A stretch of 64,000 nt of DNA from positions 178,374,001 to 178,438,000 of the forward strand of contig OZ024741.1 in NCBI GenBank assembly GCA_964016885.1, given 5' to 3'. Under the pieces are notes generated by a model that searched no databases, was not told the origin of the DNA, and worked only from the letters and a program-made list of their open reading frames with translations. Shown here in pieces: positions 1 through 64,000 of this stretch. The position numbers and the translations under genes were made by a program. The first letter of the stretch is position 1. Each line of letters starts with the position of its first letter. Origin of the DNA: Eledone cirrhosa (Eukaryota).

Positions 1-8
1 TATGTATA

Positions 9-47
<39 letters not shown>

Positions 48-202
48 CTGTATTTTTAACCGTTGGTCAATCAATGATAAACATTGATTTCCAAATAAAT
101 TAACTATGGAGATATAAAAGATACAGAAGAAAAAACCAACCAAACAGTGTTATTATTTCTGGCAATATTATTACAACAATATGACCTTCCCAATCTATAA
201 CA

Positions 203-205
<3 letters not shown>
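48..205 (+). mobile_element. Diverged 3' terminal (pLTR) fragment of the main PLE family
   Basis: Matches 3' end of copies at 7730-7900 and 51310-51480 (AACCAACCAAACAGTG...TCTGGCAATATTA...ATGACC-TCCC-AA-TATAACAA); flanked by (TA)n. Confidence 0.7.
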
Positions 206-300
<95 letters not shown>

Positions 301-522
301 CTTTATATATATATGTAAACCTTTATATGTAATAATCTTCCGTTAGGTTGAGATACAATTTGGCGGTATTAGGCTGCGCTTTCTAGCAATATGCCTACCC
401 GCCGTAAACAACTAATCACATCTTTTCTAACTTGACCGCTGCCACGTGACGATTCTTAGCCATTTTTGAATGTATTTTTGGCGCGATCACTTTGGAAAAT
501 TAAACGTCTAATTTTGAGTTCG

Positions 523-596
523 CTCCTGATGATTCCGAAGCTCTGGACATTCCCTGTTAACGGATGTCTTAAAATACGGATGAAACCATGGTAGAG
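523..596 (+). ncRNA. Type I hammerhead ribozyme motif (palindromic minimal stem III)
   Basis: CTC | CTGATGA 526-532 | stem II TCCG 534-537/CGGA 577-580 (T.T at base, internal GACAT/ATGTC hairpin) | GAAA 582-585 | CCATGG | TA (GUA site) | GAG 594-596 pairing with CTC. Confidence 0.72.
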
Positions 597-964
597 GTAA
601 TTATGTATGTACGCAATTCTTCTAAGTTCAATTTTACACCGAATTGTGTTTAGTTGATTGTATATCTGGTCGATTTTTACATGCTGTCGAAATGTTAGAT
701 AAATACTCTATCGTAGCCACCGCGAACGGGCTGCTTTCGGTTATTTGTCGGAGATTTCTTCATAGGAGCCTTTATTCTTATAGCTTGGTCTAATGGTTTT
801 TTTATATGGTTAATTATACTAATTGGGAGAAGAAATGGTATATATTATATCTAGTGATTCTAAAGACATATTTTATGATATATATATATATATATATATG
901 TTTATATATATATATATATATACATACATATATATATATACATACACATATATATATATATATA

Positions 965-1028
<64 letters not shown>

Positions 1029-1544
1029 GTGCGTATGTATATCTGAATGCATGTGTACTGGTAAAAACTGTTCAGTCCATACCTAGCAGTTTGTGTTGTA
1101 ACAATTGTTCATGCTACCACATTAGTTAACATCGTGATTAAACGTTCCACTTTTAAACACAATTTGTCTTTGTTGGGGGCGAATGTAGTGGGTTAGACGT
1201 CTCAAGTGTTCAGAAAGCCATTTTTAAAGATGATTTGGGGCTTTCTTATTCGACATGCCAAAATATTTATAGAATATACGTCAAACCAAATGAAGAACTC
1301 TCAATCATATCCTTGGCAACAATACTGGAAACAAACTTTTTGATCGATTTCATCTGAATGATAGATCAAACTCGAGGCTGATTTATTCGCACACCTTAAT
1401 ATGAAGAATAAATCAACAATAACATATGAACAGATAAAGTTATGTAATGTATAACAGGGTGAATTGCAAGATGCCAATTTTATCCCCCCCCCCCCTATGT
1501 ATGTATGTATGTATGTATGTATGTATTAATTTATGTACATTATC

Positions 1545-1844
1545 ATAGCCGACAAGGACTGGAATCGAATTCTGTCGATAGATTGGTTATTGATTAGGCG
1601 AAACCCGCTGATGAAGTCACATACGACGATCGTGTATTGTTGCATAAAAAATGGAGACCGTGGATGCTGTGCACTCAATTTCTGCATTATGTGTGCCCGA
1701 AACTCGAGTGCGGTAAAGATTGACGTGTGTTTTATTGAAGCTAATAACTATGTCTACTCTGGGATTTTCAAATAACATAACCTATTGGGTACGCTGAGAT
1801 GCGATCGGTACTAGCAGTGAAACCCATGCTAGTCCCGTCAACCC

Positions 1845-1848
<4 letters not shown>
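1545..1848 (+). mobile_element. ~300-bp non-coding hammerhead-bearing repeat ending in (TA)n
   Basis: Homologous over its length to 26050-26385 on the opposite strand (GATTGGTTATTGATTAGGCG, AATAACTATGT, GCTGAGAT, GTCAACCC-TTAT). Confidence 0.65.
1605..1713 (+). ncRNA. Type I hammerhead motif with long stem II, degenerate (GUG at cleavage triplet)
   Basis: CCG | CTGATGA 1608-1614 | ~84-nt stem II domain | GAAA 1699-1702 | CTCGAG | TG | CGG; homologous copy at 26203-26317 (-) has TC at this position. Confidence 0.62.
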
Positions 1849-1929
<81 letters not shown>

Positions 1930-2112
1930 AAAGTTTGTCCTTCATCAGTGATCTTCCAACCATCATAGGCATTTCATCGCTTTAAAGACCATATACCTCC
2001 GGTGGGTGCGAGCAACGGCTAAACATAGTCGCTGGGACACGTAAATAAAGGGGACGCGAGGGTAAACAAACAAAATGGTGAAGCAACAGAAAGTGAGGAA
2101 GAAATTGATTGA

Positions 2113-3478
2113 GTGACTAGTATGTGTTTATATGTGTTTGTTGTTATTGTGCTTGTGTATGTATTTATTTATTTATTTATCTATTTATTTATTTATACTT
2201 CTCTTAGGTCAGTGTTGTTTGTTTGGGTGTTGTTATTCCATTCATTCTTTCTGTTTAGTCCTGGCCTTCTAAGTTCTATTTCACTGGCCTCTCTGATTTG
2301 CCTATCTGCTGGGTCATTTCTATGTTTAGATATTATTCTAATTTCTATGTTGTCTATGTTACCGTCGTGTTAATGCCTGGCATGTTTGTATAGTACTGAC
2401 CCGTTTTTTCGTCCTTTTAGTTCCCCCCAGTGTTGGTCTATCCTTTCACCTATGCTACGAGCTGTCTCGCCTATGTATGTTGTTGTCATGTTTCTGCAAG
2501 TACCCTCTGTACATCTTATGCTATAGACTACGTTTCTAGTTTTACAGTTTATCCGGGGGTTTACCTTACATATGATGCATTTCCTATTAGTACAGTGGGT
2601 TTTCTTAAAAGGGTAGGTTTTGCTGATCAGGGAGTTTATGGTGGTTCCTGGCTTTCCTACCACCTTAATCTTTAAGTTGGTCTTTCTCAGGGCCTTTCTA
2701 CACTGGTTAGCTAATTTCCCTCCAGGGGTAGCGTCCACAAACATGACACTCTGGTATCTCTGGTTGTCGTACCATGAGGTGGCTTTCCCTATCTTATGTC
2801 TAGCCCTATCTAAGCTATTCCATGATTTGCTCCTGTATAATGGGCAAATTCCTTTCATGCCCAGTTCTATGAGGGTCTTATACTTCTCCATGGCTCCTTC
2901 GTATACTCTGACTCTGTCTCTTTGGTTGTAGCCAGAGAACTGCATGCGGTTGATGAAGTGTTGGATGTCTTTCCTTTTCTGTTGGGTGGCACATGGGACA
3001 CATTCTTCATCACTCGTACCAAATCTGCGATCAGAATATTAAACTTAGCATTGCTGGACATTGCTGAGTTTTTGAGTATCAGGTATTTGGAGGCCATAGT
3101 GTTAATCCAGAGTTCCGTGTCTAATACAGGTAGTCTATTGTTAGGGTGTTTGGAAGGGAAGTCGATATTTACAGTTATACTCTGGTGTATGGAATTAGCT
3201 ATCTTCTGGATGCTTTCCATTGTGCTACGTTCTAAATCAAACTTGTTATGCTCTCTAGTGGGGATGTTCTTATAACTATATTGATATCGTCTACATAACG
3301 AGAGTACATGATGAGGTCTATGGAACTCTCATTAAGGAGATCTTTAAGTCTCCTTTCCCACCATACCATGAAAAGTTTGGCAACATCACCAGCTATGCTG
3401 ACGCCAATGGCTGCTCCCTCATTTTGGGTGTAGATCTTCTCGTTGAACTTAAATATGTGTTCAACGAGAAGATCTACA
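2113..3478 (-). mobile_element. 5'-truncated Penelope-like element (RT C-terminal half + GIY-YIG), pseudogenised
   Basis: YSRYVDD, LPVLD, NVVYSIRC...[16 protein letters not shown] (GIY-YIG); near-identical to 46065-47465; internal deletion/frameshift; 20-bp snap-back inversion at 5' end. Confidence 0.93.
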
Positions 3479-4735
3479 TCAAAGTGATTATACGTATTTT
3501 AGAGAATATTTGCCAGCAATCTTATTGTTTTTACCAGTTAGATTTAAAGACATTTCCCACTCCAATCTGAATAATTTCTTTCTTTTTTTTCCAAGACATT
3601 CACTAGAGAGGAATTGTTTTCTACGGACTGCATGATTTATCTGAATTAATTAATGTTTTTCAACACACTATATTACATATGTATATCTATGTAGTATGAG
3701 GTACATTTTTATAGTGTCAGTGTATGGTGATTCTATGGCTTTTAAATATGTATGCGTCCTCAGGACTTCCCTGCAAGCTTTATATTCATGTACCGAAAAC
3801 AAGCGCAACATGCAACGCACTTTAACTGTGCACAGTCATATCTCCAAATGGAAATGTTGACTTCAGAAGTGAGATGAAATAGCACATCTCGATTGCATTA
3901 ATTATGCATGATGTTTAAAGGAATTCAACAGGAACAGGCAGTAGATAATGACCTCTATTTTTCCCAATGTAAAAATTACTTGAATGAAAAATCGCCAGAC
4001 TATAGTGAAGCTTGTCTTGTAAAAACTACCACGAATTGCGGACTAATATATATTCAAGGATCTACCAATCATAAACAAGGACTTCCAGTAAATGGAGGCT
4101 ATGTATTCAGGAATTTTAGTTGCTTTATAGTTGTACTTTTGATTCTTCACCTTTTATCATAACATTTTTAGCCTTCTGTTTTCCTTCTCTCTTGTTTCTT
4201 TTGTTGTTGTCTTTTTTTCACTCTGTATCTCATATTTTCATTCCTTCATTGCAAATGTTAGATACGTCTCCTAGTGTCATATCTTACTGGCTCTATGCGG
4301 ACGTTTAAATTTGTCCATAAAAGAAATTAATACGAAAAATGTAGGCATGTCATAAACGCAATAATATTATAGATCATCAACTCCTGTGACCAGTCACCTT
4401 ATATTGCAAATATTAATAGCATCAAAGCGGCTCTTTCGTGCGTATTTTACTCAAACACCTGCAATTACATAACCCCAGTTTCAATGCCTGTAAATGATTT
4501 TATTCTAATTAGTTCTGATAGATTCCGTGCATAGACGTATCACTGATTCTCAGTACACTCTTATTGAGTGCGGCGGGGAATGTTAAATATATTCGATTAC
4601 TAGTTAAGTATTCCGTTGCATGTACATAAGAAGTTATAATTATGTAAAAGGTTCTAATTTACAGCCTCGATAAAAGTGGTTTCCAGCAATCAGACTTCGA
4701 ATTCAACTAATTATTAAAAGTTGTTAAGTTGTGTA

Positions 4736-4876
4736 ATAGGCGCAGGCGTCTTTAAAGAGTTTTCTTCCCAACAATTTGATTCTGGATTCAGTCACCCTGC
4801 GTAGCGCCTTGGGCAAGTAACTTCCAGATGACCTATGAATGAAATCCGATAGACATAAACTGCAGAATCCTCGGGT
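4736..4876 (+). mobile_element. Degenerate tRNA-derived SINE (octopus OR-like)
   Basis: AGGCGCAGG head, GGATTCAGTC B-box-like, CCTTGGGCAAGT core, tail into (TA)n; related piece on minus at ~40056-40190; family name from recall. Confidence 0.45.
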
Positions 4877-4888
4877 ATATATATATAT

Positions 4889-5403
4889 TAGAATTGGTGC
4901 TCTGAAATAGCGATATATATATGAATGTATATACAGTGTATTTTGCAATACACTGTATGCTTAATTAAAAGCGTTTTGAAGACCTTTCGCTATTGTTTTA
5001 AAGTAGTGACTTTAATTCGTTTTTCAGCAAACAAAGGGAGACAAGCTGACAGATGTCTGTTTCTTACTGATGGGTCTCTTCAGAGCTTTCACTCCCTCTG
5101 TTTGCTGAAAATTATGAATGTTGGATTCTTATAGAATTCCAGTAATAATCAGGAACTGATTATACAGAGCGGTTGCCGGTCCAGCAAAAAATTGAAAATT
5201 AGAATTGTTGCTCTGAAATAGCGATATATATATGAATGTATATATAGTGTATTTTGCAATACACTGTATGCTTAATTAAAAGCATATTTGTTTACTGAAA
5301 AAAGAAGTAATTGACATAGTCACTACTTTAAAACAGTAGCGTAAGGTCTTCAAAATGCTTTTAATTAAGCATACAGTATATTGCAAAATTAACTATATAT
5401 ACA

Positions 5404-5408
<5 letters not shown>
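4889..5408 (-). mobile_element. Retrozyme-like element: ~310-bp unit, partial tandem repeat plus inverted segment
   Basis: 4889-4972 repeated at 5199-5283; 5290-5408 is an inverted copy of ~4920-5035; one hammerhead per unit; same family at 51661-52011; flanked by (TA)n. Confidence 0.72.
5044..5087 (-). ncRNA. Type I hammerhead ribozyme motif
   Basis: Minus strand: AGCT CTGAAGA GACCCATCAGTAA GAAA CAGA-CA-TCTG TC AGCT; stems I and III intact, GUC site, stem II eroded. Confidence 0.75.
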
Positions 5409-5482
<74 letters not shown>

Positions 5483-5522
5483 GTCCACCCACTCTAACAC
5501 GCCACATACACACACGTGAGCG

Positions 5523-5592
<70 letters not shown>

Positions 5593-5989
5593 GTTGATAT
5601 AGTAGAAAGACAGTTAGATTAGCGATCATGAGGCTCTAAGTTCCATACCCGGACCGAATGATGCAACACACTTTTTTTCACGTTACTCCAGTTAACTTTA
5701 TAGATATCTGATCTACCTTTGCCTTTAAATGAGACAAATGTGGATAGGGGGAAACTAGTATGTATGTGCGACTGCTCGTTTTTCATGAAATTACCTTGCA
5801 CGGGTTTGTGCTTCGGTCAGGATCTTCTTAGTGCAAATTCCATGGTCATTCGTGACCGAAAGGGACCTCCTCCTATATGTATTGCCTGTGCAACAGATAA
5901 AACTTGATTCATAACTATTTTCAATTTATTTTCTTTATACTTTCACCGGTTTGGGACATCTCTTTTTTTTTAAACCCTCATTTTCTTAC

Positions 5990-6022
<33 letters not shown>

Positions 6023-6034
<12 letters not shown>

Positions 6035-7978
6035 TATTTGGGGAGGGTCATATTTGCGTAATATTGCCAGAATTAATAACAGAACACACTCACTGTTTGG
6101 TTGGTTTTCGCCTCTCGCTGTCTTTTATATATATATATCTGCGATCTAACTTACTCGGTCCTCAATGTTGCCATTGACTGACCGGCGGTCAAAAATAATA
6201 CAGATACAATATAGACAAACACATATATATATAGTTTACATAAATCTTTCGTTGCACATCTGCAACATCGTCAGTGGTGTTATATTCATTGTTCCTCCTG
6301 TTGTGTTGTATGTCTACGCCATTTTTTTTGTTCAGTCTGTCTATATATTTATTTATTTATTTGCTTGTTTGTTTATCTTATTTTATTTTGTCTTCTTTGC
6401 GCATGCGTTTGCGTGTGTGTATAGTGTTATGTGTGATGTGTGATGTGTGACTAGTGTGTATAGTGTTGTCTGCTGGGTGACTAGTGTGTGTTTATGTGCT
6501 TGTGTATGTATTTATTTATCTTATTTTATTTAATTTAATTTACTTATTTATTTATACTTCTCTTAGGTCAGTGTTGTTTGTTTGGGTGTTGTTGTTGTTC
6601 CACTCATTCTTTCTGTTTAGCTTTGGTCTTCTAATTTCTATTTCACTGGCCTCTCTGATTTGCCTATCTGCTGGGTCATTCCTATGTTTAGATATTATTC
6701 TAATTTCTATGTTGTCTATGTTACCGTCATGATGTTGTCTAGCATGTTCGTATAGTACTGACCCGTTTTTTCGTCCTTTTAGTTCCCCCCAGTGTTGGTC
6801 TATCCTTTCACCTATGCTACGAGCTGTCTCACCTATGTATGTTGTTGTCGTGTTTCTGCAAGTACCCTCTGTACATCTTATGCTATAGACTACGTTTCTA
6901 GTTTTACAGTTTATCCGGGGGTTCACCTTACATATGATGCATTTCCTATTGGTACAGTGGGTTTTAAGAAAACCCACTGTACCAATAGGAAATGTATCAT
7001 ATGTAAGGTGAACCCCCGGATAAACTGTAAAACTAGAAACGTAGTCTATAGCATAAGATGTACAGAGGGTACTTGCAGAAACACGACAACAACATACATA
7101 GGTGAGACAGCTCGTAGCATAGGTGAAAGGATAGACCAACACTGGGGGGAACTAAAAGGACGAAAAAACGGGTCAGTACTATACGAACATGCCAGGCATT
7201 AACACGACGGTAACATAGACAACATAGAAATTAGAATAATATCTAAACATAGGAATGACCCAGCAGATAGGCAAATCAGAGAGGCCAGTGAAATAGAAAT
7301 TAGAAGACCAAAGCTAAACAGAAAGAATGAGTGGAACAACAACAACACCCAAACAAACAACACTGACCTAAGAGAAGTATAAATAAATAAGTAAATTAAA
7401 TTAAATAAAATAAGATAAATAAATACATACACAAGCACATAAACACACACTAGTCACCCAGCAGACAACACTATACACACTAGTCACACATCACACATCA
7501 CACATAACACTATACACACACGCAAACGCATGCGCAAAGAAGACAAAATAAAATAAGATAAACAAACAAGCAAATAAATAAATAAATATATAGACAGACT
7601 GAACAAAAAAAATGGCGTAGACATACAACACAACAGGAGGAACAATGAATATAACACCACTGACGATGTTGCAGATGTGCAACGAAAGATTTATGTAAAC
7701 TATATATATATGTGTTTGTCTATATTGTATCTGTATTATTTTTGACCGCCGGTCAGTCAATGGCAACATTGAGGACCGAGTAAGTTAGATCGCAGATATA
7801 TATATATAAAAGACAGCGAGAGGCGAAAACCAACCAAACAGTGAGTGTGTTCTGTTATTAATTCTGGCAATATTACGCAAATATGACCCTCCCCAAATAT
7901 AACAATATCTGTTTCGACACACGATTTCATATAAAAAACCTCGCAAAACTAATTCATCGCCGCTATAAAATTATATAT
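6023..7978. mobile_element. Palindromic PLE insertion: two ~930-bp inverted arms (GIY-YIG + 3' pLTR), 3-nt loop
   Basis: ~6033-6965 is the reverse complement of 6969-~7900; loop AAG 6966-6968; right arm has ~65-nt extra tail; TATAAAATTATATAT at 6023-6037 and 7964-7978 is a candidate TSD. Confidence 0.93.
7660..7687 (+). ncRNA. Hammerhead-like core in PLE 3' repeat
   Basis: CTGACGA T GTTGCA-GATG-TGCAAC GAAA; also 6247-6274 (-), 45840-45867 (-), 51238-51264 (+), 18137-18164 (-, compensatory GTCACA/TGTGAC); stems I/III ambiguous. Confidence 0.55.
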
Positions 7979-8194
7979 ATATATATATAGTAATAATAAT
8001 AAAATTGAAGACTAAAATCCAGAGAGGGCTCGATAAGGAAAATATATATCAAATATATAAGAACCGAAGAGCAAATATTTATTAAAATAACAGATTAAAG
8101 TTTAAGCAAAGAATCGCTGCTTTCACCCTTAACGGGATCTTCTGAAACTAACAAAGTCAATCTGTAAACGCAGAACTGGATATTTCAAAAAACG

Positions 8195-8408
8195 TTGCAA
8201 TATATAGTTTTAATATAGATGAGATTCTACAGGACTAGAAATGTTTCATTCTCTAGAAATCATCAGGAATCATCAAGGATTACTGATGATTTCTAAAGAA
8301 TGAAACAGTTCTAGTCCTGTATAATCTCATCTATATTAAAACTTTTATACTCTGCAATGTATTGAGTACCTTACTTACTGTGGTTACCTCCGATTCAACC
8401 CGGAATAA
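8195..8408 (+). mobile_element. Hairpin-plus-tail element with hammerhead-like core
   Basis: Inverted arms ~8205-8266/8283-8345; CTGATGA T TTCT-AA-AGAA T GAAA C...GTC at 8283; tail TACCTTACTTACTGTGGTT shared with 8640-8680 and 17830-17875. Confidence 0.6.
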
Positions 8409-8409
8409 C

Positions 8410-8469
<60 letters not shown>

Positions 8470-8745
8470 CTCTACTATAGAAATAGCTTTTACAGGAATA
8501 GAACTGTTTAATTTGTATGAACCTATCAGGAATGCCGATTGATATACTACGTTGTTGGCATTCAGAAGTTTCATAGTGGTTGTCGGTGGTTCGTGGGACA
8601 TATTTTATTAAATTTCGTTGTTTTTACTCTATGTATTGAATAACTTATTTACTGTGGTTGCCCTCGATTTCACTCTGAATCCATACATACACATATATAT
8701 ATGTATATATATAGATGTATATATATGTGTATATATATATATATA

Positions 8746-8852
<107 letters not shown>

Positions 8853-8871
8853 CTATATATATATGTGTATG

Positions 8872-8915
<44 letters not shown>

Positions 8916-9243
8916 CTCTGGACCAGTCTATTAACACAATTGAGATACACACATATTTACAGGAAATTTCTTTTGTCCCTAAAATATTTGTTCTATGTGA
9001 AAAACAACACATACTACCACTGCTGCTGCTACTTTATGACTACACCTGTCTCCGTCTACACAAGAGTTCATTTTCCAATCTCTTTCTCAACATGGAAGAT
9101 GAAAAAAATTTACCTCAACACTTTAAATCTTTCATTAAAATTTTTTTAATTCTTATTAATTCTTTTCAATTGTAATACTCAACAATTGATGAGATGAATG
9201 TTACTAAATACATCGAAACCAGTAATGCTTTATATAATTCATA

Positions 9244-10299
9244 TCTATATATATAAAACTGAGGTTGTCTGTCTGTCTATCGATTTTTGGCACACATCTC
9301 CTCTTAGAATCTCTCACGGAATTGCACCGAAATTGCTATACTTGTACATTGAGCCCTAGCGAAGACATCGGAAAAGAAATATTTCAAATTGACCCGCCCT
9401 ATCTGACGAAATCGAATATAATGTATCGATTTTTGAGCGTAAGTGATCAGTTATTTCCCTTTGTTCTGTTTACATTGAGCGTCAGCGTGCAAAAATTAAA
9501 AAAATTACGCTGGCTTTCTCAGCGTTTAAAATGACATTAACACAATACACGAACAGTTGTCGAGCCAGCAAAATTTTGACCTGCAAAATTCATCAGTTCG
9601 AACACTAAGCTTCCGTTTTGCTTCATTTCCATTTAAAACAAGCAAATATTTCGTAAAAAAAGCAAAAATTATATAAGTTTATTTAAAATATATGTATCTG
9701 TAAATTTCGTTAGGCGTGCAGACAGACAGTTGTGCAGACAGACAGTTGTGCAGACAGACAGTTGTGCAGACAGACAGTCGTGCAGAGAGGTGATATACGC
9801 GTGCAGACAGACAGTCGAGCAGAGTGGTGATATAGGCGTGCAGACAGACAGTCGTGCAGAGAGGTGATATAGGCGTGCAGACAGGCAGTCGTGCAGAGAG
9901 GTGATATAGGCGTGCAGACAGACAGTCGTGCAGAGAGGTGATATAGGCGTGCAGACAGACAGTCGTGCAGAGAGGTGATATAGGCGTGCAGACAGACATA
10001 ACTGATAATTTGGTTACGCTAATGTTTTTCTCTGCGTTGCAGTGTTTACATTTTCGATCTTTGTTAATAAATAACCAGTGCAGTTTCTATCCCCAGCATC
10101 CTCTTTTGTTATAACATTCGGGTTATCGTTATGTTTTCTTAACTTCATAAGGCATATTGTTGGTTGAGGGAATATCAAAAACACCACATGCAAGTCTGCA
10201 CAGTAGACACTACAGTTTTTAAGCCAAAAAAGAAACTTAACATTGTAACTTTAACACAGCTACTGAGCGACCCCGAGCAACGCCGGGCTTTACTGCTAG
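9244..10299 (+). mobile_element. Non-autonomous Helitron-like element
   Basis: A|TCTATATATATAAAA 5' end followed by CTGT repeats; 3' hairpin CCCG-AGCAACGC-CGGG 10272-10287 then CTAG|T; no TSD. Confidence 0.78.
9712..9998. repeat. Minisatellite (37-bp unit GCAGACAGACAGTCGTGCAGAGAGGTGATATAGGCGT, preceded by 16-bp units)
   Basis: About 6 tandem 37-bp units inside the Helitron-like element. Confidence 0.9.
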
Positions 10300-10479
10300 T
10301 ACATTATAAAACTCTTTTTTAAAAGAATTGTCTCTCTCTCATTTTTCATAATGTCACTTTGATGAATCAAAGAAAGGAAAAAAAGAAAAGCATAACCTTA
10401 AATATATTTTCCGTGCTATTTCCAATATTCACCTCTCCTCTATAACCACTTTTTGTATAGAACCTTACATCCCTTTTTC

Positions 10480-11326
<847 letters not shown>

Positions 11327-11329
11327 TAG

Positions 11330-12237
11330 TTCTATAGAGGATAAGTGGTGGGAAAGTGCGATGACGCACTCTGAGAAGCTTTGGTCCTCGACGAAGTCGA
11401 ACCAACCAGTCTGTACCGGAGGAATTTCGAGCCGGGGACGATGGACAATTTCCAGAAATCCCTCGCTTGGCAGTGCTACCGGGGTCACTGCCTGTTCGGG
11501 ATAAACTCTACAGGCACGGAAGTGCTGTCAGACGGACATGCCCAAGATGCGCACAGAACGACAAAACCGTTCTGCACGCATTTGACCAATGTCCGTGCAT
11601 TACTGACTTGTGGACTTATGTCAAACAGCTACTGTCGCGTGTGGAACAAATCCGGCTTTCGGCCGAGTCCATAGTGAAGATCGACCCGCCGCCTTCCTTA
11701 GGTCAGGAAGAGCAGGAAATTTTCCTCTGTCTGGTGGCCGTTGCAAAAGAGGTTATATGGTGGACCAGATTAAAAGGACTGAAGACAGACACTTTTTTCT
11801 TCGGCCAATCCCTCATCAACCTCTTCAAGTTCCACCTGGAAAGGAAGGTGAGGGTGGAGAGAGAAGTGGTGCCCCCCCCCCCAGTATATTTGCTAAAAGG
11901 TGGATGAATATGGCGAGAATGGCTCGTATGAATGGGCCTACTCTGACCATGCGCCTATAGGCTAGATAACTTGAGGAGAGGGGTGCTCTCCCTGGGTGCC
12001 TAAGAAAGCGCAGGGGGGCTCAGGATTGGTGGGGTACTTGAGTCACCCAGGGTCGTCCACCCCCTATCGGGGAATTTATTTTGTTGTATTTATGCATAGT
12101 TTATTTTATATTTTTATATCTTCATTGTTAAATTAGTCTTGCCATTGTGCACTTTTACTCGACCTTATTGTAAACCCCCACTGTCCCTGCCTTTGTATTG
12201 TTCCCTACATCTCGGCCCTTGTGGCTAATAAATGAAG

Positions 12238-12303
<66 letters not shown>
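11330..12303 (+). mobile_element. 3' fragment of L1/Tx1-like non-LTR retrotransposon
   Basis: LPVRDKL...CPRC...TVLHAFDQC zinc knuckle, KEVIWWTR motif, 3' UTR with AATAAA (12227) and (TAT)n tail. Confidence 0.75.
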
Positions 12304-12311
<8 letters not shown>

Positions 12312-12320
12312 TGTATACAT

Positions 12321-12580
12321 ATATATATACCCGTCGGGGTAAACATTTTCCTACACACACATGTGTATATATATATATATATGTGTGTGTGTAGGAAAAT
12401 GTTTACCCCGACGGCAGAGCTCAATCCTTTTCGACGGCTACTTCTGTCCAGAAATAGCCGACGAAACGTTTTGAGCTCTGCCGTCGGGGTTAAACAATTT
12501 CATATTACCCACTCTACTGCCCTAAGTATCGAGTACTCTGGTACGTTATGGTCCATCTGGTTCCTTACCACAACTCCTTC

Positions 12581-12581
<1 letters not shown>
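12321..12581 (+). mobile_element. Fold-back hairpin-plus-tail element carrying the 3' half of a hammerhead
   Basis: Arms 12402-12446/12449-12494, extra inversion 12321-12362/12383-12414, tail ATTACCCACTCTAC...CAACTCCTTC shared with 24913-25052 and 27036-27230. Confidence 0.75.
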
Positions 12582-12633
<52 letters not shown>

Positions 12634-12828
12634 GCATAAGTTTCTTTGCCTGCGTGTATGTGTTTAGAAGAAGAAAATGAAGTTACACATTGAAATTCTA
12701 TTGATCAGGCTCAGTTAAGAACGTTTCATAGATGTATGACTCAGGATCCATATTAGTGTTACATATCCGACTTCAGCCCATAAGACTTGTTAATCAATAA
12801 AAAGCAAAATATCATATTATTTATGATA

Positions 12829-13260
12829 CTGGCAGGGGTACCCGGCGTTGCTCGGTTATTAAATAGCAATTGTGTATACCATTTATGTCAATACTTCAGT
12901 GCTACTTCGAAAACTATACTTTTACAAAATGATCGGCTTTTTCCAAAAGAGGGTCCCTGAACCTAGGGGTCCCCTACTCAATATGTGCCAATTCTGAGAG
13001 TTCACATTCATCTGTAGGACAAACGTAGCCCATGTGTCAAGTTTTGTGAAAATCGGTTGCGAACTCCAGAAGTTATGACGTTCTGTTGCATTGCACTGCA
13101 GTTCTTCAGTCCACTCCAAGAAAGTGGTTAAAGGGGGTTATCCGCCGGGAGGCCCGATAATCAATATCTGTAAAACTGAAAGTGCCCATGACCATCCGGA
13201 GTACATAAGTAACCGATGTCTTAAGTTTGGTGAAAATACTCTAGAAATGCATAAGGTTTA
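12829..13260 (-). mobile_element. Degenerate Helitron-like element (3' end at left)
   Basis: CTGGCAGGGGTACCCGGCGTTGCTCGG resembles the 3' ends of 9244-10299 and 58884-60001; internal AAATCGGTT motif; 5' end unclear. Confidence 0.5.
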
Positions 13261-13934
13261 TACACGCGCGCGCTCATGTGTGTGTGTGTGTTTGTGTCAG
13301 TGTTGGTGGATGGTATGTATTTGTGTGTGCGTATGTATGTGTATGTCCGTCGGAGCATACGTATGTACTGGCCTAAATCTTCACTATTTACTTATACTAT
13401 TTTAATAACCTCTGTCATTTTCGTTTTCAATTTTATTTACATCATTCTTAAACTCCGGGGCTGGAAATCATTCTGTTATGTTAAATAGAATATTAGTCTA
13501 ATGACTCCATTCATACCATATACTTGGTCTTGTCTTTGCATGAAATTGTTCTTCCCGCTCCACATAACGACGTATTATCCTCGGTTTTTTTCCGTTCATT
13601 GCCAGTGAACGTCTTCACGAACCAAAAATATCGTCTTCCTGTTTTCCTTCGGTTGGAACGTTTCTCGAAATATTTACTTCTACGTTCACAGATTACTCTC
13701 ACTTCAATTTGAATGGGAAATTCCTGTTTCATCAATTGTCTCCGTAACTATGGAAGCTTGTACCCTAAAAGTCAACACAATGCCTCCTCGGGTCAGTTTG
13801 CATAACTACGTAAATTTTCACTACATTCCACCTAGCCATTTCGACGTTTATCCGACTACACCTACTTACTTACTTAAATATACAACATCCGACTACTTCC
13901 AATTTATATAGTAGTTATAATTGTCTCTATCTCC

Positions 13935-14318
<384 letters not shown>

Positions 14319-17300
14319 TATATATATATACATATATATATACATATATGTGTGTCTGTGTTTAATGTTTCCATAATTTATATGTTCGATAAAAGGCTAT
14401 AGATAATAAGTACCAGATTTGGCAGAGAGTATTGGGGTCGATATTATCGACTAAATCAATGTGATCCTCAGCATGGCTTCGTTCTACTGATTACACCACG
14501 TAAAGGAACGAAATAATGTTACATTTTCAAAGTAGAATTTATATACATCATGAATAAATACTGCACTATATTTCTTATGTTCATTATGAAAAGTGTTTGA
14601 TAAATAAAGGAAATTGTGCTTACAGTTGTATTGAAATACAAAGCCTAGTTGTTTTCCACCATGCATATTAAGTTACTATATCTCCTTACCGTATTATGGA
14701 CGTGGGTTAAAGGAAATATGATTATCACAAGTCGAGTTGGCGTGATTGTAAATAATTATTTCATTTAGTATAAAGTTCCGTTGTAAACAGCATGAACATT
14801 GTGGTATTGTTGTGTGATTGAGTAGATAGCTATCTGCCATTGATCCTTTGTTGACATTAGCACTGATGACATGTCTTAGAGCAGAGGATTCCCCCTCTTT
14901 TGTTTTGTTTTGTTCGTATTGTATATCAGAGTTTACATTATATATTGCGTCATTCTTTATGTAAGACGATACCCGCTGGTTTAAGTGAGATCTGATTGAT
15001 CTTTGTAGCAGCTTAAACGATTCTATATAAGCTCGATCAAGACCAATATTCTTTTCAGTGGTGGGCGAGCATACTCCACATAGCCTTAGTCAAAACTAAA
15101 ATTGATGATAATCATCGATCTTCTGCATACTTATTATTCAGATCTGAACTGCGCTATTCCAGCTTTTCTCTTTTTACATAACAGTATCCTATTTATTGGT
15201 CGCAGTGTCTGAGATACCGAAGAGAATTGGACATCATAGAATTCCAAGTTTGGCGCAAAACTACGAATTCACAGCTTTCTTTTCTATCAGGAAATTATTC
15301 GAAATGCGAACATTTGTAGACACGATTGTTAGATGTTAGTTGCAGTGTTAAATATCAAATTCTCTGTTTAGATGGAATCGACATTTTATTGATAATCCTC
15401 ATTTAAATTGAGATAAATACATTTGTTTTATATTTAATGTGTCAAGTCTGTCAATATTGTAAAGACGATCTTCTACATCATTCCCTTGGGAAATATTTTT
15501 TTTATTCATCTCAATATTTTACTATTCACCATTTACCATATTCTATAACAATGAAGATAACGGGCTGTTAATTTTAGAAAAGAAATGTACCTATCTATCT
15601 TTCATTCTTTATCTGATATATTTTTGACGTCATGCTGACAAGAGGGGAATTATGAAGGAGATCTATATTACTTTTCAGGGAATTAATCACGTGGAAACTT
15701 TCTCAGCAAACATATTAACTTTAATTCATACATAGGTCGTTGTTGTTGTCGTTGTAGTCGTTGTCGTCGTGCCAGAGCCTAGTAGAGTTGAATGTATTAA
15801 CCAAATATTGAACCTTTATTAATGATGCTTATCACTTCAAGAAACGCTTGAAGATATTGAACCCTTTGTAACAATGTTTCTAATGGGAGACCCTGCTTAT
15901 GAGTTTCAAATTATTTGGAAAATAATGAAGAATTTGGAAGGAGTTAATTATGTAATTAATTTTTGCATTATTAAGTTCGTGTTTATAATATAACCTGACA
16001 AAGACTGTTATATGAAATTATGATGGACGATTTTTAGATGAATATGAGCACGTTAAGACAAACGTTATTGTATTCTAAAAGCAGGAGCGTTTTCGTAGAG
16101 CTTGATATCAAAAGCGCTAAGACAGTTCTATTTGAAACGTTTCTGTAATAAAGGCTTTACACACAGTACTGCATGCTAACGCCCATTAATTAGTTGTTTG
16201 TGATATGTTAAAATGTAAGATTTATTGATTGAAAATATCGCCAACATTTCTGTTGCTCAAGTTTTTCGTCTCATTTACCACTTTGTTCTAGAAAGTAAAA
16301 TCTCAATTTGGAATCCGATCTTTACTCTTGACAAAAATTTGTGTATAAACAAAAAACATCAGCAAACATACAATTTTATTCAAACTTATATTGAAGAACT
16401 GTGTTGTATTATTTTGAAAATATCTATTCCTGTCTAACTTCTTATTCTGTTTACATATCTTGTTATCTTCTGGCCTCTCCACGAAATCGTCTGTTTCAAT
16501 TGTTCCATTTCTGTATAGAATCCATTCTTTCGTATTTTATACTATTTGTCTAATGTTTCTCGATTGGTCATTCTTCCATTTTTCCATTTTACTGTAAACC
16601 ATCGCGCATTGTTTTCGTTAGTTGGAATTATTCCCCAACAATTAAGGCAATAGCTCGAATACGGTTCCTTGTTTACGTTATTTCGTCTGTCTGGATGCGT
16701 TATAGCAACATTTATTTTTTTTTTTTTTTTATCTTGTAATTTCATTCATCTTACTTCTCTTATTCATCGTTTTTTTACCTTCAGAGGTATTCACTAAATC
16801 CATACGCTGTCTTTGCAATGCAAGCGATTCGCCCAATTGACTCCTCCCTCTTGTATAACTATCCTCTACGTACACATATATTTAAAATGGAACATTTGCG
16901 CAGCAAGACCCTCTGAGGGAGAATATTAATTTCTGAATAAGTTTTGCTTGTTGACCTGATTGAATCAACTGTCGTCGGTGTTTAACATACTTATACAGCT
17001 ATTCATCACCGGATAGTAGACGAAATGGAGACTTCCACCCTCAAACATCGAGAGCAATGCACATGCGGAGAAGTACTTTTCAATTGTATCCACTTAGTTT
17101 ATTTACAATGCAACTGCACGACTTAGACACCATTCCAGATTCCTCAAAATCGTGATGGACGGCTGCTAACTATTTAACCAATACAACTATATTTGTAATG
17201 TGTTCCATAGCGTCTTTCAGCCTATCATTATCCGGAGTGGTAGCAATCTCCCAAATATATTCAACCATTACTGACACTTACGAACATTCTAAACATCTTC

Positions 17301-17619
17301 ACCATACAGTTTTTCATCATTGTTTTATAGTATTCGTAGCGCTGTTGTCTGTATTGAAATTGTAAGGCAGGACGTGTCTTCTGTGTTCTTCTGTGAATTA
17401 TTAAATTGACAAATTAAACTTATTGTCTGCAGGTCGGACACTATCTTATTGACGACGTTCTTCCTCTGCAGTATTTATACAGCCGTGGAACATCTTTTAA
17501 CAAGTACAGTATAAAATATGACATTACTTATGGGATGATCCCATATATATATACACATATATAATAGTGCATTCGAGTTGGATTTGCAGATAGGCAACAC
17601 AAGTAGAATTATATATATA

Positions 17620-17875
17620 GTGGAAGATTGAAGAATAATATGGTCGGCTGTACAACAAGGGGTTTTATTTCAAGTATTCACAGTTGTTTCATATATATAC
17701 AGGTCTAGTACTGTATCACTCGAAGGAAATCAACAGAAGCACCCTTTCCTGATGATTTCCTTCGAATGAAACATAATAGTCCTGTTGATGCCATTTCTAT
17801 ATTAAACATTATGTACTCTACTATGTAACGAGTACCTTACTTACTGTGGTTATCCCCGATTGAACCACGGATACA
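17620..17875 (+). mobile_element. Second copy of the 8195-8408 family (inverted hammerhead-like cores)
   Basis: CTGATGA T TTC-CTTC-GAA T GAAA C...GTC CTG at 17749-17784, inverted copy 17700-17736, shared tail. Confidence 0.55.
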
Positions 17876-17901
17876 CCTACACACACACACACACACACAA
17901 C

Positions 17902-18694
<793 letters not shown>

Positions 18695-19745
18695 CTATGC
18701 TGGAACTTTATAATGACGGTCATTACTGTTGAATTCTCTAGTCTGCTGTCATTTTGATATTTATCTCACGTTGTATATCTCGGTACTAAACCCTAGATAT
18801 ATAATTTTATTTCATTTAGTTTCAATGTATATTCCTACTTGATTTAAATGTGCTTATAATTACTGCACGCAACAATTGTTTAAAGCATTTGTAATCATAC
18901 CTGATAACAATGTTGTACGCATTTAGGAACACGAAGCTGCATATATTGATGAATTAGAAACTAACATGAAACTGGTGAAATCATCATTTTCTTAAATAAT
19001 AATAATTGTAGCAACAACAACAACAACAACAACAACAAAAGCAAAAACAACAACAACAATAATAATAATAATAATGAAGATGACGAAGTGTAGGACATAG
19101 ATAAAGGAGACTCGTATAGCTACGGTGATGGTGACATTGACTAAAATCAAATTCATATAGAAAAACAAGAGGCAGAAAATTCTCACTGATAGAATCCAAT
19201 TACAAAACAATAATTGGATTAGAAGCATGCCTAAAAATAATCAGCGAAACACAATTGGAAAACATAATATACAGCTATTGACAAAGAAGGTAATATACCA
19301 GTCAATGTGGAAGCCTCTACATCATGTCTCAATCTACTAAAAAGACCAATACAACCGCATCCGACTACATTTAAAGAGAGCAGGTTATATCAGGTATTAA
19401 ATGAAAATCACCGCTAAATAGATAGCTAAACCATGTTTTAAATAGCATCCATTATCTTCTTTATCAGGCTTGACCTTGTTCTAAAACCAAATACGATGTT
19501 ATACACCTGCAGAGCGCAATTGTATTCAAAGTTTTAAAAACTAAATTTTGAATATCTCTGATACAATTAACATTTAAATGAAAAGGGAATAAATAAACTA
19601 TAACTGGGATGTAGAAAGGCGAAAGGCAGCATCTGTGATGTTTGTAAGGGTTTTCATAATGATAGTTGGATGCGACGAGGTTATACGCAGACTAGAGACA
19701 TCACTCTACCGTTCGCAATAGAGTACATTCCGATAAACACTAAAT

Positions 19746-19903
19746 AATTGTTTCTACTTTAGGCACAAGGCCAGCAATTACCCAGTGCATTACTGGTACT
19801 TTATTTTATCGACCCCGTAAGGATGAAAGGCAAACTCAACCTCGGCGGGATTTGAACTCAGATCGTAAAGGGACGTAACTATGCTGGAAAGCATGGCGTC
19901 CGA
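19746..19903 (-). mobile_element. tRNA-derived SINE (octopus OK-like)
   Basis: Reverse complement of 60215-60400 unit (GAGTTCAAATCC B box, GCCTTTCATCC...GGGGTCGATAAAATAAAGTACCAG core). Confidence 0.85.
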
Positions 19904-21369
19904 ATGGTCAATTAATGGTGTTAATGTGGGCTTACATATTAAATCTATCAACCAAAAACAGACACAATTCATCAGACCAGTCGTCTACTCAACTTCTGCT
20001 TGCTGAATTTCGCGTGGGTTGTTTCCATACTATATTACTAATCACATGATCAAGCTGCCCAGCAGTTGGATGTAAGCTCTAAACAAGGTATTTCAAAATG
20101 AACGTCTTATACATGTAGACATAGAACATTTTACACGTGGACAATATAAAACACATATTGAGAAAATCTAACTGTAGCATTGTCTGTAACCATCTTCATT
20201 GATCTAGAGGAAGATCCGAACTAGAACCATTACAACAATAACAGTTATCTACTGACAATTTGAAATTGAAGTTAAAACAAAGGTAAATACAAATAAAGGA
20301 GGGTGTACGTATGCACTCGCTCAAACAGGCAGAATTATCGACTAAGTTTAAAACAAACTACATTTAATGAAAACCAAGACGAAGAAAGGTGTAGGTTAGT
20401 AAAGCTGAAACAGATTTAACTATAAGTTTACTAAACCTTAGCTGATCTGTGGAATGACCAACAAGATCAACAATCAGAAGAAATATTGCTACTTATTATC
20501 AGTCTACGAAATTCCCAAATTACCTTTCCCAAATTAAATGTAAATGGTGGATAGATGCATACAGCATGCCCAGTGGTTATTCCCAAAATTGAGTTAATAT
20601 ACAACAGAATAGGTCAGCTGAGTATATTCTTATGTATCTTGTTAGGAGGAATTGAATTTGTTATCAACATAAAATGGAATGAATTTAATCCCTAGAAAGC
20701 TGCTGAATCAGTTTGACTAACAATGCTGTATGACCTGACAGTTCTCTTAAATAAGAATGTCTTTGCCAATAGACAAGATATAATTATAAAATATTACACA
20801 CATGAAATGTGTACTCTAACTGATATGCTATTATTCACGCACAGGAACATGTCAATCAACGAAACTGAAAAAGAAAAGAAAATCAAAATAAGAATTCTGA
20901 TATAGAAGTAGTGAGGAAATGGAACGTATAGAAATGGAACGTGTACACAACAGTTGCATCAGCCATTTTGAATCACACATATCTGTAAGCGGTGAATAAA
21001 TTAAATGTACTATAAAACTAACACCTTATTAATGCAAACACAATTTCGGAACTACAGAAAGGTGGCTCTCCAGAGAAGCATCCATATCATTATAATGAGG
21101 ATCTCTAGGATAGAAAGTAAAAAAAAAGGTAACTAAACTAAAATGATTGACAGCTATATTAAACTAAATGATGCACCCTTTCACAAAATAGCAAACCTAC
21201 CATGAATTCTGTATGCAAGGTTATATATGATGCAGAAATAATTACATAATACTATCACTTGGTACAGAGAGAAGCTTCATTGAATACATCGTAAAGAAAT
21301 AACAATAATTATAAGCCATAATATCATAATAGTAGTGATATTCATTATTATTATGAATTTTGTTTAAGT

Positions 21370-21793
21370 AGATTGGCAGTATCGGTAGAGCGTCAGACAC
21401 CATCCTATGCAGCATGGAGTTACGCCCCTTTACGTTCGGATTTCAAATCCCGCCAAGGTTAGCGTTGCCTTTCATCCTTACGTGGTCGATAAGATAAAGT
21501 TCCAGTAATACAATGGGGTAATTGCTGGCCTTGTGCCAAAAGTAGAAACAATTATTAGGAATGTTATTATTGTTATCGTTGATAATAAGATTATTATTAA
21601 TAATAACTATTTCTACGTTTGGTACAAGGCCAGAAACTACCCAGAGCATTACTGGTACTTTATTTTATCGACCCGTAAGGATGAAAGGCAAAGTTACCCT
21701 TGGCGGGATTTGAACTCAGAATGGCAAGGGCCGTAACTCTATACGTCAAAGCATAGCATCCGACCCTCTACCGATACTGCCAATCCACCGCCT
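21370..21793. mobile_element. Two SINE copies tail-to-tail (21370-21556 +, 21605-21793 -)
   Basis: Both match the 60215-60400 SINE; separated by AT-rich spacer. Confidence 0.85.
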
Positions 21794-21899
21794 ATTAATG
21801 ATAACAATAATGAATTATTAATATTATTGTTATCATCATAGTTGTTATTATTAGTATCATTATTATTCATTTACACAATATTGTTCGTATTCCATTGAA

Positions 21900-23650
21900 T
21901 CCTATAATAGAGTCCCTATAATTTAAGGTAACTTCAGATAGACAGTATTTTCCGCAGGATATTGCTGTTCGCAAAAGTTTGGTTACTTGCATTCATAATG
22001 CTGGGATTGATTCCAATTGTGTGAAGGTATTTCTCGCCATATTTTGTCACCGACCCAAAAGCCCCAATTGCTCTTCCTTTCATATGCTACATTTTCTCAA
22101 CATCTATTGTCAAATCTGCATGCACTATGGTGTTTTTCACGTACATTATCATTGATGTAATGATTTTATGGGTAAGCTACATCGATCAACAAAACTCTTC
22201 TTTCTGTACCTTTCTCCATCAAAGCTATATCTGGCATTATATTTTCATGAACTCTATCTGTATGGATTGTAAGGTTCCTCAAGGTTTTCACAGTTTCATT
22301 TTCTCTGGTTTGTGTTAATACCAATTCTCGGTGATTGCAAATCTATATTTCTTGCATAAAGACCAATGGAGGTGTAATCACATATTATCGTGACACATTT
22401 TATTTTCCCAATGCTCAAGCAAGTCAGAAGCATTCAGGATGTGTGTCTCCTTCCCACAAACCTACACTTATTTGTTTCATCTGGGTTATATTTATCGTGT
22501 TTGTGTTCTTTGCTTGAACTTGAGCAACTGATAATAAACTTTCTCTTGCTCTTTTAAGATCACATTTTGTCAACCAATTCCGTATAGACCCCGCTTTTAC
22601 TTCGTTTCTCTTTCAAATTGATCATGTAATTCAATACTCTCTTGTGTGCTCAGTTTATCAGCAAATAGATTTTGTTTGTAACTTATTTTACTTTCAAAGG
22701 TTTCAATGTAAGTTCTGTGCATTTAGCAACATACCTTAAACATTTACCCTAACGTTGTTGTAAAGAACATCTGATTTGCAGAGAAAAATCTATTCTATTC
22801 GTATTCTTTTTGTTTATTTCGATCCGTCACATTTTCCATCATTACATTCAAACCTTTCAAATTCATTTTATACCTCATTTCCATGAGTCGTTTCTCCCCT
22901 ACTTTGGCCTTCTTCCATTCTCCTCAATGCCATACATCCATTTTACCTAGATATTTTCTGTTGAATTATATCACTTTGCAATCTTAATGTACCTTATATA
23001 TTCTTTATTTTTAGTTTGCTTAATAGCTTATCGCTCACTCACCAGAACCCCAGCAACGCTAATAAATTTTCTCAAATTGTTGATGCCAAAGGGTTTTATG
23101 TACTCATTGCATGGATTACTTTGGCAGTCTCAGTTTCTAAACGACTTCTCCCTATATTCTAAAGATTAAGCGGCGTCTTACTGAATCAAGGAACATTAAA
23201 CAGACCTCTCAATATTTTAATGATCGATCTTCTTTCTTCCTTTTCTTCGTTTTCATTTTCATTCACACTTTCAATGTCCACATCATCAGCCACTTGATTT
23301 TCCACCCTCTCGCAATTAGTGGTTCATAATGTTTTTCCCTTATCAGCATTTCGGTAGGCTCATTCTTCCTCAGTTGGTTCATTTTCATTGAAATCTCTAT
23401 GTTTCCCTTATTCCACATGTGCCCCATTTAAGGTACCTTCAGCATTAACATTCGTACTGTTAACTTCAAATTCCAAGGCCTCTAATTCAACATTCGTGAG
23501 CCAATTACTCCACCTAATTTTCTTTAGCTGTCCATCAGATTCCATCAGATTGGTTACACTGATTTCAAACATTCCCATTATTTTCCAATACTGAAGCATC
23601 CGTTCACCTACAACGCAGGCTCCACCTTCTATTGCAAGATTGTGAAACTT
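21900..23650 (-). pseudogene. Heavily decayed R4/Dong-like non-LTR retrotransposon (5' part)
   Basis: MLQYWKIMGMFEISVTNLM...QLKK...WLTNVELE resembles the N-terminal block of 30550-30850 (RMKLHW...KQLRQQ); rest fragmented; boundaries approximate. Confidence 0.5.
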
Positions 23651-24036
23651 TATTGTGTTGGTAGCGGTGCTGGCGGCGCTGAAGCTGAGAAAGTTATTGC
23701 TTGAAAGTGTTACTGTTTCAAATGTTTCTGCAGTGGTGGTGATGTCGGCAGCGGCGGTGGTGGTGGTGGTGATGGTTGTGCGGGTGGTGGCGGAGGAGAT
23801 TGTGGTGGTGGTGGTTGTGGTGGTTGTGCTTGTGGTGTGGGTGCCATTGCGACTGTTTGTCGGTGGTTTTCCTTTCTTTTTCTTATCGTATAAGTAATGC
23901 AGCTTGTTTTTTTTTCCTGGTGAAGGTCAGCGCATCTAGAACTGCTTTATTAGTGACATTGTCTATGTAGACCAGTCCAAGCTTCGCTAGCAGGTAAGGT
24001 GTATGTTAAATGATGAGGATGGGTATGAGGGGGATA

Positions 24037-24080
<44 letters not shown>

Positions 24081-24515
24081 ACATATAAGCATGTACATAT
24101 ATATACTTATATATAACAAATTAGGATAATTGAATGGATATCTAAAATCATTTAATATCCTTATGAATAAAAAAAACATAGTAAGAAGAGGAGAAACAAA
24201 TATGTTGAATATAGCAAAGAATTATCAATTATCTTTTCCTTATTTTCATTGTATTGTTATATTATATAAATATTGGTTACATCATTTGTATTGACACACC
24301 TGCAATGTTATGAAATGATTTAATAAATCTATTCAATCAACATAATTTCTTGTATATTCTCGGTGTTATTATGTGTTTTTTCGTATTTTCTTAATCAACA
24401 TTTTTAATCAACATTTTTAATCAACTTCTCTCCCATATTTCTATAGATAATGACATAAACGTCGAGATTAAAAATGTTATTAATTGGCAATTTTGATTGT
24501 TACTGCTTTACTCCG

Positions 24516-24558
<43 letters not shown>

Positions 24559-24583
24559 ATGTATCTATATCTATATCTATATC

Positions 24584-24694
<111 letters not shown>

Positions 24695-24701
24695 ATGTAT
24701 C

Positions 24702-24756
<55 letters not shown>

Positions 24757-24794
24757 ATGTATCTATATCTATATCTATATCTATATGTGTATAT

Positions 24795-24871
<77 letters not shown>

Positions 24872-24912
24872 CATGTATATATATATATATATACACACTT
24901 ATATACATATAT

Positions 24913-25052
24913 AGTCCAGAATTAGCCGTCGAAACGGCTTGAGCTCAGCTGTCAGGGTCCTACTCGTTCCTATTACCCACTCTACTACCCTAAGTATTGA
25001 GTACTTTGGTGCGTTATGGTCCACCTGGTTCCTTACCACATTTCCTTCGTTA
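24913..25052 (+). mobile_element. Single-arm copy of the half-hammerhead family
   Basis: CCAGAATTAGCCGTC GAAA CGGC TTGAGCTCA GCTG TC AGGGT plus shared tail; between TA tracts. Confidence 0.7.
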
Positions 25053-25664
25053 TACATACTTATATACATATATATATATAGATGTGTGTCTGTGCATGTG
25101 TATATATATATACATCTGCTATGTGTATGTTTATATATAGACCGATAATAAAACACACATTAACAAATACGCACAAAAGCACATTCTCTTAAACTTATAC
25201 AAACACATATCATCCTCATAGCTTCATTCAAACACACAAACACACACACACACACGCGCACACACATATCTTCACAGCTTCGTACAGACAATCACACACA
25301 CACACACGCACACATATATATGTATATATATATACACTCTAGATACAAAAAGATATTTACATCCATGTAAAAGTTGAAGTGGCGGTAAACAAACCTAAAA
25401 CTATATAATAGATTGAGTTAGTGGATCATTCGTGGCGATAATTGTGGAAGTATATTGTGTGATTGGCAATTTGTGAGGTAAAAGCCTGTCGTGAGGTAGC
25501 TCTAGGGCTTTGGACCCGTTAAAAGAGATAGGAGAGTGAGAATGTATTAAGGAAGAGATGAAAATTAGTGCATTACATGTATAAATAGGGAGATATTGCT
25601 GTTGATAACCATAATTCAGGCAGTTTGATGGCGACAAGTGAGATGAGAAGAAAGAGGTAGATTA

Positions 25665-25695
<31 letters not shown>

Positions 25696-26202
25696 TATTT
25701 AAAAAAACTGCGATAATATCGCTTATGCTGAACACCTAATTTTTGTTGAGTTTTTTCGGAATGTTTTGACTAATTCGGTTAGCCCCATGGCTAGAGGAAA
25801 GCGATGGTAACAATGGTAGTGCCAAGAACCTTTAACGGACTTTAAATGCGATCATCCATTAAATAACAATATAGTAGCGAGCTGAAATGTGTCAGCCACG
25901 TGCGTAGATAACCACTCTAATTCACAACTTAAAAGAGTGAGTGACAAAATTAGTAGCAGGATAAAGAGTGCATATCAAAACAAAAACACAATAAAAAGTG
26001 AAAAATTGTTTAACTTACTCTCAATATTCCGCTCGTTGGGAGATAATAGTAATAATAAGGGTTGATGGAGCCAGCATATTTATTAATGCCAGTGCCGGTT
26101 GTATCTCAGCGCACTCAATGGGCAATGTAAGATACATTAGCAGAGTATACACATAGTTATTTGCCTCAACACAACACACGTAAAACGGGTGCCTATAAGG
26201 TT

Positions 26203-26317
26203 CCCGGATTTGAGTTTCTGCCGCACTAATGCAGCAGTAAGGTGCACTGCACCATCTGTCTGCAACATATATATTATGCAACAATGCACAATCGGCTTAT
26301 GCGATTTCATCAGCGCG
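26203..26317 (-). ncRNA. Degenerate type I hammerhead (same family as 1605-1713)
   Basis: Minus strand: CGCG CTGATGA ...long stem II... GAAA CTCAAA TC CGGG. Confidence 0.55.
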
Positions 26318-26476
26318 TATCGCCTAATCAATAACCAATCGATCGACATAATCCAAACACCGGCCCGTGCCGGTCATGACTGTTTGTGACAACCGACACG
26401 GTAAAGCGATTAACTGGCAACCGATGGCACTCTTTTTCTCAACTAGCCACTGATTTACAATACGTGGGGACACATG

Positions 26477-26540
<64 letters not shown>

Positions 26541-26542
26541 TG

Positions 26543-26577
<35 letters not shown>

Positions 26578-27035
26578 TGGGAGAGATGACCCCTTAGCCT
26601 TTGTCAAGGCAGAATTCTAGGAGAAGGAAAACTCTGATATAACACCTGCAACCCTGATGGTATCCAATGATGTTGACTTGTTCTTCTTTTTGGTAAATAT
26701 CATCTTGGTTAAGAGAGTGGGACTGGCTTTGTGCAGTGCCTTTGCTCACTATAAAAGCTTCACGGCACAGGCATTGCTTTATATCTGGAGATCTCTCTGC
26801 ACTTGTCGTCACATGGTACCATGGGCCCAGCACTATGTGTCAATGGTTGTCCTACCATGGGCCCAGCACTATGTGTCAATAATTGTCACAAGTGTAGTGT
26901 TTGTACCAGAGTTTTCAAGTCGCTGGCTGGACTAAAAAGTCACACTCGTTCAGCGCATCGGTAGGGGTTCTCCTACATGGATATAAAGTAGTGGCCGTAC
27001 TCGAAAACGAGTTGGCAGCCACCATATATATATAT

Positions 27036-27230
27036 AGGAGAAAGTATGAACCCGATGGCAGAGCTCAGGCCGATTCGATGGGTATTTCTGGACTCCAGAG
27101 ATAGCCGTCGAAATGGCTTGAGCTCTGCCGTCGGGGTCATACTTTCTCCTATCACCCACTCTACTACCTCAAGTATTGAGTACTCTGGTGCGTTATGGTC
27201 CATCTGGTTCCTTACCACAACTCCTTCGTT
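27036..27230 (+). mobile_element. Fold-back hairpin-plus-tail element (half-hammerhead family)
   Basis: Arms 27036-27092/27094-27150, tail to 27230, TA tracts both sides. Confidence 0.78.
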
Positions 27231-27254
27231 ATATATATATATATATACAGTATA

Positions 27255-27352
<98 letters not shown>

Positions 27353-27453
27353 CATATATATATACATATATATATATACATATAAATATACATATATATA
27401 TACATATATATATATACATATATATATACATATATACATATATATATATACAC

Positions 27454-27492
<39 letters not shown>

Positions 27493-27510
27493 CCTATAGA
27501 TATATACATA

Positions 27511-27581
<71 letters not shown>

Positions 27582-27811
27582 GTATATACACAAATAAAAT
27601 ACAGAGTTACTAACTCATATTGATACCCTGCAATTAACAAGCTCAAAGTATAAATCCGGAGCATTATATAATAATATATGTAGAAATAAACACAGTAAAT
27701 TGTGTGTCTAAAATTACGAGGGTAGAAATACCAAATTGGTTTGAAAGATTTAACCTGAAGCATACGTAAGATGTGTAATAAATTTATATAGACCGTATCA
27801 ATGACTATTTC

Positions 27812-27899
27812 ATCTCTCGGAAAGATAACAGATTTAATTTGTTTCGCCTGAAAATTGTGTTTGTAACAGATAATCCGTAGGCTTTCCTCAGCGAGAGAT
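27812..27899 (-). ncRNA. Degenerate type I hammerhead within a fold-back element (27590-28063)
   Basis: Minus strand: ATCTCTCG CTGAGGA AA GCCT...AGGC GAAA ...TTC CGAGAGAT (8-bp stem I); stem III eroded; inverted partial copy 27977-28063. Confidence 0.55.
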
Positions 27900-28260
27900 A
27901 AGATCAAATGGAACTTGTAACTACAATCGACACCACTTCTAACGTCCAACGCACGAGGTGAGATATGCATTCGTATCGATTGTAGTTACATGTGTTTGTT
28001 CCATTTCATCTTATCTCTCGCTGAGGAAAGCCTACGGATTATCTGTTACAAACACATTTTTCACATTTTATGGATGGTATTTTGTTAGGTTTCCTCGACT
28101 CCTATACTGGCAATAAAAAATTGTGTTATGCCTTGAGTTTAACATATCTTTTCCATTCATAATCTTCGATATTTCTTAGAAGCAAAGTTCGCAATCAAGA
28201 TTTTCTCTCGATACGGCCTGGCATACCTTAGAATCTTCTATGATAACTCATACACTACAT

Positions 28261-28453
28261 CAGGCATGTCAAACTAAGGGTCCCCCGAGGGCCACATGGG
28301 TCACATATGTGTTGTCTGAGGGCCACACACGACAACTAATTGCACACATTAAAACTAATTATACGAAGATAAAACATGCTCGCGCAGTAAAAGCCTTTGT
28401 GCGAGCCGCCAGTGTCCTTGTAAAGGCCACATGCCGCATGTTTGACATGCCTA
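28261..28453. mobile_element. hAT-type MITE
   Basis: TIR AGGCATGTCAAAC/GTTTGACATGCCT; exact 8-bp TSD CACTACAT at 28253-28260 and 28454-28461. Confidence 0.9.
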
Positions 28454-30549
28454 CACTACATTATTTGGTTTCACATCCCAGATTTTTCTTTCGTTTTCGC
28501 AAGTCCGCGTTATTGAACAAATAGATCTATAGATATCGTCTTTTTTTTTTAAAGTTATAGGTGGCTCCTACGTATTCATAAGTTCTCAAATTCGTTTTAA
28601 TATTACATTGGTAAACGATATTTTAAAACATACTTTCACTTTACGAGGGCACATATTGTGCTATCTACAATTACACTTTCTCTGTGTATGTTAATTGTGG
28701 GAGGAGGGTCCCATCGGGTATCTGAGGCGGTAATGAAGTTGTAAGTTGGTTGAGTAAGATTAACTTGTTTGTTTATCAAGTTAGCCTTTTGGATATGTGT
28801 GCATTTGTTTAGTTTGATAGGTTAAGTACGGATTTGGTTAATTCAATTTATACAGATCCTATTTACCCGCCCAGGTACAGATAAGTTACTTTTGGTATAA
28901 GCACTGAGACGACTATGATTCAGTCCTGTTATAAAGTGTCCTTGGTTTTCTGTAGTTAAGTAGGAAAGTTGTATGCTATGTCTATTCGGGATCCTATGGT
29001 ATGTATGGGTGGAAGGTAATTCTTGTAAATTAACCCAAAGAAAATATTTGATTTCATAGTACTAATCTGATTATTATGTGAACGAGTTTACCATAGGTAG
29101 GACTTACAGAGGGATTTTTGTTGTAGGAACGTAGAGAATTTACTTCAAATTATTAGTGGGTTCATCAGTTAGGGGGTTTAAACAGTTACTCGCATGGTCC
29201 GCCTTTGTTCGCTGCTTGCGTTTGTATCTGGAATGTGCGTGAAGAGTTCATTATGCATTTAATGGGTTTCCGAGTTAAGTAAGTACGTGGACTATTATAA
29301 TATGACACTCCGGAAGATTTGCCGTGTTACAATAATCCGCGTACGCATTAAATGAGGTTTCGGAAGCGGATTACATAGAGATCCTTAGATAGACATTATT
29401 TCCGATGTAGTTGATGATGGATCATGGTTGGCTAGAGTGTATGCTAATATATGTAATGTGTTTATCATTTTTATGGAAGGGTTTGAAAATTGTCATGTTT
29501 TACCTCCTTTCCGAACCCTCATAGGGTCTCGGCGTACGCAATCTTTGTGTGTCTATCCCATGCATTCCCGAACAGGTCACAGTGACATCGCCAGGTTTTA
29601 CAGCATGAAATGGAGACTACACTATATTGTTTGAAAAGATCCCTCTACCCGAGGCTTAAACGCGTCCCTTGTTAACCCACGCGAAGTATGATGCGACATG
29701 ATTCTTTTTGTTATCTCTTGCCATATTGCAGTTATGATAGTCTTATTCACACCAATCAGCAATAAGCTGCTTTCTCTGACGCTTGCTCTTTAAAATGCCT
29801 TTCTTTCAACTTATTCATTCCACGTCAGACAAAATCTCTCTATTCATCACCTCCCTCGGTTTATTCCGCGAGGCCAGGCCATGGAATAGCCAGTCGCCCC
29901 TAAGGTGGTTTCTAACTAAATTTCTAACTACATTTCATCTGTTGAACTGTATTTTGAAATAGAATCAGTAGCTAGTTTTCTACTTTAATGCGAGCATCTT
30001 CGAGTAACCATCAAATGATCTGTGAAAACATTATCTCTGCTTCATAGCGAAAACAATACCCCTGCTAACGGCATGTTTGCACGGAATAATAAAGTCACAT
30101 TGAAGGAATACGTAAGATGATCTTTAAAACCCGGACTATTTAAATAGTTACAGTAACAGGGATTGAAAATATTACTATTTTCTATTTTTTTTTTCTTTTA
30201 TTCTTTTCCGAATTAAGAAACCCCAATGTGCCCAAAACCACCCTCCTTTAGATGCAGATGTCAAGAATCACAACCGTCTTTCGCTAGGCTTCACCGATTC
30301 GGATCCTTTCGGCATATATACACACATATGATACATATATACATACATACATACATATACAGTCAACGCGATGAGTCGCATATTTTGGCGTGCGAGACTA
30401 TTTATTAAATTTAAGATGAATACTATCTCCGACAGTAATGCCACAACTACAGTCAGGTTGAATAACTGGTTATTCTTCTAACTATATCTTCTAAAGACAC
30501 CTTTTATTCGAATACATAATTCATTTTACAAGGATTTGCTACAAACAGC

Positions 30550-33500
30550 ATGGCTGAACACAACATCAACAACAAAATTAAGGAAGTACCGAAGACAAAT
30601 AACAAGGAAGGTAATCAAACTTTATTCAGTTGTAGCTACAGAAGAAACCGAAATTATAAATCGCATTTCTCTTGGAGTTGCGAACTTAATAATGATTTAT
30701 TTAATTGTTATAAAATGGCAGAAAACAATCCCTCCATTGGCTATATGAATAGAATGAAGCTACACTGGGACGAAATGCACCCAGAGCTAAATTATTTCAC
30801 AGCGAAACAATTACGCCAACAAGCGATGTTTGTTGAACGTAAAAATAAGATAAATATTATTCATTGTGAGTCCCCCACCACAAACATCTTATCAACAACA
30901 CGTGCTACAGGTCGCCATGCTACTAGACTTCCTAGCAGCCAGGTCGAACAGTGCCTTGAAACAACTATGCCTGTAAGAAATTTGACACCACCTGTACCAT
31001 ATAAGTCTACCTCGAATGCTACCTCGATAATAATAATAATCGAAGAAAATATAATAATAACCGGAGAAATTTGACACCACGTGTACCATCCGAGTCTACC
31101 TCGACTGTTGTGGAAAATACTATCGATAATGATAATAATCAAAAGTATAAACAATTGAAAATTTCCCTCAACGAAATCTTCCAGAGAGAAATTAACACAT
31201 GTATAAATATCTCTCTTGCTGAACGTATTACAACGACAATGTTTAATAAAAAACCAAATAATGAAATATTACGTGTTATTGACGAAATAGGGGATGAATA
31301 TTTACGACGGATAAAAACCCCAACATTTTGGCAAATCAACTCCTGTTTATATGCCCTATCAACGACAGTGAAGCATTATCTTGGTGATAGAAGAGATATT
31401 AACAAGAACAGACCACCAAAAATACCATCATATATAACTAAAATTGAAAAAAAGGTTGCTGACCTATGAAAAAACATAGGATATGTGACAATGCTCCTTA
31501 CATGCAAACAAACACAAACAATCTCACTCCTCACCAACAAAGAGTGAAAAATAAAATAGATACGAAGTTTGGTAACAGTAGAACCAGAACTCTCCAATAT
31601 AAGCTGATCACCCTCAAACAAGAATTGAGAGCTGTTAGCGAAAAACGCCGATACCCGAAGAAGGTAGATGAGAGAAAAGTGTGTAATAAAAGATTCAGAC
31701 GAAACCAAACATCAGTCTATAGGGATATGAAGGGCAAAATAATAAGTGTCACTGAAGCCCCATCCCAGAAAGGCATAGATTCCTTTTGGAGCATAATATG
31801 GGGTGAAAAGAAGAATTTCAATCAAGATGCAGTGTGGCTAAGAGAAATACGAAAGAACTATTGCTCCTATACTACAACAAAAATATACGAAATAAGTGAG
31901 GGTACCCTTGAGACTATGATAGGAAAACTCCAAGATAAGAAAACACCAGGAAGAGACATGATTGTCGGCTACAGGTACAAAAAACTGATATTCTATCGGA
32001 GGTATCTTACTGACCTCTACCAACAAGTTCTTAAGGGAGATACACGTATACCAGAATAGTTGACATTAGCACAAACATTACTGGTCTCCAAGAACAAAGA
32101 CACCAACTTGGCAAAAAACTACCGACCCATTGCATGCCAGAACCTGATGTATAAGATGTATACAGCCTGCCTGAACCTGTTCCTCCAAGATCACTGTGAA
32201 AATAATAACATCATCACAGATGAACAACCAGCTGGAAAGAAAGGGATTTCGGGATGTGCTGAACAACTCCTAATCAACAAAATTGCGATGTCGGAGGTGT
32301 GACAACTTAGGAGGAATATGACTACAGTCTGGCTGGACTACAGGAAAGCTTTTGATTCTGTTCCCCATTCTTGTATGATAGAGGCCCTCCAACTTGCTAA
32401 AATCCCAGACATTATTTTCAGAGCCATAGAGAGTCTGTCTTCTTCTTGAGCTACTATCCTAAGGTTAAAAATAGAGAGGGAGGACTCTATTTTCACTGAT
32501 AAAATAAAATATTGCAGGGGACACTCTCTCTGTGATATTATTCATATTGTCATTAAACCCCTTGTCATTTCTGCTCAAGAAATGTGAGGGATACATCATT
32601 GGCTCACAGGAGGACAGAAATACGAACCTAACCCATAATTTCTTTGTGGACGATCTGAACATGGATGGGATGAAGAAAAATCTTGACCTGGTTACAACGT
32701 TCCCAAAGGATATAGGAATGGAGTTTGGCCAAGATAAATGCTCATACATGACTGTAAAGCGGGAAAAAACAAAAACCCACTCTAGCAACATTGTCATCAA
32801 TGGCCTAACTGTTTCACCGATATCTGATGAGGACTGCTACAGATACCTGGGGATAGATGAGAACATATCGTATAATGGTATCTGTAATAAAGAACGCGTA
32901 ACCAGGGAATACTACGCCCGATTAAGAAAGATCTGGTCATCGGAAATCTCGGCGCAAAACAAAACAGTGGCTCACAATGTGTTTGCTGTGCCTGTCCGAA
33001 CACCAACGTTTGGAATACTCAATTGGTCGATATACGAAATCCGAGAAGTTGATGTTGGAACTCGAAAAATACTGTACAACACCGGAAACTTCCACATCAA
33101 CAGTGACATAGACCGCCTTTACTTGAAACGTAAGCAGGGAGGCAGAGGCCTAACATCGGTCCAGACAACATTTTAATGTCGCATCATATCTCTCCGACAA
33201 CATCTACGAACCTCGAAGCGCAGGAGCCCGTTTCTCGAGCAAGTCTATCTACATGAAACAGAGAAGATCATGAGAGTTGGGAAGGAACTCCTCGAGAGAT
33301 ATTCCCTGTGTGATAATCAAAAGCTCACACCCAGGAATGTCCCTCAGCAGTATCGCAGTGAATCCATGGAGGAAAAACCGCATGCCTATCAGCAAAAAAT
33401 CATGCATGGATATGTTGCCAGGAAGCTCCAAAGTGAGAGTAATATAGATAAGGAAAGTAGTCTATCTTTGACCAACAACCGCTATATTGGCTCCCACTTT

Positions 33501-33575
33501 GAAGGATACGCTTTTGCAATCCAGGAACAGGAGATTAACATGAATTTTTTTGAAAATCAGGAAAGACTGCACTGA
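30550..33575 (+). pseudogene. Decayed R4/Dong-like non-LTR retrotransposon, reverse transcriptase
   Basis: NYRPIAC, WLDYRKAFDSVPH, FILSLNPLS, HNFFVDDL, YRYLGI, RLYLKRKQGGRGL, MHG, FAIQEQEI; multiple stops/frameshifts; truncated before zinc knuckle/RLE. Confidence 0.85.
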
Positions 33576-34619
33576 GCCAATCCCCCTCTCTGCTATAACC
33601 TGAAAAGAAGAAAATATCAATATCATTTGTAACTACCGAGCCGCAGGTTTTAACTCTGAGTTATCCCAGTTTCCTGAGTTGCTTTCTCCTCGAAGAATGC
33701 CCTGACAGTGATTTAACCACGTGATCGGGTATCCAGCCCGATTATTTCTATGTCCCCGCACATAGATATGTATATATATATATATGTATACATATGTATA
33801 TACATATGTGTATACATTGTTACACATATGTATACACATATACATTATGTGTATACATAATTACACATATTTGGACCATTGTCTCTTATGAGTTCTTCCA
33901 CCCTTTCTCAGGTTTTGTTTTTCGTCCTGCAGGGTGTCCAAAATCACCCTCCTCACCAATTAAACTTGGGTTGCCGGTTTTGATGCCGACGACCCGACCA
34001 TGTGACAAGTTGTACTGGGTTACATGTTACCAGTAGCACTAAAGTGTGACCCGCCATACATACATACATACACTTTCAAACATATAATAAATATATGTCT
34101 GACTGTATGTTTGTGTATATATGCACGCAATTCATAGAATTCTCGGTCATTCTGTGCTATTATTATTGCTTTGTTACACATGGAGCTAAAGCACGGACGT
34201 TGTAGAGTACTAATAAAATCTCATGCCTACATACATACAATTCATTTTCATTTTGCCGCTTGACATATTGAATTGACAGAGGCTTGTCATACCTTTACTG
34301 AACCATGACTGACAGCTTAACGTTTGATACAATTATTCCTTTTTTAGTCACATGAACGCTAATGCATGAATATGGTAGAGGATGGAAAGTGTTCTATACT
34401 TAATCATGTGATCATTTATCAAGCAATCAAATTGCATCATACATATAGCAATTTGAACCATGTTATCTCCATAATACGAGAGAACTATCTAACTCCTGTC
34501 AGAGTTGAGATAGTTACAGTATAGCTTCAGGTCTTTCCATATCACTTAACTTTGAAAACAGGTTAAATTATTTTTAATAAATCTTAAAATCTCCAAGAAC
34601 ATTTTCAATTTCTTTTCAT

Positions 34620-34721
<102 letters not shown>

Positions 34722-35163
34722 CGTGTGTGTGTGTGTGTGTGCGTGTGTGTGTGTGTATGGTGTGTGCGTTGGTGTGTGGGTTTGTATGCATGTATGTTTA
34801 TATATGTATATGTGTGTGTATGTATATACGTAAGTGTCTGTCTGTGTATATATGACTTGCTGAGGCATATTAGGATCTCATTGAGTATTACCATTCAACT
34901 CACATAATATTATATTTTTATCTACGAGAAAATTGATTTTATGTCAAGTAAATTCGAGGATGGTAAACATCGGATACTAGTGTTTAAGAAACGGAACGGC
35001 CTGGGTGTTGAAGACAATGAATTAAAAACAATGAGACATGTCATATATCGCAGTAAGAATATTCCAACCAAGTGTGAATATTGGAGTTTGTTGAAGTCAA
35101 TCATTGATTTTGTCTAATGAAGATTAAGTGAATCTACTTTGGTGTACACAACAGTATATATAT

Positions 35164-35234
<71 letters not shown>

Positions 35235-37224
35235 TAGATATATATATATATAGAGAGAGAGAGATAGGAATAGAGAAAGAGAGAGATGATATTGTACTTG
35301 TCATTTTTTATTTCCTTATTTAATCTAGTCCTTTCTTCCATGTCACCAGCCTGTCAATTACAGTTGCATCATAGTAAACTCGTATATGATTTAAGTAGTC
35401 AAACTTGTGAAGGAAGTTGAATGTATTAACATTTATATAATACAAAAGTAGTATTCGAGGGACTACTTGACTCTATATCGTAAAGTACGTTTAAATATAC
35501 TAATATTTTCGCCTATGCGTTTTAATACAATCATGAGTTTACTTGATAATAACAACAATTTAAAGTATATTTTGAAAAATGAGAATTTTCTCTATTGCTT
35601 AGACATGGATCAATTCTAAATGAGTATAATTCTGATCAAGCTCATTCTAGTCGTGATCATTATGTTTGTATTTATTTTAATGTATATTAAGGACTAAGAC
35701 TGATGAATTAGCCGAATTATTACAGCATCAGGAAAAATTCTTTAAGGCGTTTTTTCATTACAATTCACATTTCATCATTCCCTGATTGATCAAATAAGAT
35801 ACTATTCAATTACTGTACTTCTTGTAACAGACTTCTCTCTCTCTCTCTTCCAAGTTTGCTGGGCTTATGACTAATTTATCAGGGACTATACCAGCCAATG
35901 TGTCCTGTTTTTAAGATTACAAGATTTAATTTTGAAGGAGACCTTGCTGCTCTATCTACAAGGCGTATTTTCATATAGCTACATATTTTCATAATCAGAC
36001 TGTTGCTGCAAAGAATATAGATAGTTGTACATAATATGCACATTTCTCATCTATCCATCTAAAATATTACATGCTTTCCCTTAACAAATATTACATCAAC
36101 TTAGTTGCTCTGCTTTCTTTACTCTATCAATATTTTATTAATGCTTTCAACGGAAACATCTCAATACTTTTGCTATCATGTTGTATTTATCCATTAGGTC
36201 AGTTTAGTCCCACTCTCCTCAACATCAATATATTAACTTTTGTTGTTTTACTGCTATATTCTACAGTAGAATACATCTGTAGATTTAAGCGAACCTTGTA
36301 TGTTAATAGACACATGTAAAACATTGTTTTTCTTCATTCTAAATATCTTCGTGAACCCAAAAGAGGAATCGACTATTTCAATCCTGTGCTTGTGATTGCA
36401 CCACTGACTAAGTACTGACTTCAACTGCATCACGCAATACTGTCTATTACATCAGGCGTTGGCGGTTAAAATGTATAGATACATTATGTAATACCGTAAA
36501 GCGTAGGCGGTGAATGGCTAGAGTAGTTAGAACCTCATATAGATTGCTTTGCGGTATTCGTTCCAGAAATATGCGTTCTGAATTCAAACCCCACCAAGTT
36601 CAACATTGCCTTTCATGCTGTCGATGTTAATAATCAAATTTGCAGCGCAGTACTGAGGACGATTCCTTCTCTATATCTCTTCTCATTTCCTCTTTATCAC
36701 TCCCTCTTTTCATAAACAGAAGGCATTGCTGACACACCAATTTCTATTAAACCAAACACATTTTAAGTGTTTTTGAATTACGTAAATCAATCTATGTTAT
36801 TTACTTACGTCATCTCTAACACCGTCGCGTTATAGAGAGTCTCGCTTGAAAGTCAAATAAGGCATTCAGTTGTTGAAGACATCCTAACGCCCACCTTTCT
36901 ATCCATGAGGATACTGTATATATAGACAAGTTGTTTCTATGTGTATATTACAACATCGTAGAATATTTACAGCACAGTATTAAAACAAAAGACAGTTCCC
37001 TCATTCGTAATGTAACACTCACCAAGAATTTACTGAATTATTCAAACTAAATCAATCCAATTTATGTATGCCATTATTAATAGTTGAGTTATCAAAGCGC
37101 CTCCGTGGACATTTAAATTAGGTATTCGGCTGTTGATGAAGTGTAATCCGCTAATCAATATTTTCCTGTCCACATAAACGCATATATACACAGGGTACAC
37201 ACACATACACATTATACATATATA

Positions 37225-37272
<48 letters not shown>

Positions 37273-37350
37273 CACACACAGACATACACACATTATACAT
37301 ATATATATATATATATATATAATGTGTGTGTGTGTGTGTGTATGAATACC

Positions 37351-37397
<47 letters not shown>

Positions 37398-38864
37398 TGG
37401 CTGAAATATATAGTACAGTACAGCTTTTCTAGATGGTATTTCTTAAGAATTGTTTGCTGTATTGATACCAGTTTGACAGGATGTCTTATAGAAAGGAAAT
37501 ATCTCATTGAAATCTTGATATATCATTATATAGATATATGTGGTATACTTCACGCTTTCTATGTCACTATCAAATGCTGACTTTTTTTCTCAACATTGTT
37601 CGTGATTAAGTAGCTTCTAAATCCCGTTTATCTATCAGATATATTTGATGTCTAGCTCCTGGTTAGGCAAAAGCCAGTGAGATGGATTCAAAAGGAAACT
37701 AGTAGAAAAGTGGTTTCATATATTTTTCTTCGAATCATTAATCTACAACTATTGGTTGTAAATAATCTTGGAAAGTTTGTAAAGAATTTACAGAGTTAGA
37801 GTTGACTAAATATCTGAGTTTTGCTTAAGAGGAAGCCTCTACTGAATATTACCAATGAACTATTTTACGAAGTTTACTTTTATTTCCATTTAATGTTTAG
37901 TAAGTATTCTGCATTGAAACATAACTAGAGGCCATTCCCCTTCCTCTTTCGGCCCCATTATTGCTATTGACTAAGTATTTATGATCATACGCAATATTAT
38001 TTCTATATACTTCCGTCAATGGTGTCATATCTTTGTATTATTCTCTAGAAAGTTTCTAATGGTTCGAACAATACTGATACATGTTCATAATGGACAATTG
38101 ATTTATTACGTTAAGATTATTTTATACTTTACTGTGTTGCAACATACTCAAGTTGTTGGTGTTAGTTGTTTGAAACTGAACCATACAAAATGAATTCATG
38201 CCGCACTTTGTGTCCATTGAGAGACAATTTGTTGAAATGATTTGTTTATTTTGTTTCACTTTTTTGTATTTCTATAATCAAATAGTAACATTTATCTTGG
38301 CCAAATTCCATTTCTTAGCCTTGTGAGAATATAGTAACAAGATCAAGATTTTGTTCATTTATTTATTTTTTTCCCAAGACTGCTTCCAAAGTAATATATG
38401 TTTAACAAATATATATAGTGCTGCCAGCATCTTTTGACACTCGATACGATAATAAATTATTAGGAAATTATTGATACCAATGTAATTGGAAATGCTGTCT
38501 GTTTGAAACCATCTTTTAAATTATTATGAAATACCATGTTTTGTTTATTAATATAAAATAATACTTTAAATATCATGTAAAATTGTGTATGGTTTCTCTG
38601 ACAATTCTACTACAGTTCATTTGTTTTAAAATATCAATATAATTTTGTAGATCTTATAGTACTCTTTTTATTTCCATTATGGATTTTAATCATTAGACTT
38701 CGAACGTGCTAGGCTACTGTTTGGAAAGGGTTCGCTCGATCATGTTGACTGTGTACCATTTCAAATCTAGTAGTTATTATATCGATTTTGTGAAAACACC
38801 AAGGTATATGGTATAAGCAAGAAATCCTTAAATGCGCTACCCAATTATACATAAGTTAAAATAT

Positions 38865-39848
38865 ATATAAGTTAAAACAATAAAATAAAAAATCAAGTCA
38901 TTAGAGATATACTTCACTGCTTTACGATCGTTTCTAGATGATGATAATACATTGTAGCTATACATCGTTATTGATCTATGTAAGGTTAGTTACAAAATAT
39001 CAGATAAAGAGAATATTTACTTACATGCATATCACTAGCTGTTTTCAAAAAGCAATAATAATTTTATTCAGAATTAGTAGTATGTTAGTATCTTGTCCTT
39101 ATTTGGAGGTATTTGAAGAACTAACCAATCAAATTATTTTTTTCATATGATGTTAAGATGAAAAGTAATTCACTTAAGTTGAGATCATGACACTTTGAAA
39201 TGAATGGTTGAATGGTGTTAATAGTAGAATTGCCATAAACAATCTATTAGGAGGAAAGGGATTGTCAAATTGATAGTTGAATGTATCTGGTATAGTGAAG
39301 TTTAAAAGGAATGTAAAAATAAATGGTGATTAGTGTTGTATTGAGTTTTTAGGTGAATATAAATTAAGGTCATAGCTAGGAAAGATATTATATTAAAAGA
39401 TGAAAATTATAATAAGATAATGAAATACAGTAATGCAATAATATAAACATACATGATAGTATTTTAGAGAGTATCATACGCTGTATTATACTAAGTGCAA
39501 TTTACCACACTGTACTATATTGTGTTGGTTATATTATATTATTGCATTACTTTTCATCTTATCATCATATGAAAAAAATAATTTGATTGGTTAGTTCTTC
39601 AACTACCTCCAAATAAGGACAAGATACTAACATACTACTAATTTTCAATAAAATTATTATTGCTTTTGAAAACAACTGGTGATAAGCATGTAAGTAAATA
39701 TTCTCTTTATCTGATATTTTGTAACTAACCTTACATAGATCAATAACGAAGTATAGCTACAATGTATTGACATCATCTAGAAACGATCGTAAAGCAGTGA
39801 AGTATATCTCTAATGACTTGATTTTTTATTTCATTGTTTAACTTATAT
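38865..39848. mobile_element. Inverted repeat, ~300-bp arms (38865-39169/39547-39848), ~380-bp spacer
   Basis: Arms are reverse complements with scattered substitutions; contain an eroded hammerhead-like motif (39661-39796). Confidence 0.85.
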
Positions 39849-42800
39849 CATGACTCTGTTTTCATTTTAATGTTTTATTGTTTTCCGGGATTTATCTTAA
39901 CCTACTACATTTTCAACATATGGATTAAATTGAGTTCTTCATGCAAAATAGACCCCACAACTTACCGTGGATATCTCTGTCTATATATATATATATAATA
40001 TATACATATATACATATATACATATATACATATATACATATATACATATATACATAGTTTCCGTCTAGTACATCTTATTGACAAAATATTCCTAAAGCCG
40101 AGCCTATAGCGTATGACAAATGCCCAAGGTGCCATTTAGAACGACTGAATCTTAAACGACGTCGTTATAAAACGAGCTCCGTAATCATGAAGTTTTATTC
40201 AATTATTACCAAATGCATGTATCTACCTTTACCAGAATAATGCATAACATTGACTAGTTAAGTAATGTCGATTATCGCCCTGCTTATTTCCTCAGTCTCT
40301 TGTATCTAAGTGTTCTGTATTAGAATTATTTGAAATAAATACAGTTTAACATTTCAATCTAACATTTGATAGGAATGTAGTTATTGGTGACACGAATGGT
40401 ATCGACTAGGAAGTTAGTCTTTACTAGCTAAATCAATGTATTGATGTCTGCAGTTTCTATCTGACACACTGTCAAGTGTTTTATCAAAGACGTATTATCA
40501 TTGTTCGCACCTAACCACAGTATTTCTTCTGGTAGACTTTTGATTTTACTAGTTTCCGATTAAAATTGATTGACGGTGATTTGTAGTAATTCTGACGAAT
40601 AGAGATACGCATAATATAGTTTCAATATCTGTGAAAGCTAGAGGGCTCAGATAGTAGAATCTATTTAGTTAAACTATGATAATAACGGAGATATTTATGG
40701 GGGAGGCAGTTGTTCATATCAGATAATTTTTGTGTGAAATTTGACGTTTAGCCAAGGGTTTTGTTTGTATAGAACGAAGGAAGTAAAATATTTACTGCAA
40801 TATCTCATATATGAAATAAATGTCAGAAATTCCATGTAGATAAAATATAGTTTTCGGAAAACATTAATGCAGTAACATTTATGAATAGTTAATACTAACA
40901 TTTAGCATTTTTTTTTCAGTGATAGTCGGGAATTTAATTTGAAAGATTAAACGTCACTTATATTTACAATACATCACATAATGGCATATTTAGATCACCT
41001 GAGGTGTATCCACCAGAGTAGAAAAAACAAAAACCGTGCTGATATTAAAGCCCTACACTCTTCTAACAAAAAGCCCCGTTGCTTCAAATATACTCATAGT
41101 AGAGCTTATCCAAAAGAAGACGTATCCTATCTCTTGACAGGAACTTATCAGTGGGTGACATCGCAATAGATTGCGAAATATAAAGAAACCTGTATGCTTT
41201 AGGTCAGTCAGAGTTTTTCTTACGGCTATGAACATGGAGACAAAAATCCAATATATATAATATACTATCAATACATTGGTGGTCACCAAGCAGATGATTG
41301 CATCCCCTGCAGTAAATCTGCTACGCAAAGAACAGTTTGTTCCGTTTTGAAAGACTTTAACTCTTTCGTTACCTTATTTCTAATAAATTTCATTACTTAT
41401 AATTTGAAATAATGGTGAAAATAATGAAGAATTTGGTCAAACTTATTACTATTAATTTTTTATTATTGAGCCGCTGTCTGGTCCATAATGTAATTGATAT
41501 TCTTAAAAAGAAACTACGGTGAAAGTTATTTAGATAAATGTATACGCTTTGAAAAAAATGTGTATCATAAAACTAAAGTCGGTTATTGCGGGGTTCATAG
41601 TAAATGGGTTAAACTAATCGTTCATTTCTTTCCATAGTTAGACGGGTAAATGTAGTTTAAATAGTGTCACTTTAACTTCAGCTTTAATGTATCTAGAGCA
41701 TATAAAATTAACAAGCCGTTTTCGATTTGAACATTCCAAACCTACTGTAACATATTACGTCACTAAACCTGATTAGAAATACCCGTCATTTCACTTAGAA
41801 ATATTTATCTGTAATTACTTTGTTCATATTTCTAAATACTTTTGGAATTATCTGCAGTTCCTAAGCGTTATTTTATTTTCTTCACACTTACACGTTGCCC
41901 ATATCTCAAGAAAATATAGATAGTGTTTCATCAGCTTATATATCTTTCTTTCCTTCATTTCAACTCACACGCGCAAGCGCACGAAGAGACAATTTCAATT
42001 ATACATTTCCTTTCTAGAATTATCTCCCAGAAAGTTGAGGTTTTATTATGATGTTTATTATAATCTTAGAAACAACTTCATATTTTCTTTAGCAATCTCC
42101 TATATTATTTCAGCAGCTGTTCAATCATCTAAGATTACTATATATTTTTTCAGGCGTGTGGTAAATTCTCTTTCTTCTTTTCAATGCGTAGTTCTTATAT
42201 TTTTAGATATTTTGCTTCATATGAAAGACGACAGTTTTCCTGGTTATTGCTTCTGTGTTTCAGCGCATAATTATGAGTATGGAACTTGTGATTCTGAAGG
42301 ATTTCATATTAGAATTAAAAAACTGAAATAGAGTTGCATATTTGAGTCTTTAAATATCTCATTGAACCATCTATTCTATTTAGGTTCCGAGATGCATTCC
42401 GTATATAATATCATTTGCAACTAATATAATTCTGAAAAGTATTCTGTTGGTGTGGTATCATTCTTGGTTGAAACCGCTATACGCACTAAAGCAGATAAGC
42501 AGACATGTTAAAAGAATAATAACAAATGCAGTGAATTTGAATTTTCTGTACGTAATTCGACTCATAGATGAATTGATTTGGTCACCTGATCTATATGTCG
42601 CTTACATAAATAGTATGTGGGCCTATGATATCAAGTACTTAGGGTTCAGATTCAGAGGAAGAAGACCTCGTCGTTTGTTTGACAGAATCGTAGGCAAGCT
42701 CCTAACCCAGAATGTGAACCTGTTACAGGCCTCATGCTGTGTTGTTGATAGCCAACTTCACATTCCCGTGATGCCTCAGAAAGAATCCATATATCTGAAA

Positions 42801-44087
42801 GTTAGCTATTAAAGCACTTCATTCTTTATGTTATAAAATATTATTTCTGATATATCTATTTATAAATTTACTGTATTAAACATTCCAGAAAAAATTCAAT
42901 TTTCTTTCATATTTAAAGAGATTATTTTATTTGCTGTCATAAAACTCCACTATTTTATTCATACCAGAATACATATATGCGTGCATAAATTAAAATGTTA
43001 AGCTACACTGACGAAAATTGATTTCATTCTCTGATAAACTGTAATATTAATTAATCTGTGAATATTTATCAACGCTACCAGATTTTCTGACTTTCTTTCC
43101 ACTAAAGAAACAAAAAACAAATTATATGAACGACATGTTTTTAGATTAAACATGCCTCATATTTTATTGCCAAAGAAATCACTTTCTATAGGAAAGTGAA
43201 ATATTTTCGCAATCTTAAACTACAGTATTAAATATTGATATCTGTCCATTAAAAATGTTAATAAGTGTGCACCTTTTACTTTTTTACTATTTGCTTTCAA
43301 AGGTGACATGGGAGGAAATCATTGTGCGATAAAATATATTATGTTTATTAAGATCAAGTACCATTTATCTGATAGATTTAATAGTGTAGCAGTGTTAAAT
43401 CCTTAACATCTGACGTTGAATCCAAATTATTTACATCCATTTGAGCGATTGATTTTCCCATATTTTTGAATTTCAAAAGAGTTTATTGACAGACCAGTCC
43501 TTCATGGATAGGTACGCAATTGCTTTTCGAGAACTAGCATTATTTATTTTGACATTCATTGAAGGAATTCGGAAGTAGAAATGCTGGAAATCGGTATTTA
43601 CTTTGAACAAATTGTACAATGTTATCGTGACATATAACTGTAGTGAAACAAAATCTAAATGATGGAAATAAATACAGAAAGAGGTTTCTTCAAAAGTATG
43701 TATATTTATAGATACGTGAATATTAGGATGTTCATTTTGTCACCATTCTTGCTTTGCAGTTTGGACGTGTGCTTTATACTATAGCCTATTGTCATGAATA
43801 TTGTGTAGATTGAAAGAATTCGATTGTGAATACAAGCAGCCGAAATGGGGTTCCCCCGAAGAGTCTTTGGAGTAACGTTACTCAGAGAGTGGCTTCGAGT
43901 ACAGCTGCTACTTCTCCGAATTAAGAGATCGCAGCATCGATGCTAGGGACGTGTGGCAGGAATGCCTCACGTAAGAACAGTGGGCAGATTTTACAGGAAA
44001 AAAACAACCGCCAGGAGCCTCAGCGGTAGACATCAAGCAATATGGTAGGATAAAATGCATAAACTCGGAAGAAGAAGAAGAAGAAGA

Positions 44088-44197
44088 AGAAGAAGAAGAA
44101 GAAGAAGAAGAAGAAGAAGAAGAAGAAGAAGAAGAAGAAGAAGAAGAAGAAGAAGAAGAAGAAGAAGAAGAAGAAGAAGAAGAAGAAGAAGAAGAAG
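44088..44197. repeat. (GAA)n microsatellite, possibly the tail of a LINE remnant at 44200-45590 (-)
   Basis: Pure GAA tract; adjoining sequence is GC-richer but no RT motif could be read confidently. Confidence 0.6.
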
Positions 44198-45633
44198 ATA
44201 CAATACTGAAACGAAGCTGACGAATAGGGCTGACACATCTTCGGTCGTTTTCCCACTCACTCAATTTAATGAAATCAGTGACATTAAGTCATCAGCCCAT
44301 GGATATTACAGACACTCACGAATCAACCAGAGAATGCCTTGGCTATTTAACTCTTTTCAGATGCCGGGCCTAGTTTCACCCTTCACCGAGGCTTTGCTAT
44401 GTTTCATCAAATGTGGTCTCAACCTCCAAGAGGTTAGTAATTATTCGCAGATGCAGCTCACCTACATGAGAAGATGATGATGTGACCGTGTTTATGAGAG
44501 CAGAAATGTATTCTCTCCACCTAATGTTGATGTACCTCTCTGAAGAGAGGAGAATGCCAGACACGAGCCTGATAGCATGAATGGACGGGGACTTCTTATT
44601 GCACAGTCGGCGGATTATCTGCCAGACAATAATATTTACTGATCTGAAGTCGGTTTCCAGCTAAACTTTAAATCCTACCACTTCTTAACGTTGGATGCCA
44701 TCACTCTCACTACTACGACGCTTCTCGCCTACTTGTACAACAAGGGCAAGAAGGCGGACTAATTTCTGAGTACAGCTTTCTAAACCTCCATCTTGTCTCG
44801 GGTAGCTGGTTTGATTAAACCAAGGAATCTTCCTGCTAACAAGCGCCACACCAAGCTACTTTCGTCGGTATCATTTAACAGCTGAAGCAGAAAATATCGA
44901 GCTAAACAGTCGTCACAACGTTTCAATGTCCTCAATTTGGTCTGGCAGTTCTCTGAATTTGGATACAATATTATCAACGTAACTTGTCCTAATTTCGTAA
45001 TAGGCCAGTGTGTTTCCCTTTATCTTGTATCTAGAACAGAACTTCCAGTGTTGTGTGTTCTTTTGGCTGTGGGAAGTCTTAGGCTGCAAACATCTAACAC
45101 GAACACCCAGCCCAGGATCGAAAATAATCAGATAATTCATCTTTATCCACGATTTCTTTTATACCATGTGTATTTATGGATGTCCTTATGCTGGAAGAAG
45201 GCATCCATTATAAAAAGCCCATTACTAGAACAGAAGTACAATAAAACGGCCTTTCTATACTATTTAGATCGGAATCGCCGTTCCTCCAAAGCATTCCTTT
45301 TTATGTCAACGCCAACTTGTGCATTTAAGTCTCACATTAGGGTATATGACTCAGTCTTAACTACATCTAACGTTGCAGTGACTTCATCAATGAACGATCT
45401 CTATTTAAACTCTCTCTTTGGCGCATACCTTTCTTTCTACCGACGGTACAGGAAGCAAGACTTCCCGCCCAATGTGATCCACTCCATAACACATTCTGAC
45501 AGCTGGAGGACTTGTAATTATCCCACACAAGCCGGTGCAGTCATTTCTGGTGTCACATCTGAATAGTGGATTTTTCATACTCCATTCAAATCTACTGAAT
45601 CAAAGACACGGAACTGTGTGTGGTATGAATGTA

Positions 45634-48239
45634 TGGGGAGGGTCATATTTGTGTAATATTGCCAGAATTAATAACAGAACACACTCACTCTTTGGTTGGT
45701 TTTCGCTTTTCGCTTCTGTGTCTTTTATATCGGTAATCTAATTTATTCGGTCCTCAATGTTGCCATTGACTGACCAACGGTCAAAAATAATACAGATACA
45801 ATATAGACATAAACACATATATATAGTTTATCAAAGTTCTTTCGTTGCTCTTCTGCAACATCGTCAGTAGTGCTATTGTTTCCTCCCGTTACATTGTATG
45901 TCTACGCCATTTTTATTTAGTCTGTCTATATATTTATTTATTTATTTGTTTGTTTGTTTATTTTATTTTGTTTCTTTGCGCATGCATTTGCGTGTGTGTA
46001 TAGTGTTTTGTTTGATGTGTGTTCGTGATTGGGTGACTGTGTATCGGTTAATGTATTCTATCTTTACTAGTGTGTGTTTATATGTGTTTGTTGTTATTGT
46101 GCTTGTGTATGTATTTATTTATTTATTTATCTATTTATTTATTTATTTATACTTCTCTTAGGTCAGTGTTGTTTGTTTGGGTGTTGTTGTTATTCCATTC
46201 ATTCTTTCTGTTTAGTCTTGGCCTTCTAAGTTCTATTTCACTGGCCTCTCTGATTTGCCTATCTGCTGGGTCATTTCTCTGTTTAGATATTATTCTAATG
46301 TCTATGTTGTCTATGTTACCGTCGTGTTAATGCCTGGCATGTTCGTATAGTACTGACCCGTTTTTTCGTCCTTTTAGTTCCACCCAGTGTTGGTCTATCC
46401 TTTCACCTATGCTACGAGCTGTCTCGCCTATGTATGTTGTTGTCATGTTTCTGCAAGTACCCTCTGTACATCTTATGCTATAGACTACGTTTCTAGTTTT
46501 ACAGTTTATCCGCGGGTTTACCTTACATATGATGCATTTCCTATTAGTACAGTGGGTTTTCTTAAAAGGGTAGGTTTTGCTGATCAGGGAGTTTATGGTG
46601 GTTCCAGGCTTTCCTACCACCTTAATCTTTAAGTTGGTCTTTCTCAGGGCCTTTCTACACTGGTTAGCTAATTTCTCTCCAGGGGTAGCGTCCACAAACA
46701 TGACACTCTGGTATCTCTGGTTGTCGTACCATGAGGTGGCTTTCCCTATCTTATGTCTAGCCCTATCTAAGCTATTCCATGATTTGCTCCTGTATAATGG
46801 GCAAATTCCTTTCATGTCCAGTTCTATGAGGGTCTTATACTTCTCCATGGCTCCTTCGTATACTCTGACTCTGTCTCTTTGGTTGTAGCCACAGAACTGC
46901 ATGCGGTTGATGAAGTATTGGATGTGTCTTTCCATTTCTGTTGGGTCGCACATGCGGGACACATTCTTCATCACTCGTACCAAATCTGCGATCAGAATAT
47001 TAAACTTAGCACTACTGGATATTGGTGAGTTTTTGAGTATCAGGTATTTGGAGGCCATGGGTTTAGCATAGTGTGAGTGGAGAATTTGGGCTCTCTCGTC
47101 TATAGTGTTAATCCAGAGTTCCGTGTCTAATAAAGGTAGTCTATTGTTAGGGTGTTTGGAAGGGTAGTCGATAGTTACAGTTATACTCTGGTGTATGGAA
47201 TTAGCTATCTGCTGGATGCTTTCCATTGTGCTACGTTCTAAATCATACTTGTTAGTGCTCTCTAGTGGGGATGTTCTTATAACTATATTGATATCGTCTA
47301 CGTAACGAGAGTACATGATGAGGTCTATGGAGCTCTCATTAAGGAGATCTTTAAGTTTCCTTTCCCACCATACCATGAAAAGGTTGGCAACATCACCAGC
47401 TATGCTGACGTCAATGGCTGCTCCCTCATTTTGGGTGTAGATCTTCTCGTTGAACTTGAATATGTGGCCCTTTAGGGTAGTTTTGATACTAGCCCTATTG
47501 CATGTGCGACCATTTTTCTTACCTGATCATTGTTTTGGGGGTTCCATATAGCTTTGGTCCACCCAATCCACCTTCCCATGGGAGTCTTTTTTGCCATTGA
47601 GGTTATGGTGGGTGTCTACCTCTTATGGGTCTACTAGGGCAGAAACGTTTAATGTCATGGCTGTTTAGGTAGTCAGTGTCGTAGGTAAGTCTAAGTAGGA
47701 GGCCCAATTCGTCTGTGTCGACGTCGCAGAACTCCACCTCACTCTCAATGATCATCTCCACACATTTTTCGACAGCAAAATCAATGTTAATGGATAGGTA
47801 CAGTGCTACCACATCCATGCTGCCTATTATGCAGTTGGATAGGTTCCTGATTTTGTTGCACTCACTGATTCTGCTGAGGAGGTCCTCTGTACTGTCACAT
47901 ACATCTGGGGACATCTTGATTATGGGGCGTATAACCATTGAGAGCAAGTAGGAGATCCTGTAGTTGCTAGCTATATTAGCTCCGCATACGGGTCTTGTTG
48001 GTGGTCCTGTTGTCGGGTCGTCGACTGTCTTGTGGTCTTTGCGGAGACCATACAAGGGTGGTATGTCATTTTTAGACGCCTGGAAGTTGTTGGCAGTGCG
48101 TCTGTTTGGCTTTAGGATGTCAGTCCACATCATCATGTGAGCGTTGAGGATTTTCTCTCTCCCATCATGTGTTTGCTGTGCAATTTCGCTCGTGTTGGTG
48201 ATGTGGGGTTGCATAGCCTTGATGTAGTTCGGCATGCTA
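45634..48239 (-). mobile_element. Penelope-like element, left (inverted) arm
   Basis: PPLYGLRKDHK, GPPTRPVC, IIGSMDVVALY, YSRYVDD, LPLLD, CTNRKCIIC linker, GIY-YIG; frameshift near 47600 and TAA at 46327. Confidence 0.95.
46327..47376 (-). pseudogene. PLE RT C-terminus + GIY-YIG endonuclease (premature stop in nuclease tail)
   Basis: 349-aa ORF with YVDD and NVVYSIRC/YIGET motifs; ends HARH* where the right arm reads HARQQHDG...QIREA. Confidence 0.9.
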
Positions 48240-51660
<3,421 letters not shown>

Positions 51661-52011
51661 TATGCATACATTCATGTATACATCGCTATTTCATCCAATC
51701 CTAATTTTTAATTTTTGCTGGACCGGCAATCGCTCTGTATAATCAGTTCCTGATTATTACTGGAATTCTATAAGAATCGAGCCTCTATACTTTTCAGTAG
51801 AGGTCGGCGAGTACGTTGCTCTGAGGAACACCAACAGTGTGAAACAGATCTATCAGCTTCTCTCCCTTCCTTTGCTGAAAAAAGAAGTAAGTGACATAGT
51901 CACTACTTTAAAATAATAGCGCAAGGTCTTCAAAATGCTTTTAGTTAAATATACAGTATATTACCAAATATATTATGCATACATCGCTATTTCAGAACAC
52001 CAATCCTAATT
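51661..52011 (+). mobile_element. Retrozyme-like ~300-bp unit with terminal direct repeat
   Basis: CATCGCTATTTCA...CCAATCCTAATT at ~51681-51706 and ~51982-52011; homologous to 4889-5408 (opposite strand); TA tracts both sides. Confidence 0.75.
51818..51857 (+). ncRNA. Type I minimal hammerhead ribozyme motif
   Basis: GCT CTGAGGA ACAC-CAACA-GTGT GAAA CAGATCTA TC AGC; stems I/II intact, stem III one change from palindrome CAGATCTG. Confidence 0.78.
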
Positions 52012-53217
52012 TATATATATATATATATATATTTATTTATATGAGTGTTTGCGTATGAGTGAGTGTGTGTGTGTGTATGTATGTGTGTGTGTGTGTGTGT
52101 GTTTGCGTGCATCTGTTTATATATATATATATATATATTTGTGTGTGTGTTTATCTTTTATATGCTGGTTTGAACATTAGAGATCGAACAACTATAAAGC
52201 AAACTTCAAGATATAAATTGTTGGTGTCAATATATTTGCATAACTCCCTTTAAGGAAATGCTTCAATATGTCCGGAATTTAATGAGTGAAACGCTAAACA
52301 AAAATAAGGAAGAAAATAATAAACGATAAGTGTGTGTGTCCAATAAGTTTTGTAATTTCATAAATGAAATTTATGTGTTTGTAATGGACAGGACAACACG
52401 CTGAGATCGAACACGCCTTTTGGAATAAAACAGAATTTACTCAGTTGTTAACTTTATTTTAACTTTTAATTGAATTAATCCTCCATGATGTACGTTATTT
52501 ACATGAATGGTGTTAAGTTTTTCTTTTAATGGTTCAGGTAACGGATGAGATATAAAGGTTGTATGTTCCTCTCGTATCAATTCCTTCTATGACCGTTTAG
52601 TGGATAAATATATGTTAAACAGAATAATAAATTGGTTGTTACTGGCAAAATATAGAAAGACGATCAAAAGAAACTAATCCTGTAATGTATTGAGGTGTAT
52701 CTATCAATGGATAAGAAGCGTCCTTAATATGTGAGGATATCACAGTTCTCCGTCTACTGATCAGAAGCACGGTTCGGTACGCTCGCTACGCTCATAACCA
52801 TAAGGTTTCTTACGTAAACTGGTTAATGTACACTTTTTTAATGAAATGTCAGAATTCCTGATCAAAGCCTAAAGTTATTGTTGCTTAATCAAAGGAAACC
52901 CTCACTGAGAAGACTTATGATCAAAGGCATTCGAGCAATGACAACACGGTCTATTTAAGTGCATCTAAAAATATATCTAATGTACCAATTTAAGACAGTA
53001 AACCAAATTATGAGAAGTCTTAACTCGTATTTCTATCAGAAGTCTCATATTTGGCTTGTTTTTCACTAATCTGTTTGTAGTTTATTAAATGTATATATCA
53101 AAGATTTCGCTTCAGCCTATGCATTCATTAATTTCGCTAAATTAATAATCTACAAGAGTCTTTAAGCAGAGATTTGGATATAGAGCACGCCTGTCGGTAT
53201 GTACATATAAATATATA

Positions 53218-53656
53218 TAAAGAATTCGAAGTTTGAAAGCCGCAATAATGCAGATCGGACGGAAAATAATTAAATCGTAAGAAACGAGGGATTTTTTTTT
53301 TTTTACCTTATTGTATTCATGTGTCCTAATATTTCAAGATTAATATCTCTTCTTCCGAGGAAAATAAAGGAACAATTCCATTGTCCGATGTGGCTTGCTA
53401 TACCATTCTGGCAGGAAGTAGTTATATTATATTTTTCCCCAACCTCTTTTGTTAACCACTTCCGGCCAGCATGGTATAACAAGCCACATCAGACATTGGA
53501 ATAGTTCCTTTAATTTCCTCGGAAGGAGATATTAATCTCGATATATCAGGGCATTGAATAAATTAAGGTAAAAAAGATAGCTCGCCTCGTTTCTTACGAC
53601 GCAATTATTTTCCGTCCAATCCGCATTGTCGTGGCTTTCAAACTTCGAATTGTTTA
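53218..53656. mobile_element. Old fold-back/MITE-like element
   Basis: ~205-bp diverged inverted arms (53218-53424/53453-53656), ~28-bp spacer. Confidence 0.8.
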
Positions 53657-54706
53657 CACCATATACAATGCTTCAAATAAACTTCAGATTTCTTCTAAAT
53701 ATAGATATATATATTTGTATTAATCTCCCGAGTCTTACAATTAACCTGTTAATAATTCTATTGACAGATTAATTGCATAAGTTTATTTTAAAAACTACAT
53801 GGTTGAGTGCTTATTCGATTTGTGCTATTTATGCAATTTTTTGTATGATATACACATACTGAATTAATTTGCCAAAATCTGTGGTTTTTCCCCTTGTGAA
53901 TTACACATGTGCTTTTACGAAGCTCTGTCATTCACAAATTTGGTACAGAGCAAAATACCTGTTGATAACGTCATATTCCTTGTTCGTTCATTATACATAA
54001 CGCTTACAGTTTTAAGCAGACAGTATTTAGGTACCATAGAAACCCTGCATTTGGATTTTACGATCAATTCCAATGGGTCCAGGTCGGTTTTTTTATCATT
54101 TATTTTGTTTTGACCTGTTTAGCATGATTTGCTTTTTGGGTTAGGTGGTTGTTGCTTTCTTGACCACTTTTTTAGTTTTGTATGGCGTTTTAACATATTG
54201 TTTAGCTCTGTTTTTTTAATTATGGAGCGCTTGCCAGCATAATTCTGATTTTTGTGTTTCGTTTCGCTTTTTCTACCCGCCGAAATGCGATTCTCACTGA
54301 ATTTATATTTATATTTGATATATATGTGTGTAAAAATTAAACAGAAATAACTAAATAACAAAGAAAACGACAAAGAACAATGAAGAGATATATTAGTTTA
54401 ACGCTTGAAATAATAAGAAAAGAGTCTTAACTTTTCAGATACTAGTCCTTAATGAGAAATATAATGATAAAATGAGAAATAAAATATGAAATAGAAATAC
54501 AAAGTGAGAAGAGGAAGGGACAGAAAATAAAAATTAGAATAAAAGACAGACATGCGTATTCAGTCAGATATTTTGAAGAGATAATAGATGTATATGTATA
54601 TGTATATGTATATATATGTGTGTGTGTGTGTGTGCGAGTGTGTGAGTGCGTACGTGTGTGTGTGTTTGTGAGTGCGTGTGTGTATGTGCGTGTGTGTGAG
54701 TGTGTA

Positions 54707-54738
<32 letters not shown>

Positions 54739-54739
54739 A

Positions 54740-55550
54740 GAAGGTGGACGGAAACTTACGACGGGGTGAGCGGACATAAGGAGGGATTTCAGAAGCAGAA
54801 CTCCCATCAACCAAGTGTTTCGAGCCTTTATTCCTCTTAACACACTAAAGGAGACCTCTCTCATAGCTGCCAGGTGCACACAAATTTCTGTGCAGCTTCC
54901 TGCTGCAAAGTTTTCTATACATAGGTCGTTCTTCTGTGACACTTAGTGTAAGGTGGAGTAGAGAGAGGATTCATATGTAGTCTGGATGTTAAACCTCATA
55001 TTTTATGTGTGCGCCAATGTTTTCAAAGTTATAGATCTTGCCGGCTTGTTCGCGTGATGAAGTGAACATATGGATGTCACCCCCGTATCCGTAGAAGAAG
55101 GAGCAAGGTAGGCAGATGATGAGGTCTGTGCGCTCCATCTGGTCCATGTACGTGATGGTCAACAGGCCTGAAAAACTCGATCCCATTGGAAGTCCTGAGA
55201 TTTATTTGTATATGGAGTCCTCAAACTGGAAAACGGTGTTGCACATGACAATAGAGAGCAGTTAGTGGATGTCAGCAGTAGTGATACCAAAACAATTGAG
55301 ATCCGAAACGGCGATGATGTTGTCCGTAATTAAGTCGATGGTGGGGGAAGCGAGGACAGAAGTTTAGAGGGAAACATCCCTAGACTAACTGTGCATATAT
55401 TCTGTCCAAGTGTGGTGTGGTCAAGTTATTTTAGTCTTTTGACTACTTCTTGTGAACTGTCTACGAGTCCGGCGAAAGTGTGAACGAGTGGTTTGAGAAG
55501 TCTGGAAAGAAGCCAAGACATTTTATAGAAAGGATCATTTATGCCTGAAG
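54740..55550 (-). pseudogene. RT remnant of a second PLE family
   Basis: SLDVSL, CNTVFQFEDSIYK, GLPMGSSFSGLLTITYMDQME, eroded RYVDD-like FYGYGGDI. Confidence 0.65.
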
Positions 55551-57632
55551 AGAATATATAACATATAAGCGATTTACCTATCTTTAAATATTTGGGGAAT
55601 TTTATTAACGGCTGTGATAAGAAGGATGTTTGTATAGTATTATCTTCATATATTTGACACTTTTATAATCGGCTATTTGTTGTTGAGTAACTGAGCATTG
55701 ATTAGATTGAAAATTGAAATTCACTAAGGTGTTTTTCCGGCATTGGAGCATTTATATATTAAGAATTACCTTGAAATTTGAAGTTCTCCTGTGAAAGGGA
55801 ATGTTTATTGTGTACTATAAATTGTTCCATAATAACTTGTTACTATGGAGTCTTTAGCGGTGTTCACTCTTCTGCAAGTATTTGGACTAGGGTTTCAGTT
55901 TTAGCATACCTTCTTACATCTCTCCTTCCATTCTCGAAGTCGCTAAACAATAATACAATAGCACAACCGATAAAATATTTCACGTCCTTTAGAATAACAG
56001 ATACAATGTGTTAGCAATTATAATGCTGGTGTTTCGAGAATTTTGCAAAATCGATCAATGCTCAGTAATCTCATTAAAGGTTTTGGTTACACAAAATGCA
56101 AATCAAAAATAATCAAAGAAGGGAAGATGAGAAAAATTATCAACCGAGAGAGTATAAAGTTGTAAGTTTTGGAAACAATCCAGCATTATTAAAATGTGGT
56201 GATGAAAACAGGAATTGGGTGTCAGACAGGAAGATATATATTTTCTATTAAGTTCATTAATAACCGTTGGAATCACAATAAAAATCATTCTTCTTTTTCT
56301 CAAAATTTCATACACGTTGAGAATAAAAAGTAAATATTAAAATAATGAGTTTTTCTCGCTATCCAAAATCTCAGTTGATACTTTATAAAGCAATCTATCA
56401 AATTTATAAAACTGTTGGAAATAACTAACCAGCCGCTATAAAGACATTATTGCAACAACTAAGATTCGTTTCTGTCAGAGGCTTTATAAATTACCATCTT
56501 CTACAATTTTTGTTTAAATTTTATGGCAATGTTTTCGAAAATATATTAGTTTAGTTTATCATAAATAGCGTATATTTAGGAGTTAATAAAACATTGGATG
56601 CGCTGGTTGATTGTGGATGTAGGGTTGTACATGGATTAGGGGCGGTTCTTCACGTAGGCAATTGTTCCTGTTCATCAGATATAATGCAGGATCTCAAATG
56701 AATCAAAATGTTGCAAATCAAATCCTTTACCAGTAGTACTCTTCAAAATTATATGGGGTGGAAAACTAATGACTCTGTCAAAATGCATAAAAGTTGAAAT
56801 ATTTTGATCAGAAATATATAAGTGAAAATCGACTCTCATGTGAGATGCCAAAATATAACACATCCATATACGCTTTTACACGCATTATTTTCGGGAAATT
56901 CTTTAGTTTACATTTTAACGAAAAGGGCTGGTTCTTCAAACATTTTTCTCCATTAATAAGGTTTTTCCTGCTGTTGATATGGCCCAAGCCCGAGTCTATT
57001 CAGTAGACTAAGCATGAAAGGGATTCCATTTGTAACAGCACCGTTTATGCCTAGTGAATCCTTGTTTACATTATGCAAGGTTACTTTCATTGTTTAACAT
57101 AATAGGCTGCGATTTATGTTATATTCCTTACTAACTGTGCTTCCTTGCATTTAAACAGGGCTATTGAGAGAGAGATGGAGAGGGGGGTTATTTTAGTGTG
57201 GTTCCCTCTGCTGCAAGTATTCGGACCAAGTCTCCGGTTTGCAGATACATTATTTCCTCATACTTAGCCAGTCTCGGAGACCCTATAATTTGCGAAAGGA
57301 TCTTACTTTCCTTCTAAACTAAATATTGCAAACAAAATAGTGGACCGATAAAAGTATGTATACTCTTTAGAGTTAAAGATAAAACATTAGCTGGTAATTC
57401 TAATGTGGGGATTCTAGGTTGGAGAATGGAATGTCGTTTGGAGTTATACTACACCTTTACATGTGTTGATAATAACTAGCGGGACCCGTGCAATTTCCAC
57501 GAACGAAAGGATTAAGAGGAGATATTTAAGAGAGGTTCGTCTAGTTGTATATTACACCTTCTCTCCTGTTGTCTTACTCTAAAATGATATGCCTCTATTC
57601 TTCATTTATTTCCTCACGTTTCTACACACACA

Positions 57633-57677
<45 letters not shown>

Positions 57678-58094
57678 GGACACACACACACAATTCATTA
57701 CAACTGTGAGAGTGTATGTGTATACATTTATTTGTATGAGTATATAAATATAAACGCGCAAACACATATATACACTCACACAAAAGACACACTCATACAC
57801 TCACACAAACGCCTACATACACTTAGATAAGTGTAGCTAATCTTGAAACGATCACCGTTATAGCGTTTCACCAGCCCCTTTCTTCCGCAATCATTACATA
57901 GAAGTGTGTGTATGTAATAATTATTTTGTATAATATGTCTATTTTTGAATATGTATGACTATATGTGTGTGTGTGTGTGAGTGTGTGTTTGCACTTCTAT
58001 GTATCTGTTTATGTATTGATGTGTAGATGTGTATATAACTAGAGCGTAACGTATGAATGAATGTTCAAAACACACAACAAGAATTATAATAAGA

Positions 58095-58710
58095 TTGTTT
58101 CTAAATCTGGTACAAGGCCAGTAATTTGGAGGGAGGTAAAATCTGGTCAAATCAACCTCAGAACATGGTTAGTGCTTTATTTTATCGATTGCGAAAATAT
58201 GAATGGCAATGAACTCATATCACAAATGGTCGTAACGCTTTAAAGATTGTTGTCCAAAGCTCTAACGACATTACCATACTACATAATGGCTTCTTATGTA
58301 GGCACAAGGCCAGCAATGTCGAGGGAGGGGAAATTCGATTAAATCGACCCCAGTGCGTGGCTGGTGCTTTATTCTATCGGCCCCGTATGAATGAAAGGCA
58401 AAACTAACCTCAGCCGGATTTTAACTTAGAACGTAAAGGGACGAAACTCTATGCCACAAAGCATCCGACCCTCTACCGATACTGCCAATCCACTGCTCCT
58501 CATATGTATTAGTAAGAATGGTTTCTGATTTAGGCACAAGGCGAAAATTCTGAGGGATGGGAAATTCGAAAAATCCGTCTACAGTATGTTACTGGTATTT
58601 TATTTATCGACTGCGTAAGGGTGCAATTCAAAGCTAAACGCTGTGGGATTTGAACAAAGAACATACAGGTACGTAACTCGATGCCGGAAAGCATGTTTTC
58701 CGCCGCACAT
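58095..58710 (-). mobile_element. Cluster of three degenerate SINE copies
   Basis: Three tandem reverse-complement matches (GGCACAAGGC...TTTATCGA...GAAAGGCAA...AGAAC) to the 60215 unit. Confidence 0.75.
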
Positions 58711-58883
58711 GTATTATTAATAATATTGTATGTTACTCAAGCCCCTGAAACATTAAGTAAATATTTCGAAGCTGCAAGTGAATTGATTTGAGACCATGTA
58801 TCCAAACAAAAATAATTACTGCAAGGAAGAGTCATTTGAAAAACACACACTAACTGTTACCATTATATTACATATATATAATA

Positions 58884-60001
58884 CTAGCAGAAGTACCCAG
58901 CGTTGCCTGGGTAGGTAAAATAATATCTGCTTTGATGAAAAGGTGTTGAACTTAGCGACTGCTTCTCTATGGCCACACACAGACCATGCGGGGGAGGGTG
59001 GTGATGACCTCTATCACTGAGAAACACGGATGACTGACGAAGGGGCATGCTGGGGGAGGGAGGTAATGACCTCTAACATTAAGCCAAATTTCCTCACACT
59101 ACTTGATTGGAAACCGATGAATTCTCAAATACACAACTAAAAGCTCAGACGACGTCAGTGGCCATCGTTTTGCCTTTGACCATCTATAAGATGTGCAATG
59201 ATATGTTCTATCGTCGTATAAAAGTTGAACCAAATAAATTGATTTATGTGTGAGGTGGAGCCGAAGTTTCGAATTTGAAAGAAATCGGTTGAAAAATGTG
59301 GGAGCTAATGATAGGTTCTATCGTAGTATAAAGGTTGAACCAAATAAATTGATTTATGTGTGAGGTGGAGCCGAAGTTTCGAATTTGAACGAAATCGGTT
59401 GAAAAATGTGGGAGCTAGAGCCGAAAAGGCGGAAATTTGAGCGAAAAGGTGGTATTTTTGAATATTTCATTGGCTGCCACGCCGTTCCTGAACAAAACAT
59501 CTAAAATCTAAAGCAACTTTAAGACGTGAAATAATGAGATCTAGCGTAGTGTAAAATTTGACCAAAGTAGGTTGATTAATGTGGGAGTTAGAGCCGAAAA
59601 AGTGGAAATTTGAGTCTAAAAGTGGTATTTTTGAATATTTAAGCGGCTACCACGCCGTCCCTGAACAACAAATGCAAAATATAACGCCATTACAGGATGT
59701 GCTATGATAAATTATATTTTGATTTAAGATTTGAACAAAATCGGTGGCATAATGTGGGAGCTAGAGCCAAAAATCTTATTTTTCGATACCTAAAAAAAGG
59801 TGACCCTCCTATCGATGTTTATCTGCAGAATGACCCCGGAATAAAAAAAAAAACGATACGCTGACATATAGAAAACACTTCCTGATGACTAATCTATGAG
59901 CCTGTAAAGGTTCATGAGAATGGGTCGTAAGATGTAGGCCCCTATATGTAATACACAGACACACAGACACACACACAGACTTAATTTTATATATATACAG
60001 A
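58884..60001 (-). mobile_element. Non-autonomous Helitron-like element with internal tandem repeats
   Basis: Minus 5' end A|TCTGTATATATATAAAA + CTGTGT repeats; hairpin TACCCAG-CGTTGC-CTGGGTA 58894-58913 then CTAG|T; ~110-bp duplication 59205-59418. Confidence 0.8.
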
Positions 60002-60013
60002 TGTATATTTCTA

Positions 60014-60417
60014 GCAGTGGATTGGCAGTATCGGTAGAGGTCGGTCGCCATGCTTTCCAGCATAGTTACGTCCCTTTACGATCTGAGTTCAAATCCCGCC
60101 AAGGTTGACTTTGCCTTTCATCCTTACGGGGTCGATAAAATAAAGTACCAGTAATGCACTGGGTAATTGCTGGCCTTGTGCCTAAAGTAGAAACAATTAT
60201 TTCCCAATGTTAAAGGCGGTGGATTGGCAGTATCAGTAGAGGGTCGGACGCCATGCTTTCCAGCATAGTTACGTCCCTTTACGATCTGAGTTCAAATCCC
60301 GCCGAGGTTGACTTTGCCTTTCATCCTTACGGGGTCGATAAAATAAAGTACCAGTAATGCACTGGGTAATTGCTGGCCTTGTGCCTAAAGTAGAAACAAT
60401 TATTTCCCAATGTTAAA
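60014..60417 (+). mobile_element. Tandem pair of young tRNA-derived SINEs (~203-bp unit)
   Basis: A-box-like TGGCAGTATCGG, B box GAGTTCAAATCC, conserved core; two near-identical units each ending TTCCCAATGTTAAA. Confidence 0.9.
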
Positions 60418-61237
60418 ATGTAGAACAACAAAGGGTTTATAAATACGCTGTATTTCTAGTAGTTAACGCAAGTAGCATTGTCATATTGACGCGTGTTTCT
60501 TACTTCAAACTGTTGTGCTCAATCTATCATGACATCAATTCCATTTGTTAGAAAGGCTCGGCTAAATTTCCAGACTCTCCAAGAAACGAATATTTCCGAG
60601 CTTCATGGCTCTTATAAAGAACAATTTATTAAAAAATAATAAATATGTTTCGGTGGGTTTTGATAACACTGATAAAAGGTCAGTAACAAATCTAACAAGG
60701 CATCATTGAACATAACCCACCACTTAACTAACTAAAGAAGAATATATGAAACGGTGAGGTATGTGTGTGGCAGTAGAACAAAACGTTGGATGCTGTGAGG
60801 CACTGAGAAAGGTCGCTTAACCATAAAAAAGAAATGTGGTAAAGCAATGCAAATGAAAGGAATTTATGGTGGATAATCCTATTATAAGTAAAAGTCGTAA
60901 CGTAAAGGGGTAATATAAAGAGAAAAGGTAAAAACAAGATACGTTAAAGTTGAATAAAGAAACATAACAGGCGAGAAAAAATGAAAGAACAGATTTAAAA
61001 TTACAACTTTGCTTCAATTTCGATGACAGAGACCGATTCAACATTCTTTTTCTAAGAGAAGAGCAGCAATTGGGCATTAGAAAATAATGCTTGGGGCGAA
61101 AGCATCAGCTAGGTGTTCAAATGTGTGTATCTGTGAATGGAAAGTATCAGGTGGGTATTTGAACGAGCGTATCGTGTCGTACATGTGTGTGTTGGATTAT
61201 ATATATGTATATATGTATGTGTGTGTGTATGTGTATG

Positions 61238-61373
<136 letters not shown>

Positions 61374-62705
61374 TTGAGAGAGAGATTGAGAGAGAGGGGT
61401 GAGAGAGAATAACGAATACAACATTCTATATCTATTTTATTTGTATTTTAAAATGCATCCAACAACGAATTGCTCAACTTGTGTCATAAATTGATTTCCA
61501 TAACTGCCTTTAGTTTAAAGATGGTGTACTCTGCGATGTCAATAGAGTGCAGCGCTATGCAGGAACAATGTTATCATTGCGTAATATACCAGAAGAGTAA
61601 TCTAATAAACATTTTCAGATATTATATCCCAATAACCGGATGTAAGAATTAGCTTCAGGATATAAAGCTGCTCACAATGAGATTCGAATTAATGCATGCC
61701 CTTGTGATTTAAGGACAGTTTTATTTCTCTGTTGGAAATTCGGAATTACACAAATGATAGCATGCAATGGTGGATATTACATCAGTAATAATACATAATT
61801 AAACTTCTGTAAAACTCAGAAGGTATCTATTTGAAACAACCCACATGTTGTGAGATAACGTATGTATTATATGAATTCGATTAACTCTTATTGTTATATA
61901 TATTTTCTTCCACCAGATGTTGCATCATATGAGCCACGGATAAGGAATCCCGTGAAAACAAAAATCCCCAATTCGCCTTGTCCCTGTGAATGCATCACGC
62001 GATGTATGTTGCAAATGCTATGAATACATCGTACAAGAAGCTGATCTGTATGAAATACAACGAACTAAGAAGGTGTCATTGTCCCGAAAGCTCACAGAAG
62101 TCTCCCAAGTTATATCACTGCCCTCAAGTATCGGCAAAATATGTATAAAACATAGTATATCTCGGGTAGCTGATTGTTTTAGATGTTAAGCCAGTGCCAC
62201 TAGTGAGTTCCACGTGTATATGGAGAAAAAAGGGTCAGATTTGTATCTAGTAAAGTGGCCTACAGTAGCCGATTTAATATTTTCCTAAGTATTTCTTTTA
62301 TTTTACATTGTGGTGTGTAGTCATGTTGATTATTGTTTTCAGAATCACTAATTGGCGGAGTTTTTGATAGAAATATTGAGGAAAGCGTATGTGTAAAACT
62401 CAGACTGAATAAATACGACAGATGTGTTTGTTCGATACACCAGTTTATCGGTCATTTTCACACCGTTGTGTAATTTTTCGGTGATATACAAAGCACTCAT
62501 GTAAACGCACGCACACACATATACGCACATACAAATACATACAACTCGTTAGTTAATAAAGCTAGAATAAGGAGATTTAGTTCACATTGTCTGAAGAAAC
62601 ATAATATGAAGAAACTAGTAGTTGTAAAGTAATTAAATATTATGTAGTAATCTACAATTCAGCTCTGGCCTCTCTTTTATTCGTACTAGTTTAGGCTTAT
62701 ATACA

Positions 62706-62773
<68 letters not shown>

Positions 62774-63039
62774 TCATTTAGGTTTGTTGGTTCACTAGTG
62801 GATAGAACTGGTCATTCCTTATGGTCAACCTCGATGTAATATTAGGGAGAGCATTCGACGTAATGCAACTCACCCGTCTTCGTTTGTGTTGTTGGTGGTG
62901 CGAGTACGGAGTTAATTATTATAAAATAACAGGAGGCTGGACTGGTGTAATTCCTTAGAGGTTTATTATACTATGAACATTTCAATGACCGGATTCATGC
63001 TGAATCCGGTAATTGAAATGTTCATAGTACAATAAACCT

Positions 63040-63122
63040 CTACGGGGTCGATAAAATAAAGTACCAGTTATGCACTGGGTAATTGCTGGCCTTGTGCCTA
63101 AAGTAGAAACAATTATTATTAT
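63040..63122 (+). mobile_element. 5'-truncated SINE copy
   Basis: TACGGGGTCGATAAAATAAAGTACCAG...AGTAGAAACAATTATT. Confidence 0.8.
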
Positions 63123-63293
63123 TATATATATATATATATTTAGTGAAAGAGTAAAGAATAACAAGGTCGGCTGTACAAAAAGGGCTTATTTACACTACTA
63201 ACAATTGTTTCGATAATCAGGTGATTACTTTAGACGAAACGTTGTTATCCTATATATATTTATATTTATATATGTGTGTGTGTGTGTGTGCGT

Positions 63294-63381
<88 letters not shown>

Positions 63382-64000
63382 GTGTGTGTGTGTGTGTGTG
63401 CAGTTTTTATCTACCAAATTTCACCACATAATGTGTAGATCATCTCAGTAATATGTTAAAAGGCATATCAAAAATGATGAGAAGTAAGATAAAAATTTTA
63501 AAACACGTATTTGTGAAACCAGCCTGTAAGAATGTTTACCTCTTCTTAACTACGCAACCACACTTTATTTAAATTGGGGAAGTTAATTAAAATCTTAACC
63601 CTCATTGTTACTATATTTTTAACGAAAGTCACTGCCTGTTATATTCAATTCAGTTTTAAAATAATAAAAATAATTGAAATTTTTAGTAAAAATCATAACT
63701 TTCTCATTCATTCCCTGGCTTGTGTTCAGAAACTAACTTAAATATTTTTAAATAGAATTATGATAAAAGGTTTGGATATAAATATGAATACTTTAAAATA
63801 AAGATCTTAGTATCATATTTTCAGGCGGTTTTGATTCAAAATGTTTGAAGTATTCAGGTTTACCGTATTAATATTGCTTTATTTGAATACCAACGAGGCG
63901 ATAATATATTTTCATTACACTGAATAACTATAAAATATGCATAAACCTATTCATATTATATGATATTATATGAACATTTGCAAACTTTCCCCTTCAAATA

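Follow-up and report, generated by a model that had tools for sequence, protein, structure and literature searches.

The 64,000-nt stretch of the Eledone cirrhosa genome analyzed here (the window; contig OZ024741.1, G000:C2:178374001-178438000, in a host genome of 3.0 Gb) holds three copies of a ~140-nt unit, of which copies 1 and 3 are hairpins and copy 2 is a solo stub. Positions within the element are numbered from the A of a conserved ATTY^AGT, which is +1, and the features are as follows:

12331..12361, plus strand: nested inversion of copy 1, element +37 to +60 together with 8 nt of the flanking CA repeat
12362..12391, unstranded: TA tract with a TG repeat, the target microsatellite and centre of the nested inversion
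12392..12446, minus strand: inverted arm of copy 1, element +60 to +5, a pseudo-LTR copy without the tail
12446..12584, plus strand: main arm of copy 1, element +2 to +140 by sequence comparison with the parent element in locus L225; hammerhead 3′ half and 80-nt tail, ending in (TA)n
12463..12466, plus strand: GAAA of the hammerhead core in copy 1, +19 to +22, from the fold of full-length relatives
12485..12486, plus strand: site at which the complete ribozyme is predicted to cleave itself, C+41 / G+42
24913..25052, plus strand: copy 2, a solo stub covering +1 to +140 that abuts a TA tract without an extra G
27035..27094, minus strand: inverted arm of copy 3, element +60 to +1
27095..27231, plus strand: main arm of copy 3, element +4 to +140 (C27095 may instead be a cap-derived base of the inverted arm)

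Comparison within the window revealed the unit copies to be 84–88% alike pairwise (E = 1e-41 to 1e-62), with 84–86% complementarity for the inverted arms of copies 1 and 3. These alignments confirmed the three copies, two hairpins and one nested inversion reported in a preliminary description, and the GAAA, stem III, GUC and GGGGU that it listed are present where it placed them. The start that it took to be shared is a common edge genome-wide, but the window copies begin at +2, +1 and +3/+4 and not at one base; likewise, ends do cluster in stem II, but on the outer part of its 3′ strand and not in the loop. The [CT]TGAN[GA]A core was absent from the 120 nt upstream of each window copy, and a hammerhead was absent among the 150 Rfam matches listed of 188 on the window. 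Copy 1, read in this way, lacks the 5′ core and would hence be unable to cut itself.

Over 31/31 nt, the nested arm of copy 1 (12331-12361) matches the reverse complement of 12384-12414, with the TA tract between them. Nested and inverted arms share a private 1-nt deletion that is missing from the main arm, from which the inverted arm has diverged by ~16%, and nested inversions are rare (one of 83 sampled copies). Because the nested arm equals the inverted arm down to this deletion, copies flanking DNA and has few counterparts, it was probably produced later, at the DNA level, by snap-back or fold-back in the self-complementary TA tract.

By their sequence, the hairpins are stubs, that is, pseudo-LTR ends, of a 3.53-kb Penelope-like retrotransposon of the Hydra clade. 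An exact 20-mer from the 3′ part of the unit had at least 17,700 matches in the genome (control, 0), and extension of the sequence beyond its normal end point revealed tandem arrays whose units are 3,531–3,546 bp long and hold open frames of 784–786 codons. In the L225 unit (3,531 bp) the frame is intact and encodes 717 aa, counted from the ATG at +232; its motifs (YRDD at 348, IY..YIG at 592–608) point to a reverse transcriptase (RT) and, at the C terminus, a GIY-YIG nuclease in a single ORF. Its protein further contains RWR at 37 (K to R relative to RWK), DKT at 117, CNCPDRSIC at 572 (CxCX5C linker), CNLC at 670 (CxxC) and CKH at 698 (CxH); GxKF/Y is absent, and a single cysteine lies between GIY and YIG, so the nuclease core is without CCHH. 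Pfam and PDB searches with this ORF returned zero matches. General Penelope traits were also present (tandem units, an inverted 5′ copy and a tail at one end), and a TA-type tract terminated 100/100 sampled copies, indicating insertion into (TA)n. The available part of PMC8557442 defines the Hydra clade by RWK, DKT, CxCX5C, CxxC and CxH and by the lack of GxKF/Y and CCHH; on this motif match the parent belongs to the Hydra clade, as a new member of an element class and architecture already known.

Arrays of several near-identical intact 3.53-kb units occur at L225, L226 and L234 (G000:C1:437.19-437.22 Mb), at L227 and L228, and at L231, each ending at +60 on one side and at +140 on the other, and were likely active recently. 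Another Hydra-like RT lies at L121:8995-9900; since it is only 53% identical to the L225 protein (over 299 aa), several Hydra families appear to inhabit this one genome.

The complete ribozyme has its 5′ core around -50 and GAAA at +19 to +22, with cleavage predicted to follow C+41. The 5′ half missing from the stubs is found in longer copies, which bears out the earlier identification of the stubs as 3′ half-hammerheads, although the core differs from the CUGANGA predicted upstream. We counted 2,363 long copies genome-wide with an ACCCC-N5-8-GTTCGGCTATT variant flank; CUGANGA occurred in 0 of the first 100 listed, of which 18 had C3 with A8 and most others UUGANAA (hand count). A direct CUGANGA search gave 26 genome hits (control, 8), only 4 of them family copies. 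The preliminary description had held that longer copies lacking CUGANGA would speak against its reading, and literally they do lack it, yet UUGANAA is a known U3-A8 variant, described for the hammerheads of Penelope elements in the available text of PMC4209133. Of 38 distinct full motifs, 31 are U3-A8, 5 C3-A8 and 2 C3-G8 (both of the latter from the targeted CUGANGA search), with a stem III of at least 4 bp in 32; the family shows paired 3–8 positions (C-G or U-A), GAAA, UH and three stems. The hammerhead was the minimum-energy fold for L225, from the intact subfamily, lay within 0.3 kcal/mol of the minimum for L064 and was 5.8 worse for L047. At E values up to 0.5, Rfam scans of five loci with full motifs hit no hammerhead family and gave just microRNA-like hairpin noise under gathering scores, of the kind also obtained on the window. 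Judged by motif and predicted fold, the stubs represent the 3′ half of a type I hammerhead, copied by retrotransposition. In one subfamily (L067, L074, L075, L078 and L085; 18 of the first 100 long copies listed) the core has a C3-A8 mismatch, which suggests spread without an intact core.

We mapped ends in an unselected set of 100 copies, all fetched, which were the first listed among the 17,700 or more matches to the tail; the first 30 loci were left out of the end counts since their query started at the edge, and counts from lists were made by hand from the first rows, on C1-C5. Every copy ended in a TA-type tract 14–22 nt past the anchor, at ~+140, and 83 had an inverted arm. The outer end of that arm fell at +57 to +64 in 68/83 and its inner end at +1 to +7 in 50/83 (mode +1, 13 copies). 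Main arms started at -4 to +8 in 54/100 copies, with about a fifth ending at -1 to -12 and just 8/100 beyond -12, although some starts were misread where arms have internal deletions. In 9/83 copies the main arm begins past +60, so the arms do not overlap and the inverted arm is made up entirely of sequence missing from the main arm (10 before the removal of L097 as such a misreading); the inverted arm still ends at -2 to +7 in 8 of these 9 pairs, and several show microhomology of 2–5 nt. Tandem arrays in direct orientation also end at +60 (L226, L231), which marks +60 as a real copying start site. Long inverted arms (0.25–2.3 kb), by comparison, turn at many places in the element. Genome-wide, 17,166 matches had T at -1 and 9,664 another base, about half of the T class being long copies (by eye). 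Among the first 100 listed of 25,579 arms, 13 joined an inverted arm to +1 with a main arm from +7, a hairpin with a 6-nt loop and no extra G that is found across subfamilies; junctions of an inverted arm to exactly +1 with a main arm resuming at +5/+6 (7 of the first 100 listed) likewise recur across subfamilies. The shared edge is a genuine genome-wide feature.

Solo copies on a TA tract with one extra G or C before +1 carried 91 G to 9 C in the first 100 of 202 listed (85:9 after removal of local duplicates). In flanking sequence (423 kb), this context gave 216:181 (p ~2e-15), and against a looser background of 74% G the excess held at p ~2e-5. The native -1 base was T or C, not G, in 39/43 long copies aligning at AGT. 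Control positions, among the first 100 of 448 listed, had an extra G in 3 cases at +2, 1–2 at +4, 7 at +6 and 2 at +7, and +6 may be a second start. We take ATTY^AGT to resemble an initiator. An internal promoter in the pseudo-LTR is described for Penelope in the available text of PMC2377424, and that of PMC11702581 reads an extra G at full-length L1 5′ junctions as the mRNA cap. By analogy, the extra G is likely a cap signature, with +1 as the putative capped RNA start at which RT runs off. Coverage from the single RNA run (share 0.05) is limited to 87 nt that do not include +1. In two untyped runs the bin following +1 shows an 11- and a 17-fold jump in contig depth, a rise not counted as support, the figures being summed contig depths possibly from the assembly's own sample.

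A smaller peak of ends coincides with the predicted cut. Solo copies ending at +34 to +44 comprised 93 rows from 50 distinct loci, 17 of which clearly start at exactly +42 and 4 more ambiguously so, with 1 neighbouring end at +43, 3 at +44 and 6 at +40/41 (p ~1e-6 versus a flat spread; 8e-4 under a generous null). Such ends are a minor class, seen in 2/100 sampled main arms (L094, by eye, and L133), and subfamily marks were not clean enough to link core type with them. They weakly suggest the predicted 3′ product of self-cleavage, with end positions as the one trace of the cut itself; a stall at the foot of stem III could explain part of the peak. The available text of PMC11167929 reports no ends at the ribozyme cut in RNA-seq of another Penelope element. 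In the openly available literature, to which our search extended, we found no report of a cap-derived G or a cut signature at Penelope stub ends.

Taken together, we consider it probable that the hairpins are twin-primed stubs of a Hydra-clade element whose RT ran off a putative capped 5′ end inside the hammerhead. At a cut (TA)n site, RT would prime on each of the two strands and copy the start of the element RNA, one target strand priming at +140 to give the main arm with its tail and the other at +60 to give the inverted arm. The cDNA would run off the capped 5′ end at +1, the A of ATTY^AGT, and the two cDNA ends would be joined by microhomology or a short snap-back. With its start between the ribozyme halves, this RNA would be unable to cut itself; read-through RNA from an upstream unit would carry the whole ribozyme, serve as the source of long copies and, once cut, yield the +42 ends. 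Twin priming is favoured over self-copying because the inverted arm has a fixed outer end at +60 and because nine pairs do not overlap: a self-copy cannot yield non-overlapping arms, and a deletion arising afterwards would seldom leave one arm so cleanly intact. The two fixed ends also fit primers at +140 and +60, as with the two internal RT start sites, and the extension of both strands, described in vitro for another Penelope element in the available text of PMC11167929. Arms that seem to pass +1 by 1–12 nt could reflect an untemplated A, microhomology, extra starts or real stem II stalls. Other observations speak against this explanation: the +1/+7 hairpin junction without an extra G fits snap-back better than plain end joining, and copy 2, the solo copy within the window, lacks the extra G.

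The preliminary description had instead proposed that RT stalls in the stem II hairpin, here of a read-through RNA, and that the cDNA folds back and copies itself, which we regard as unlikely. Ends clustered in stem II, main-arm ends at -1 to -12, recurrent hairpin junctions with 3–6-nt loops and the self-priming proposed for Penelope palindromic junctions in the available part of PMC3846280 would all suit such a route. Stalling, however, does not add a G, yet an untemplated G precedes +1, so stalling is unsupported as the cause of the edge; moreover, the edge lies at the far, AT-rich end of the stem, past the GC-rich stems I, III and II that RT had already traversed. Long inverted arms turn anywhere in the element, and those of a second Penelope family turn inside its ORF. 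With a fixed outer end in 68/83 copies and nine pairs without overlap, self-priming is not the main route, although short snap-back is possible at some junctions. It is quite unlikely that run-off from a capped start is right but the arms were joined mainly by snap-back, one cDNA folding at +1, making a short sense strand and annealing to the other cDNA; such joining could account for the +1/+7 and +1/+5–6 junctions that recur across subfamilies (13 and 7, respectively, of the first 100 listed), one of which is seen in window copy 3, but it cannot give the nine non-overlapping pairs, several with 2–5 nt of microhomology. This is a variant of twin priming and not exclusive of it.

High copy number, similar length and a few recurring junctions might indicate a non-autonomous, MITE-like or SINE-like unit copied whole, but we find this very improbable: most junctions differ, the recurring ones bear different subfamily marks in both arms, the ends are microsatellite joins without terminal inverted repeats and transposase-type duplications, and an RT element has this sequence as its pseudo-LTR. 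The earlier term MITE-like palindromes is therefore not borne out by copies that lack transposase-type ends and vary in their junctions. We also rejected a class II MITE, given the asymmetric arms, variable centres and RT parent (a target duplication is unreadable inside (TA)n), as well as a non-LTR retrozyme, given tandem units that are 3.5 kb long and coding and stubs without a 5′ core. That the edge is a splice acceptor (TTTAG) or another processing site seems extremely doubtful; the sequence does look like a 3′ splice site, and in Drosophila virilis the hammerhead of Penelope is bordered by an intron, but the ends include AG, and a shared upstream exon or leader before +1 was not seen in the copies listed.

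Stubs of this kind share features with several known systems, compared here with the available parts of the cited reports. Hydra-1_Obim (PMC8557442) resembles the parent element in its single ORF with RT and C-terminal GIY-YIG, its DKT, CxCX5C linker, CxxC and CxH without CCHH, its (TA)n targets and its hammerhead in the pseudo-LTR, and the proteins are homologous by eye. The present element is nevertheless a different family, 3.53 kb long whereas clade members are generally <3 kb, with RWR for RWK, a U3-A8 core versus canonical cores and an 80-nt tail. Insertions of endonuclease-positive Penelope elements (PMC8557442, PMC3846280 and PMC2377424) likewise have a head-to-head inverted arm, a tail at one end, tandem arrays and palindromic junctions, for which these reports invoke self-priming or leave the mechanism open; here, in contrast, most copies are 140–200-nt stubs with a fixed inner edge, and the tail is 80 nt versus the 30–40 reported.

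Poseidon of Anolis, studied in vitro (PMC11167929), has a tail bounded by two internal RT starts, uses AT-rich targets and extends both strands, with no need for ribozyme cutting. In that work the RNA start is unmapped and RNA ends are not reported at the cut, whereas here genomic ends mark the putative cap and, weakly, the cut. Twin priming in L1 (PMC11702581) likewise yields an inverted arm from a second primer on the other target strand, with an extra G at those 5′ junctions where the copy extends to the end of the RNA; the second priming site of L1 varies and its first is the poly(A) tail, whereas both sites are fixed and near the RNA 5′ end here. Schistosoma Penelope hammerheads (PMC4209133) are also type I, with U3-A8, a long stem II, G10.1-C11.1 and a palindromic loop III, and occur mostly as single truncated copies with some opposite-strand pairs, but stem III is 4–5 bp in the present family, so a monomer can fold, and one subfamily has the C3-A8 mismatch.

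A tentative further reading, in which we place somewhat less than even confidence, is that transcription starts mid-hammerhead, so that the mRNA carries an uncuttable half ribozyme, while read-through RNA with the whole U3-A8 ribozyme is cut in the animal. If so, tens of thousands of twin-primed stubs would record both 5′ ends at base resolution and serve as a genomic map of promoter and ribozyme use in the Hydra clade, which to our knowledge has never been studied at the bench. Were the ribozyme split by the start site in this way, the mRNA's escape from self-cutting would be explained, and such a split may be what is particular here. The stubs would give exact positions for the RNA start (+1), the RT starts (+60/+140) and the ribozyme cut (+41/+42), alongside an intact ORF. 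Their value is that of a mechanistic clue, not a new system; the available literature states the formation of inverted ends and the role of the hammerhead in Penelope-like elements as open questions.

Other repeats in the window also form inverted structures. A second Penelope-like family (45634-51470, 6033-7901 and 2116-3459), Neptune-like by motif with a C-terminal GIY-YIG and a CxxC linker, has inverted arms of 2.6 kb and 933 nt that turn within the ORF. The hairpin at 14061-14217 derives from another TA-targeting family (also at L291), with ~540-bp tandem units, CTGATGA close to GAAAC, inverted arms, two alternative 3′ ends and 1,785 pattern matches, and is possibly a non-autonomous retrozyme-like element. 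In this family, native sequence continues in 92 of the first 100 matches listed, and the 5′ ends of 30 loci are spread between -4 and -530, so the fixed-edge pattern is not general. An asymmetric hairpin of ~170 nt at 53355-53522 matched nothing else in the 975 kb of DNA fetched, and a ~200-bp repeat family occurs in tandem and inverted copies at 60014-60417, 19742-19903, 21367-21798, 58349-58695 and 63041-63124.
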